A DNA stretch of 62,635 bases, counting the filler. It is 3 parts of 3 records of this genome, joined end to end, with 100 filler letters (N's around TTAATTAATTAA, not from the genome) between each part and the next. Parts side by side here need not be neighbours in the genome. Positions count along the whole stretch, not along the records: positions 22,284 to 44,285 come from SRR31156797_1872; 2 more parts are not named here. One strand, written 5' to 3'. The translations under genes were made by a program, and so were the position numbers. The notes below the pieces were generated by a model. That model worked only from the letters and a program-made list of their open reading frames with translations, did not search any database and was not told the origin of the DNA. Below, in pieces: positions 1 to 62,635 of the stretch (the first letter of the stretch is position 1; each line of letters starts with the position of its first letter).

Positions 1-2
1 TT

Positions 3-32
3 AAAGCCAAGTCGAAAGACTTGGCTTTTTTT
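3..32 (+). terminator. Intrinsic terminator of an upstream gene outside the window
   Basis: AAAGCCAAGTC-GAAA-GACTTGGCTTT perfect stem followed by a T-tract. Confidence 0.8.
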
Positions 33-53
33 ATTGCCCTTATTTCACATACA

Positions 54-81
54 AAAAAGGTAAGCTTTCGCTTACCTTTTT
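54..81 (-). terminator. Intrinsic terminator of djlA (possibly bidirectional)
   Basis: AAAAAGGTAAGC-TTTC-GCTTACCTTTTT perfect inverted repeat just after the djlA stop. Confidence 0.8.
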
Positions 82-97
82 CAACATATTGCTGACC

Positions 98-961
98 TTA
101 CTTAAAGCCTTTCTCTTTTTTAATTAAGTCATAAGCTTGCTGTATTTCTTGCGACTTTTCTTTGGCAACATTCATCATCTCTGGCGGTAACCCTTTCGCC
201 ATCAATTTATCTGGGTGGTGCTCATTCATTAGTTTGCGGTATGCACGCTTAATCGTCTTATCATCCGCATTTTCACTCACACCAAGCACCGAATAGGCAT
301 CCGAGAGAACATCGCGGCTTTGCGCTTGCTGCCACTGCCCTCCTCCTGAATATTGTTGCTGATGTTCTTGACCGCCAAAACGACCGCCATCACGTTGGAA
401 GCGAAAGGATGCTTCTTGCATTCGTAATCGGCGTTCTAACTGCTCCGAAGAAAAGCCCAACCCTTGAGCAATTTTATGGAGAACATTTCTCTCACTCGGG
501 TGAATTTCTCCATCAGCGAACGCTGATGATATTTGCAGCTCAAGAAAAAACTGCAATAGGTCAAATCGACCACCAGTAGAAATACGAACTTTATTAAGAA
601 CGCTCTCTAATGGAAAATCAGCATCTTTACCATCTCGGAAAGCATCTTGAGCCGATCGGCGTTGCTCTCCATGAAGGTTCATACGTTCCATCATAATGGT
701 CGCAAGCTGTATTTCTTCTTTTGTCACCTGCCCTTTCGCTTTGGCGACATGCCCCATCACTGAAAACGCAGCTTTAAAGAATTCATCTTGTCGCTCTGCC
801 TGGCTTGGCCCTGAACCAAACGCTCCACTTTGAAAACCAGCCTGACTAAAGCGTCGAGCTTTATCAAATTGGTGACCAATAAACAGTCCCAACATTGCGC
901 CAAAGGGTCCTCCGAACAAAAAGCCGAAGAAAGCGCCAAGAATTTTGCCAAAAATATGCAT
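98..961 (-). CDS. djlA: Co-chaperone DjlA
   Basis: N-terminal TM segment GKILGAFFG, TerB-like middle, C-terminal J domain with HPD (EHHPDKL); divergent from lptD. Confidence 0.96.
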   Translation of the reverse strand: MHIFGKILGAFFGFLFGGPFGAMLGLFIGHQFDKARRFSQAGFQSGAFGSGPSQAERQDEFFKAAFSVMGHVAKAKGQVTKEEIQLATIMMERMNLHGEQRRSAQDAFRDGKDADFPLESVLNKVRISTGGRFDLLQFFLELQISSAFADGEIHPSERNVLHKIAQGLGFSSEQLERRLRMQEASFRFQRDGGRFGGQEHQQQYSGGGQWQQAQSRDVLSDAYSVLGVSENADDKTIKRAYRKLMNEHHPDKLMAKGLPPEMMNVAKEKSQEIQQAYDLIKKEKGFK

Positions 962-1107
962 TATGTGCTCTCAATCTATGAATTTTTTAAGAGTAAAGCG
1001 GTCTGATAGTGCTGGAAGAATGAAATTCCTTTATGATAACGAACGCTATCATTTAGCAATTACTCCCAATATCGGAATTACACAGTTCAACAGGATAGTA
1101 CAACTCA

Positions 1108-3489
1108 ATGTCATGTTTTTCCCGCTCATTTTTAGCCGTTTCAATTAGCGCCGCTCTTTTTGCGCCTCAAATTAATGCAGAAGATTTCTCAAGCGACACT
1201 ATGCAAGAGTTGCCAGCAATTGATCAGTGCTTGATTAATGAGTCAGAACCAGAAAATCCGAACGAACAGCCTATCAATGTCGAAGCGGATAATCTAGAAG
1301 CAATTAATGGTGAAAAAGCGACTTACTCAGGCAACGTAGTAGTTGTTCAGGGTAAAAAACGCATTGAAGCTGATACCGTTACCATGCACCAGCAAGAGAA
1401 TGTTGCCGTTGCAAAAGGCAACGTTAAGTTCAGCGATGGCGAAGTCAAAGCCGAAGCTGATAAAGCAGTGAACGAAATGAACACTGACTTAATGACATTG
1501 GAGAACACCAAATACAATTTCCTATGCCAACCGGGACGCGGTGATGCTGTATACGTATCAAAAACCGGTAAAGCGGTATATGAAATTGAAGATGGTTCTA
1601 TCACCTCTTGCCCAGAGGACGACGACGCCTGGCGATTAAGAGCGTCTAGTATCGATATCGATCAGAATGAAGAAGAGGCGACATTCTATAATCCAAGATT
1701 AGAAGTGCAGAACGTTCCTGTGTTCTACCTTCCATTCTTAACTGTGCCGATTGGTGATACACGTAAAACCGGTTTCCTTTATCCAACCGTTTCCTACGGA
1801 ACCCGAGATGGTTTCGAAATGGAGATTCCAGTCTACTGGAACTTGGCACCAAACTACGACTTAGAAACGACTTACCACTACATGCAGAATCGCGGTAATC
1901 AACTGAACAGTGAGTTTCGCTACTTAACGGACTTTGGTCAGGGGCAAATTAGTTCTGAGTTTCTAAATGATGACAAACTACACCAAGACAAAGGGGCTCG
2001 CTGGGGCTTCCAATACGAACACAGCGGTATATTCCAAGAGGCCTGGAAGTTTGAAGTCGATTACTCAAAAGTCAGTGACTATAGCTATTTCTCTGATTTG
2101 GATTCCAGTATTGGTAACCGTGAAGACGGCCAGCTAATTCAAGAAGGCCAGGTCACTTATCGTAGCACCAATTGGGATACCTCAATTTTAGTTCGCCAAT
2201 TCCAGCTACTGCTCGAAGACCAAACGAGTTCAAGTCAACCTTATCGCCTGATGCCTCAGGTTGCGTTTAACTACTATGCGCCTGAACTATTACGCCATTT
2301 AGATTTTGACCTCAAGAGCCACGTCTCGCGATTTGAAACCGACGGTGAAGGTAAACCTTCAGCAACACGAGTGCATATCGAGCCTGGATTTAAAGTTCCT
2401 CTTGCTAATACTTGGGGAAGCTGGACAACAGAAGCTCGCTTGCTGGGGACTTACTATCAGCAAGAGCTTGAAGGTGTTGATACTTCTAATCCAGACAGTG
2501 ATTACTATGGACTAGAAGAGAGTGTTTCTCGTGTTATTCCTGAGTTTAGAAGCAATGCAGGAATCGTATTAGAAAGGGATACCACTTTATTTAATGGTTA
2601 TACTCAGACACTTGAACCACAGGTTCAATATCTGTACGTACCAAATGAAAACCAGAGCAATATTGGTCTCTACGATACTACTTTGCTTCAGACTGACTAT
2701 TACGGCCTCTTCCGCAGTCGTAAGTACAGTGGTGTCGACTATATCGCTTCTGCTAACCAGTTTAGCTATGGTGCCTCAAGTCGATTCTTTGATGAAGGCT
2801 ATAAAGAACGGTTAAACATCGCTTTCGGTCAGATTTTTTACCTTGATAAAAACCTGAAACCGTCAAACGAAAGCGAAGACAGTGACTCTAACGGTGAAAA
2901 AACGAATTACTCAGCTTGGGCAGTGGAGATGGACTTCAACTATGATGATTTCCTTTTCTACCATGGTGGGGTTCAGTACGACGTAGACAGCAGCTCTCTA
3001 CAGCTGGCGAACAGTACATTAGAGTATCGTTTCAGTGATGGCTTTATTCAAACCAACTACCGCTACGTAACCAAACAGTATATTGAGGATACGGTTGGTG
3101 ACAGTATCAATGTGTCCAGCATAACCCAAGACGGTATTTCACAAGCGGGGCTCCTTGCTGGCTACCAGCTATCGAGAAAATGGTACGCCAGTGCTCAGTA
3201 CTTCCATGATTTAACCACAGATGAGGCATTAGAGTGGTTAGCCAACCTTAGCTATACCTCTGATTGTTGGTACATGGGCTTTACCTACAGCAACCAACTT
3301 AAAAGTTGGGGAACCACAAGTATTGGCTCTCTCGCCTACTACGAAGATCCTGTTTACGAAAATAACTTCAGCTTTAACATCGGTATCATTGGCTTTGGTA
3401 CCAGTATCGGGGCAGGTTCAGATATGACAGGCGTCGACAGCGCGGGCAACTCTCTAGGTTACGGCCGCCCATTCTTCTTGAACAACTAA
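1108..3489 (+). CDS. lptD: LPS assembly outer-membrane protein LptD
   Basis: Signal peptide, OstA-like N-domain, TSCP and RKTGFLYP motifs, beta-barrel, SDCW; precedes surA. Confidence 0.96.
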
Positions 3490-3555
3490 TTTTGAATGAA
3501 CTTGAGGTGAGGCTAGTCCTCACACTCAAGTTCTAATGATTTAATAGGTATTTAA

Positions 3556-4851
3556 ATGAAATTGTGGAAACACACTCTGGTTAGTTTGATGGCTACTTTT
3601 AGCGTGATGAATGCTAACGCCTCACCACAAGAACTTGACCGCGTCTCTATCATCGTCAATAGCGGCGTGATTTTGCAAAGTGACATTGAGAGCGCATTAA
3701 AAACGGTTCGACTCAATGCACAAGGCAGCGCACAAACGCTTCCTGAAGAGTCCGTGCTGCGAGATCAAGTTAAAGAAAAACTGATCATTGATACTTTGCA
3801 ACAGCAGGAAGCGGAACGAATTGGCGTACGTATTGATGATGCACGCCTCAATGACTCTATCGCCGATATTGCTAAAGAAAACAATCAAACGTTAGAGCAA
3901 CTGCAAGCATCCGTGGCACAGCAAGGCCTTTCTTACCCAGAGTTCCGTGAACAAATTCGTAAAGAGATTTCAATTAGTGAAGCTCGTAATGCGATGGTTC
4001 GTCGTCGAATTAATATTCTACCGGCAGAAGTCGATACACTTGCAGAGCTACTCGCTCAAGAAACCAATGCAACTGTTCAATATAAGATCAGTCACATTCA
4101 ACTGCGTTTCAACGACCAACAAGACAAAGAACAGCTTCAACAACAAGCAGAGAAGTTAGTCGAAGAGCTAAATGCTGGCGCAGACTTTAGCAAAATGGCT
4201 TATACCTATTCGAAAGGCCCTAAAGCGCTAGAAGGCGGTAACTGGGGTTGGATGCGTAAAGAGGAAATGCCGACCATTTTTGCAGATGAAATCAAAATGC
4301 AGAATAAAGGCAGCATTATTGGTCCTTTCCGTAGTGGTGTCGGTTTCCATATTTTGAAAATTGACGATGTTAAAGGATTAGAAACGGTTGCAGTAACCGA
4401 AGTTAACGCTCGTCATATTCTCATTAAACCGACCATCATCCTAAGTGATGATGGTGCTAAACAGCAGCTTAATAGCATTATCGATCAGATTAAATCCGGT
4501 CAGGCTAGCTTTGGTGAACTTGCTCAACAATACAGCCAAGATCCTGGTTCAGCAGCTCAAGACGGTGAGCTAGGTTATCAAACCCCTGATATCTATGTAC
4601 CAGAATTTAAACATCAGGTCGAAACACTGCCTGTTGGTCAAATTAGTGAGCCATTCAAAACGGTTCACGGTTGGCATATTGTAGAAGTAATAGATAAACG
4701 AGAAGTTGACCGTACTGACTCAGCACTGAAAAACAAAGCCTATAGAATTTTGTTCAACCGTAAATTTAACGAAGAAGCGAGCACATGGTTGCAAGAGCTG
4801 CGTGCCAGTGCGTTCGTAGAAGAACTGCAAGGTGAACAAGATGACGATTAA
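3556..4851 (+). CDS. surA: Periplasmic chaperone/PPIase SurA
   Basis: SurA N-domain plus two parvulin domains (GFHILK, HGWHIV); gene order. Confidence 0.97.
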
Positions 4852-5833
4852 ACGTATCGTAGTCACTGCTGGTGAACCTGCCGGTATTGGCCCTGACTTA
4901 GTATTAGCACTTTCAACAGAAGATTGGGCTCATCAAGTCGTCGTTTGTGCAGATAAAACCGTACTGTCCGAGCGTGCTGAGGCACTAGGTATTGAAGTCG
5001 ATTTACTCGATTACCAAGGAGATGCTGCACCTCAACCACAAAAGGCTGGCACGTTAATCGTTGATCATGTTCCAACATCAGTACCCGTTATCGCAGGTCA
5101 GTTGGACGAACAAAATGGCCATTATGTATTAAAAACATTAGAAAGAGCCGCTTTGGGCTGTATGAATAATGAATTTGATGCTATTGTCACCGGCCCTGTA
5201 CATAAAGGGGTGATCAACCGCGCTGGCGTTGCTTTTAGTGGCCATACAGAATTCTTTGCTGAACAATCAAATACACCTCTCGTGGTGATGATGTTGGCAA
5301 CTGAAGGCCTACGAGTTGCTCTAGTTACAACACATATTCCTCTGGCATATGTCTCAAAAGCGGTAACTAGCGAACGTCTAGAAAAGATCATTCACATTCT
5401 CCACAAGGACCTAGTCGAGAAATTTGCGATTGAGCAGCCTAATATATACGTATGTGGCCTTAATCCTCATGCAGGTGAAGATGGCGTCCTTGGTCGGGAA
5501 GAGATCGAGACTATCACTCCAACACTGGAAAAATTACGTCAACAAGATGGTATTAACCTGATTGGCCCACTGCCAGCGGACACCATCTTCAATGACAAAT
5601 ATTTACAGCAAGCGGATGCCGTGTTGGGCATGTACCACGATCAAGTTCTCCCTGTACTAAAATACAAAGGTTTTGGTCGTTCAGTGAATATCACACTTGG
5701 GCTGCCCTTTATTAGAACTTCTGTTGACCATGGTACAGCACTAGATTTAGCTGGAACTGGACAAGCTGATGTAGGAAGTTTTAAGACCGCACTCATTCAA
5801 GCTATTGAATTAGTTGATAAGCAAGCGAATTAA
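4841..5833 (+). CDS. pdxA: 4-hydroxythreonine-4-phosphate dehydrogenase PdxA
   Basis: [23 protein letters not shown] and RTSVDHGT motifs; ATG at 4841 overlaps the surA end. Confidence 0.96.
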
Positions 5834-5846
5834 ATTCGAGAACACT

Positions 5847-6662
5847 ATGAGAAATGATGTCCACTTAGGACACAAAGCGCGTAAACGTTTTGGTCAGAAC
5901 TTTTTAAACGATCCTTATATCATTGATGGGATCGTGTCTGCAATTAACCCTTTACCAGGTCAAAACCTGGTAGAAATCGGTCCAGGTCTGGGAGCAATTA
6001 CCGAGCCTGTTGGTCGCGAAGTTGACAAGTTTACCGTTATTGAACTGGATAGAGATCTTGCAGAAAGATTGCGCAATCATCCTGAGTTAGCCGATAAGCT
6101 AACTATCCACGAAGGTGATGCGATGCGTTTTGACTTTACACAACTTGTGAAGCCAAATAATAAACTGCGTATTTTTGGTAACCTACCATACAACATATCT
6201 ACGCCGTTGATGTTCCATCTATTTGAATTCCATAAAGACATTCAAGACATGCACTTTATGCTGCAAAAAGAAGTGGTTAACCGTCTAGCGGCTGGACCTG
6301 GCAGTAAAGCGTATGGTCGTTTAACGGTTATGGCTCAATATTACTGTAAAGTGGTGCCTGTACTTGAAGTACCGCCAACCGCTTTCGTGCCACCGCCAAA
6401 AGTAGACTCTGCAGTTGTCCGTTTAGTACCGTATGAAGTACTACCGCATCCAACAACCAGCTTAAAATGGTTAGATCGCGTCGTTCGTGAAGGCTTTAAC
6501 CAACGCCGTAAAACGGTACGTAACTGCTATAAGAGCCTTTTGTCATTAGAGATTCTGGAAGAGCTGGGCGTCAACCCAGGTATGCGTCCAGAAAACCTCA
6601 CTCTTGTACAGTTCGTTGCAATGGCTAACTGGCTAGATGCAAACCATAAGCAAGAAGCTTAA
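5847..6662 (+). CDS. rsmA: 16S rRNA m6,2A dimethyltransferase RsmA/KsgA
   Basis: [16 protein letters not shown] and GNLPYNIS motifs; ATG at 5847 chosen as start. Confidence 0.97.
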
Positions 6663-6668
6663 GTCACA

Positions 6669-6696
6669 GCAGGACGGCTAAATCCCGTCCTGTTTT
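6669..6696 (+). terminator. Probable intrinsic terminator after rsmA
   Basis: CAGGACGG-CTAAATC-CCGTCCTG followed by TTTT. Confidence 0.55.
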
Positions 6697-6762
6697 CTTA
6701 TCGCTTGAGAGTATAAGTCTTAGCAACAACAAGACCCGACAAACCAAAATCAAGGAGTTCAC

Positions 6763-7146
6763 ATGGATGATGTCTCTACCCCTTGTATCAAAATTCAGGT
6801 TCATACCAAATACATCCCCGAGCAGTCGACACCAGAAAGCGATCGCTATGTGTTCGCCTACTTAATTACGATTAAAAACCTCAGTCCTCAAACCGTTCAA
6901 CTCCTCGGCCGCCGCTGGTTAATTACCGATGCAAATGGTAAACAACTCACGATTGAGGGCGATGGTGTGGTTGGCGAGCAACCCCACATTAAACCTAGCG
7001 ATGAATATACCTACACCAGTGGCACCGCTATTGAGCCCCCTGTCGGCGTCATGCAAGGGCACTATATAATGCAAGACGAAGATGGCGAAGAGTTCACCAC
7101 CACCATTGAACCTTTCCGTTTAGCCGTACCTAACGTATTAAACTAG
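6763..7146 (+). CDS. apaG: ApaG protein
   Basis: [16 protein letters not shown] and GDGVVGEQP motifs. Confidence 0.95.
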
Positions 7147-7171
7147 AGCTAAGACCAAAGCAGGAGTACCA

Positions 7172-7993
7172 GTGTCGAATTATATTGTCGGAGATATTCA
7201 AGGCTGTTTTGATGAGCTGCAACTGTTATTACAACAAGTCAATTTCGATCGAAAGGTGGATACCTTATGGGTGGCGGGTGATCTGGTTGCTAGAGGCCCT
7301 AAGTCACTAGAAACATTACGCTTTATAAAATCATTGGGTACTGCGGCAAAAGTGGTTTTAGGTAACCACGACTTGCACTTACTTGCCGTCGCCAGTGGTA
7401 TTCACCCAGTCAAAAATAAAGACAAAACCCGCCCAATCCTAGAAGCGGACGATCGGGATGAACTACTACACTGGTTGCGAAAACAGCCACTGCTGCTAGA
7501 GCATGAAGATTTTGTGGTTTGTCACGCCGGAATATCGCCTCAATGGGATATAGACACAGCAAGAGAGTGTGCGAAAGAGGTTGAAGCAATATTACAAAGT
7601 GAAAGATGGCTGCGGTTAATTGAAAACATGTATTCAAACTTGCCCGACAAATGGGACAGGACGCTCAGTGGTCTCGATCGATACCGCTACATCATCAACG
7701 CGTATACTCGCATGAGGTTCTGCTTTTCTGATAGCCGCTTAGACATGAAATGTAAATTGCCTCCAGCAGAGGTGACTAGTGACACATTGCAGCCATGGTT
7801 TGCTCTTAAGCAACGTGTGAAACTCGATAAGACAGTGCTATTCGGTCACTGGGCTGCTTTAGAGGGTTATCATGGTAAAGATGTCATTGGCTTGGACACG
7901 GGTTGTGTTTGGGGTGGACATCTGACACTTATTCGTTGGGAAGACAAGACATTCTTTACTCAGGATGCCTTAACAAAACAAAGCCCAGTTTAA
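7172..7993 (+). CDS. apaH: Symmetrical diadenosine tetraphosphatase ApaH
   Basis: GDIQGC, GDLVARGP, LGNHD and DTGCVWG metallophosphoesterase motifs; GTG start after AGGAG. Confidence 0.96.
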   Translation: MSNYIVGDIQGCFDELQLLLQQVNFDRKVDTLWVAGDLVARGPKSLETLRFIKSLGTAAKVVLGNHDLHLLAVASGIHPVKNKDKTRPILEADDRDELLHWLRKQPLLLEHEDFVVCHAGISPQWDIDTARECAKEVEAILQSERWLRLIENMYSNLPDKWDRTLSGLDRYRYIINAYTRMRFCFSDSRLDMKCKLPPAEVTSDTLQPWFALKQRVKLDKTVLFGHWAALEGYHGKDVIGLDTGCVWGGHLTLIRWEDKTFFTQDALTKQSPV

Positions 7994-8002
7994 ACTGGGC
8001 TT
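7981..8002. terminator. Hairpin between convergent apaH and folA
   Basis: AAGCCCAGTTTAAACTGGGCTT perfect palindrome. Confidence 0.6.
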
Positions 8003-8012
8003 AACTGTTCGA

Positions 8013-8495
8013 TTAGGCGCGTTCCAGCACCACGAATCTCATATCGTAGGCATTCTTTTCGTCTGCTAAATAGCTTTCCTCAACAGACTCTTTCCACCCT
8101 TGTCCCCAATCAGGAAACTGGGTATCGCCTTCAAGCTCAGCAGCTATGAATGTCACATACAAGCGGTCCGCTTTCGGTAAGCATGCTTCATAAATACTAC
8201 CACCGCCAATAATCATCACTTCTTCAACGCTGCCAGCTTTGTTAATGGCTTGCTCGATAGAAGCAACAACATCAACACCTTCGATAGAGAGGTTTTCATC
8301 ACGGCTTATCACAATATTCTGACGGCCAGGCAAAGGGCGGCCAATCGATTCATACGTTTTTCGGCCCATCACTACAGGTTTGCCCATAGTGCAGCGTTTA
8401 AACCAGTTAAAATCTGCCGGCAGGTGCCAGGGCATCTGGTTGTCTTTACCAATAATTCTATCGTTTGCCATCGCGGCAATCATACTGATGATCAT
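8013..8495 (-). CDS. folA: Dihydrofolate reductase
   Basis: MPWHLPAD, MGRKTYES, RPLPGR, IIGGG and GDTQFP motifs. Confidence 0.97.
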   Translation of the reverse strand: MIISMIAAMANDRIIGKDNQMPWHLPADFNWFKRCTMGKPVVMGRKTYESIGRPLPGRQNIVISRDENLSIEGVDVVASIEQAINKAGSVEEVMIIGGGSIYEACLPKADRLYVTFIAAELEGDTQFPDWGQGWKESVEESYLADEKNAYDMRFVVLERA

Positions 8496-8514
8496 TTCTC
8501 TTCCCTATAAAGAA

Positions 8515-8988
8515 TTAGACAATTGGCTTGCGACGATAGAATAACAGCCCAGGAACTGCCAAGCCAACAGCTAAACCAGCAATAATAAACATCGCTTTGA
8601 GGAAGTTTTCTAACAGAGTAGCTAACAACTCAGGAGTGAAGCCCAGATGATTGATCTCAACCATCGCGATCATCGCACGATAAGCAAACACGCCAGGAAC
8701 CATAGGGATCAACGCTGCAACAGTAAAAACTTTAGGGTGGGCGAGAAACTTATGCGACCAATGCACGCCTATCATCCCCACCGTCGTCGCGGCAAAAAAT
8801 GTCGCCCATTCGATGGGAATTCCGAACTGCATCATCAGGTAACGAGAACCATGTCCTATCGCTCCGCCTAGAGCGCAATATTTTAAAGCGGGAACAGGAA
8901 CATTAAACACCAATGCAAAACCTACCGCCGGAATCGCGGCAAAGAACATGTCATTAAGTAACCCAACAACTAAATCTACAAATACCAT
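8515..8988 (-). CDS. ThrE-family exporter small subunit (YjjB-like)
   Basis: Hydrophobic; AIPAVGFALVFNVP and LIPMVPG motifs; start placed at MVFVD, just past the partner gene stop. Confidence 0.88.
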   Translation of the reverse strand: MVFVDLVVGLLNDMFFAAIPAVGFALVFNVPVPALKYCALGGAIGHGSRYLMMQFGIPIEWATFFAATTVGMIGVHWSHKFLAHPKVFTVAALIPMVPGVFAYRAMIAMVEINHLGFTPELLATLLENFLKAMFIIAGLAVGLAVPGLLFYRRKPIV

Positions 8989-8990
8989 CT

Positions 8991-9752
8991 CTACCACCCC
9001 CAGACGCCTGTAATGCTCATAGCAGCGATAATCCCTAGACAAGTCGCTAAGGTAAGCATACTCGCCATGACAAAGCGTGCGATACCGACATTGACGTAAC
9101 CTTTTAGCACATCAGCAACCGAGTTTATCAACGGAAATCCAGGTACCAACATAAGAACGGAAGATGCCATAACGGTCGTGGGCTGATTTCCCAACTGGTA
9201 TATCACGGCTTGGGCAGAAATAACTGAGGTAACAAACGCAGTAGCGGCAAAGTTAACCAGTGGATTGAAATGACGATGGCCAATTTCTTGTCGAACAATC
9301 ATACCGACCGCAGAGGCGACAAAAGTGATGCCAAAAACTGTCCAATCACCACCAGCAAGGTGACTGAATGATGAACAGGACAAACCTATCATAAGCACCA
9401 CTAACCAGCGGTTGTAACGCTCAGGGCTTATTTGATTGAGTTTCTTCTGTGCCAGTGTGTGATCTAGCAGTCCCTTTTCCATCATGATACAAATGCGCTG
9501 TATTTGAGTCACCGCACGCATGTTGATCCCACGGTCCGCGCAACGTCGAGTGGTTGTTATGCAGTGATCATCAGCTAAGGTTGTCACGACAAGTGATCCA
9601 GCAGACAGGGATACCTCGACCTCCGTCATACCGCACGCCAGTCCCATCCTTTGCATAATACCGCCAACCAATGCACTTTCTGCTCCGTGCGCGAGCAGCA
9701 TTTGTCCTGCTTGCGCTATCAATCTTGAAACAGCTCTCTGTTTGGATGCCAT
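8991..9752 (-). CDS. ThrE-family exporter large subunit (YjjP-like)
   Basis: LLAHGAES and LMLVPGFPLIN motifs; paired with the YjjB-like gene. Confidence 0.88.
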   Translation of the reverse strand: MASKQRAVSRLIAQAGQMLLAHGAESALVGGIMQRMGLACGMTEVEVSLSAGSLVVTTLADDHCITTTRRCADRGINMRAVTQIQRICIMMEKGLLDHTLAQKKLNQISPERYNRWLVVLMIGLSCSSFSHLAGGDWTVFGITFVASAVGMIVRQEIGHRHFNPLVNFAATAFVTSVISAQAVIYQLGNQPTTVMASSVLMLVPGFPLINSVADVLKGYVNVGIARFVMASMLTLATCLGIIAAMSITGVWGW

Positions 9753-9851
9753 GATTCCTTTCTTAACTCCCCACTCGGTAGATCTATACTGATAAAATTA
9801 TATACGCCTTAGTGTGCATGAAAATCAAAAGGTGGAATATGATTTAGATAC

Positions 9852-9878
9852 AAAAAAGCCGCAATTAATTATTGCGGC
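9852..9878 (-). terminator. Terminator after obgE
   Basis: AAAAA-AGCCGCAAT-TAATT-ATTGCGGCT; T-tract on the minus strand. Confidence 0.7.
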
Positions 9879-9895
9879 TAATATAAGTCGGAAAA

Positions 9896-11074
<1,179 letters not shown>

Positions 11075-11286
11075 TTACTCCGCATTATTTGCGTTGCGAT
11101 ATCACTGCTGTAGCAATGATATAAATTTTAGCAGATCCAGACTGGGAAAGAGTTCCTCTTACATCTATACCTACCAATTGGAACAGATAAAAAGAGGCTC
11201 TTGATAGAGTGTCTTGTTATTTGCTCTGCATAAATAAAAAACCCCACCATAACGGCAGGGCTTTTAAATTCAGTTAGGTACTAAAT

Positions 11287-11544
11287 TTATTCAGCTTCGA
11301 TGCTAACAAATTTACGGTTTTTAGGACCTTTAACTTCAAATTTCACTTTACCTTCAGTAAGAGCGAAAAGAGTGTGGTCTTTACCGATACCAACGTTAGT
11401 GCCCGCGTGGAACTTAGTACCACGTTGACGAACGATGATGTTACCTGCAAGAACAGATTCACCACCGAAACGCTTAACACCTAGACGTTTGCTTTCTGAA
11501 TCGCGGCCGTTACGAGTAGAACCGCCAGCTTTTTTGTGTGCCAT
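11287..11544 (-). CDS. rpmA: 50S ribosomal protein L27
   Basis: [16 protein letters not shown]. Confidence 0.99.
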
Positions 11545-11565
11545 TGTTAAACTCTCCTAATAATC

Positions 11566-11877
11566 TTAAGCGTTGATGCCAGTGATTTTCACTTCAGTGA
11601 ACCACTGACGGTGGCCTTGTTGTTTACGAGAGTGCTTACGACGACGGAACTTAACGATTTTAACTTTATCGCCACGACCGTGTTGTACTACTTCAGCAGT
11701 AATTTTACCGCCTTCAACAAGAGGTGCACCAACAGTGATTTCTTCACCGTTAGCAACTAGAAGAACTTTATCAAATTCTACAGTTGCACCAGTTTCAACG
11801 TCTAATTTCTCTAAACGAAGAGTTTGACCTTCGCTTACACGGTGTTGTTTACCACCAGATTGGAAAACAGCGTACAT
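11566..11877 (-). CDS. rplU: 50S ribosomal protein L21
   Basis: [14 protein letters not shown]...QGHRQWFT. Confidence 0.99.
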
Positions 11878-12147
11878 ATTTTACTCCGCTTTTTCCGCAC
11901 AGCCTATGCTTGTATATTGAGCGATGAGGGTGTGCGCTAAACTAATCATCAATAGGGCGCAGATTCTACGTGAATGAGGTTCCTATGACAAGCCATATTT
12001 TAAAAAAATTGGCGAAAAGCTAATCGCCAATCAAAAGTGCCGCGATCATGCCTTTAAGCCGTGTATTAATCAATGCTTTTTAGTGTATTATTCATCAATT
12101 ATAGAAGACAAAATGCCTTACAAGCTCTAACTTCAGCCGGATGTACA

Positions 12148-13119
12148 ATGGATTTTAAAGCTATCCAAACACTTACTGCCGATGACATGGCAAAAGTGAA
12201 CGAAACAATTCAAGCTCAGCTCAACTCTGATGTTTCTTTAATTAACCAACTCGGTTTCTATATCGTGAGTAGTGGTGGTAAACGCTTGAGGCCCCTACTC
12301 GCGGTGTTATCAGCCAAAGCCTTAGGCTACCAAGGTAACGCTCATACAACAGCTGCCGCCTTCATTGAATTTATTCACACAGCAACACTGTTGCACGATG
12401 ATGTCGTGGATGAATCTGACATGCGTCGCGGCAAAGAAACCGCCAATGCCGCCTTTGGTAATGCCGCCAGTGTTTTGGTCGGTGATTTCATCTACACTCG
12501 CTCATTCCAGATGATGACAGAGCTAGGATCCATGAAGATCCTTAAACTGATGAGTGATGCGGTAAACATCATTGCGGAAGGTGAAGTTCAGCAGTTAATG
12601 AACTGTAATGATCCTAACACCACTGAAGAGATGTATATGCAGGTCATCTATTCAAAAACCGCACGTCTGTTTGAAGCTGCCACACAAATTGGCGCTATTT
12701 TGGTCGATGCACCAGAAGAAGTTGAAACTGCAATGCAGAACTACGGAAAGTATTTAGGCACCGCTTTCCAGCTTATTGACGATGTCATGGACTACACCTC
12801 TGATGGTGAAGAGATGGGTAAAAACGTGGGGGACGATCTTGCGGAAGGTAAGCCAACCCTACCACTGCTTTACGCAATGCGTAACGGCACCCCAGAACAA
12901 CAAGCGATGATTCGTGATGCGATTGAGCATGCAAACGGAATGGAGCGTCTTAATGACATTCTGGCTGCGATGGAAGAGACTGGCTCTCTGACCTACACAG
13001 CCAACAAAGCTCAAGAAGAAGCTGACAAAGCCATTGCTGAGTTATCCGTACTGTCTGAAAGTGAATACAAACAAGCATTAATTACGCTCGCTCACATGGC
13101 AGTACAGCGGACTAAATAA
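12148..13119 (+). CDS. ispB: Octaprenyl diphosphate synthase
   Basis: GGKRLRP, LLHDDVVD and QLIDDVMD motifs; divergent from rplU; start at MDFKAIQ. Confidence 0.95.
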   Translation: MDFKAIQTLTADDMAKVNETIQAQLNSDVSLINQLGFYIVSSGGKRLRPLLAVLSAKALGYQGNAHTTAAAFIEFIHTATLLHDDVVDESDMRRGKETANAAFGNAASVLVGDFIYTRSFQMMTELGSMKILKLMSDAVNIIAEGEVQQLMNCNDPNTTEEMYMQVIYSKTARLFEAATQIGAILVDAPEEVETAMQNYGKYLGTAFQLIDDVMDYTSDGEEMGKNVGDDLAEGKPTLPLLYAMRNGTPEQQAMIRDAIEHANGMERLNDILAAMEETGSLTYTANKAQEEADKAIAELSVLSESEYKQALITLAHMAVQRTK

Positions 13120-13144
13120 CGTAGATTCGTTACAGCTCTAATTG

Positions 13145-13172
13145 AAAGCCTCGAAACATCGAGGCTTTTTTC
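13145..13172. terminator. Terminator between convergent ispB and the antiporter gene
   Basis: AAAGCCTCGA-AACA-TCGAGGCTTT followed by a T-tract. Confidence 0.75.
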
Positions 13173-13201
13173 ATTGTGCTTTGCATGATTCAAACAGAGA
13201 T

Positions 13202-14614
13202 TTAGATAGAGAGCCCTTTCGCCCAAACCATTGCAACCGCACCGAGGGCTGCTGCGATTAGCACGATCAGTCCCCACTTTTCCCTGCCAACAAATGGCGA
13301 ACACCCGTGCTCTTTCTTTGCTCGCAAGTAAAAATATAAGCCAGGAAAGTAAAGCAGTGATGACAGCAACAGGTAATCCATCCCCGATGCATACAGTAAC
13401 CAGACGCCATAAATACTTGCGCCAAGGCCAATAAAAGTGACTTTGCTGAGACTTCCCTGCTCTATGGCTAGTTTAAGTGTATAAGCCCCGACTAATAGAT
13501 AAGGGACCAGAATCATCTCAGAAGCAATAATTAACAATGTGTCATAAGTGCTTCCCGCATACATCACCAGTACGAGAGATACTTGTATACACACATTGGT
13601 AAGAGTGAGGGACTTAACCGGACTCCCTGCCTTATTTTGCTTCTGATACTTTTTAGGGAAGATATTATCTTTAGCACACAAGTAAGGCACTTCAGAAGCA
13701 AGCACGGTCCAACTCAAAAACGCACCACAGACAGACACAATCAAGCCTAAGCCGATAATATATTGTCCCCACGAACCGATTATCGCCGTCAGCACCTTTG
13801 CCATCGAAGGATTTTGCATTTGTGCAAGTTCAACAGGCTTAATCACTCCCATCGAGAGCAATGTGACTAATACGTAGATCGTTAGAGCTGTTAATAATCC
13901 TAGGATGGTTGCACGACCGATATCTTTTCGGTAGCGAGCACGACTGGATACAACAACCGCACCTTCGATACCGATAAACACCCAAACAGTGATGAGCATC
14001 GTCCCCTTAACCTGAGCCCAAAGATCATAATCAGCCCCGAAATGCATTCCGGTTAGATCAATAGTGAAGTTGTCCCATTGAAACGCAATAACGGAAAATA
14101 TAATGAAAGTGATCAAAGGTATCATTTTAGCAAAGGTGGTGATCATATTGATCAGTGCCGCCGTTTTTACGCCTCTCAGCACTAATGCATGCATGACCCA
14201 AAGCAGTATTGATGCCCCAACCATAGAAGTCAGTGTATTACCCGCGCCAAATATCACACTCTCCGTAGTATCAAACAGCAGTCCTAAGGTACTAAAGACA
14301 ATCACCAGATAAGAGACATTGGCCAGCATTGCACTAAACCAGTACCCCCACGCAGAGCAAAAACCAACAAAGTCACCAAAACCCGCTCTTGCAAAACCAA
14401 AGACGCCACTATCGATTTCAGGTTTTAGCTCTGTCAGTTTCTGGAAGGACAAAGCAAGAAAAATCATACCTATACCGGTAATTGCCCATCCAATCATTAC
14501 CGCGATAGGGCTTGCAACCGACGCCATGTTTTGTGGCAGGCTGAAGACACCAGCCCCAATCATCGAACCAATAACTAAAGCCGTTAATGCTCCGATCCCA
14601 AGTTTATTGTCCAT
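13202..14614 (-). CDS. Basic amino acid/polyamine antiporter (APA family, ArcD-like)
   Basis: GSMIGAGVFSLP and WVFIGIEGA motifs; many TM segments. Confidence 0.9.
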   Translation of the reverse strand: MDNKLGIGALTALVIGSMIGAGVFSLPQNMASVASPIAVMIGWAITGIGMIFLALSFQKLTELKPEIDSGVFGFARAGFGDFVGFCSAWGYWFSAMLANVSYLVIVFSTLGLLFDTTESVIFGAGNTLTSMVGASILLWVMHALVLRGVKTAALINMITTFAKMIPLITFIIFSVIAFQWDNFTIDLTGMHFGADYDLWAQVKGTMLITVWVFIGIEGAVVVSSRARYRKDIGRATILGLLTALTIYVLVTLLSMGVIKPVELAQMQNPSMAKVLTAIIGSWGQYIIGLGLIVSVCGAFLSWTVLASEVPYLCAKDNIFPKKYQKQNKAGSPVKSLTLTNVCIQVSLVLVMYAGSTYDTLLIIASEMILVPYLLVGAYTLKLAIEQGSLSKVTFIGLGASIYGVWLLYASGMDYLLLSSLLYFPGLYFYLRAKKEHGCSPFVGREKWGLIVLIAAALGAVAMVWAKGLSI

Positions 14615-14852
14615 TTATACTTATTCTCTTTTCGCTTTTTCAAGCTACGTTTTGTTTGAACTAAAAGCACTTGGCTAAAACCAGTACTGCCATATTTTAA
14701 GGGCAGACAAAAATCACCAAGAGAAAATGCTTAAAGCAAGTTATTCGCTTAAGTTTACAAAAGATTTGAAGATGGATTGTCCTGTGGGCTCAATCTTGCT
14801 GTGCGTTTGTCGTTAATTTAATCAATAATAGAGTCCCTCTTATTACAAGCAT

Positions 14853-14882
14853 AAAAAAACCGCTCTGAGTTAGAGCGGTTTT
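14853..14882 (-). terminator. Terminator of mdh
   Basis: AAAACCGCTCT-GAGTT-AGAGCGGTTTT with an extended A-run (T-tract on the minus strand). Confidence 0.8.
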
Positions 14883-14903
14883 ATCATTCACAAAAGCTAA
14901 TGG

Positions 14904-15836
14904 CTACTTAACGAAATCAACACCCGTTTGGATGTCGCCATTTAGCGTTTCTAGCATGCCATCGAGTGCTGCCTTTTCGTATTGGCTAAGCTCACCATAG
15001 CTTAAGATTTCTTCTACGCCATCTTTACCCAATTTCACTGGCTGAGCGAAGAAAGGTGCATGTTCGCCACTGCCTTCTACGTAAGCGTATTCAATAACGT
15101 CTTCACCTTGAAGCGCTTTCACTAATGACAAACCAAATCGACAAGCTGCTTGACCCATAGATAATGTCGCACTACCGCCACCCGCTTTCGCTTCAACAAC
15201 TTCCGTACCCGCATTTTGGATACGTTTAGTTAGAGCTTCAACTTCTTCATCCGTGAACTCAACACCTTCAACTTGAGAAAGAAGAGGTAAAATAGTCACA
15301 CCAGAGTGACCACCAATCACAGGTACACGAACTTCACCTGGATCTTTACCTTTAAGATCAGCAACGAAAGTTTCTGAGCGAATGACATCCAATGTGGTAA
15401 CACCGAACAGCTTACGCTTGTCATAAACACCCGCTTTCTTCAATACTTCAGCAGCGATTGGCACAGTAGTATTCACTGGGTTAGTAATGATACCAACACA
15501 TGCATTAGGACAAACAACTGCAATACGTTCAGCCAATGAACGAACAATGCCAGCATTCACGTTAAACAGATCGGCTCTGTCCATGCCAGGTTTGCGAGCA
15601 ACACCAGCTGAAATCAAAACAACATCAGAACCTTCTAGAGCAGGTGTTGGATCTTCACCGGCATAACCTTTAATTGAAACCGGAGTAGGGATATGACTAA
15701 GATCCGCAGCAACACCAGGAGTTACAGGGGCAATATCATATAGGGCAAGATCAGATCCAGCAGGTAGACGATTTTTCAGTAGTAAGGCAAGGGCTTGACC
15801 AATGCCGCCAGCGGCACCAATTACAGAGACTTTCAT
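14904..15836 (-). CDS. mdh: Malate dehydrogenase
   Basis: [20 protein letters not shown] and IGGHSG motifs. Confidence 0.98.
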
Positions 15837-15915
15837 TATTGTTCTCTCCTTGTGAGTATGTGTCTTATCTTTTTAAGTTTTTTATGTAGGGTGTTTAATA
15901 TCTGACCATCAAAAA

Positions 15916-15946
15916 ACTATAGCAATCACAACTTGATTACAATCAA
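15916..15946 (-). promoter_or_regulatory. Putative mdh promoter (extended -10) overlapped by an FNR-type box
   Basis: Minus strand TGcTATAGT at 15916-15924; TTGAT-TACA-ATCAA at 15933-15946 is an exact FNR consensus. Confidence 0.6.
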
Positions 15947-16120
15947 TTAACGTCAGCTTTGCGACCTTGAACACTGGATAAATACTAGGATTGCTACCGA
16001 AATCCACAACAGGTAATTACCCATATATATAGTGCGGATAAAGTTAAACACATCCACACTCGGTGAATAAGCCGATAAACCCCATTTTACAGTGACCCTA
16101 TAGACATTTTTACAGCTAAG

Positions 16121-16158
16121 TTTGCCTAAATTTGCATAGCTATGCGAGAATATGCAGC
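16121..16158 (+). promoter_or_regulatory. Tandem ARG boxes (ArgR autoregulation)
   Basis: Two 18-mers, TTTGCCTAAATTTGCATA and TATGCGAGAATATGCAGC, 2 bp apart, resembling TGMAT-wwww-ATKCA, upstream of argR. Confidence 0.6.
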
Positions 16159-16187
16159 ATTAATGACTTACTGGTTTGAAGATGATA

Positions 16188-16658
16188 ATGCGAAACTCAG
16201 ATAAACAAGACAACCTCGTCCGCGCTTTTAAAGCACTGCTAAAAGAAGAAAGATTTGGCTCTCAGGGTGATATCGTAGACGCACTGAAAAGTGAAGGCTT
16301 CGACAATATCAACCAATCTAAAGTTTCTAGAATGCTGACCAAGTTTGGCGCGGTTAGAACACGCAATGCCAAAATGGAAATGGTTTACTGCCTTCCAGCA
16401 GAATTAGGCGTCCCTACGGTTTCAAGCTCTCTTCGCGAACTGGTATTAGATATCGACCACAATGATGCTTTAGTTGTTATTCATACAGGGCCAGGTGCTG
16501 CGCAACTTATCGCTCGCTTACTCGATTCACTGGGTAAATCAGAGGGCATTCTCGGCGTTGTTGCGGGGGATGATACAATCTTTATTACTCCAACCCAAAA
16601 CATTACCACCAAGCAGCTGTTTAGTTCTGTTTGTGAACTGTTTGAATACGCTGGTTAA
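16188..16658 (+). CDS. argR: Arginine repressor
   Basis: [10 protein letters not shown] and [10 protein letters not shown] motifs; divergent from mdh. Confidence 0.97.
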
Positions 16659-16997
16659 CGTACAACAATCGGCATAATAAACACAATTTTACGAGAAAAG
16701 TCACACATTTAGTTGGTGTGGCTTTTTTGTTTTCATCCCTCGAAATACCAGTAACCTTCCCTTTACTGGCCTGCGATTTCACCGAAATACACCAAAAACA
16801 ATTCATTCTAAGTTACTGGTAATAATTAGCTTTTATAACTACATTTTTAAACACTACTATTATTTTGTGACATTTTTTTGGTATTATCCTGACACTTTTT
16901 CAACACAAGGATTGAAAAAGATTCTGTTTCTCAACGAAGAAATGCCCAAAACACTACACTTGTTTTGGGAAAAATATGAATGAAGGAAGGGAATTTC

Positions 16998-17966
16998 ATG
17001 GCATTGAATAAAATGATAAAGGTTGGCGCTATTGCTGCTTCGATTTTCGCAGCGGGCGCGGTTAACGCACAAGAATTCATCACAATAGGTACTGGTTCTG
17101 TCACTGGTGTTTATTACCCAACAGGTGGTGCAATTTGTAAGCTCGTTAACAAAGACCGCAAAGAACACAACATTCGTTGCTCTGTTGAATCTACTGGCGG
17201 CTCTATTTACAACGTAAATACGATTCGTGCAGAAGAGCTTGATTTCGGTATCGTACAATCTGACTGGCAATATCACGGTTATGAAGGTACTAGCCAATTC
17301 GCAGAACAAGGTCCATACAAAAAATTACGCGCAATGTTCTCTCTTCACACAGAACCTTTCAACATCATCGCTCGTAAAGACTCTGGCATCAATGGTGTTG
17401 CTGACCTAGCAGGTAAGCGTGTCAACATTGGTAACCCAGGTTCTGGTGACCGTGCAACTATGCAAGTTGTAATGGACGCCTTTGGCTGGACAAACGACAG
17501 CTTCACTCTAGCGTCTGAACTTAAAGGTTCAGAGCGTTCACAAGCTCTTTGTGACAACAAGATTGACGCATTCATCTACATGGTTGGTCACCCAAATGGC
17601 TCAATCAAAGAAGCAACGACATCTTGTGATGCTAAGCTGGTATCTGCATCTGGCGATAAGATCGATAAAATCGTCGCGGATAACCCTTACTACGCATACA
17701 GCACTGTACCAGCAGGCATGTACCGTGGCACAGATGAAGACGTAAACAGCTTTGGTGTAGCAGCAACATTAGTAACTACAACTGATGTTTCTGATGAAGT
17801 TGCTTACAACGTTGCAAAAGCAGTATTTGAAAACTTTGAAACTTTCACTCGTTTGCACCCAGCATTTGCAAACTTGAAAAAAGAAGACATGGTTAAAGCG
17901 GGTCTTTCTATTCCACTACACCCAGGTGCAGTGAAATATTACAAAGAAATCGGCTTACTTAAGTAA
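16998..17966 (+). CDS. TAXI-family TRAP solute-binding protein
   Basis: Signal peptide; IGTGSVTGVYYPTG, STGGSIYN and PLHPGA motifs. Confidence 0.93.
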   Translation: MALNKMIKVGAIAASIFAAGAVNAQEFITIGTGSVTGVYYPTGGAICKLVNKDRKEHNIRCSVESTGGSIYNVNTIRAEELDFGIVQSDWQYHGYEGTSQFAEQGPYKKLRAMFSLHTEPFNIIARKDSGINGVADLAGKRVNIGNPGSGDRATMQVVMDAFGWTNDSFTLASELKGSERSQALCDNKIDAFIYMVGHPNGSIKEATTSCDAKLVSASGDKIDKIVADNPYYAYSTVPAGMYRGTDEDVNSFGVAATLVTTTDVSDEVAYNVAKAVFENFETFTRLHPAFANLKKEDMVKAGLSIPLHPGAVKYYKEIGLLK

Positions 17967-17985
17967 CCCTTAAGATACTCCGAAC

Positions 17986-18010
17986 ATAAGGAGGCTCAAT
18001 GCCTCCTTAT
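17986..18010 (+). other. Intercistronic stem-loop after the solute-binding protein gene
   Basis: ATAAGGAGGC-TCAAT-GCCTCCTTAT perfect 10-bp stem with a weak T tail. Confidence 0.6.
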
Positions 18011-18143
18011 TCGTCTTCACTGAAGCTTGTTCTAAATTCAACTGAGCAGCTTATTTTGGTTTTCTCTCCTCATTTTGAAAACCGCATTTCTATACTTTCT
18101 TAATAAACTTTCGCTCGGGCCTCTTAGCCCCAATTAAAGGATA

Positions 18144-20729
18144 ATGTACATGACGCAGACAAAAACTCCGTCTCAAGATGTGCAAGAAATGGTTGCACAA
18201 GCTGATACAGGCGCAAGAAACCCGGGTGGTATTCCTGGGCGTGTTTTATGGTTTGTGCCACTGTGCTGGTCGTTGTTCCAACTTTGGTATGCATCACCAC
18301 TGCCATTTATTTTCAACTTTGGTGTATTAAACGATACTCAAGCAAGAGCTATTCACCTTTCGTTTGCCATTTTCTTAGCTTTTACTGCTTATCCAGCATT
18401 AAAAAATTCTTCGCGCGATAGAATTCCACTCATCGATTGGGTATTAGCTTTAGTCGGTAGCTTCAGTGCTGCTTACATTTATATTTTTTATGAAGAGCTC
18501 GCTGGACGTTCTGGCGCACCAACCGTTGCCGATATTGTCGTAGCTTCAAGCGGCATGCTGCTACTTTTGGAAGCAACACGACGTGCACTCGGTCCACCAT
18601 TGATGGCGGTAGCAGCCGTGTTCTTGTTTTACACATTTGCTGGCCCTTACATGCCAGAAGTGATCGCCCACAAAGGCGCAAGTTTGAACAAAGCGATGTC
18701 CCATTTATGGCTGACAACTGAAGGTGTATTTGGCGTTGCATTGGGCGTTTCTACATCCTTTGTGTTTTTGTTCGTACTATTTGGTGCAATGCTAGAACGC
18801 GCAGGTGCCGGTTCTTACTTTATTAAAGTCGCATTTTCACTGCTTGGTCACATGCGTGGCGGCCCTGCAAAAGCGGCCGTTGTTGCATCAGGTCTGTCTG
18901 GGTTAGTTTCCGGCTCATCCATTGCTAACGTTGTGACAACCGGTACTTTCACCATTCCATTGATGAAAAAAGTGGGCTTTCCCGCATCTAAAGCCGGTGC
19001 CGTAGAAGTTGCAGCATCAACCAACGGACAACTGACCCCACCAATTATGGGTGCCGCGGCATTCTTGATGGTGGAATATGTCGGTATTTCTTATGTTGAA
19101 GTCATTAAAGCGGCACTGTTGCCAGCTTTGATTTCATACATCGCTCTGATTTACATCGTTCACCTTGAAGCCTGTAAAGCAGGTATGACTGGTTTACCTC
19201 GTCGTCACACCTCAACAGTACTACAAAGCTTAACGTCATTTGTTGGTACCATATTAGGCTTATGTGTTATCAGCGCCCTAGTTTATTACGGTGTCGGTTG
19301 GACAAAAGAAGCCTTTGGCGCAGCTGCAACACCTATCGTCACCATTGCATTACTGATCGCATACGTTTTACTGGTTAAGATTTCAGCCAAATACGCTAAA
19401 GAAGGCGGCTTTGATTTCGAAGAAGAGATTCAGGAAATTCCAGATGTGGGCCCAACGGTTAAATCTGGTCTTCACTTCTTACTACCTATCGTTGTTCTTG
19501 TTTGGTGTTTAACGGTTGAGCGTTTCTCTCCTGGTTTGTCGGCGTTCTGGGCAACCATTTTTATGGTGTTTATCCTGTTAACGCAACGCCCTCTGATGGC
19601 GATATTCAATCAGACAAATGATACTTCAGAGCAGGCAAAACAAGGTGTTACCGACCTATTAGAGAGTTTGGTTTCCGGTGCGCGTAACATGATCGGTATC
19701 GGTGTTGCGACTGCAGCAGCAGGTACAGTGGTTGGCGTAGTCACACTGACAGGTATTGGCTTAGTCATGACTGACTTCGTTGAGTTCATTTCTGGCGGCA
19801 GTGTTATCGCGATGTTGATTTTCACTGCAATAATCAGTTTGATACTGGGTATGGGCTTGCCGACAACCGCTAACTACATCGTGGTTTCAACCCTGATGGC
19901 GCCTGTTATTGTAACGCTTGGCGCGCAACATGGGTTAATCATTCCACTGATCGCAGTTCACTTGTTCGTGTTCTACTTCGGCATCTTGGCCGATGATACT
20001 CCTCCTGTAGGCTTGGCCGCTTTTGCTGCTGCAGCAATTGCGAAGTCCGACCCTATACGTACCGGTATTCAAGGTTTTACCTACGATATTCGAACCGCAA
20101 TATTGCCATTCATGTTCGTGTTTAACACCCAGTTACTATTAATGGGACTCGATACTTGGTGGCATCTGGCTCTAACCGTCGCCTCATCAGTAATAGCCAT
20201 GTTGTTATTCTCGGCGGCCACCCAAGGTTGGTGGTTTACGAAAACCAAGTGGTGGGAAGTTATTGCGCTATTAGCACTGACTTTCACGTTCTTCCGCCCA
20301 GGTTTCTGGTGGGATATGGTTTATCCGCCACAAGAGCTTCATCCGGGTACTGAGCTGGTACAAATGGTAGAAAATGCACCAGCTGGTCAACCAATCCAGT
20401 TACTGGTTTCCGGAGAAACGTTAGAAGGCGATCTTGTTTCGAAAACGGTTCAGCTTCCATTTGATGATCGTGCAACCACCGCAGAAGAGAGAATTTCTTC
20501 GATGGGTTTAATTCTCGGTAGCGATACTGAGCGTATGATTATCGATATGGTCGAGTTCGGTAGCCCTGCGGAAATCGCAGGTATTGATTTTGATTGGGAG
20601 GTAAACTCAATCATCGTCGACAGTGATCGTCCAATGAAAGAATGGGTATTTATCCCAGCACTATTGATAACGATTCTGCTGGGTTGGAACCAAAAGAGAC
20701 GAGCGACAAAACAACAAATCAGCGCTTAA
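18144..20729 (+). CDS. TRAP transporter fused (4TM/12TM) permease
   Basis: GGPAKAAV, SGSSIANV, GMGLPTTANY and DDTPPV motifs; start may be at 18150. Confidence 0.93.
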   Translation: MYMTQTKTPSQDVQEMVAQADTGARNPGGIPGRVLWFVPLCWSLFQLWYASPLPFIFNFGVLNDTQARAIHLSFAIFLAFTAYPALKNSSRDRIPLIDWVLALVGSFSAAYIYIFYEELAGRSGAPTVADIVVASSGMLLLLEATRRALGPPLMAVAAVFLFYTFAGPYMPEVIAHKGASLNKAMSHLWLTTEGVFGVALGVSTSFVFLFVLFGAMLERAGAGSYFIKVAFSLLGHMRGGPAKAAVVASGLSGLVSGSSIANVVTTGTFTIPLMKKVGFPASKAGAVEVAASTNGQLTPPIMGAAAFLMVEYVGISYVEVIKAALLPALISYIALIYIVHLEACKAGMTGLPRRHTSTVLQSLTSFVGTILGLCVISALVYYGVGWTKEAFGAAATPIVTIALLIAYVLLVKISAKYAKEGGFDFEEEIQEIPDVGPTVKSGLHFLLPIVVLVWCLTVERFSPGLSAFWATIFMVFILLTQRPLMAIFNQTNDTSEQAKQGVTDLLESLVSGARNMIGIGVATAAAGTVVGVVTLTGIGLVMTDFVEFISGGSVIAMLIFTAIISLILGMGLPTTANYIVVSTLMAPVIVTLGAQHGLIIPLIAVHLFVFYFGILADDTPPVGLAAFAAAAIAKSDPIRTGIQGFTYDIRTAILPFMFVFNTQLLLMGLDTWWHLALTVASSVIAMLLFSAATQGWWFTKTKWWEVIALLALTFTFFRPGFWWDMVYPPQELHPGTELVQMVENAPAGQPIQLLVSGETLEGDLVSKTVQLPFDDRATTAEERISSMGLILGSDTERMIIDMVEFGSPAEIAGIDFDWEVNSIIVDSDRPMKEWVFIPALLITILLGWNQKRRATKQQISA

Positions 20730-20788
20730 TCCATATGCCTAGTGAGAACGAGATTCTCTCTAGGCATCGTTCACTTTGAGAAAACACT

Positions 20789-21226
20789 ATGTATAAACAT
20801 ATTCTTGTTCCTGTTGATTTAAATGAAAATGGTTTTTGCGATAAAGCCGTGGATCATGCGGTGTGGCATGCAAAACAAACCAACGCAAAAATACACCTAC
20901 TAAACGTTTTACCGGGCATTCACATGTCTATGGTTGCGACTTACTTTCCGAAAGAAGCAGCAAAACAGATGAAGGAAGATGTCAAAGGGCAGCTGAAGAA
21001 ATTTGTTGAGCGTTATGCTGATGAAGGCGTTGAGTTTGAAGTGTATGTTGCGGAAGGGAAACCTTACAGCACGATTTTAAAGTACGCGAAAAAGGTCAAT
21101 GCCGACTTAATCGTGATGCCGAGCCACAAGCGCTCACGCATTGATAAAGTGGTGCTAGGTTCAGTAGCAAGCAAGGTAGTAGAAAATTCGCCGATTAACG
21201 TTATGGTGGTTAAGCCAAACGGCTAA
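20789..21226 (+). CDS. Universal stress protein
   Basis: ILVPVD...ADLIVMPSH...LGSVASKVV. Confidence 0.93.
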   Translation: MYKHILVPVDLNENGFCDKAVDHAVWHAKQTNAKIHLLNVLPGIHMSMVATYFPKEAAKQMKEDVKGQLKKFVERYADEGVEFEVYVAEGKPYSTILKYAKKVNADLIVMPSHKRSRIDKVVLGSVASKVVENSPINVMVVKPNG

Positions 21227-21284
21227 TGAACTTTAAACAAAATATAAGGCCCTAACATCATGCTCGGGCCTTACTTTTTATAAC

Positions 21285-22088
21285 CTAAAGCGGGAAGTGG
21301 GTAACGCACAAGTCTTCAGATAATCCAATCTTAAATGAGCGTTTTTGTCCATCTAGCTCGACACTGATGTCATAGAGATCTTTCTCGTTCGGATTAAACG
21401 GATCGTAATACTTAGGCGCTTCAACCTGAAACAAGGCACTGGCATGGTCTGAGCGAACATCTATCGGGAGATGATAGGTCATAGCATCAAACTTTACTGA
21501 TGCGGATATCAGGCCCGGAGAATAACAGTGGAAATGCAAGTTCACCATCAACTCACATCCGCCACCATGGTGCCAAATTTGCTCAGTCGAAACATGCTCT
21601 AAACGAACATGACGAATAAACTGTAAATAGGGCTCTCGCCATATTCCCATTCGTTGATCGAAGGGCTCGACACTGTGCTCCTCTAACGAGCATAACTCAT
21701 CCTCAGGATCATCATCAATTAACCAGTCATCGTCTTGTTCCAAAAACAAAACCTCAAACCGGTTACGTCCCAGGTTCAGGTCTGCACGAATATCGCGTTT
21801 ATATACACGTTGAGTTCCATCACAATCAAATAATGCTACGCCATTTAAGCGCACTTCTGCATGATAATCGATGCCTTCCAAAACCAAGTCGATAGCACCA
21901 TAGCTGAGCATGCTTTCATCCACCTCTATGTCATGCATTAAATGCCATTCTTGCTGTGCAATGGTCTCTTCAGATAAAGCACTCGGAAGTACTGCACTTA
22001 AAGGATTGGGGAAAGAGATATCATCTTGAGGAATCGAGAGATCCGTGAGTGGAGATAGCTGCCAAAGGCCCGCGAGAGAAAGCTGCAT
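21285..22088 (-). CDS. Conserved hypothetical protein resembling only the N-terminal domains of GH2 beta-mannosidases
   Basis: LSLAGLW, LVLEGIDYHAEVRLNG and MGIWREPYL recall the GH2 sugar-binding domain; no catalytic barrel follows. Confidence 0.7.
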   Translation of the reverse strand: MQLSLAGLWQLSPLTDLSIPQDDISFPNPLSAVLPSALSEETIAQQEWHLMHDIEVDESMLSYGAIDLVLEGIDYHAEVRLNGVALFDCDGTQRVYKRDIRADLNLGRNRFEVLFLEQDDDWLIDDDPEDELCSLEEHSVEPFDQRMGIWREPYLQFIRHVRLEHVSTEQIWHHGGGCELMVNLHFHCYSPGLISASVKFDAMTYHLPIDVRSDHASALFQVEAPKYYDPFNPNEKDLYDISVELDGQKRSFKIGLSEDLCVTHFPL

Positions 22089-22183
22089 ATTATTTCTTAT
22101 GTTAATGTATTTTTGATGTTTTTATTGAGCTTGGTAATTTAAACATAGTAGAAATAAAAAATACCAGCCTAGGCTGGTATTTT

Positions 22184-22283
22184 NNNNNNNNNNNNNNNNN
22201 NNNNNNNNNNNNNNNNNNNNNNNNNNNTTAATTAATTAANNNNNNNNNNNNNNNNNNNNNNNNNNNNNNNNNNNNNNNNNNNN
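22184..22283. other. Artificial contig spacer
   Basis: 44 N + TTAATTAATTAA (22228-22239; stops in all six frames) + 44 N. Confidence 0.99.
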
Positions 22284-22595
22284 TCTGAACTTACAGACGG
22301 GGCCTTTTTCATTGTTACAGCATAGAAGTATTAATCTCATGGCAGCTTTGAAAATTGTATGGAGGAGTAGAACACGGCTTGTCCCAGTGGTTTAGAGTGA
22401 ATCAGCAAGGTCTGTTCAGGGCAGTAAAATATTTTGAACTAGTGCTTGGGTGTTACAAAGATGAACTTTAAGAAAAAAATGTGGATTCTCTTGTAATGAA
22501 GTTCCATTCGAGGTATTTATGGGAACTGATAGTGATTTGTCTCTAATGTACAAAAGTTAATATATTTATAGTAGATCAAAGAAAGGCTGTTTTTA

Positions 22596-23072
22596 ATGCT
22601 CGGATCAAAACCGTGTCCTCATTGCGGAAAAGATGTTGTTCTTTACCGCAACCCTGTTCCTACTGTTGATGTTGTAATTTATGATCCAATCCTCGGAGTT
22701 GTGCTTATCGAACGCAACAATCCTCCTTTGGGCTGGGCTTTGCCCGGAGGTTTCGTTGATTACGGGGAAACCCTTGAACATGCTGCCGTCCGCGAGGCAA
22801 AGGAAGAAACCGGTCTGGAGGTGGTTCTGACCGGATTGGTTGGGGTCTATTCCATGCCCTGCCGTGATGACCGCCAGCATACCATCAGTGTTACCTATAG
22901 TGCGGTGACCAGCGATGCTTCGGCTTTACAGGCCGGGGATGATGCGGGAGGGGCACGTTTCTTCATGCTGGACAGCCTTCCTGATCTTGTTTTTGACCAT
23001 CACGACATTCTTAATGATTTTTCTTCCAAGCTGATCCGTTTGCAGGATCATGCTGCTGTTGGCAATAAATAA
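22596..23072 (+). CDS. NUDIX hydrolase
   Basis: Complete Nudix box [25 protein letters not shown]-terminal CPHCG; FDH near the C-terminus. Confidence 0.92.
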
Positions 23073-23104
23073 TAACAAGCTGAAAATTGAAGGGAGTCTG
23101 ACCG

Positions 23105-24553
23105 GTGCACGACGTTCTTTATGTTACATCTGAAATGTATCCCTTTTCAAAGACCGGGGGGCTGGGTGATGTTATGGGGGCATTGCCTCCGGCAATCCAT
23201 GCAAAGGGAGCCAAGACCGCTGTAATAACACCTTTTTACGGGCGCATGAATCTTGACGGCCATAAACTGCGGCTGGTTTATTCCGATCTGCATGTAGGCT
23301 ATCCTTGGCCGGACACCACTGCGGAAATCTACCAGACTGATTACGATGGTATTTCCGTATACTTTGTGTCTCGTGGTGAATTTTTTGATCGCCGCCATTA
23401 TTACAATACCCACTACGGCGATTATTTCGACAATTGCGAACGGTTCATTTTTTTCTGCAAGGCCGTGCTCAAATGGGCGCGTATGCTTCCTTCGCCCCCG
23501 GCGGTTGTTCATTCTCATGACTGGCAGTCCTCACTGGTGCCGCCTTACCTGTATTTTGAGCGGGAAACTGACTCTTTCTGGAAGAACACAAAGACGGTGA
23601 CTACTATTCACAACCTTGCTTTTCAGGGGCGTTTTTCCGAAAGGCTTTTTCATGAGTCCGACCTTCCTGCCGAAGCATGGACCATGCACGGGGCAGAGTT
23701 TTATGGCGATTTAAACATGCTCAAGGCCAGTATTGCCTACAGTGATGCGGTTACTACGGTTAGCCCGTCTTACGCGAAGGAAATTCTGGGGCCTGAATTC
23801 GGTTGCGGTCTGGAAGGGTTCTTGAATAACCAATCCCACAAGTTGCACGGTATCCTGAACGGGGCTGACTATTCCATTTGGGACCCCGGTAATGATAAGT
23901 TTCTGCCCTGCTGCTACAGTGCAGAAGATACCCGCGGTAAGCAGGAGTGCAAACGGAGTATGCTCCGGGATTTCTACATGTCCGACCAGTTAGAGGATAA
24001 GCCTGTCCTCGGGTTCATCGGGCGTTTGCGGGGGCAGAAGGGTATCGACCTGCTCATTGACATCCTGCCTAGGCTGATGGAGAAAGATGTAGGTGTGATT
24101 GTGCTTGGCGAGGGGGACCTTGGATACGAAGCACAATTGCTGGAATTTATGGAGGAGTATCCCGGACAGTTCTGTGTGCAGGTGGGGTATACTGAAGATT
24201 TGGCTCACGGAATTCAAGCCGGTTCTGATATCTTTCTCATGCCTTCAAGGTATGAACCATGCGGGTTGACCCAGATTTACGCATTGCGCTTCGGTACTCC
24301 CCCGGTTGCCACTGCTGTGGGTGGATTGCGTGATACCATTACTCCATATCCGGCAGCTGATGCCACCGGATTTACCTTTGAAAAACTGGATGCCGAGCTG
24401 TTTTATGAAGCAGTAATGCAGGCGGTGGAAGCATGGCATGATCGTGAAGAGTGGCAGGAAATGGTGAAGCGGGCCATGCGGAGAGAGTTCACATGGGAGC
24501 GTTCTGCAGGTGAATACATAAAATTATACCGCGAGTTGGGCGCAAGATTGTAG
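23105..24553 (+). CDS. glgA: Glycogen synthase
   Basis: [12 protein letters not shown] and [11 protein letters not shown] motifs. Confidence 0.96.
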
Positions 24554-24634
24554 GACCTTTCCTTATTAATTCAAAAATTTATACCGGCTGTTGAATTTAC
24601 GGATGATCGCAGCAAACCAAAGGATTAAGCTCTG

Positions 24635-26539
24635 ATGCCAGAAACTTTACCTGTCTACATTGCCCCGTTTGATCTTTTCCTTTTCGGCAAAGGGGAGCAC
24701 TGGGATTTATACCGTATACTCGGAGCACATTTTGACCTGCATGAAGGTCAGGAAGGTTACCGTTTCGCGGTCTGGGCACCTAATGCCCGTGAAATTTTTG
24801 TTACCGGTGATTTTAACGGTTGGGACAACCGGGCCAACAAGCTTATGCCTGTGGGAGTTTCCGGCATCTGGGCTGGGTTTATCCCCGGCGTGAAGCCCGG
24901 GCAGATGTATAAATACCATGTGGTTCAGAGTGACGGTCATGAGGTGACCAAGACCGATCCGCTTGCTTTCCGCACTGAGATGCGTCCCGGACATGCGGCC
25001 GTTACCTGGGGGCTTGATAATTACGAATGGCAGGACGAAAAGTGGATGTCCGAGCGACGTCAGACAGGTCTGCCGCTGGATAAGCCTATTTCTGTTTACG
25101 AGGTTCATCTTGGCTCATGGCGCAGGGAAGACTGGGATTACCGTTCCTACCGTCAGCTCACCGAAGAGTTGATTCCCTACGCCAAGGATATGGGCTTCAC
25201 TCATATTGAGCTGATGCCTATTGCTGAGCACCCTCTCGATGAGTCATGGGGGTATCAGACTACTCATTACTATTCACCCACCTCGCGACACGGTACCCCT
25301 GATGACTTGCGCTATTTTATTGATCAGTGCCATCAGGCGGGTCTGGGCGTTATTCTGGATTGGGTTCCGGGGCATTTTCCCAAGGATGACTGGGGGCTGG
25401 GACGTTTTGATGGTACGGCACTTTATGAGCATGCAGATGCCCGTAAGGGGGAGCACCCGGACTGGGGAACCTATATATTCAACTTCGGGCGTCATGAGGT
25501 CTGCAATTTTTTGCTCGCCAATGCCCTTTACTGGCTCAAGGAATTTCACATTGACGGGCTGCGCATAGATGCCGTGGCCTCCATGCTTTATCTTGATTAT
25601 TCCCGCCGCGAAGGGGAGTGGATTCCCAACGAGCATGGCGGCAACGAGAATATCGAGGCCATTGAACTGCTTAAGAATCTCAATGCCGTAGTTCACGAGC
25701 AGTTTCCTGGCGCTATGATGATTGCTGAGGAATCCACTTCATGGCCCGGTGTCTCACGTCCGGTATACACCGGAGGGCTTGGTTTTACTTTTAAGTGGAA
25801 CATGGGTTGGATGAATGACACCCTTGATTATATGGAAAAGAGTCCTATTCACCGCTCTTACCATCATAACAATCTGACCTTTTCCATGATCTACGCTTTT
25901 AGCGAGAACTTCTTCCTGCCTCTTTCGCATGATGAAGTGGTGCATGGCAAAGGAGCTTTGCTTTCCAAAATGCCTGGTGACATGTGGCAGCAGATGGCTA
26001 ATCTGCGCTTGCTTTTCTGTTACCAGTGGGCGCATCCGGGCAAAAATCTGCTTTTTATGGGTTGCGAGTTCGGGCAGTGGAATGAGTGGAATTGCCGTCA
26101 GGAACTGGACTGGACTTTGCTTGGCTTTCCTTCCCATCAGGGTTTGCGCAATACTGTAATCGATTTGAACCGGGTCATGCATGAGAACCCGGCTATGTAT
26201 AAGCATGATACCGATTGGTCCGGTTTCGAGTGGGTTGATTTTAATGACTATAAATCTTCTACCATAAGTTTTTTGCGCAAGAGTGAAGGAGATAGTCCGG
26301 TGCTTTGGGTATTCAATTTTACCCCGGTTGTTCGCAGCGGGTATTGTCTCGGTTGTCCGCAAGACGGAAACTGGGAGGAAATTTTTAATTCCGATGCTGA
26401 AATTTATGGCGGCTCAAATACGGGTAACGTCGGCAAGGTCGAGGCCTGCAAGGCAGGAGATCTTGGCGCTTTTCCCTATTATCTGGAACTGACATTGCCG
26501 CCCCTAGGAGCTATTGCACTTCGCCCCGAGCAGGCGTAG
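24635..26539 (+). CDS. glgB: 1,4-alpha-glucan branching enzyme (GH13_9)
   Basis: [32 protein letters not shown] and SHDEVVHGK motifs. Confidence 0.96.
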
Positions 26540-26544
26540 AAGGA

Positions 26545-26630
26545 GGCCTCTGGCGGCCCTTCGGGGGCCAAAGAACCCTTTGGAAAGGGGGCTCTGGACT
26601 CTTCTAAACTTTTTAGTAGGCTGTCGCCGG
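26545..26630. repeat. Multi-hairpin palindromic intergenic element (probable dispersed REP-like repeat)
   Basis: GGCCC-TTCG-GGGGCC and CCCTT-TGGA-AAGGG hairpins; outer pairing CTGGCGGC/GTCGCCGG; only one copy in the window. Confidence 0.55.
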
Positions 26631-26655
26631 TAGCACGTTAAATTGTTTATTCATT

Positions 26656-26686
26656 AAAGGAAGTCGCGTGCGGCTTCCTTTTTTTT
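26656..26686 (+). terminator. Intrinsic terminator after glgB
   Basis: AAAGGAAGTCG...CGGCTTCCTTT followed by a T-tract. Confidence 0.7.
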
Positions 26687-26698
26687 GGGAGATATGAA

Positions 26699-27685
26699 AT
26701 GGCAAAGAAAAATATATGCATTACCTTGGGGGATCCTAATGGATTGGGTCCTGAACTGGTTTGTCTGTTGCTGGCAGAGCGTCCGGCTGACCGTGCTTAC
26801 TTGATGATCGGTCCGGAGAATGGTCTGGTTTATCATTTGGAAAGGTTGGGACTGGAAAAGTTTTATACCGTGCTTGATGATCCGGAGCAGATTGTTGATG
26901 CCGAGCCGGGATACTATTTGTATTGTCCGAAAGTGCTGGACGATTTTGAGTTGAAGGTTGGCCATGCTGATCCTGAGGGCGGGCGTTGTGCCGGTGAAGC
27001 CATGGAGACTGCCATGGACCTGCTGAATCACAAAGTTCTGGCTGGGCTGGTTACCTGTCCTTTGAATAAGGCCATGTTGCAACTGGCCGGGTTTGATTTT
27101 CCGGGCCATACGGAATTTTTGGCAACCCGTTCCGGAGTAGGTCGGGAGAATGTATGCATGCATCTGGGCGGCCCTAAACTCAAGGTCAGTCTTGTGACCA
27201 CTCATCCCCGTTTTGTGGATATTGAAGGACTGGTCACCAAGGAGCGGATTCTGCGTTGTATCGAGCTGACCGACGGGCTGGTTAAATCGCTGGGACTGAC
27301 TAAGCCAATAGCGGTTTGCGGGCTGAATCCCCATGCCGGGGAATCCGGGCGTATTGGTGATGAAGAGATCAAGGTCATCGAACCTGCCATTGCCGAAGCA
27401 CGAGATAAGGGCTTTGATGTGGAAGGTCCTTTTCCGGGTGATACTGTTTTTTATTTTGCAGCACAGGGAGATTACAGTGCCGTGCTGGCTATGTATCACG
27501 ATCAGGGGTTGGCCCCGCTTAAGCTGCTCCATTTCAGCGAGGCGGTAAATATTACCCTCGGCTTGCCTTTTCCACGCACCTCACCGGACCATGGCACTGG
27601 ATATGATATAACCGGAACCGGTAAAGCTTCTCTCGACAGCTTTAAAGCGGCCATGGAATGTGCAGAAATGATGGTTGACGCATAG
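26699..27685 (+). CDS. pdxA: PdxA-family 4-hydroxythreonine-4-phosphate dehydrogenase
   Basis: GDPNGLGPE, GHTEFL, NPHAGE, YHDQG and RTSPDHGT motifs. Confidence 0.88.
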   Translation: MAKKNICITLGDPNGLGPELVCLLLAERPADRAYLMIGPENGLVYHLERLGLEKFYTVLDDPEQIVDAEPGYYLYCPKVLDDFELKVGHADPEGGRCAGEAMETAMDLLNHKVLAGLVTCPLNKAMLQLAGFDFPGHTEFLATRSGVGRENVCMHLGGPKLKVSLVTTHPRFVDIEGLVTKERILRCIELTDGLVKSLGLTKPIAVCGLNPHAGESGRIGDEEIKVIEPAIAEARDKGFDVEGPFPGDTVFYFAAQGDYSAVLAMYHDQGLAPLKLLHFSEAVNITLGLPFPRTSPDHGTGYDITGTGKASLDSFKAAMECAEMMVDA

Positions 27686-27707
27686 TTTGATTTTAGATTC
27701 AGTTTTT

Positions 27708-27743
27708 GCCCGTAAGTGCTTACGCTTACGGGCTTTTTTTTTT
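27708..27743 (+). terminator. Intrinsic terminator after pdxA
   Basis: GCCCGTAAGTG-CTTA-CGCTTACGGGC followed by T10. Confidence 0.88.
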
Positions 27744-27899
27744 ATGGTTTTTGTGTGGTGGGCGAAAGAGAATAGATACAGTGTTGTTCGTTTTGTGTTG
27801 GACTGGGGTAGTCAGTTAGGGTAAAGCTGAGTTTGGTTATTCTGCGACTAAGTGTAAGTGGTCATGTCATCTTTATGATTTTAACTGGAGAGCGTTAGC

Positions 27900-29777
27900 A
27901 TGAGCTGGGTATCAAGAAGTTTATTAAGGGTGATCCTGTTTCCTATTATCATACCAATTTTGGCTGGAATTATGGGGCTTGTATTCTACGTCCAGAACTC
28001 TTCCTATAAAATGGTTCTTGATAATTCGATGGAGTCTGCCAGCAGTCAGGCAGCTATCATAGCTTCTTCTCTTGATCTGTTTGTTACTGATACAGTGGCG
28101 GTGGTTAAAAGCCTTTCCGGGCAGGGTGCAGTAAAGGCTTTATTTGAAGATAAATATTTGTCTGCCGGAAAGTTGTTTAAAGAAACTATGCGTAACAATG
28201 AAGTGATCTGGGCCGTGTTGGCATTTGATCGCAACGGTAAAGTTTTGTCTGGAATGACCAGTAAGGGCGGTATTCTGGATGGACTTGATATCAGTTCCCG
28301 AGATTACGTAAAAGCTATTTTAAAAGGTGAGGATAGTTATATCACCGAGTCTGTTTTTAGGTCCAAAACTGATAATAATTTGCTTTTCGGCGCTAGCTCA
28401 GCAGTCAAGGATGCACAGGGACGCGTGTTGGGCGGTATTGCGGTCTTTGGTGACTGGGCGAAATTTTCAGATCGTTTTGTGCGGCCTGTTGTTGTTGGCA
28501 CTGAAGGATACGGGGTAATCACTGATGCTGAAGGGTTGGTGCTTTATCACCCTGCTACAAAATTGATTTTGAAAGATTTAAGCAAGTACGATTTTATGAA
28601 AAGGGCACTTGCTGCTGGTGCAGGGAAAGAATTTTACAACTGGCAGGGCCGCAGTAAGGCCATGATTTTCAAGACCGACCCCAAAACAGGATGGCTGGTA
28701 ATGCTTACAGCCTATGAGAGTGATCTGGCTTCCGCAGCTGTAATGCAGCGTAATGTTCTGACAGTTGTTGGCGGGCTGATTATTCTGGTGGTGTGCGGCA
28801 TTGTATATTTTTCAGTACGCAGGCTGGTTATTGTTCCTGTCCGTGGTGGAATGCAGGTGGCCGGGAAAATGGCTGCGGGCGATCTTACTGACTCCGTTAC
28901 AAGTGACTCTCCCAACGAGATTGGTAAGTTGATGCGCTCTCTGGGTAGTATGATTTCATCCCTGCGTGGAGTTGTGGTTGGTGTTAAATCCGCAGCTGAG
29001 CAGGTTGCCGCAGGCAGTGAGGAAGTCTCAGCTTCTGCCCAGCATCTTTCAGCTGGGGCCACTGAACAAGCCGCTTCCGTGGAGGAAGTTTCAGCCTCTA
29101 TCGCTCAGATGACCGGTAATATTTCCAAGAACACAGAGCTTGCAGAAGAGACCCGTGAAATAGCTGTGAAAACTGCCCGTGAGGCTGTGAATGGCGGGGA
29201 AGCTGTTTCTCAAACAGTGGGGGCCATGCAGGATATTGCCGAGAAAACTTCCATAATTGAGGAAATCGCACGTCAGACTAATCTTTTGGCTCTGAATGCT
29301 GCCATTGAGGCTGCTAGGGCCGGGGAGCACGGGAAAGGATTTGCCGTGGTCGCTTCAGAAGTACGTAAGCTTGCAGAAAGGAGCGGTGTAGCGGCCGGGG
29401 AGATCAGGGAATTGACAGGATCAAGTTTGCAGGTTGCAGAGAGGGCCAAGCAAGTGCTGGATACCATGATTAAAGACATCAACCGCAATGAGGAACTTGT
29501 TGGTGAAGTTGCTGCTGCCAGCCGTGAGCAATATGAGGGTGGGCAGCAGATTTCAAAGGCTATTACTCAACTCGATGAGGTTATTCAACGTAATGCTGCT
29601 TTTGCGGAAGAGTTGTCTTCCACTTCCGAAGAATTATCTGCTCAGGCGGTGAAGCTTCAGGATACAATGCAGTTTTTTATTGTTCCAGATGATAGGACGC
29701 AATTTTCGCCAGTTATTCAGAGAGAAAACACCCGCATTCCGGAATTGGAATCCGGAGATGGTTTTGAGCGCATGTGA
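27900..29777 (+). CDS. Methyl-accepting chemotaxis protein (dCache-HAMP-MA)
   Basis: Two TM segments, Cache-like periplasmic region, [30 protein letters not shown]. Confidence 0.95.
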
Positions 29778-29818
29778 GGATGACAAACAGTATAAAAGAC
29801 TTATCTTATAATAAAGAC

Positions 29819-30146
29819 ATCATTTTTGATGAGTTAACCGGGAGGAGGTATCAGGGCTTCTTTTGAGGAGCCTGAATGGTCGCAATCCTGTTTTCCGATT
29901 TGCCGGGAAAACGGCTGCAAGGACAGCGATGTCAGCAGTTGTACATATCAGGTTGTCCACTCTATCTGGAGTACGTAGGAGCGCAGAGTCAGCTGTTAGT
30001 TGCCCGGAATATGTCCGGTGTAAACAATGCACTGTAGCAGTAGTTCTTTCGTGAGGTGGAAAGCGGCTGGTAATCTCCTCCTGTTCACATAAATATCTGG
30101 TTGTGGTTAGATTGAAATGCGGCACTTTGTGCCGCATTTCTTTTTT
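29819..30146 (+). ncRNA. Candidate structured sRNA of unknown family
   Basis: TATAAT at 29807-29812; ends GGGAGGAGGTATCAG and CTGGTAATCTCCTCC are complementary; several internal hairpins; strong terminator; no credible ORF. Confidence 0.55.
30114..30146 (+). terminator. Intrinsic terminator
   Basis: GAAATGCGGCAC-TTT-GTGCCGCATTTC perfect 12-bp stem followed by TTTTTT. Confidence 0.9.
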
Positions 30147-30212
30147 GTTATTTGTTCTTGCTCAACTAGCTGAAAAGGTACATATTTATCAAAATATAAA
30201 TGGAGTAAATAT

Positions 30213-30965
30213 ATGTCTGTCGGCCGCTTCAAAATTTTTATTGTGATTATACTGATTTTGTTGGGGATCAGTGTTGGAAGCGCGAGTGCCGATAATGTTA
30301 TATATCTCAGTTCCCTTGAATGGGCTCCTTATGTTGGGCGGCGTCTTCCGGAAAATGGAACCAGTGCAAGAATTATACGGCAAGCCTTTGCGGCTATGGG
30401 CTACGAATTGAAGATTCTTTTTCTGCCTTGGAAAAGGTCAATGCGCATGGTCGAAACCGATTTTCAGGTTGCAGGCTATTTCCCTGAATACTATTCCAAA
30501 GAAAGAGCCGAAAAGTTTATTTTTTCGAAAAGCTACGGCTGCAGTCCGGTAAGCCTTCTGGAACGTAAAAAGAAACCAGTTCGTTGGGGAACCGTTAACG
30601 ACCTGGCCGGACTCCGGGTGGGGTTTGTTGCCGGCTATGTGAATACTCCGGAGCTGGATGAGGCTGTTGCCAATGGCACTATCAATGCTGACTTTGCCCC
30701 TTCTGACAAAAGTAACATCATGAAAGTTATCAAAGGCAGGATCGATTGTGCCGTGGTGGATCCTTTGGTTTACAGTTATCTGGCTGTTACTGATCAGGAA
30801 GTTGGAAAATTTAGTGATACTGTCCAGATAGAACCCAGATCCTTCGGTGTTAATGAGTTGTTTGTCGCATTCCGAAAAGATGAACAGGGGCGTTTTTATG
30901 CCCGTATTTTGAATGAGGGGTTGGGTAAGATCGGTATTGCAGGTGCTTGTAGGCAGCACGATTAA
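30213..30965 (+). CDS. Family 3-type solute-binding protein
   Basis: Signal peptide; EWAPY, LPWKRS, DLAGLRVG and GRID motifs. Confidence 0.85.
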   Translation: MSVGRFKIFIVIILILLGISVGSASADNVIYLSSLEWAPYVGRRLPENGTSARIIRQAFAAMGYELKILFLPWKRSMRMVETDFQVAGYFPEYYSKERAEKFIFSKSYGCSPVSLLERKKKPVRWGTVNDLAGLRVGFVAGYVNTPELDEAVANGTINADFAPSDKSNIMKVIKGRIDCAVVDPLVYSYLAVTDQEVGKFSDTVQIEPRSFGVNELFVAFRKDEQGRFYARILNEGLGKIGIAGACRQHD

Positions 30966-30975
30966 AGGTATTCTG

Positions 30976-31599
30976 ATGTTAGTAAATGAAATTTCCTCTT
31001 ATAGTTTTGAGAAACCCGCACTTTATCTTTTGTCTTTATTACTTGGAACACTGAACGATATTTCGGATCTGACGGTTCCGTCCGATTTCGGACTGCTCAC
31101 ATTTAAGGGGATGGACCTTTTGCAGGAGCGGGGGCAAATACCTAAGCTGGAGTTGAATTTTAATCTTAAAGGCGGAAGTTTTCGGGCTGTTTATTTCGGT
31201 CACGTATCTCCTTTCAAGTTGGGACGTGTCCTGCTCATTCAGGAAGATAAGGCGGAAGTAGACCTTGTGTTTTCTGATGCTGGGAAAGTCCAAGTCCCAA
31301 TGCAGGCGGCTGCGCAGGTTGCAGAGATTCCTCACGGACTAAATTGGAATATTCTTGCCGGCAGTCTTTCATTGTGGCGAGCTTGTTGCGGGTTGCCGAA
31401 CGGTTGTGATCCTTCGCTCGGAAAGTATTTCAATAAAATGAAAACAGTTTCCCGTTATCAGTGGGAAAAGGTCAGCTATGATATCAAAGGAAATGAGATT
31501 GTTGAGGAATGGTCAACGAGTCTTTCTGATGCAATAGGTCGTAATGTGACGGTTGTTTTTGTTATAAAAAATGGATTGATCTCTGTATTGAAATATTGA
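30976..31599 (+). CDS. Hypothetical protein
   Basis: ORF directly follows the solute-binding gene; AAGGT RBS before ATG 30976; no motif recognised. Confidence 0.6.
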   Translation: MLVNEISSYSFEKPALYLLSLLLGTLNDISDLTVPSDFGLLTFKGMDLLQERGQIPKLELNFNLKGGSFRAVYFGHVSPFKLGRVLLIQEDKAEVDLVFSDAGKVQVPMQAAAQVAEIPHGLNWNILAGSLSLWRACCGLPNGCDPSLGKYFNKMKTVSRYQWEKVSYDIKGNEIVEEWSTSLSDAIGRNVTVVFVIKNGLISVLKY

Positions 31600-31755
31600 T
31601 GGTATGTATTACCGCGTTAACGTGTATTGTAAGATGGTTATTTGTGTTATTCTAGTACACGCTTAGTCTTCCCCTGAGTAGGGAGATGGGCACTAACTTG
31701 ACTTAAATTGTTCTCACAGTTACACCTTGCCCTCGTTTTTAGCTCGGGGGGAGCT

Positions 31756-32907
31756 GTGGATAAATTAAATTTTATGGGCGAATTTAAAGATTCTGTCCTT
31801 GAAGAGGCGTTTCAAAAAGAGAAACGGCCTTCAGTCAGGTTTAGACTCCTTTTTTTGTATTTCGTCACAATAGTTACATTTCTTGCGGGTGGGTACAGCG
31901 ATTACGCTGATCTTGGCCCCGGCTCTGAATTTCATACTATTTTAGTGGGAAGAGTGGGCGCATGCCTTTTGGGTGGGCTAGCGTTTACCCTGCTTTTGAC
32001 TGACAAAGTCAAACTTAAGGTGCAGTACCTTTTCATGTTTTTGTGTATGTTTTCAGTTCTGGCAGTTGAATCATTGGAGTTGGCAGTCAAATTTTCAGAT
32101 ATAGGTTCACTGAGTGTGCCGGTAACTGTCTTTATTGTTTTGGCTTACTATATTCTTTTACCGCCACGCACCACGCCACCATTCATAGCGGCTGTTTGCG
32201 GATCTGTTTTTTATCTGGGCGCCTTGTCATATGTCCTTCCAGTTTATTCAGGAACTTTTGTAAATTCTGCAATTTATCTTTTATTAGCCAATATCTTCGG
32301 TGCTTTTTTTCTTTATACTTTTGGTAGATCGCTACGTCGTGAGTATGCTGCAATGGAAGATTTGAAAAAGCTGGTGGCTGTCGATGAACTTACTGGAGTA
32401 TATAGCCGCCGCAAGGTTCTTGAAGCCGGGGATTGTCTTTTAAAGTCCGCACGTCGTTTTAACAATAGGCTGTCAGTGTTGATGATGGATATTGACCATT
32501 TTAAGAAGGTCAATGACGATTACGGGCATTCTGTGGGTGATGAGGTTCTGAAGGAGACAGCCAGTCGATGCAGTGACGTTCTTCGGGAAGTTGATCATTT
32601 TGGTCGTCTTGGCGGAGAAGAGTTTTTGGTGATTCTTCCCTATTCAGGGGTGCATGACGGCATAAAGGTGGCTGAAAGACTACGTGCCTCTATCCGTGAA
32701 CGGACGTTTCAGGTAGGGGAAAATTCTTTGCCTGTTTCGGTAAGTGTCGGGGTCGCTGAGTTAAGCGGGCATGAAGATTTTAAAAGTTTGATTCAAGAGG
32801 CAGATGAACAACTTTACCGGGCCAAGAGGTGCGGTCGGGATCAGGTCTGTCCGGAAACGTTCAAGGTGGTCCGGCAGGTTCACTATGAGGAAATTTCTGT
32901 GAAATAA
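31756..32907 (+). CDS. Membrane-bound diguanylate cyclase
   Basis: Multi-TM N-terminus, DELTG, DIDHFKKVND, RxxD I-site (REVD), GGEEF; start uncertain (31708, 31756 or 31774). Confidence 0.92.
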   Translation: MDKLNFMGEFKDSVLEEAFQKEKRPSVRFRLLFLYFVTIVTFLAGGYSDYADLGPGSEFHTILVGRVGACLLGGLAFTLLLTDKVKLKVQYLFMFLCMFSVLAVESLELAVKFSDIGSLSVPVTVFIVLAYYILLPPRTTPPFIAAVCGSVFYLGALSYVLPVYSGTFVNSAIYLLLANIFGAFFLYTFGRSLRREYAAMEDLKKLVAVDELTGVYSRRKVLEAGDCLLKSARRFNNRLSVLMMDIDHFKKVNDDYGHSVGDEVLKETASRCSDVLREVDHFGRLGGEEFLVILPYSGVHDGIKVAERLRASIRERTFQVGENSLPVSVSVGVAELSGHEDFKSLIQEADEQLYRAKRCGRDQVCPETFKVVRQVHYEEISVK

Positions 32908-32946
32908 AAAACGGGGAAGAAAGTTTAATTTTCTTCCCCGTTTTAT
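32903..32946. terminator. Bidirectional terminator between the cyclase gene and ettA
   Basis: AAAACGGGGAAGAAA...TTTCTTCCCCGTTTT. Confidence 0.85.
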
Positions 32947-32947
32947 T

Positions 32948-34630
32948 TTATCTGGTAAGTTTTCTGTATTTGATGCGGTGAGGCTGTTCAGCGTCTTTGC
33001 CCAGTCTCTTTTTGCGGTCTTCTTCGTATTCGGAGTATGACCCTTCGTAATAGTATACGGAAGAATCTCCTTCAAAGGCGAGGATGTGGGTGGCGATACG
33101 GTCAAGGAACCAGCGATCGTGAGAAATAACCAGCACGCAGCCGCCGAAGTTGTTCAAGCCTTCTTCCAGCGCACGCATAGTGTTTACGTCAAGGTCGTTG
33201 GTTGGTTCGTCAAGAAGCAGTACGTTGCCGCCTTCCTGTAGCATGAGCGCGAGATGTACGCGGTTGCGCTCACCACCGGAAAGGACTTTGCATTTCTTCT
33301 GCTGTTCGGACCCGGTCAAGTTGAACTTACCTACATAAGCACGGGCGTTGATTTCCCGGTCGCCTAGTTTGACGAATTCGTTTCCGCCGGAAATTACGTC
33401 ATAGACGGACTTTTCAGGGTCAAGGGCATCACGGTGCTGGTCAACATGGGTAACCTGCACTGTTTCACCTACAATGACTTCACCCTGATCTGGCTGTTCC
33501 TGTCCGCTGATCATCTTGAACATGGTGGTTTTACCGGCACCGTTGGGGCCGATGATACCGACAATGGCCCCTGCAGGGATCATGAAGCTGGTATCTTCGA
33601 GAAGCAGCTTGTCTCCGGCCTGCTTGTGCACACCTTTAAGTTCAATAACCTGTTTACCGAGGCGCGGTCCCGGCGGGATGTAAAGTTCAAGTTCGCGTGA
33701 GTATTCATCGCTCTGCTGGTTGGCAAGTGATTCGTATGCACTGATACGTGCCTTGCTCTTAGAACGCCTGCCTTTGGGAGACATGCGGATCCATTCCAAC
33801 TCGCGGGCGAGGGTCTTACGGCGTTTTTCGTCTGATTTATTCTCATTTGCCAGACGTTTTTCTTTCTGTTCCAGCCAGGAAGAGTAGTTGCCTTTCCAGG
33901 GGATACCCCGGCCGCGGTCCAGTTCCAGAATCCATCCGGCGACATTGTCGAGAAAGTAACGGTCGTGGGTTACAGCGATAATGGTACCGGCGTAGTTCTG
34001 GAGGTGTCTTTCCAGCCACGCAACAGATTCGGCGTCAAGGTGGTTGGTTGGTTCGTCAAGAAGCAGGATGTCCGGCTCCTGAAGCAGCAGGCGACAGAGG
34101 GCCACACGGCGTTTTTCACCACCGGAGATTACGGAAACAGGGGTGTCTCCGGGAGGACAGCGCAGGGCATCCATGGCCATCTCAAGGCGCGAGTCGAGGT
34201 CCCATGCTCCGCAGTTGTCCATTTGTTCCTGAACCTTGGCCTGACGCTCAAGCAGAGCGTCCATTTCTTCCGGCTCCATAGGCTCAGCAAACTGGGCGTT
34301 GATTTCGTTGAATTCATTAACGAGGGCCACTACATCTGCAGCACCTTCTTCTACAACTTCGCGAACAGTGCGGGCTTCATCAACCAGCGGTTCCTGCTCA
34401 AGGTAACCGATGGTGAAACCGGGGGAAATATGGGTTTCACCTTCAAAGCTGTCATCAACCCCGGCCAGAATTTTCAGGAGCGAACTTTTACCGGAACCGT
34501 TCAGGCCCAGAACACCAATTTTCGCTCCATAGAAATATGAAAGGGAGATATCTTTAAGAATGGGTTTCTTGTCGTAAAACTTACTTACCCGGACCATGGA
34601 ATATATGATCTTATCAGGTTCGTTGCTCAT
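32948..34630 (-). CDS. ettA: Energy-dependent translational throttle ABC-F ATPase EttA
   Basis: Two ABC domains, no TM; LELDRGRGIPWKGNYSSWL and HRIKYRKL motifs. Confidence 0.95.
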   Translation of the reverse strand: MSNEPDKIIYSMVRVSKFYDKKPILKDISLSYFYGAKIGVLGLNGSGKSSLLKILAGVDDSFEGETHISPGFTIGYLEQEPLVDEARTVREVVEEGAADVVALVNEFNEINAQFAEPMEPEEMDALLERQAKVQEQMDNCGAWDLDSRLEMAMDALRCPPGDTPVSVISGGEKRRVALCRLLLQEPDILLLDEPTNHLDAESVAWLERHLQNYAGTIIAVTHDRYFLDNVAGWILELDRGRGIPWKGNYSSWLEQKEKRLANENKSDEKRRKTLARELEWIRMSPKGRRSKSKARISAYESLANQQSDEYSRELELYIPPGPRLGKQVIELKGVHKQAGDKLLLEDTSFMIPAGAIVGIIGPNGAGKTTMFKMISGQEQPDQGEVIVGETVQVTHVDQHRDALDPEKSVYDVISGGNEFVKLGDREINARAYVGKFNLTGSEQQKKCKVLSGGERNRVHLALMLQEGGNVLLLDEPTNDLDVNTMRALEEGLNNFGGCVLVISHDRWFLDRIATHILAFEGDSSVYYYEGSYSEYEEDRKKRLGKDAEQPHRIKYRKLTR

Positions 34631-34718
34631 TTTTATTACCTCTTTGGTTGCTATTTGCTTTTGTGTTTTCCCCTTGTGGCAGAAAAAACGATCTCAGGCA
34701 ATGGCGGAGTGCTTCTGT

Positions 34719-34808
34719 TAACTTTTCTGCAAAAGTTTCCGATACCTTTTGTGTAGCAATTTTCTAATCGATTCTTGATTGTCTAATTTGTTGTACTTGT
34801 GCTATAGT
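34719..34808 (+). promoter_or_regulatory. Putative sigma28-like and sigma70-like promoters upstream of the MCP gene
   Basis: TAAC-N15-TCCGATAC at 34719-34745; TTGTCT-N18-TATAGT with extended TG at 34779-34808. Confidence 0.4.
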
Positions 34809-34855
34809 AATGGTGTTTTTTATTGGAGTCGGTGGTGGGTTCAATAACGATTTAA

Positions 34856-37192
34856 ATGGGAAGACTGCGTATGAAGGTTAAGAGTATTAATTCCGTTGTC
34901 GCTGTGATTGTTTTTGTTCTGATTGCTTTAACCATCTCCATCGGAGTCTGGTGGGTTGCGGGTAGCACTTATCAGGCTGTTTTTAAAGAGCAAAAAAATG
35001 CCATGCAAAGTATGGTTGACCAGTCCGAAAAAGCTCTTGAGCTTTATATGGGCCAGACTTCAGATATCGTCCGAATCATGGCCAAAGGTGAACCTGCCCG
35101 TGAAGCCCTTAAGTTTGATAATATTGGCCCCATTGATGGGTTGCTTAAATCGTTGATTGGTTCTTCCAGTGATTATTGGGCAGCTTTTATCTTTGATAAA
35201 AATGGTAAAGTTGTTGCCGGCTATAATGCTAAAGGTAAAAATATGGCTGGAGCGGACCGTTCTTCCCGCGGGTACGTCAAAAAGGTTCTCTCCGGTACTG
35301 AATTTTACATTCAGGACAATATTCTTATATCCAAAAGTGGCGGCGGGATTATGATTTTCGCCATTGCTCATGCCGTGCGTGATTCTTCGGGCAAAGTTAT
35401 TGGCGGCATTGGTGTTTTTCCTAAGTGGGAAAGTTATACTAAAAACTTTATTGATCCTTTCCGAATTGGTCAGGATGGCTACAGTTTCATGCTGGATAAT
35501 AAAGGAAGGATTATTGCCCATGCTGTGAATAAGAAGTTGTACCTTAAGGATATTTCCAAATATGATTTTACTCAGACAGTTCTTTCCAAGAAGGAAGGCG
35601 GCACTACTTATGAGTGGGAAGGACGTCAAAAATATATGGTTTTCAAGACCATGCCCGGAACAGGGTGGGCTATTGTGGTCAGTGCTTATGAGGACGACCT
35701 GACAGCGGCAGCAACTCACCAGCGTAATGTTCTGCTTGAAGGCGGGCTGGTTGTGATTATACTGCTCAGCGGAGTAATGGTCTTTATTCTTAAAAGACTT
35801 GTCCTCAGACCGGTTGACAATATCCTTGAATTCTCAACTGAAATTGCCAACGGAAATCTTAAAGCCGAATTGAAGGGAACTTATCGGTATGAATTTGAAA
35901 ATCTTGCGGACAAGATTAATACCATGGTTGCTGAACTCAAGAATAAGCTCGGTTTTTCCGAAGGTGTTCTTAATGGACTGACCGTTCCCTGTGCAATTGT
36001 AGATCCTGATAACAATATTCTTTGGGTCAATCAGGAAATGTGTGATCTGACTGAAAATAGTCGAGGTTCCGCTGAGTCTAAGGGAGTTAATGCCGGTGAG
36101 TATTTCTTTAATGATTCCAGTAGAGATACAATGTCTCATGCGGCAATTGAACAAAATAGCAAGCTTGAAAAAGAAATAGTGTATACCTCCCATAAAGGGA
36201 ATGAAAAACATTTATTTGTTTCAGCTACTCCCTTTCATGATATGGATGGGATCATGCTCGGGGCGTTGACTGTGATTATTGATATGACCGAGATCAGACA
36301 GCAGGGACTCGAAATCGAGAAGCAGAACGAACGTATAACCGTTGCCGCTGCGGATGCGGAGCAGATTTCGCAGTCGCTTTCCAGTGCTGCTGAAGAGCTT
36401 TCCGCGCAAATTGAGCAGTCCAACCGGGGTGCTCAGGAGCAGCGTGACCGGGTAGCAGAAACGTCCACCGCTATGGAAGAGATGAATGCCACCGTGCTTG
36501 AGGTCGCTCAGAATGCAGGGCTTGCTGCTGAAGATGCCGATACTGCCCGTGACAAGGCTCAGAATGGCTCGCAGCTGGTGCAGCAGATGATTGAGTCTGC
36601 TGATGGTGTACGCGGTCAAGCTGATGCATTGAAAGAATCCATGGAGCAGCTTGGTGTTGAAGCCAAGGAAATCGGTAACGTGCTTGGCGTGATCAATGAT
36701 ATCGCGGACCAGACCAACCTGCTGGCCTTGAATGCTGCTATTGAAGCTGCAAGAGCCGGGGAGGCCGGACGTGGATTTGCGGTCGTTGCTGATGAAGTCC
36801 GCAAGTTGGCTGAAAACACCATGTCCGCGACTGGAGAGGTTGGCAATGCGATATCCAAGATTCAGAATATGACCAAGCAGAACATATCTGCCACCGAGGA
36901 TGCAGCTGATTCTGCTCAGCGGAGCAGTGAACTGGCTAATGAATCCGGGTTGACTCTGGCTGAAATCGTTAAGCTGGTCGTCAATGCTTCGGATCAGGTT
37001 CGGGCCATTGCCACTGCTGCGGAACAGCAATCCGCTACAAGTGAGGAGATCAACAGGGCTACTGAGGATATCAGCAGGATTTCCCTTGAAACTTCACAGG
37101 TTATGAGTGAATCAGCCAAAGCTGTTCAGGAGGTTTCCGGAATGGCTTCAGAGCTGAATAGAGTTATTGAGGACATTCAGCCTGATAAGTAA
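34856..37192 (+). CDS. Methyl-accepting chemotaxis protein (dCache-HAMP-PAS-MA)
   Basis: Two TM segments, cytoplasmic PAS-like segment ([13 protein letters not shown]), [20 protein letters not shown]; start may be 34871. Confidence 0.95.
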
Positions 37193-37210
37193 ATAAGAAA
37201 TCAGTAATGA

Positions 37211-37252
37211 AAGAAGCCCCCTTTGTATGCAGCAAAGGGGGCTTCTTTTTTT
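37211..37252 (+). terminator. Intrinsic terminator after the MCP gene
   Basis: AAGAAGCCCCCTTTG...CAAAGGGGGCTTCTT followed by a T-tract. Confidence 0.88.
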
Positions 37253-37264
37253 GACCGATTCATC

Positions 37265-37293
37265 TTGCAAGCTGCACAGGGCGGGGGTAAGAT
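37265..37293 (+). promoter_or_regulatory. Putative sigma70 promoter
   Basis: TTGCAA-N17-TAAGAT between the terminator and the GGAG RBS of the next gene. Confidence 0.55.
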
Positions 37294-37315
37294 TGGAAGA
37301 TTAATGGAGATAAAT

Positions 37316-37663
37316 ATGAATGATAAACAAAAAGAAGAACTTAAAAATAAAATTAAAACTGAAATTGAAAACCTGACCAAATTGGTAAAGGATTTGGAAG
37401 AAACCGTTAATCCGGTCAAGCCGGATGCGGCCATAGGCAGGCTTTCCCGGCTTGATACCATGCTCAATCAAGGCATTAACAAGTCGTCAATTGCCCAATC
37501 CCGTCAGCGTATTTTGCATCTTGAGGATGCGCTGAACCGTTTGGAAAATGATTCATTCTTTGGTGAATGTGAAGAGTGCGGTGAGGATATCCCTCTTGCC
37601 CGGTTACTGGCACTGCCGGAAAGCAGATATTGTGTGCATTGTGCAGAACATCTTGAGGAGTAG
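37316..37663 (+). CDS. TraR/DksA-family C4 zinc-finger protein
   Basis: Coiled coil with [11 protein letters not shown], then CEEC...RLLALP...CVHC; GGAG RBS before ATG 37316. Confidence 0.88.
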
Positions 37664-37665
37664 TT

Positions 37666-39651
37666 GTGGGAATCGCTTCTGATCTGGTTATTCTCATTGT
37701 AGCGGGTATGTTGGGCGGTTTTGTAGCCCGTATGCTGCGTCAGCCCCTTTTGTTGGGCTATATTGTTGCTGGAGTTCTGGTTGGTCCGCATACCGGAGGA
37801 ATAACCGTTTCCGGCGTGCATGAGATTGAATTGCTGGCTGAAATCGGGGTTGCCCTGCTTTTGTTTACATTGGGTATCGAGTTTTCCATCAAGGAACTCA
37901 AGCCGGTACGTCATGTGGCTTTAATAGGAACTCCACTGCAGATTATTTTGACCATGTCTTTCGGTTGGGGAACCGGCCAACTCATGGGTTGGGATTCGCA
38001 TCTTTCCATCTGGTTCGGGGCCTTCATTGCCCTTTCCAGTACCATGGTTGTGCTTAAAACCCTTGAAAGCAAAGGGCTGGTGGGAACCCTGTCCAGCAGG
38101 GTTATGCTCGGCATGCTGGTGGTTCAGGATATCGCCATTGTGCCTATGCTTATTATTATGCCCCAGCTTGGTTCAGAATCATTTGGTTTGCAGGCTTTAG
38201 GTATGGCCGGGATCAAGACCGTACTTTTTCTTGTGTCCATGTTTGTATTAGGTTCGAGGGTCATTCCGAGGTTTATGCGGATTGTTGCCGGATGGAATTC
38301 CCGTGAGATGTTCATGCTTTCCTGCAGTGCTATCGGTCTGGGGATTGGGTATGCCACCCACATGCTTGGTTTGTCTTTTGCCTTCGGGGCTTTTGTGGCC
38401 GGGATGGTGCTCAGTGAATCACGTTATGCCTATCAGGCCCTGAGTGACATCCTTCCCTTGCGGGATATTTTCAGTCTTATCTTTTTTGCTTCCGTGGGTA
38501 TGCTCATTGATCCCTTCTATGTATGGGAACATATCGGAACTATTTTGATTCTTGCCTTCGCTATACTGGTTGGTAAAGGATTTATATTTGGTTCCATGGC
38601 CCGTCTTTTTAACTATCGTAACGTGATCCCGCTGGCTTTAGGTTTGGGTATGTTTCAAGTGGGGGAGCTTTCTTTTCTGCTTTTACAGCAGGGGGCCGAA
38701 TCAGGCTCTTTTCCCAAAGAGCACTTTCCACTTTTTATGGGCGTGGGTATTGTTACTATGCTGCTCACTCCGATTATGGCTTCCTGCACCGGTCCGCTTT
38801 ATTCCATGCTCCAGAGCCGCCGTAAAACCGATCCTTTGCAGACTGTCAACTTGCCGGAAAGTGAGCTGGATGGGCATGTGGTCATTCTTGGCTATGGGCG
38901 TTTCGGTTCATACGTAGCGGATTCATTGCGTGAGATTGATATCCCCCATGTGGTGGTGGAGCTTAACGCTAATAAGATAGAGCTGGCTGCTGATGCCGGA
39001 AGGGCGGTTATTTACGGGGATGCCGGACAGGAGATCGTACTTGAGGCGGCGCGGGTTTCTCATGCTCGGATGGTTCTCATGACCATTCCTTCGGTTCGCG
39101 GGGCAACAGCTGTGTTGGAAAAGGTGCATCATTTGGCGCCGCAATGTCCGATTGTGGCTTTGTCCCGTAACCCTGATCACCTGGAAGTTCTCAATGAATT
39201 GGGAGTGCATCACATCATCATGCCTGAATTCGAGACCGGATTGGAAATGGTGCGCCAGACCCTGTTTAATTTTTGTCTTCCCGCAGTGGAAATTCAGAAT
39301 GTAATGGATTCCATGCGCCGGGAAAGGTATACCACTGATGTAGAACGCAATTATCCCAGATCTGCTCAGCTGTTCCGCTTGAGCAAGGCTGCTGAATCTC
39401 TCAACCTGAGTTGGGTTGAAGTGGATGAAGATGCTGAAATTACGGGCAGATCCCTTGCGGGTAGTAAAATCCGCACGGTGACCGGGGTTTCCGTGGCCGG
39501 GGTGCTGCGGGATGACCATTTTATCCAGAACCCGGACGGTTCCTTTCAGTTTGAACATGGCGATATTGTCGGTGTGCTTGGCGGGCGTAAAAACATTGAG
39601 CGGTTCAGGTGTCTTGCTTCGGAACCGGAAGATGCAGATAAAGAGGGTTAG
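37666..39651 (+). CDS. CPA2-family cation:proton antiporter with TrkA-N and TrkA-C domains
   Basis: ALSSTMVV and VQD motifs, GYGRFG Rossmann motif, C-terminal RCK_C-like region. Confidence 0.92.
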
Positions 39652-39652
39652 A

Positions 39653-40456
39653 ATGTCCTGTAAGAGAGTGTATATATTACTGTTTGTTTTGGTTGTTTCA
39701 TTTATGGCCGGGTGTGCCAAAACCAGCATCCCCGATCCTCGCGGATTGGGTCCTGCTCCTTTAAAGTGCTCAAATCCGGTAAATGTACTCGGTTATTTTG
39801 AAGGTATTCCCTACCGGGGAGATGCTGCCATCAACCGTTTTGGCGATTTTACTTTCTTCGCTGAGCCGGGAGTATATCTCAAGGAACCGGGACTTAATTG
39901 TAGTGGTTTTACCGTGGCTGCCTCACGTTACTATTTTGTCCGTAATTTTAATCTTGCCGATACCACCCTTGACCGTCTTGCAGACAGTGGACCGGATTCG
40001 CCCTACGGTGAAGATTGGGATTTCGGTTATGATCTTATTCTTAACGTGACTGAGGGGGTGAAGCGTAAAGCCGTACTTCCTTTTGGTCAGACTGCCGTCA
40101 TTGAAGAGAATAACGGCATGAGTCTGCGCGGTTTTGAGCTAAGTGACCGTGCGGCGTGGGCCGATGTCATCAAGCAGATGACCCCGGGGCATGTCTATCT
40201 TTTCTCCATGAGTAAGCCCATAAAATTCAAGAATTATAAGCTTCTTCATTATCACGTCGGGCTGATAGTTCCTGATGATACAGGTCATGTCTGGCTTTGC
40301 CACGCCACAAGAAACAGCGGGGTCAATAAGGTGGATATTTCCAATCAGGCTAACCTTGATCCAATCATCAAGGCGAATCCGGATTCCAAGCTGGGACCGC
40401 GTAAAATACTGATAGTTGAGGCTCCGTTACTTTGTCGTTTCAACCTGAAAAAGTAG
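39653..40456 (+). CDS. Lipoprotein with probable NlpC/P60-like cysteine peptidase fold
   Basis: Lipobox MAGC; GIPY, GLNCSGF, HVGLI and CHAT...GV motifs. Confidence 0.65.
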   Translation: MSCKRVYILLFVLVVSFMAGCAKTSIPDPRGLGPAPLKCSNPVNVLGYFEGIPYRGDAAINRFGDFTFFAEPGVYLKEPGLNCSGFTVAASRYYFVRNFNLADTTLDRLADSGPDSPYGEDWDFGYDLILNVTEGVKRKAVLPFGQTAVIEENNGMSLRGFELSDRAAWADVIKQMTPGHVYLFSMSKPIKFKNYKLLHYHVGLIVPDDTGHVWLCHATRNSGVNKVDISNQANLDPIIKANPDSKLGPRKILIVEAPLLCRFNLKK

Positions 40457-40465
40457 AGACAGGAC

Positions 40466-41302
40466 ATGTTAGCAGATAATGTTTTATTCGCTTTTGGGCT
40501 GACTGCTTTTGCAGGGCTTTCCACTGGGATCGGTTCTGCGTTGGCTTTTTTTGCTAAACGTACCAACCCCAAGTTTTTGTCTTTGTCATTAGGTTTTTCC
40601 GCCGGGGTGATGATTTACGTTTCCTTTATGGAAATTATGGTCAAAGCCAAGGATGCCCTGCAGGCTGACATGGGTGAGGTTGCGGGAACATGGGCCGCAG
40701 TCATCGCATTTTTCGGTGGTATAGCTCTCATTGCTTTGATTGATAAGCTGGTGCCTTCGTACGAGAACCCGCATGAGATGCATCGTATTGAGGAAATGAA
40801 TCCGGAGAGTCTTAACGATACCGGAGGACTGGAGACAGAGCAGGGCAAACGCAAATTGTTTCGCATGGGGACGATGGCTGCTTTGGCGATCGGTATTCAC
40901 AACTTCCCTGAAGGGTTGGCAACATTTACTGCCGCGCTCAGTGATCCCAGCCTCGGTATTGCTATTGCCGTAGCCATTGCTATTCATAACATCCCCGAGG
41001 GAATAGCGGTTTCCGTGCCCATTTATTACGCTACCGGGGATAAGAAGAAGGCTTTCATTTATTCTTTTTTGTCCGGTTTGGCTGAACCCATTGGAGCAAT
41101 GGTCGGCTATTTGTTGCTTATGCCATTCATGTCCGAAACTGTTTTCGGCGTAATTTTTGCCGGGGTGGCCGGGATTATGGTTTTTATTTCTCTCGACGAA
41201 CTGTTGCCCGCTGCCGAGGAGTATGGTGAGCACCATCTTTCCATTTACGGGCTGGTCAGCGGAATGGCGGTCATGGCTTTATCACTGCTGTTGTTTTTGT
41301 AA
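40466..41302 (+). CDS. zupT: ZIP-family zinc transporter ZupT
   Basis: HNFPEG and HNIPEG motifs; ENPHE loop. Confidence 0.93.
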
Positions 41303-41371
41303 ATTACGGTAGCATTCGATTAATATTTATGGAATTGTTAGGCCCTGCTGACTTTTTACAGAGGAGTTAAA

Positions 41372-41932
41372 ATGGCTAAGAAAAATATAGGAATTCAGGG
41401 TTTCACTCTACCTATGCCCCAGACTATTCTGGGTTCAAGGCATGAGGGCCGTGACAATTTCATGGCGCTGGCATGGGTGTCGCGGGTTAATTACAATCCG
41501 TCCCTGATGATGATTTCCGTGGGTAAGCGGCATTTTTCAAATATGGCTATCAAATCCAGCGGCGAATTCAGTGTGAATATCCCGTCTGTGGATATGGTTG
41601 AAGTCACCGATTTCGTGGGTCTTGTTTCCGGTTCTAAGCTTGATAAGTCCGGCCTTTTTGATGTTGAACCCGGTTTATTGGAAAATGCTCCGGTGATCAG
41701 CAAATGTCCGGTAACCATTGAGTGCAAGCTTTTCGATTCCATGGAATTGCCCAATGATACACTTTTTGTCGGTGAGGTTGTCGCTACTTGGTGTGATGAG
41801 GAAGTTCTTACCGATGATGTCCCGGATATCAAGAAGGTCGATCCTTTTACCTTAACTATGCCTGACAACCGCTACTGGGGTGTGGGTGAGTGTGTTGGAC
41901 GTGCTTGGCACGATGGTAAGAAATTGAAGTAG
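41372..41932 (+). CDS. Flavin reductase-family protein (flavoredoxin-like)
   Basis: NFMALAW, EFSVNIP and CPVTIEC motifs. Confidence 0.88.
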   Translation: MAKKNIGIQGFTLPMPQTILGSRHEGRDNFMALAWVSRVNYNPSLMMISVGKRHFSNMAIKSSGEFSVNIPSVDMVEVTDFVGLVSGSKLDKSGLFDVEPGLLENAPVISKCPVTIECKLFDSMELPNDTLFVGEVVATWCDEEVLTDDVPDIKKVDPFTLTMPDNRYWGVGECVGRAWHDGKKLK

Positions 41933-41959
41933 TAAGTAAAGCTGATTATACGATAATAG

Positions 41960-41996
41960 AAAATGCCGGACCGGGGTAACCTGTTCCGGCATTTTT
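41960..41996. terminator. Bidirectional terminator
   Basis: AAAATGCCGGA...TCCGGCATTTT between convergent genes. Confidence 0.8.
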
Positions 41997-42016
41997 GATG
42001 TTTAGAATGGATAATT

Positions 42017-42553
42017 TTATCTTGGCATTTCAGGAAATAATTTTTTTACAATTGCTGAAGCTTCCTGCGTGGCCATGATGGCTCCGAACTCACTGGTGAA
42101 TGGCTTGAGGTCATCGATAAGCCGGGGGAGCTGTTCAATGCAGGCCAGAGCGGGACTGAATGGAGTCGGGGTTGATTGTTGTGTAGCATTTTCTGCGGTC
42201 TGGGGCTTCTGCATGTCTGTTGCTGTCGGCTGCTGTGCGGGAGATATTTGATAAATGTGGCAGGATAGTTTCCAGGCCACCTGCAGGTCGCGGTAAGCGT
42301 AGCGGTATTCTTTAAGTGAAGTATAGGCCTTGCCGCGAAGCATGAAGGCATGCGCTTTTTTCTTTTCCGGTGCGTCAGAATCAATAAGGTTACTTAGCTC
42401 ATCCACCGCAGCATCATATTGCTGTTGCAGGGCGTAGTGCTGGGCCTGCTCAATTGGTTTGTAAAAAAAAGAGCAACCTGATGATGCCAGCAAAAGCATA
42501 CAGAGTAGTACGGTACTCAGGCTACGAAATATCTGCACATAATATTTGATCAT
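42017..42553 (-). CDS. TPR-like lipoprotein
   Basis: Lipobox-like SSGC; TPR-like helices (AFMLRGKAY...YAYRDLQVA); Q/P/T-rich insert. Confidence 0.7.
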   Translation of the reverse strand: MIKYYVQIFRSLSTVLLCMLLLASSGCSFFYKPIEQAQHYALQQQYDAAVDELSNLIDSDAPEKKKAHAFMLRGKAYTSLKEYRYAYRDLQVAWKLSCHIYQISPAQQPTATDMQKPQTAENATQQSTPTPFSPALACIEQLPRLIDDLKPFTSEFGAIMATQEASAIVKKLFPEMPR

Positions 42554-42617
42554 GATGCAGCTAGTATCGCATACCCTGACACTAGGTGTCTACGGGTTAG
42601 GAAGAGCTGCAGGTTTT

Positions 42618-43262
42618 CTATATTGCGTTGTGTCTGACGATGGCACTGATTTCTTTCTTTTGATCATTTTTTATATCCAGAAATTTAATCTTAAAACCGC
42701 AGGAACAATAGTGTGCGCACTTTGCTGTGTATGCACCGCTAAAAATAGGCAGTTTGTTCTTCAGTGATGATATCTTCAGGTATAGAAAGCCCCTGTCTTT
42801 GAGGTTCGCATCAGTATGGAATGAGCAGCCTTCTTCGGAGAGGTGGTGGATTGTCCCATGGACGCTTTGGGCCATAGCCGGATCATTTTCCAGACTAATC
42901 TCAGCTGGAAGGCTAACATTGATCGGGCAGGCAGGTCCCGGAGATATGCATTTACGAGTCAGGCAGTCGCAGATGAAGTCTTCATGGTCATCCAGAAAAA
43001 CGGGCTGTTTATGCTTTTCAAGAGTACGTATAGTTGGAATCCCGGACGAAATGGTTAGTATCCGGTTTCTATCGCAGCAGGGAGTTTGCATTACCTTGCG
43101 AACATCAAGCACCAGCCCTGAATATTTGTTACCCAGCAAGGCATGACAGAATTGATCGGGGCAGTCGCAGAACTCCATGTTGATGTATCTGGATAGGTTG
43201 GAATTGGTATATGGTTCAGGATTGTCTGTATATATGATGACCGGATTATTGGGCTGATTCAT
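42618..43262 (-). CDS. Cys-rich protein with a degenerate PilZ-like C-terminal domain
   Basis: GTIHHLSEEGCSF...GFKIKF recalls the PilZ barrel; GGAG RBS. Confidence 0.6.
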   Translation of the reverse strand: MNQPNNPVIIYTDNPEPYTNSNLSRYINMEFCDCPDQFCHALLGNKYSGLVLDVRKVMQTPCCDRNRILTISSGIPTIRTLEKHKQPVFLDDHEDFICDCLTRKCISPGPACPINVSLPAEISLENDPAMAQSVHGTIHHLSEEGCSFHTDANLKDRGFLYLKISSLKNKLPIFSGAYTAKCAHYCSCGFKIKFLDIKNDQKKEISAIVRHNAI

Positions 43263-43303
43263 TTTTCTCTCCGTTATTCACATAGCTTGTCAGAATATAA
43301 AAT

Positions 43304-43401
43304 CACGGGAGTAATCTGTTCACCTGCAGGCCGGAGCAGGTGCCGGAGACGGACGTTCCTCACACGATCAAGTGGAAAGTCTGGCCAGATTCCCTCCCGT
43401 G
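43304..43401. other. 98-bp end-paired structured element (MITE-like or small RNA)
   Basis: Terminal inverted repeat CACGGGAG/CTCCCGTG, inner AATCTG/CAGATT, internal hairpins, flanking AAAAT direct repeats. Confidence 0.55.
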
Positions 43402-43420
43402 AAAATTGTGTTGTCTTGCT

Positions 43421-43768
43421 TTAACTCATCAAGAATCCAAAGTGGCTGGGTGGAATCGTGATATGCATATCCGCGTCAATTTCCGGCACATGGAACAGGA
43501 AGTACAGATTCTCTGACGGTGGGGCAATAAACAGGTTGCCCTTCATGTGTTCTTTGATGATTCCTTCCGGAAGGCCGTGCTTGGCGGCCAGCTTCTTGAT
43601 TCCCATACCTATCAGAATCATTGCTTTTGGGGTAAATTGTACGTCAAACAGGGAAAGCCTGACCGTTCCACGGTTATTGAGTTTGATTTCAGCTGCGCAA
43701 CCGCACATTGAATCGGGAATGAACATTTTGTCCTCCGCTAAAATTAAATCTTTGAAGTTGAGATTCAT
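43421..43768 (-). CDS. Hypothetical protein
   Basis: ORF of about 115 aa, co-oriented with its neighbours; start uncertain. Confidence 0.5.
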   Translation of the reverse strand: MNLNFKDLILAEDKMFIPDSMCGCAAEIKLNNRGTVRLSLFDVQFTPKAMILIGMGIKKLAAKHGLPEGIIKEHMKGNLFIAPPSENLYFLFHVPEIDADMHITIPPSHFGFLMS

Positions 43769-43948
43769 TTTCAACTAAGGCGGAGATTGAAGTTTTGTCA
43801 ACATCAAAATGAATTATCTGTAGGAGAACGCGCAGTCTCGTTCGTGTACCGGAGTGTTTATGACTATTTTCCAAAATGAAAGCCCGGAACCATTTACTGA
43901 TTCCGGGCTTATTAAACCGCATAGTTATATTTAATTGTTACAACTACA

Positions 43949-44285
43949 TTAAATTTCGAACAACATTTCAAGGTCGTCACGGGTGAGCGACTTGAGTGCG
44001 GACTGTCCCGGAATAATGGCATCCGCTACACTCTTCTTCATTTCCTGCAGTCCGAGAATTTTTTCTTCTACGGTGTTCTGGCATATCATCTTATAGGCGA
44101 AGACCTGACGCTTCTGACCGATACGGTGGGTTCGGTCAGTTGCCTGATTTTCCACTGCCGGGTTCCACCACGGATCGTAGTGGATAACGTAGTCAGCTGA
44201 GGTCAGGTTCAGTCCGGTACCACCAGCTTTCAGTGAGATCAGGAAGATGGGGATGTCCGGGCTGTCGTTGAATTTGTCCACCTGC
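43949..44285 (-). CDS. SNF2-family helicase, C-terminal part (cut by the contig end)
   Basis: [15 protein letters not shown] and [21 protein letters not shown]. Confidence 0.93.
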
Positions 44286-44385
44286 NNNNNNNNNNNNNNN
44301 NNNNNNNNNNNNNNNNNNNNNNNNNNNNNTTAATTAATTAANNNNNNNNNNNNNNNNNNNNNNNNNNNNNNNNNNNNNNNNNNNN
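44286..44385. other. Artificial contig spacer
   Basis: 44 N + TTAATTAATTAA (44330-44341) + 44 N. Confidence 0.99.
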
Positions 44386-44386
44386 T

Positions 44387-44722
44387 GAAGGAAATGAAGA
44401 AAAGCAAAGAATTAAACTGAATGTAGGAAATGGAGAAGGTGATGCCTGGAACGATGGCGGCGAAATTGACGTAAATGGTGAATGGGTACATGTTGCATTT
44501 ACTATTTCTGCGACAAATTCTGTAATTTATATCAATGGCGAATCTGTAAACCAAAACGACATTACAGGAGTAAGCTGGGATAATTGTGAAATCATGTCGA
44601 TCATGTCGGGTGATCCTAACTTTAACGAATGGGGACATAAATCTGATGCAAGTATAATGGATGAACTTCGCTTCTATAATAAAGCATTAACTCAAGCTGA
44701 AGTAATGGCAACTATGCAATAA
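44387..44722 (+). CDS. LamG (concanavalin-like) domain protein, C-terminal part (not in the ORF track)
   Basis: Manual translation ...EWVHVAFTIS...IYING...WGHKSDASIMDELRFYNKALTQAEV...Q*. Confidence 0.85.
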   Translation, partial: EGNEEKQRIKLNVGNGEGDAWNDGGEIDVNGEWVHVAFTISATNSVIYINGESVNQNDITGVSWDNCEIMSIMSGDPNFNEWGHKSDASIMDELRFYNKALTQAEVMATMQ

Positions 44723-44764
44723 AAAAGATTGTGAATTTTTAAATAAGCATATTGTTATGAATGA

Positions 44765-44800
44765 TGAAGGCTACTTAAGAACTCTTTTGAGTAGCCTTCA
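44765..44800 (+). terminator. Intercistronic hairpin, possible terminator
   Basis: TGAAGGCTACTTAAGA-ACTC-TTTTGAGTAGCCTTCA; weak T tail. Confidence 0.55.
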
Positions 44801-44926
44801 CTTCTTAAATACAGTTTATTTGTATTAATATTTAGAGCTGTATGTCGAACTTTATTCGATAGCTCAATAAAAAATAGTTGGGTTGTTAAATGAGCCTGAA
44901 TCAAGAACAGTAGAATAAGGAATTGT

Positions 44927-47308
44927 ATGATGAGAAATTTACTAATAATAATAGGTCTGTTATCAAGCTTTTTGGCAAAAGCACAGGTTATCTTTTTTGA
45001 TGAAGGTACCACTTCTTCCTACTACGATCAGGGGATTGTTGATATTAATAACCTGGGGAATAGCCTCTTCGAGAATACCTATCCACCGGGTAATCCACAA
45101 TGGAATGATAAGATTCCTTGTGTTACAAACTCCTATAAGGGGAGTACCGCGTTAAAATTTAATTACACCTCTTCTTCTGATGGAAACTGGAAAGTAACCG
45201 TTTATAGAAAATCTTGGAGTCTTGCTGATATAACGTCCAGCGATTCGCTTTCTTTTTATATGTATTGTGAGGAAGATTTTCCAGCGGAAGCTTTACCAAA
45301 AATTGCCATAAAAGCGAACTTGAAAAGTGGTTCCGGAGATCAAACTACAGCCTTATATAATCTAAGTGATTATAACGAAAGTGTACCTGGCGGGCAATGG
45401 ATACAAATCCGTTTCCCTCTTAAAAATATTCTGAACGATAGTCAGAACTCAGACTTGGATTTTACCCAAAGTAAAGGAATTATTTTTAACCAATCGGAAA
45501 GCGATAATAGCAGCCGATTGATATATATTGATGAAATTACCACTTATGAATATCTGGAATTTGTACCGGAAGTGACCGATTTTAAAACAACGGGTTACGA
45601 TTCGCATGTGGAGTTGGAGTGGAATACTCCACAGGAAGATTTAAATTACAGAATTGAAGCTTCATTTGATGGTGGCAATAACTATGAATTAAGAGCTGAA
45701 ACGGCAAATAATTATTTACTTGATTTTATTCCTCAAGAAGCTCGCAATACCTCCATCCAATATCGAATTTACACTATAGCTGGCGGTAATAAATCGGCAG
45801 CGGTTACAAATCAAGCTACTGTTCGAGACTACTCAGATGATGAATTGATGAATATGGTTCAAGAGTATACCTTTCGTTATTTCTGGGAAGGAGCGGATCC
45901 GAACTCTGGCATGACCAAGGAAAGAACCTCAGGGACAGCTGTTGCATCAGGTGCTTCAGGAATGGGATTAATGGCTATGATTGTGGCTCACGAAAGAAGT
46001 TACCGTCCTCATAATGAGGTTAAAGACCGTATACTGCAGATGCTTAATTTTCTAAAAACCTGCGATAGACACCATGGAGCTTGGTCGCATTGGTACCATG
46101 GGAATTCAGGAGTTACAAAACCTTTTAGTACTAAAGATGATGGAGGCGATATGGTTGAAACATCTTTTGTTGCATCAGCCTTAATTGCTTTAAAGAATTA
46201 CTTCATTTCGAATGACAATCAATCTATTCAGATCAGAGAAATGGCAGATGAACTTTGGCGGGAAATAGAATGGGATTGGTATCGGAATAATGGAAAAGAT
46301 CAGCTTTATTGGCACTGGTCTCCAAATTACGATTTTGAAATGAATATGAGGATCAGGGGATGGAACGAAAGTTTGATTACCTATATTATGGCTGCATCGT
46401 CACCTACATATGGGATTTCAAAAGAAGTATATGATAATGGCTGGGCTAATAATGGAGGGATGGTCAATTCGCGTTCCTTTTATGGATATGATATTAGCTT
46501 AGCTCCAGATTACGGGGGACCTCTTTTCTGGATTCATTATACACATTTAGGTATCAATCCACATAATCTATATGATGCTTATGCTGACTACTGGGAGGAG
46601 CATGTAAATACAGTAAAAATTCATCATACCTATGCAGTCAATAATCCCAAAGGACATAAAAATTATAGTGATAAATGTTGGGGATTAACCTCAAGCGATG
46701 ATCCTGATAAAGGATATTCTTCTCATAAACCTTTGTATGAAGATAATGGCACTATCGCTCCAACTGCTGCCTTGGCATCTATGCCTTATGCACCCGAAGA
46801 ATCGATGAAAGCATTAAAATATTTCTATCGCGAACGGGGTAGTGACTTATTTGGACGATATGGATTTTATGATGCTTTCAATGACAATCAGAATTGGGTA
46901 AAACAGGATTATCTGGGAATTGATCAGGGACCAATCCTAATCATGATGGAAAATTATAGAACTGGGCTACTTTGGGAATCTGTGATGAACGATAGTGATG
47001 TGCAGGAAGGTCTTTCCACACTTGGTTTTAACCAAATTACTTCTGTACCCGATTGGGAAACTAAATCAGAGTTGGCAATTTATCCTAATCCTAGCGAAGG
47101 ACAATTTAAGTTATCGTTTCCTGAAATAGCATCAAAGGACATAAGTATTAGGATATATAATTTACAAGGACAACAGGTTTATTTTGAGGAGACCTATTCT
47201 TTATCTTCTGAACTTGAAGTAAATGCTTCGAACCTAAGTGCAGGTTGTTATGTATTTGTGCTTCAGGTTAACGACCAATCTTTTACTACAAAACTAATTA
47301 TCAAATAA
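44927..47308 (+). CDS. Multi-domain GH144 (beta-1,2-glucanase family) protein with T9SS C-terminal domain
   Basis: Signal peptide, beta-sandwich, FN3-like segment; TFRYFWEGA, DDGGDMVETSF, LYWHWSP and YLGIDQGP motifs; IYPNP...KLIIK tail. Confidence 0.88.
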   Translation: MMRNLLIIIGLLSSFLAKAQVIFFDEGTTSSYYDQGIVDINNLGNSLFENTYPPGNPQWNDKIPCVTNSYKGSTALKFNYTSSSDGNWKVTVYRKSWSLADITSSDSLSFYMYCEEDFPAEALPKIAIKANLKSGSGDQTTALYNLSDYNESVPGGQWIQIRFPLKNILNDSQNSDLDFTQSKGIIFNQSESDNSSRLIYIDEITTYEYLEFVPEVTDFKTTGYDSHVELEWNTPQEDLNYRIEASFDGGNNYELRAETANNYLLDFIPQEARNTSIQYRIYTIAGGNKSAAVTNQATVRDYSDDELMNMVQEYTFRYFWEGADPNSGMTKERTSGTAVASGASGMGLMAMIVAHERSYRPHNEVKDRILQMLNFLKTCDRHHGAWSHWYHGNSGVTKPFSTKDDGGDMVETSFVASALIALKNYFISNDNQSIQIREMADELWREIEWDWYRNNGKDQLYWHWSPNYDFEMNMRIRGWNESLITYIMAASSPTYGISKEVYDNGWANNGGMVNSRSFYGYDISLAPDYGGPLFWIHYTHLGINPHNLYDAYADYWEEHVNTVKIHHTYAVNNPKGHKNYSDKCWGLTSSDDPDKGYSSHKPLYEDNGTIAPTAALASMPYAPEESMKALKYFYRERGSDLFGRYGFYDAFNDNQNWVKQDYLGIDQGPILIMMENYRTGLLWESVMNDSDVQEGLSTLGFNQITSVPDWETKSELAIYPNPSEGQFKLSFPEIASKDISIRIYNLQGQQVYFEETYSLSSELEVNASNLSAGCYVFVLQVNDQSFTTKLIIK

Positions 47309-47320
47309 TACAGCATTACA

Positions 47321-48706
47321 ATGCGAATCAAAATACTACTTTATTTACTTACGATTATAACACTGCATGCCTGTGTTGTTTCAACAAAAAAATCAAAGAG
47401 TTCGAATTCTGCCAATAAATCTGCTTTAAGCGATGAGCAATTACTCGATACTGTGCAATATCAAACCTTTCAATATTTCTGGGAAGGAGCTGAAGAAAAT
47501 TCGGGTATGGCTTGTGAGCGAATCCATTTGGATGGAGATTATCCTCACAAGGATCAGAATGTTGTTACTATAGGTGGCTCCGGGTTTGGACTTATGGCTA
47601 TTTTAGTTGGAGTTGAGAGGGGATTTGTAAGCAGGGAAGAGGCATTTATACGCTTTCAAAAGATTGTGAATTTTCTAAGTACTGCAGATCGATTTCATGG
47701 AGCTTGGCCACATTGGCTAGAAGGCGATACAGGTAATGTAAAACCATTTGGTCGTAAAGATAATGGGGGCGATTTGGTTGAAACTGCTTTTATGATTCAG
47801 GGATTGTTGACAGTGGCAGAGTATTATCGAGATGGTAGTGAAGAGGAACAGCAACTGGTTAAAGACATTGAGGAATTGTGGCAGGAGGTAGAGTGGGATT
47901 GGTATACAAAGGGAGAAAAAGTTTTGTATTGGCATTGGTCGCCAAATTTTGGCTGGGATATGAATTTTCCAGTAGGTGGATACAATGAGTGTCTGATCAT
48001 GTACATTCTCGCTGCATCATCACCTACACATTCGGTTAAACCAGAAGTTTACCATCAGGGCTGGATTTGTAATGGAAACATTAGCAAGGATACCGTTTTT
48101 TATAACCTGCCAACCATTCTTAATTATTATGAACATAGCGATGATCCGATTGGTCCTCTGTTTTGGGCACATTATTCCTACTTAGGATTAAATCCGAATG
48201 GATTAAAGGACAGATATGCTGATTATGGAGAATTGACAAGAAATCATGCGAAAATACACTATAGATATTGTGTAGATAACCCCAAAGGCTATAAAGGTTA
48301 TGGAGAAAAACAATGGGGATTGACCTCGAGTTATTCCATGAAAGGATATTCTGGTCATCATCCTGGAGAAAGTGATCTGGGAGTTATTTCACCTACAGCT
48401 GCTTTAAGCTCATTCCCTTACACTCCAAAAGAATCTATGCAATTCCTTAGATACTTATACACTGAAGCAGATTCTATGGTAGGAAAATTTGGTCCATATG
48501 ATGCGTACAGCCATTCTAATGAATGGTATGTACCTAGATATCTTGCCATCGATCAAGGACCAATTCCTGTGATGATAGAAAATTATAGAACCGGACTATT
48601 GTGGAATCTTTTTATGAGGAACAAAGATGTTCAAGAGGGATTGAAAAAGCTGGATTTTAGTGTTCAAAAGAGTTCTCTTAAAGAAATGGTAGGGAATGAT
48701 AAATAA
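47321..48706 (+). CDS. GH144 endo-beta-1,2-glucanase-family lipoprotein
   Basis: Lipobox LHAC; TFQYFWEGA, DNGGDLVETAF, GPLFWAHYS and YLAIDQGP motifs. Confidence 0.9.
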   Translation: MRIKILLYLLTIITLHACVVSTKKSKSSNSANKSALSDEQLLDTVQYQTFQYFWEGAEENSGMACERIHLDGDYPHKDQNVVTIGGSGFGLMAILVGVERGFVSREEAFIRFQKIVNFLSTADRFHGAWPHWLEGDTGNVKPFGRKDNGGDLVETAFMIQGLLTVAEYYRDGSEEEQQLVKDIEELWQEVEWDWYTKGEKVLYWHWSPNFGWDMNFPVGGYNECLIMYILAASSPTHSVKPEVYHQGWICNGNISKDTVFYNLPTILNYYEHSDDPIGPLFWAHYSYLGLNPNGLKDRYADYGELTRNHAKIHYRYCVDNPKGYKGYGEKQWGLTSSYSMKGYSGHHPGESDLGVISPTAALSSFPYTPKESMQFLRYLYTEADSMVGKFGPYDAYSHSNEWYVPRYLAIDQGPIPVMIENYRTGLLWNLFMRNKDVQEGLKKLDFSVQKSSLKEMVGNDK

Positions 48707-49496
48707 GAGTATATACAAGGGGATTGCAGTTTTCATTTTTTTGATGGGAGCAGTAACCTGTGTGGCGCAAAAAGGAGGTACATTTCAAAAATCTTTATTT
48801 GTTCAAGATGGAGATACTTTGAAATATCAAATCATATATCCGATTAATTATGACGAATCAAAGCAGTATCCGCTTATTCTTTTTCTACATGGAGCGGGTG
48901 AGCGGGGAAATGATAATGAATGTCAGATGAAATTGGGTTCGCATATTTTCAGAGATAAGCAGAATCAAATAGATTATCCAGCCATTGTACTTTTTCCTCA
49001 ATGCCCTAAAAATGTAATGTGGACGCACCGAAAGAAGTTTAAAAAGCCGGATCGAATGGTATTTGAGTTTCCCGTAAGCGACCCTGCACCTCGCCCATCT
49101 CAATTGGTGAATGCCTTGGTAGAGCAATTTGTTGTAAATAAAAAGGTTAATGCTGATAGGATGTATGTGATGGGAATATCGATGGGAGGAATTGGAGCAT
49201 TGGAATACTTGTACCGTTGGTCCGACAAGTATGCTGCAGCCTATATTGTGTGTGGTGGACATAATGATGATTTGGCCAGGTATTATGCTAATGTTCCAAT
49301 ATGGTTTGCACATGGCGATAAGGATCAAGTTGTACCCATTGATTATTCTCGATCGGTGTATGAAAAATTATCTCCATTGAATCAGAATACCCGTTTCAAG
49401 ATTTATCCCGGTATGGGACATAGTATTTGGACACCAGCCTTCGAAGAAAAAGACTTGTTGTATTGGCTGTTCCAATTCTCGAAATCAGTAAATTGA
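48696..49496 (+). CDS. Secreted alpha/beta-hydrolase (esterase)
   Basis: FLHGAGERG; GISMGG nucleophile, HGDKD and GMGH complete the triad. Confidence 0.88.
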   Translation: MINKSIYKGIAVFIFLMGAVTCVAQKGGTFQKSLFVQDGDTLKYQIIYPINYDESKQYPLILFLHGAGERGNDNECQMKLGSHIFRDKQNQIDYPAIVLFPQCPKNVMWTHRKKFKKPDRMVFEFPVSDPAPRPSQLVNALVEQFVVNKKVNADRMYVMGISMGGIGALEYLYRWSDKYAAAYIVCGGHNDDLARYYANVPIWFAHGDKDQVVPIDYSRSVYEKLSPLNQNTRFKIYPGMGHSIWTPAFEEKDLLYWLFQFSKSVN

Positions 49497-49524
49497 AAGA
49501 TAAATATCAAAAAATACAAAGCAA

Positions 49525-51330
49525 ATGCAGGCAATAAAAAGCATTTTTTTAATGATTGGCTTATGCCTTTCGGCGATGAGTAATGCCCAGGAAATTATAC
49601 CTCAAACCTATTGTAATCCTTTAGATATCGACTATACCTATATGGTATACAATTCAAGCAGGAACATTTCCTACCGATCGGGTGCGGATCCTGCTGTGGT
49701 AGAATTTCGTGATGAATACTATATGTTTGTCACTCGTTCGTTTGGTTATTGGCACTCTAGCGATTTGGTCAATTGGGACTTTATAAAACCGCAGCAATGG
49801 TTTTTCGAAGGTTGTAATGCACCTACTGCTTATAATTACAAGGATTCGCTACTGTATTTTGCTGGTGATCCGGCTGGGTATGGCAGCATACTTTATACCG
49901 ATGATCCGAAAAGTGGCAAATGGACTCCTACTGCTTCTATCACCAATGGTATTCAGGATTCAGAATTGTTTATTGATGATGATGGCAAAGCTTATTTGTA
50001 TTGGGGATCATCGAATGTTTATCCAATAAGAGTAAAGCAGTTGAATAAGGATGATAGAATGCTGGTTGTTGGAGATACAAAAGAATTGATAAACCTTGTT
50101 GAAGAAGAGCATGGGTGGGAACGATTCGGGGAAAATAATTTTCATCCCACTTTAAAGGAAGGTTATATGGAAGGTGCATCTATGACCAAACACAATGGGA
50201 AATATTATCTGCAATATGCAGCTCCTGGAACACAATTCAATGTATATGCCGACGGGGTTTATGTTGGGCATTCACCTCTAGGACCCTTTACCTACATGAA
50301 AAGTAATCCTATGAGTTTTAAGCCTGGTGGATTTACCAATGGGGCTGGTCATGGCATTACCATGCAACAGACCAATGGTCAATATTGGCACTTTGCAACA
50401 ATGGCTTTGGCCTCGAACTCACATTGGGAGCGTCGTTTGTGTATGTTCCCAACATATTTTGATGCTGATGATTTGATGTATTCTAATACTCATTATGGAG
50501 ATTACCCGCGTTATGCACCCAGCCATCCTAACAAAGCAGGAGAACATTGCGGATGGATGCTTTTATCCTATAAAGGGAAAACAACAGTATCATCTTCGAA
50601 AACACAAATCAGGAAAAGTACCTCTACTGACGATGAGTTTGTAATTAACGAAATGCCTTTCCTAAAAAATGGTGAGGGAGAGATTTTATCAGAAGTCTTG
50701 ACAGATGAAAGTCCAAAATCATTTTGGGTGGCTGATGATAATGATGATAAGCAATGGGTAAAAATAGAAATGCAGAAGCCAGGTAAAATCTATGCAATTC
50801 AATTGAATTATCATGATTATGAAACAGGTATCTATACACGTACCGAAGGTTTACGACATCGCTTCACAATTGAGGTTTCTAAGGATAACACAAACTGGCA
50901 GACTGTAGTGGATCTTAGCAAATCCTACAAAGATTCACCAAACGCATACATTGTGTTAAAACAACCAATTACTGCGAAGTATGTAAGGTATAAAAACATA
51001 GAGGTTCCTGGTGCAAATTTAGCTATGTCTGAAATTAGGGTATTTGGTATCGGAGAAGGGAAAAAACCTTCAACAGTAAAAGGATTCACAATTGGAAGAG
51101 AAGACGACAGGCGAGATATTAGTTTTTCCTGGAAAGAGGTAAAGGGTGCTCAGGGATACAATATTCGCTGGGGAATTGCTCCAGATAAGATGTATCAATC
51201 GTGGTTAATTTATAATGTAAATGATCATTTTATGCGCTGTTTGGATCGTGATACGCCTTACTATTTTTCCATAGAAGCCTTTAACGAAAATGGAATTTCG
51301 GAAAGGACTAAACCTATATTGGTAAAATAA
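49525..51330 (+). CDS. GH43 with CBM32/F5-8-type and FN3 domains (GH43_28-like)
   Basis: YCNPLD, GADP, D..LFIDDDG and MEGA beta-propeller motifs; C-terminal discoidin-like and FN3 segments. Confidence 0.85.
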   Translation: MQAIKSIFLMIGLCLSAMSNAQEIIPQTYCNPLDIDYTYMVYNSSRNISYRSGADPAVVEFRDEYYMFVTRSFGYWHSSDLVNWDFIKPQQWFFEGCNAPTAYNYKDSLLYFAGDPAGYGSILYTDDPKSGKWTPTASITNGIQDSELFIDDDGKAYLYWGSSNVYPIRVKQLNKDDRMLVVGDTKELINLVEEEHGWERFGENNFHPTLKEGYMEGASMTKHNGKYYLQYAAPGTQFNVYADGVYVGHSPLGPFTYMKSNPMSFKPGGFTNGAGHGITMQQTNGQYWHFATMALASNSHWERRLCMFPTYFDADDLMYSNTHYGDYPRYAPSHPNKAGEHCGWMLLSYKGKTTVSSSKTQIRKSTSTDDEFVINEMPFLKNGEGEILSEVLTDESPKSFWVADDNDDKQWVKIEMQKPGKIYAIQLNYHDYETGIYTRTEGLRHRFTIEVSKDNTNWQTVVDLSKSYKDSPNAYIVLKQPITAKYVRYKNIEVPGANLAMSEIRVFGIGEGKKPSTVKGFTIGREDDRRDISFSWKEVKGAQGYNIRWGIAPDKMYQSWLIYNVNDHFMRCLDRDTPYYFSIEAFNENGISERTKPILVK

Positions 51331-51357
51331 ATTAAGATCTATTATAATATAGAAAGC

Positions 51358-53985
51358 ATGAGCAGAATTATTCTGATATTACTCTTACTTGTTTTTAATT
51401 ATCATTTGGGGATTGCAAATAATACCTATACCATAAATGAAAATTGGCAATTTGCTTTGGAGGGAAAGTATTGGCAAAGAGTAAATTTACCACATACCTG
51501 GAATGCAAAAGATGCATTTGATGATGAGCCTTATTATCGTGGAACAGGTATTTATAAGAAAGAGCTTCATATTCATGCATCACAGCTTCAAAAGGAATTG
51601 TTTATTCAATTCGATGGAGTGAATGCGTTTGCGGATTTGTTCATTAATGATCAATTTGTTGGTCAGCATAAAGGTGGCTATACGGCATTTAGGTTTGATA
51701 TATCAAAATATGTGCATGTAGGAGTAAATGATGTAAAGTTGATTGTGAATAATGAATTGAATCCTAACTATCCTCCTTTGGATGGAGATTTTACCATGTT
51801 TGGAGGTATTTATCGCGATGTTCAAATTATTGAGGCTAATAAATTGCATATAGATTTGGATAATCTGGCATCATCAGGCGTTTTTATTAGTCAGAAGAAT
51901 GTAGGAGAGAAGAGTGCTGACATTATCATTAAAACCAAGCTGGTTAATAAAAGTCAACTAGCTCATATAGTCGAATTAAGAGCCAGAATATTAGATGTCA
52001 ATAACAATGTAGTATCCTCTTTTTTAAAAAAGACCAAAGTAAAGGCTAATGAGAAGATCGATATCAAAGGCAAATTTCCTTCGTTGAAAAATCCTAAGCT
52101 ATGGTCACCCGATCATCCTTATTTGTACAAAGTAGTTGTTGAAATTTTCGATGAGGAAAATCATGAACTAGATAGTAGAATTGAACCCCTCGGAGTACGC
52201 TGGTTTTCGGTCAATTCTGAAAATGGTTTCTATTTAAACGGAAAACCATTAAAATTGATTGGTGTGAATCGTCATCAGGATTTCTCAGGTTATGGAAATG
52301 CTGTACCCGATGCAGCACACCTGAAAGATTTACAACTGATAAAAGATATGGGGAGTAATTTTTTACGTATTGCTCATTATCCACAGGACAGAATTGTTCT
52401 TGAGGAGTGCGACAGGTTGGGTTTGCTGTGTTGTGTAGAGGTTCCTTTAAACAATAGGAATAATGTATTCTCAGACGAATATTGGAGTAATACAATGTTA
52501 CGTCAGAGGGAGATGGTACGTCAGTCTTTCAATCATCCATCCATAGTAATATGGGCTATGCTAAACGAATGTTTGCTGCGTACCAAACTGAGACCTCCAT
52601 TCGATCCAGAAAATGCCTATCTAAAAAAAACGGGAGAATTTGCAGCAGCTATTAATACTTTACTAAAAGAGGAAGATCCCGATCGCTTGACCATGATTGT
52701 GAATAGTGAAAAACCAGCTATTCATCTTGCAGCAGGAACCGGACTTACTCCTGATATTATTGGTTGGAACTTATATCACTGTTGGTATGGAGAAGAAAAG
52801 TTTGACAATACATTGAATAATTTTATTACCCGAATGCATCAGGAGTTCCCTGGCAAAGGATTGATGATCACAGAATATGGAGCTGGAGCAGATCCACGAA
52901 TTAGTTGCGAAGATCCGCATCGATGGGATTTTAGCCGCGAGTATCAGATTAAAGTGCATAAACATTTTATGGAGACTATTCTAAATAGAGAGGATGTGAT
53001 GGGTGGAGCAGTATGGAATTTTGCAGATTTTGCCTCGGGTGTTCGCCAGGATACCGATCCTAATATCAATTCAAAAGGCTTGATGACCAATGATAGAATT
53101 GCTAAGGATGCCTATCATTACTATCATGTTCTGTTGGCTGATAAACCTATTGTTCGTATTGCTTCGCGTGAGTTAAAAAAACGAATTGGGATTGAGAATA
53201 ATTCCGGAGCTGAGTTATGTAATCAAAACATTGAAGTGTTTGGAAAAGGTGGTGAGATTACCCTCTTTAATAATGATCAGAAGATTGGTGTTAAATTACC
53301 AGATGAACATCATTCAGCTATATTTCAGGTTCCTTTTGTTGATGGATCGAACAGCTTGGTTGCTAAATGTGGAAATAAATCTGATGAAGTTGAGATTCAA
53401 TTTAATCTAATACCAATCGATGCAGATAGGTTTAGAGGCAAGCTGAATATTTCTCTTGGAGATCATCGTCAGTTTATATCCAGGGAACCGGCTGGTGAAT
53501 GTTATGTGCCTGAAAAGAAATATACCCCAGGAAGTTGGGGGTATATTGGAGGAGAGACCATTATCAAAAATGGATTGCCTTCGGTTGGTACGGCTTTAAA
53601 CATATTTCACACACAAGATGATCCGGTTTACCAGAGCCATAGAGAAGGAATAAAAGAATTCCGTTTTGATGTGCAAGATGGATGTTTTGAAGTGAGTCTT
53701 CTGTTTATGGAACCAAATACCAGGTTAAAAAGACAGCCATTGGTATATGAACTGACTAAAGGAATTAGTAACGAAAACACCAATGAAAAAAGAGTTTTTA
53801 ACTTGTTGGTAAATGGAAAAATCGTACTAAAGGATTTTAATATTTTGGAGAATGCCGGAGCTCGATCAGCAATTGAAAAAAAGATAGTTGTTGAAGTAAA
53901 AGATAATAAAGGTATTACAGTGAAATTTATACCTATTGAAGGGACAACAATATTGAGTGGAATAAGTTTAAGAAAAATCAGATAA
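51358..53985 (+). CDS. GH2 glycosidase with C-terminal malectin-like domain
   Basis: GVNRHQD, RIAHYP, NHPSIVIW..LNE and TEYGA motifs; C-terminal RVFNLLVNG. Confidence 0.9.
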   Translation: MSRIILILLLLVFNYHLGIANNTYTINENWQFALEGKYWQRVNLPHTWNAKDAFDDEPYYRGTGIYKKELHIHASQLQKELFIQFDGVNAFADLFINDQFVGQHKGGYTAFRFDISKYVHVGVNDVKLIVNNELNPNYPPLDGDFTMFGGIYRDVQIIEANKLHIDLDNLASSGVFISQKNVGEKSADIIIKTKLVNKSQLAHIVELRARILDVNNNVVSSFLKKTKVKANEKIDIKGKFPSLKNPKLWSPDHPYLYKVVVEIFDEENHELDSRIEPLGVRWFSVNSENGFYLNGKPLKLIGVNRHQDFSGYGNAVPDAAHLKDLQLIKDMGSNFLRIAHYPQDRIVLEECDRLGLLCCVEVPLNNRNNVFSDEYWSNTMLRQREMVRQSFNHPSIVIWAMLNECLLRTKLRPPFDPENAYLKKTGEFAAAINTLLKEEDPDRLTMIVNSEKPAIHLAAGTGLTPDIIGWNLYHCWYGEEKFDNTLNNFITRMHQEFPGKGLMITEYGAGADPRISCEDPHRWDFSREYQIKVHKHFMETILNREDVMGGAVWNFADFASGVRQDTDPNINSKGLMTNDRIAKDAYHYYHVLLADKPIVRIASRELKKRIGIENNSGAELCNQNIEVFGKGGEITLFNNDQKIGVKLPDEHHSAIFQVPFVDGSNSLVAKCGNKSDEVEIQFNLIPIDADRFRGKLNISLGDHRQFISREPAGECYVPEKKYTPGSWGYIGGETIIKNGLPSVGTALNIFHTQDDPVYQSHREGIKEFRFDVQDGCFEVSLLFMEPNTRLKRQPLVYELTKGISNENTNEKRVFNLLVNGKIVLKDFNILENAGARSAIEKKIVVEVKDNKGITVKFIPIEGTTILSGISLRKIR

Positions 53986-54001
53986 TTAAAAGATTCATTA
54001 T

Positions 54002-55573
54002 ATGAGATATTTTATTTGCATTGTTATATTAGTTTTATTTCTTTCCTGTGAAGAAAAAATTAAAGATAAACGTCCGAATATTCTGTTTATCATGTCAGAT
54101 GATCATGCATATCAGGCTATTAGTGCATACAGTTCAGATCTTACGAAGACTCCAAATATTGATCGTATTGCATCCGAAGGAATTCGATTTACAAATGCAT
54201 GTGTAACCAATTCAATATGCGCTCCATCGAGAGCTGTTATTCTGACAGGGAAACACAGTCATTTAAATGGAAAAATTGATAATCAGGTCCCATTTGACAC
54301 GACACAGGTAACCTTTCCACAAATATTACAAAATGCAGGTTACCAAACTGCTATGTTCGGGAAGTTACATTTTGGAAACAATCCTAAAGGATTCAATCAG
54401 TTCAGAATTCTTGACGATCAGGGTAGTTATTATGCTCCAGATTTTTTCACAGCTCATGAAGGAAAAATTAATGTTACAGGTTATACTACCGATTTAATAA
54501 CTGATATGACCATTGATTGGCTTGAAAAAGATCGTGATGACACTAAGCCTTTTTTATTGATGTATTTGCATAAAGCACCCCATAGGGAATGGTTTCCAGC
54601 TCCAAGACACCAGGCTGAGTATACATCAAAGACATTTAAGGAACCTGAGACTTTATTTGATCAGTTTGATAATCGCGGAACTGCCGCTCGAACTGCAGAG
54701 ATGAATCTAGTAAAGCATATGAACTATGCAGGAGATTCCAAGATATATCCGGAAGTTATGGATGAATTGGGTATTCCTGAATACATGAAATGGGATAAAT
54801 CTGCCTTCCTAAAAGAGTACAATCGAATGACTGATGAGGAGAGAGAATCATGGGATAAACATTATGGTCCAATTAATGAGAGATTTAAGAAAGAGTATCC
54901 GAATATGGATGAAACTTCCTTAATGCATTGGAGATACCAGCGATATATGCAAGATTACCTAGGATGTATTGCTGCTGTTGATGAAGGAGTGGGACGTGTA
55001 TTGGATTATCTAGAGGAGAATAAATTAGGTGAAAATACAATTGTTGTTTATACATCCGATCAAGGATTTTACTTGGGAGAACACGGATGGTTTGATAAGC
55101 GTTTTGCTTATAATGAATCCTTTAAAACACCATTACTAATAAAATGGCCAAATGTGATAAAATCGGGAATCACAAATACGCAAATGGTGCAGAATTTGGA
55201 CTTTGCGCAAACTTTTCTTGAGGCTGCAGGAATTACACCGCCAGAAGATATGCAAGGAGAAAGTTTGTTGCCATTATTTAAGGGTCAATCAGAAGGGTTT
55301 AGGGATGCAGTTTATTATCATTACTATGAATATCCATCAATTCACATGGTGAAACGTCATTATGCTATTGTTACTGAGGGATATAAATTAATACATTTCT
55401 ATAATGATGTTGATGAATGGGAGCTATATGACAGGGAAAAAGATCCTAATGAAATTCATAATGTGTTTGATGATCCCGCTTATGAAGATGTTGTTAAGAA
55501 CATGAAAAAGAGATTAATTGAGATTCAAAAATATTATAAAGATTTTGAAGGTTTGAAATATTCTGAACAATAA
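54002..55573 (+). CDS. Formylglycine-dependent (S1) sulfatase lipoprotein, Cys type
   Basis: PNILFIMSDDH, CAPSR (CxPxR), GKLH and SDQG motifs; FLSC lipobox. Confidence 0.93.
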   Translation: MRYFICIVILVLFLSCEEKIKDKRPNILFIMSDDHAYQAISAYSSDLTKTPNIDRIASEGIRFTNACVTNSICAPSRAVILTGKHSHLNGKIDNQVPFDTTQVTFPQILQNAGYQTAMFGKLHFGNNPKGFNQFRILDDQGSYYAPDFFTAHEGKINVTGYTTDLITDMTIDWLEKDRDDTKPFLLMYLHKAPHREWFPAPRHQAEYTSKTFKEPETLFDQFDNRGTAARTAEMNLVKHMNYAGDSKIYPEVMDELGIPEYMKWDKSAFLKEYNRMTDEERESWDKHYGPINERFKKEYPNMDETSLMHWRYQRYMQDYLGCIAAVDEGVGRVLDYLEENKLGENTIVVYTSDQGFYLGEHGWFDKRFAYNESFKTPLLIKWPNVIKSGITNTQMVQNLDFAQTFLEAAGITPPEDMQGESLLPLFKGQSEGFRDAVYYHYYEYPSIHMVKRHYAIVTEGYKLIHFYNDVDEWELYDREKDPNEIHNVFDDPAYEDVVKNMKKRLIEIQKYYKDFEGLKYSEQ

Positions 55574-55600
55574 GTAATAGTAATTTGAAATAATATTACG

Positions 55601-55634
55601 AAAAGCCCTTAAGTTGTTGACTTAAGGGCTTTTT
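55601..55634 (+). terminator. Intrinsic terminator closing the hydrolase operon
   Basis: AAAAGCCCTTAAGT-TGTTG-ACTTAAGGGCTTTT. Confidence 0.88.
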
Positions 55635-55801
55635 ATGTCATGTAGAACTACTGTAAATCATAGTTCGGTAGTAATGAGTTGAAAATCAAATAGAAGATTT
55701 GGTTGGTGTCCGAATAAGTATCTTGATTCTTAGATGATGATTTAAACATCTATATTTTTATATGAAAGAATGGCAAATAGGTGAAACTTAAAGTTGTCAA
55801 T

Positions 55802-55831
55802 TTTGCAAATCTTCTATTTGTTGTATATTTG
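55802..55831 (+). promoter_or_regulatory. Bacteroidota-type housekeeping promoter
   Basis: TTTG (55802-55805) - N18 - TATATTTG (TAnnTTTG, 55824-55831). Confidence 0.6.
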
Positions 55832-55853
55832 AGCATCAAAAATCCCCCACTTG

Positions 55854-58811
55854 ATGACACTACAATTATTACAACCCAAGTACTATTTAACTTTATTACT
55901 ACTGTTTTTTTCTACTGTATTAACTGCACAGTACAACTTTACTCAAATTACTAAAGAGCACGGGTTACCACACAATAACATTGAGTGTATTCTGCAAACC
56001 GAAGCAGGTTTTATGTGGTTTGGAACCCGAGATGGTTTGTGTCGTTTCGATGGATACGAAATCAAAGTGTTTAGAAATACATCCGATCCCAAATCAATAT
56101 CAGGAAACAGAATTTTGTCGCTTGAAGAAGACGATAATGGTTTTATTTGGGTGGGAACCTATAAAAATGGATTAAATCGATTCGACCCAAGAACAAATGA
56201 ATTTATTAGATACGGAAAGGAAGATGCAATTGGTGAACAGGTTTATACTTTAGAAAAATTAAATGATGGTACAATTTGTATAGGCAGTAGCTACGGATTG
56301 GCCTTGTATAATGAGGCTGAGGATAATTTCAAAGTATTTGTACCCAATAATACTCGCGAAGGAATTAATTCTTATCTGATAAATGATATTCTCGAAACTA
56401 AAAATGGGGAATTGTATATTGCTACATGGGAAAATGATATTCAGAAGTTCGAGCTTGAAAAAGGTATTTTTACATCAATAGAATACATTCAAGGTGGCGA
56501 ATCAAGTAATTACCGAAAAAGATTATTGGAAGATCAGTTGGGGAATATCTGGATATCGGCAAGTCAACATGGATTGTATAAATACAATAGAAATACCAAA
56601 GAAACAATTCTATATACCGAAAAAAATAGTGGGCTGAGTACTGATATCCTAAATGGTGAAATGGTATTAAATTCTGATGGTAAAATATGGATTTCCACCG
56701 ATGGAGATGGCATAAATATTCTCAATCCTAATGACGATTCTTTTGAATACATTAAAGCAGGCACGGAAGAATCTGATCTTTCAAGCAATCAGGTTTACTC
56801 ATTAACAAAAGATAAAACAGGAAGAATATGGGTGGGAACATTTGATAAAGGTGTTGCTTATTACGATCCGTTTTTGAAGAAGTTTACCAATCAGAAACTC
56901 TCTAAAAATATTCAATCCTTTTTCGAAGGTAAATCTGTTTTATGCTTTTTACAGGATTCGAAAAAAAACATTTGGATAGGAACCGATGGTTCGGGTTTGC
57001 ATCATGTAGATCAAAACAATAAACTCACACATTTTTATAATGAGGGCAATAATGATAAGAGTATTTCAGGAAATGTTATTACAAGTCTAGAAGAGGATCA
57101 GTACGGTAACATACTAATAGGAACATATAATGCAGGTTTAAATATTTACGATTACAAAACCAACTCGTTCCGACATTATCATCAGAATCAGGAAAACAAC
57201 AAAACCATTCATTCCGAAAATGTATGGACAATACTTTCCGATAGCAAAGGGACCAATTGGTTAGGCTTGCTGGGTGGAGGTGTTGATATTTTTAATACCA
57301 CAACTGAGAATTTTAAGAATATTGGTCCTGGTTCAAATGAACTGATTAAAATTGGACATGCAAATGTAATGTCCATTTTGGAAGATTCGGACGGTGACAT
57401 TTGGTTTGGTACCGAAGGATTAGGAGTATTTGTTTACGATAGGCAAGTGGCAAGAGTGCTTCGCATTTCTTCGAATAGTGCATTCACTACAAAAGGAGTA
57501 ATTAAGGCCTTGTTTCAGGATAGATGGGGAAAGGTTTGGATAGGAACTGAAGGCAATGGCTTGTACCAATACGATAAAAAGGAAAAGGAATTTAAACAAT
57601 TCACTACAGAAAATGGTTTGCCTGGCATGATTGTGCTTGGTATTTTGGAAGACAATCAAGAAGGTATTTGGGTAACTACTTACGATGGAATAGCTCATTT
57701 AAAAAAAGATGAAGAAGAGTTTTTGTCCTTTAACAGTTCCGATGGTTTATCGTCAAATGAATTTAATGCACAGGCTTTTATTCAATTAGACGATGGATCG
57801 TTTTTAGCTGGTTCAACAAACGGTCTGGATCGTTTTAATCCATTAAACCTTACTTTTAATAAAGAAGTTCCACCTGTTTACTTTACTCAGCTTAAAATTT
57901 TGAATCAAGAAGTTTTGCCTGGCGATACCATTAATAGAAGAGTAAAACTTAATAAGGACATTTCTTATACCGATGAAATTGAACTGAATTATTCAGATAA
58001 GGTATTTTCATTGGAATTTGCAGCCTTAAATTATACACATCCACAAAAGTGTCAGTATCAATACAAATTGGAAGGATTTGATGACAATTGGTATTTTGCC
58101 GATTCTGATCAGCGTTTTGTATCCTATACAAACCTTAAGAATGGAACATACACTTTAAAAGTGAAAGCTTCGAATAATGATAATGTATTTGGTGATAATG
58201 TTAAAGGGCTTAAAATAAAGGTGCTGCCTCCTTACTGGAAAACCTGGTGGTTTATAAGTTGTATTATTTTGCTAATTGCCAGCCTTACCTATGCAGTGTA
58301 TGCTTATAGAATGAGACTGTTGAGAAGTAAATTCTTAGGTGAGCAGGCATTAAATCAAAAGAAAATTGCCGAATTAGAGAAAGACAAGGCGGAATCGGAA
58401 CTTCAAAAGTTAACCTTCCACACAATCAACCGTAATAGAGTTTTGCTTGAGTACAAAACCAAAATACTTACCCTTGCCATCAAAGCAATGCCCGCAGTTA
58501 AAAAGGGTTTACAATTTGTAATCGATGAAATTGACAAGGAAATAAACGACGACAAAGAATGGAAGTTTCTGGAACCTCGTTTAGATAAAATGTACAATGA
58601 GTTTATTACAAAGCTGCGTGAAAAACATCCTTCACTTAGCCTTTCAGAAGTTAAAGTAGCTTCTTACGTACGTATGAATCTTACCTCAAAAGAAATTGCC
58701 GAGTTCATGCACAAAACTACACGTGCGATTGAGAATGACAGATACCGATTAAGAAAGAAATTGGAGCTTGATTCTAATGTTTCTCTGCAGAAATATTTAA
58801 TGGATTTGTAA
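55854..58811 (+). CDS. Membrane-anchored regulator: beta-propeller sensor + Y_Y_Y + TM + LuxR-type HTH, no kinase
   Basis: Repeated WxGT propeller motifs, YQYKLEGFD, PPYWKTWWF, SKEIAE...RYRLRKKL; no HisKA, HATPase or REC segment. Confidence 0.9.
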   Translation: MTLQLLQPKYYLTLLLLFFSTVLTAQYNFTQITKEHGLPHNNIECILQTEAGFMWFGTRDGLCRFDGYEIKVFRNTSDPKSISGNRILSLEEDDNGFIWVGTYKNGLNRFDPRTNEFIRYGKEDAIGEQVYTLEKLNDGTICIGSSYGLALYNEAEDNFKVFVPNNTREGINSYLINDILETKNGELYIATWENDIQKFELEKGIFTSIEYIQGGESSNYRKRLLEDQLGNIWISASQHGLYKYNRNTKETILYTEKNSGLSTDILNGEMVLNSDGKIWISTDGDGINILNPNDDSFEYIKAGTEESDLSSNQVYSLTKDKTGRIWVGTFDKGVAYYDPFLKKFTNQKLSKNIQSFFEGKSVLCFLQDSKKNIWIGTDGSGLHHVDQNNKLTHFYNEGNNDKSISGNVITSLEEDQYGNILIGTYNAGLNIYDYKTNSFRHYHQNQENNKTIHSENVWTILSDSKGTNWLGLLGGGVDIFNTTTENFKNIGPGSNELIKIGHANVMSILEDSDGDIWFGTEGLGVFVYDRQVARVLRISSNSAFTTKGVIKALFQDRWGKVWIGTEGNGLYQYDKKEKEFKQFTTENGLPGMIVLGILEDNQEGIWVTTYDGIAHLKKDEEEFLSFNSSDGLSSNEFNAQAFIQLDDGSFLAGSTNGLDRFNPLNLTFNKEVPPVYFTQLKILNQEVLPGDTINRRVKLNKDISYTDEIELNYSDKVFSLEFAALNYTHPQKCQYQYKLEGFDDNWYFADSDQRFVSYTNLKNGTYTLKVKASNNDNVFGDNVKGLKIKVLPPYWKTWWFISCIILLIASLTYAVYAYRMRLLRSKFLGEQALNQKKIAELEKDKAESELQKLTFHTINRNRVLLEYKTKILTLAIKAMPAVKKGLQFVIDEIDKEINDDKEWKFLEPRLDKMYNEFITKLREKHPSLSLSEVKVASYVRMNLTSKEIAEFMHKTTRAIENDRYRLRKKLELDSNVSLQKYLMDL

Positions 58812-58880
58812 AAAAGGGGCACTAATATTAGCTCTTTTCTTTCATTTAATACAAAAATAATCAATTGTGTAAAGGTCTCA

Positions 58881-58951
58881 TACTCAATTTTGAGTAGTGG
58901 TTTGAGTGGTTTTGAGTAGTGGCTGGAATCGATTGAGGAGTATTTGAGTGG
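58881..58951 (+). promoter_or_regulatory. Phased direct-repeat array (putative operator)
   Basis: TTGAG(T/G)(A/G)G at 58890, 58902, 58912, 58933 and 58944; palindrome TACTCAA-TT-TTGAGTA at 58881-58896. Confidence 0.6.
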
Positions 58952-58983
58952 ATACCATCTCATGTTTGGGGAAAGAGCGCACA

Positions 58984-58991
58984 TATATTTG
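58984..58991 (+). promoter_or_regulatory. Bacteroidota -7 promoter element
   Basis: TATATTTG (TAnnTTTG) about 25 bp before the GH5 ATG. Confidence 0.55.
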
Positions 58992-59016
58992 CGTCAAACC
59001 TAAATTATAATTAAAC

Positions 59017-61737
59017 ATGTCCACATCAATTTTCAAACAAGTGTTCACCACTACACTTTTTATGACTTTGCTTTTTTTATCCCCTGCAATTACAGTAAAC
59101 GCACAAGGATATCTTCATGTCGATGGAAAAAGCATAGTAGATGGCAAGGGAGAGAACTTTATTATTAAAAGTATCGGTACAGGTAACTGGATGTTGCAGG
59201 AAGGTTATATGATGCAAAGTGCTGATGTAGCCGGTACTCAACATGAATTCAGAAAGAAATTAGAGGAAACCATAGGAGAAACCAGAACTGAAGAGTTTTA
59301 TGAGGCTTGGTTAGCAAATCACTTCAGAAAAATTGATGTTGATTCAATGGCTGCATGGGGCTTTAATTCAGTTAGAGTCGCCATGCATTACAAGTGGTTC
59401 ACTCCTCCGATTGAAGAAGAGCCGGTACAAGGTGAAATCACCTGGAAAGATAAAGGGTTTACAATGATTGATGATCTTCTGTCGTGGTGTGAAGCAAACC
59501 AAATGTACCTGATTTTGGATTTGCATGGAGCCCCGGGAGGACAAGGCGCCAATGCGGATATTTCTGACTATGATAATACAAAACCATCACTTTGGGAAAG
59601 TGATTTAAATAAAGATAAAACTGTAGCACTTTGGCGAAAACTTGCCGAACGATATGCAGATTCTCCATGGATAGGTGGCTACGATTTAATTAATGAGATT
59701 AACTGGACTTTTCCTGAAGGTAACAACTCACAAATAAGAGAATTGTACGGAAGAATTACCGATACAATTAGAACCGTAGATTCCAATCACATCATCTTTA
59801 TTGAAGGAAATTCATGGGCAAATGATTTTTCTGGTCTAACACCAGCATGGGATGATAATATGGTATATAGCTTCCATAAATATTGGACTTACAATGATGC
59901 AAATGCCCTAAAATGGATTACGGATTTTAGAGAGGAACACAATCGTCCGATCTGGTTAGGAGAGACAGGTGAAAATTCGAATACTTGGTTTGCGAATTTA
60001 GCTGCTCTGTCGGAAGACAATAATGTCGGCTGGTCGTGGTGGCCAGTAAAAAAATCTGGTATCAACAATGTTCTTAAGGTTACAACCAACGAGGATTATA
60101 CCAGATTGATTGAAATGTGGAAAGGCAATGGAAGCATGACAGCTGATGAGGCTTACAATGCAGTAATGACCTTTTCAGATAATCATAAATATGAGAATTG
60201 TAAAATTCAGAGAGATGTGATTGATGCTTTAATACGCCAGCCACATACCACAGAAACACTTCCTTTTAAAGAGCATTCAACTGGAGAAAAGATTTTTGCC
60301 GTTGATTACGATTTAGGAAGAAACAATTACGCCTATTTCGATATTGACACAGCTAATTACCACCTGAATACGAATGAATTCAAAGCTTGGAATATTGGAT
60401 GGGAATACCGAAATGATGGTGTTGATATTGAAAAATGTAGTGATACCAAGGTTAATAATGGATACAATGTTGGTTGGGTAGAAAAAGGAGAGTGGTTGCA
60501 GTATACGATTCAATCTCAATCTCACGCTACCTATAAACTTGAATTGCGCACAGCAAGCGAAAGTAATGCAAACATGCACATTGAAGTGAATGGAAAACGA
60601 GTATCCGATGTATTTGAAGTGCCATCTACAGGAGGATGGAAAGCGTTTCAAACGATAACTATTGAGAATATCATTTTGCCTGAAGAGGAAATAAAAGTGA
60701 GATTGGTTTTTGATGGTGGTACGCTAAATGTAAATTACTTCTCTTTTATTGAGACTGGCAGTGTGTCTGATGTACCATTTGAGCTTCTTAAAGCTGGATC
60801 TGCAACAATTGATAATGAAATTTATATTGACTTTAATAAGCCAATTACATCTCAGGAAAATGATATCAACCTTAATGAATTTGAGTTAAAAGTTGATGGT
60901 ACTACTATTGATATTTCTGATTTGTACCTTAACGATACGAACAACCAACAAATTATTTTAACTACTGCTGACAATTTGTTTTATAACAACACTATAACAC
61001 TTTCTTATAATGGGAACACTGTAAAATCGGACGCACAAGAGCTGGAGAGTTTTTCTAATGTAAGTGTTAAAAATAACTTTTACCAGCACCATGAAATCCC
61101 TGGAAAAATACAAGCAGAGAATTTTATAATTAACAAAGGATTCGAACTGGAAAACTGCACGGATACTGGAGGAGGTAAAAATACTGCTTATGCTTCCGAT
61201 GGAGATTATTTGGAATACTTGCTATTTGTTCCCGAAGCTGGAACTTTTAATATGGACTTTAGAGTTGCTACTGCTAAAAGTGCTAATATTCAGGTGATGA
61301 CTTCCGAAGATGGAGAAATGGTGGAAAGTGAAAGTATCTATTTCGGAAGCACAAATGGTTGGCAATCTTGGCTAACAAAATCTATAAGTATTGACTTGCC
61401 TCAAGGCAAAACCATTTTGAGACTTGTATCTAAATCTGGCGAGCACAATCTAAACTGGATATCTTTCGATGTGCCAACCGGAATCGCGGATGAAATTCTG
61501 AACATGAAGATGAGAGTTTATCCGAACCCGACTTCCGACTTTCTAAAAATTGACTTCGAAGATTTTTCACAAAAAGAAATAAAGCTGTTTAATATGGGTG
61601 GGACACAATTGGTATCAGAATCAGTTTTCACTCAAAGTACAGCTATAGATGTTAAGCCATTTCCATCTGGTACCTACTTGCTAAATATCAGAAGCGATGA
61701 ATCAAGTGAAACCATAAAGGTGATGATTGTAAGATAG
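59017..61737 (+). CDS. GH5 endo-beta-glucanase (GH5_46-like) with two CBM6-like modules and a T9SS C-terminal domain
   Basis: GNWMLQEGYM, LDLHGAPGGQ, LINE (acid/base), WLGETG (nucleophile); TGGW and TNGW CBM6-like motifs; VYPNP tail. Confidence 0.9.
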   Translation: MSTSIFKQVFTTTLFMTLLFLSPAITVNAQGYLHVDGKSIVDGKGENFIIKSIGTGNWMLQEGYMMQSADVAGTQHEFRKKLEETIGETRTEEFYEAWLANHFRKIDVDSMAAWGFNSVRVAMHYKWFTPPIEEEPVQGEITWKDKGFTMIDDLLSWCEANQMYLILDLHGAPGGQGANADISDYDNTKPSLWESDLNKDKTVALWRKLAERYADSPWIGGYDLINEINWTFPEGNNSQIRELYGRITDTIRTVDSNHIIFIEGNSWANDFSGLTPAWDDNMVYSFHKYWTYNDANALKWITDFREEHNRPIWLGETGENSNTWFANLAALSEDNNVGWSWWPVKKSGINNVLKVTTNEDYTRLIEMWKGNGSMTADEAYNAVMTFSDNHKYENCKIQRDVIDALIRQPHTTETLPFKEHSTGEKIFAVDYDLGRNNYAYFDIDTANYHLNTNEFKAWNIGWEYRNDGVDIEKCSDTKVNNGYNVGWVEKGEWLQYTIQSQSHATYKLELRTASESNANMHIEVNGKRVSDVFEVPSTGGWKAFQTITIENIILPEEEIKVRLVFDGGTLNVNYFSFIETGSVSDVPFELLKAGSATIDNEIYIDFNKPITSQENDINLNEFELKVDGTTIDISDLYLNDTNNQQIILTTADNLFYNNTITLSYNGNTVKSDAQELESFSNVSVKNNFYQHHEIPGKIQAENFIINKGFELENCTDTGGGKNTAYASDGDYLEYLLFVPEAGTFNMDFRVATAKSANIQVMTSEDGEMVESESIYFGSTNGWQSWLTKSISIDLPQGKTILRLVSKSGEHNLNWISFDVPTGIADEILNMKMRVYPNPTSDFLKIDFEDFSQKEIKLFNMGGTQLVSESVFTQSTAIDVKPFPSGTYLLNIRSDESSETIKVMIVR

Positions 61738-61763
61738 CCCCAAACCATTTAAATAAAGCATTT

Positions 61764-62231
61764 ATGAAACTTAAGAATACAATTTTATTCCTAGTGGGAT
61801 TGCTATACCTAACCGCTTGTGGAGGTGGAAGCAGCGATGGTGAAAAAGTAGATGATGTTGACAAGCAAAAACCAACAGTAAGTATTGTTGCACCTGCTTT
61901 ACATTCATCTTTTAATGCAGGAAGTGATCTTACAATTGAGATAAATGCCTCTGATGATATTGAGCTGAATAATTATGTGATAACAATTCAAATGTCTGGG
62001 ACTAAATCTGTCAAAACTGTCGAAGAATTCAGTTTTAATAGTCAATCGGATACTGATAAAAACGGAAATGAATTGCCTGCGATTAAGGGAGAGAAATCTA
62101 CAAAACTAAACTTCGAGATTTCGATTAATGAATTTGCTGAAGCTGGTGTTTACACATTAACATGCAAGGTTTTCGATGCTGCAGGAAATAAAGAAGAAAA
62201 GGAAACCGAATTTACAATAGAGAGAATCTAA
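61764..62231 (+). CDS. Ig-like lipoprotein (DUF4625-like)
   Basis: Lipobox LTAC; DKQKPTV...SDDIEL...DAAGN. Confidence 0.7.
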   Translation: MKLKNTILFLVGLLYLTACGGGSSDGEKVDDVDKQKPTVSIVAPALHSSFNAGSDLTIEINASDDIELNNYVITIQMSGTKSVKTVEEFSFNSQSDTDKNGNELPAIKGEKSTKLNFEISINEFAEAGVYTLTCKVFDAAGNKEEKETEFTIERI

Positions 62232-62287
62232 CACTGGGTTTGTAACTCAAATACAAATCATATTCTATAAATCTTAACTAATAATCT

Positions 62288-62635
62288 ATGAAAAAAACAG
62301 TCTTGTTTTTAATTCTGGCGATGTTTTGTCTGCAAACATTTGCACAGAAACATTCCGTGAATGGTATTGTGCGATCTTCGGATGATGGCGTGGCATTACC
62401 TTTTGCATCGGTAGTGATAAAAGGCACTACTATTGGTACTTCTACAGATTTTGATGGGAAATTTACCATTGAAGCATCTAATGAGGATGTGTTGATATTT
62501 TCCCTTATTGGTTTTTCTACTCAGGAAGTTTTAGTGGGTAATAAAACTGAAATTAATGTAATTCTTGAAACTGAAACCACAGGTTTAGACGAAGTTGTGG
62601 TTGTAGGTTATGGTGTTCAGAAAAAAAGTGTGGTA
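62288..62635 (+). CDS. susC: SusC/RagA TonB-dependent receptor, N-terminal part (cut by the window end; not in the ORF track)
   Basis: Manual translation MKKTVLFLILAM...VVIKGTTIGTSTDFDGKF...LDEVVVVGYGVQKK. Confidence 0.92.
   Translation, partial: MKKTVLFLILAMFCLQTFAQKHSVNGIVRSSDDGVALPFASVVIKGTTIGTSTDFDGKFTIEASNEDVLIFSLIGFSTQEVLVGNKTEINVILETETTGLDEVVVVGYGVQKKSVV

Follow-up and report, generated by a model that had tools for sequence, protein, structure and literature searches.

A conserved, structured non-coding RNA upstream of a presumed solute-binding and diguanylate-cyclase operon in Maridesulfovibrio

Introduction

Few bacterial non-coding RNAs longer than 250 nt have a multi-branched fold supported by covariation, and the known examples have mostly proved to be ribozymes, riboswitches or protein scaffolds. 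Four described groups lie closest to the RNA reported here, and it resembles each of them in part. With the orphan large structured RNAs (raiA, OLE, ROOL and GOLLD) it shares a length of several hundred nucleotides, a multi-branched covarying fold and conserved unpaired nucleotides; with transcriptional riboswitches and leaders, the 5' co-oriented position to a gene (here that of a solute-binding protein) and a P1-closed junction fold followed by a terminator; with the CsrB/RsmY/RsmZ sponges, the layout of a stand-alone gene with its own promoter and terminator, many hairpins, and CsrA encoded in the genome; and with 6S RNA, the stand-alone gene and the pairing of the 5' and 3' ends as a long closing stem. 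To our knowledge, the RNA regulators of marine sulfate-reducing bacteria are almost unstudied.

The locus lies in a window of 62,635 nucleotides (the whole stretch of DNA analysed, filler included), which we assign to Maridesulfovibrio because the PdxA protein encoded near the RNA is 97% identical to that of a metagenome-assembled genome (MAG) of this genus. A sequence-only reading of the window had proposed a novel structured small RNA on the plus strand, with its own promoter and terminator, and possibly a CsrA/RsmA sponge. We find that positions 29814-30146 (+) hold a conserved, structured, non-coding RNA, and we weigh what it might do.

Results and discussion

The locus

The gene for a methyl-accepting chemotaxis protein (MCP; 27900-29777, +) is the upstream neighbour of the RNA in the window, and the gene for a periplasmic solute-binding-like protein (SBP) follows it. 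The end of the MCP reading frame at 29777 and the start of the SBP reading frame at 30213 leave the 435-bp gap that the sequence-only reading had given, and all the sequence strings which that reading listed are present where it placed them. The element spans 29814-30146, with a predicted length of about 327-333 nt, the promoter giving the predicted 5' end and the terminator U-tract the 3' end. The features of the locus are:

29780-29785, +: -35-like hexamer ATGACA (CTGACA in 11 of 12 relatives, ATGACA in one)
29802-29812, +: -10 region, TATCTT (29802-29807) overlapping TATAAT (29807-29812), from promoter scan and conservation
29814-30146, +: predicted RNA, from conservation, covariation and strand asymmetry
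30084-30113, +: conserved linker TTCACATAAATATCTGGTTGTGGTTAGATT, with GGTTGTGGTTAG at 30099-30110, invariant or nearly so in 12 sequences
30114-30146, +: intrinsic terminator, from a scan, with a 3-nt loop
30157-30189, +: conserved block CTTGCTCAAC..AAAAGGTACATATTTAT (TTGCTC-17-CATATT) before the SBP gene, in 12 of 13 sequences
30213-30965, +: SBP gene, 250 aa, with a weak match to SBP_bac_3 (E 4.8e-4, 20.3 bits, below the 26.4-bit cut-off)
30913-32907, +: rest of the presumed operon, a 228-aa ORF (30913-31599) and a membrane GGDEF cyclase (31708-32907)

The NCBIfam models of amino-acid binding proteins match the SBP far below their cut-offs. The 228-aa ORF, whose first 53 nt overlap the end of the SBP gene, belongs to no Pfam or NCBIfam family, and its best score in a protein atlas (0.76) was uninformative.

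Distribution among relatives

The homologues collected comprise full-length copies in 11 of 26 Maridesulfovibrio genomes and a divergent form in a further one, G005. BLAST of 29800-30150 matched the same number of genus representatives, nine over the full length (70-88% identity) and two over the 3' part only; a covariance model built on a 258-position core of the alignment recovered all 11 carriers in full, at 203-267 bits, and found G005 as the twelfth by a local match (20.2 bits, E 2.6e-5). Three further matches within the genus are weak (14-15 bits) and short (32-55 nt). Beyond the genus nothing convincing emerged. Over 151 genomes of the family, the model gave two matches, one in G001 and a weak one in G163 (16 bits). 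A two-motif pattern, run over 401 genomes, matched nine, all of them known carriers, and none of about 375 other family genomes; its control matches numbered zero. One pattern match in a metagenome was unconfirmed by the model and was treated as chance. No match to the RNA was found in the plasmid and phage collections, nor did the model match the regions upstream of distant SBP orthologues (39-57% identity) in 10 loci; in two such regions (L053 and L061), read by eye, nothing recognisable was found. To judge from these genomes, the RNA family is confined to one sub-clade of Maridesulfovibrio, of about a dozen species. Within a genome it is a single-copy element: GGTTGTGGTTAG occurs exactly once in each of three genomes searched.

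Transcription signals

The TATAAT that had been placed at 29807 is located at 29807-29812, within a predicted promoter that the scan reads as ATGACA-16-TATCTT. The general form, CTGACA-16-TATYTT/TATAAT, is kept in all 13 sequences, in line with the earlier proposal that the RNA has a promoter of its own: the (G)CTGACA block stands at a fixed distance from the -10 region throughout, the 12 close sequences all share the CTTAT of the -10 region, and in G005 a spacer of 16 nt separates CTGACA from TATAAT. Transcription would thus start at about 29814-29820. The gene upstream varies: in G003 and G004 it is pdxA, in G005 it encodes a PAS-GGDEF protein, and in the window, as in its closest relatives, it is MCP; conservation behind three different upstream genes argues that the promoter is autonomous.

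G003 and G004 lack an MCP gene between pdxA and the RNA; the RNA promoter there starts no more than about 70 nt past pdxA (L005 10975-11045), and the MCP gene thus looks like an insertion or loss internal to the clade. Upstream of the pdxA region in G003, two hairpins (L016 218-281 and 389-441) score 25-31 bits with microRNA-precursor models, below threshold and on both strands, and are for the latter reason probably long near-perfect palindromes. The promoter core itself, CTTAT-N3-ATAA(T/G) at 29800-29816 and in the homologues, is partly palindromic (ACTTAT TTT ATAAGT in G020), and could be a candidate operator overlapping the -10 region.

At the other end, the perfect 12-bp terminator of the sequence-only reading is found at 30114-30140, followed by T6; its helix shows compensatory changes in 6 of 12 pairs, with 99.3% of cells paired. 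Neither pdxA nor MCP has a terminator of its own, and both presumably use that of the RNA. The block beyond it, also written CTTGCYCAAC..AAAAGGTACATATTTAT and unalignable in G005, lies between the terminator and the SBP start codon and is conserved in sequence but unstructured; it agrees with the sigma-70 consensus in 3 of 6 and 4 of 6 positions, is unflagged by the promoter scan, and reads as a putative weak promoter-like or operator-like element.

The predicted fold

The consensus fold, computed with RNAalifold on an alignment of 12 sequences (334 positions; G005 outside it), has 78 pairs in 13 helices. The end pairing that had been proposed is present in both its 5' arm, GTTAACCGGGAGGAGGTATCAG, and its 3' arm, CTGGTAATCTCCTCCTGTTCAC (30067-30088); its core is helix P1 of the consensus. 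In the predicted architecture, P1, a stem of 11 bp, would close a multi-branched core, inside which the P2 hairpin would be followed by P3, enclosing a three-way junction of P4, P5 and P6 and several small hairpins:

29839-29849, +: P1 5' arm CGGGAGGAGGT, pairing with 30073-30083; 11 pairs, 8 of them invariant in 12 sequences
29854-29873, +: P2 hairpin, GGGCTTC / GGAGCCT; compensatory changes in 7 of 7 pairs
29878-29883, +: P3 5' arm GGTCGC, pairing with 30063-30068 (GCGGCT); compensatory changes in 5 of 6 pairs
29887-29952, +: three-way junction of P4 (CCTG / CAGG), P5 (TTTTCCG / CGGGAAA) and P6 (ACGGCTGC / GCAGTTGT); compensatory changes in 3 of 7 pairs of P5 and 4 of 8 of P6
29951-29962, +: near-invariant GGTTGTCCACTC, being the end of P4, the junction and the start of P7 in the alignment; GGTTGTCCAATC in G005
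29956-30055, +: small hairpins P7 to P11 of the consensus fold, including P9 (CCCGG / CCGGT); compensatory changes in 2 of 4 pairs of P10
30044-30055, +: invariant TTC-TTTCGT-GAG hairpin of the consensus fold, 3 bp
30073-30083, +: P1 3' arm ATCTCCTCCTG, partner of 29839-29849

Among the 12 sequences, just one pair of P1 is changed on both sides; P7, P8 and P11, in which compensatory changes are absent altogether, are weakly supported. The hairpins named in the sequence-only reading fare differently: GCTTCT/AGGAGC and CCGGA/TCCGG are kept, as P2 and P9, and CTGTTTTCC/GGAAAACGG survives in part, as P4 plus P5. In place of AGCAGTTG...CAGCTGTT the consensus has P6, and CTTTC...GAAAG gives way to the conserved TTC-TTTCGT-GAG, since its GAAAG side is altered in 5 of 12 sequences.

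The version in G005, of about 400 nt, is a long variant that Maridesulfovibrio sp. FT414 carries; it retains the same promoter block, GGTTGTCCAATC, CTCTTTCGAGAG, GGTTGTGGTTAG and the terminator. Its P1 is CAGCUGGUG/CACCAGCUG, in which three positions are changed on both sides and one G·U has become A-U; its P4 is UCCG/CGGG and its P6 GGAAACCGCC/GGCGGUUU. Folded alone, this RNA does not stand out from shuffles (z -1.37), of which 10 in 100 fold as well. It also carries an extra segment of about 100 nt (L036, ~1700-1760) in which a hairpin precedes T7 (GGTCCGGTTTTTTT), a putative internal terminator.

Selection on the plus-strand RNA

The plus strand of 29830-30146 folds with a minimum free energy of -118.9 kcal/mol, whereas shuffled sequences give -95.1±5.4 and none of 100 does as well (z -4.4); the value for the minus strand is -90.7 kcal/mol. 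Over the 12 aligned sequences, 94.1% of 933 cells in paired positions are paired. The covariation test on the homologues finds compensatory changes in 29 of 78 pairs, above shuffles (12.8±2.3; 0 of 500 as high) and above controls in which the partners were slid by 1-3 columns (4-10 pairs), counts to be read with the provisos that all 13 sequences are from one genus, that related sequences can beat shuffles, and that one alignment supplied both the fold and the counts. The low slid controls, together with the replacement of P1 in G005, argue for a real signal.

The strand is given by the wobble pairs. The paired cells hold 102 G·U against 8 A·C, so that 94.1% are paired when read on the plus strand and 84.0% on the minus strand; the plus strand is thus the RNA strand, as the sequence-only reading had suggested from its many G-U pairs. 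The RNA is also conserved beyond its surroundings: its identity to the window is 65-87%, against 25-63% at the four-fold degenerate sites of the adjacent SBP gene in the same genomes.

Could the conservation instead lie mainly at the level of DNA, in promoters or operators of the SBP gene and a shared terminator, or in the reading frame of a small protein? The linker invites the first thought, since the scan flags TTCACA-18-TAGATT within it as promoter-like and its conservation could therefore be DNA-level; the terminator, serving as it may an upstream pdxA or MCP gene with none of its own, points the same way. For the second, a minus-strand frame of 100-108 aa is open in several of the closest relatives. 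However, neither DNA sites nor reading frames yield 29 compensatory pairs or the G·U excess, and in G005 the hexamers of the linker are poor, yet GGTTGTGGTTAG is identical. As for coding, at least 6 of the 12 sequences break the minus-strand frame (105 aa) with a stop or a frameshift, ORFs on the plus strand vary in position and length between sequences, and frames on either strand of the RNA region have no match in Pfam. We hold this explanation to be very improbable. The results confirm 29814-30146 (+) as a conserved, structured, non-coding RNA.

Searches against known families

In Rfam 15 (4227 models), no match reaches the gathering threshold anywhere in the window. With the E-value relaxed to 10, the region 29700-30250 gives 15 sub-threshold matches, the best at 27.6 bits against a threshold of 56 bits; 13 overlap the terminator and two lie at 29773-29831. 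Across five homologous loci, Rfam models likewise find nothing over the RNA core and nothing at or near the gathering threshold. A full-text search of the published literature found no report on this RNA among the papers listed; PMC8632094, as far as searched, holds nothing on it, and passages of PMC11124144 deal with Rfam-based predictions in another genus.

The novelty claimed by the sequence-only reading thus stands, and its description as a structured plus-strand small RNA with promoter and terminator is supported by the Rfam negatives, the covariation, the G·U excess and the conserved signals together. By these comparisons the RNA is a family not catalogued so far within the bacterial structured non-coding RNAs, and the alignment and model of this analysis are sufficient to propose it as such.

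GGA motifs and CsrA

An RNA that titrates CsrA through several GGA motifs was the function suggested earlier, and some observations fit it: csrA is present in 3 of 3 genomes searched (PF02599 above cut-off), the size and the many hairpins are like those of RNAs of the CsrB/RsmZ type, and the nine GGA triplets that had been claimed are indeed counted in 29814-30147, where 5.7 are expected. Across 12 sequences, however, the RNA has 5-11 GGA triplets against 5.0-6.8 in composition-matched shuffles, so that the motif is barely enriched; no more than two GGA columns persist throughout the 12, each of them base-paired in P1. Fully unpaired triplets number at most 1-5 per sequence, at positions that differ between sequences, and the two that had been described as lying in small loops are unconserved across relatives.

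The type of CsrA also speaks against titration. In G001, a flagellin-family gene, csrA and fliW stand in a row in a flagellar cluster (L073 3-2168), and in the fliW-linked class of CsrA it is the FliW protein, not a sponge RNA, that acts as antagonist; we know of no sponge RNA for this class. The suggestion is thus unsupported, and we regard it as highly unlikely. In three genomes searched (G001, G003 and G005), an Hfq domain was not found.

The adjacent operon and the question of a leader

In 13 of 13 cases the RNA immediately precedes, in the same orientation, an orthologue of the SBP gene (58-88% identity). In G005 the pair is found elsewhere in the genome, behind a different gene, and a homologue of the 228-aa ORF (31% identical) again follows the SBP.

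This constancy, which extends to the rearranged G005, fits a cis-acting element equally well, namely a leader or attenuator of the SBP-X-GGDEF operon in which the core would sense a ligand or protein and the terminator, as expression platform, would allow regulated read-through. The layout recalls transcriptional riboswitches, with a P1-closed junction fold and a terminator 67 nt before the SBP start codon, and since the promoter candidates between RNA and SBP gene are all weak, the operon may depend on read-through. A switch could even be drawn: the P3 5' arm could pair with the 5' arm of the terminator, as both of its possible partners contain GCGGC.

The alternative pairing is not maintained, however. 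It is broken in G001 and G016 and shows one double change, against four for P3; in G001, the change in P3 is compensated inside P3 and not in the terminator. Other anti-terminator or pseudoknot pairings (GUCCAC with GUGG, CAAUC with GAUUG, and a hairpin bridging linker and terminator) were considered, and none is consistently conserved; by eye and by helix scan of the alignment, no consistently conserved alternative pairing able to open the terminator was found. A conserved linker of about 30 nt separates P1 from the very strong 12-bp terminator, with no overlapping anti-terminator visible, and the block that follows the terminator keeps its sequence but forms no structure, as a DNA site would.

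The MAG contig G013 bears on the same question. Here (L003/L050, ~1030-1125 in pdxA orientation), the pdxA stop runs straight into the 3' arm and U-tract of the terminator, from which it follows that the RNA was deleted down to the terminator loop, along with the MCP gene if this was once there; the contig nevertheless retains the conserved block and an intact SBP gene. With no match to a riboswitch, T-box or leader family of Rfam, and a distribution very narrow for a riboswitch, we consider a cis-acting leader, the main rival reading, possible but distinctly the less probable, at somewhat under one chance in three.

A stand-alone regulatory RNA

The reading we favour, to which we give about an even chance, is that of a stand-alone regulatory RNA of a new family. 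The RNA would be transcribed from its own sigma-70-type promoter (CTGACA-16-TATYTT/TATAAT), be ended by the strong intrinsic terminator, and act in trans as a regulator through a protein or RNA partner. Contacts would most likely be made by segments that are invariant and for the most part unpaired. The foremost candidate is the 3' module UGUUCACAUAAAU...GGUUGUGGUUAG, immediately preceding the terminator; the others are GGUUGUCCACUC and the hairpin UUCUUUCGUGA. It would probably work in the circuit of the adjacent operon (SBP, a protein of no known family and the diguanylate cyclase), its constant genetic neighbour. A search for duplexes between the RNA and the translation start of the SBP gene was without signal (z from -2.2 to +1.0, at inconsistent sites).

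More speculatively, and in our view rather improbably, the RNA may represent a new class of large sensor RNA, whose core would bind a small molecule or protein and pass the signal to the module of periplasmic sensor and diguanylate cyclase, by terminator read-through or in trans. If this were true, it would constitute an RNA input into c-di-GMP signalling in sulfate reducers. In any event, the RNA is genetically tied to an operon of a periplasmic binding protein and a diguanylate cyclase in marine sulfate-reducing bacteria. As the promoter and terminator signals are clear, a knockout or Northern blot should be straightforward. With about a dozen species in a single genus its range is narrow, which limits its wider importance for now.

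Comparison with known RNA classes

Set against the four groups named at the outset, the Maridesulfovibrio RNA departs from each in a different respect. 6S RNA forms a rod with a central bubble, whereas the core enclosed by P1 is multi-branched, and the 6S model is absent among the matches obtained at E up to 10. The CsrB/RsmY/RsmZ RNAs carry an array of conserved loop GGA motifs, which this RNA lacks, and the csrA gene here is of the fliW-adjacent type. In contrast to riboswitches and leaders, no conserved anti-terminator was found for it, a conserved promoter-like block follows its terminator, and its natural deletion in G013 spares the downstream gene. Compared with raiA, OLE, ROOL and GOLLD, it has no Rfam match, occurs in only some members of one genus, and keeps to a single neighbouring operon.
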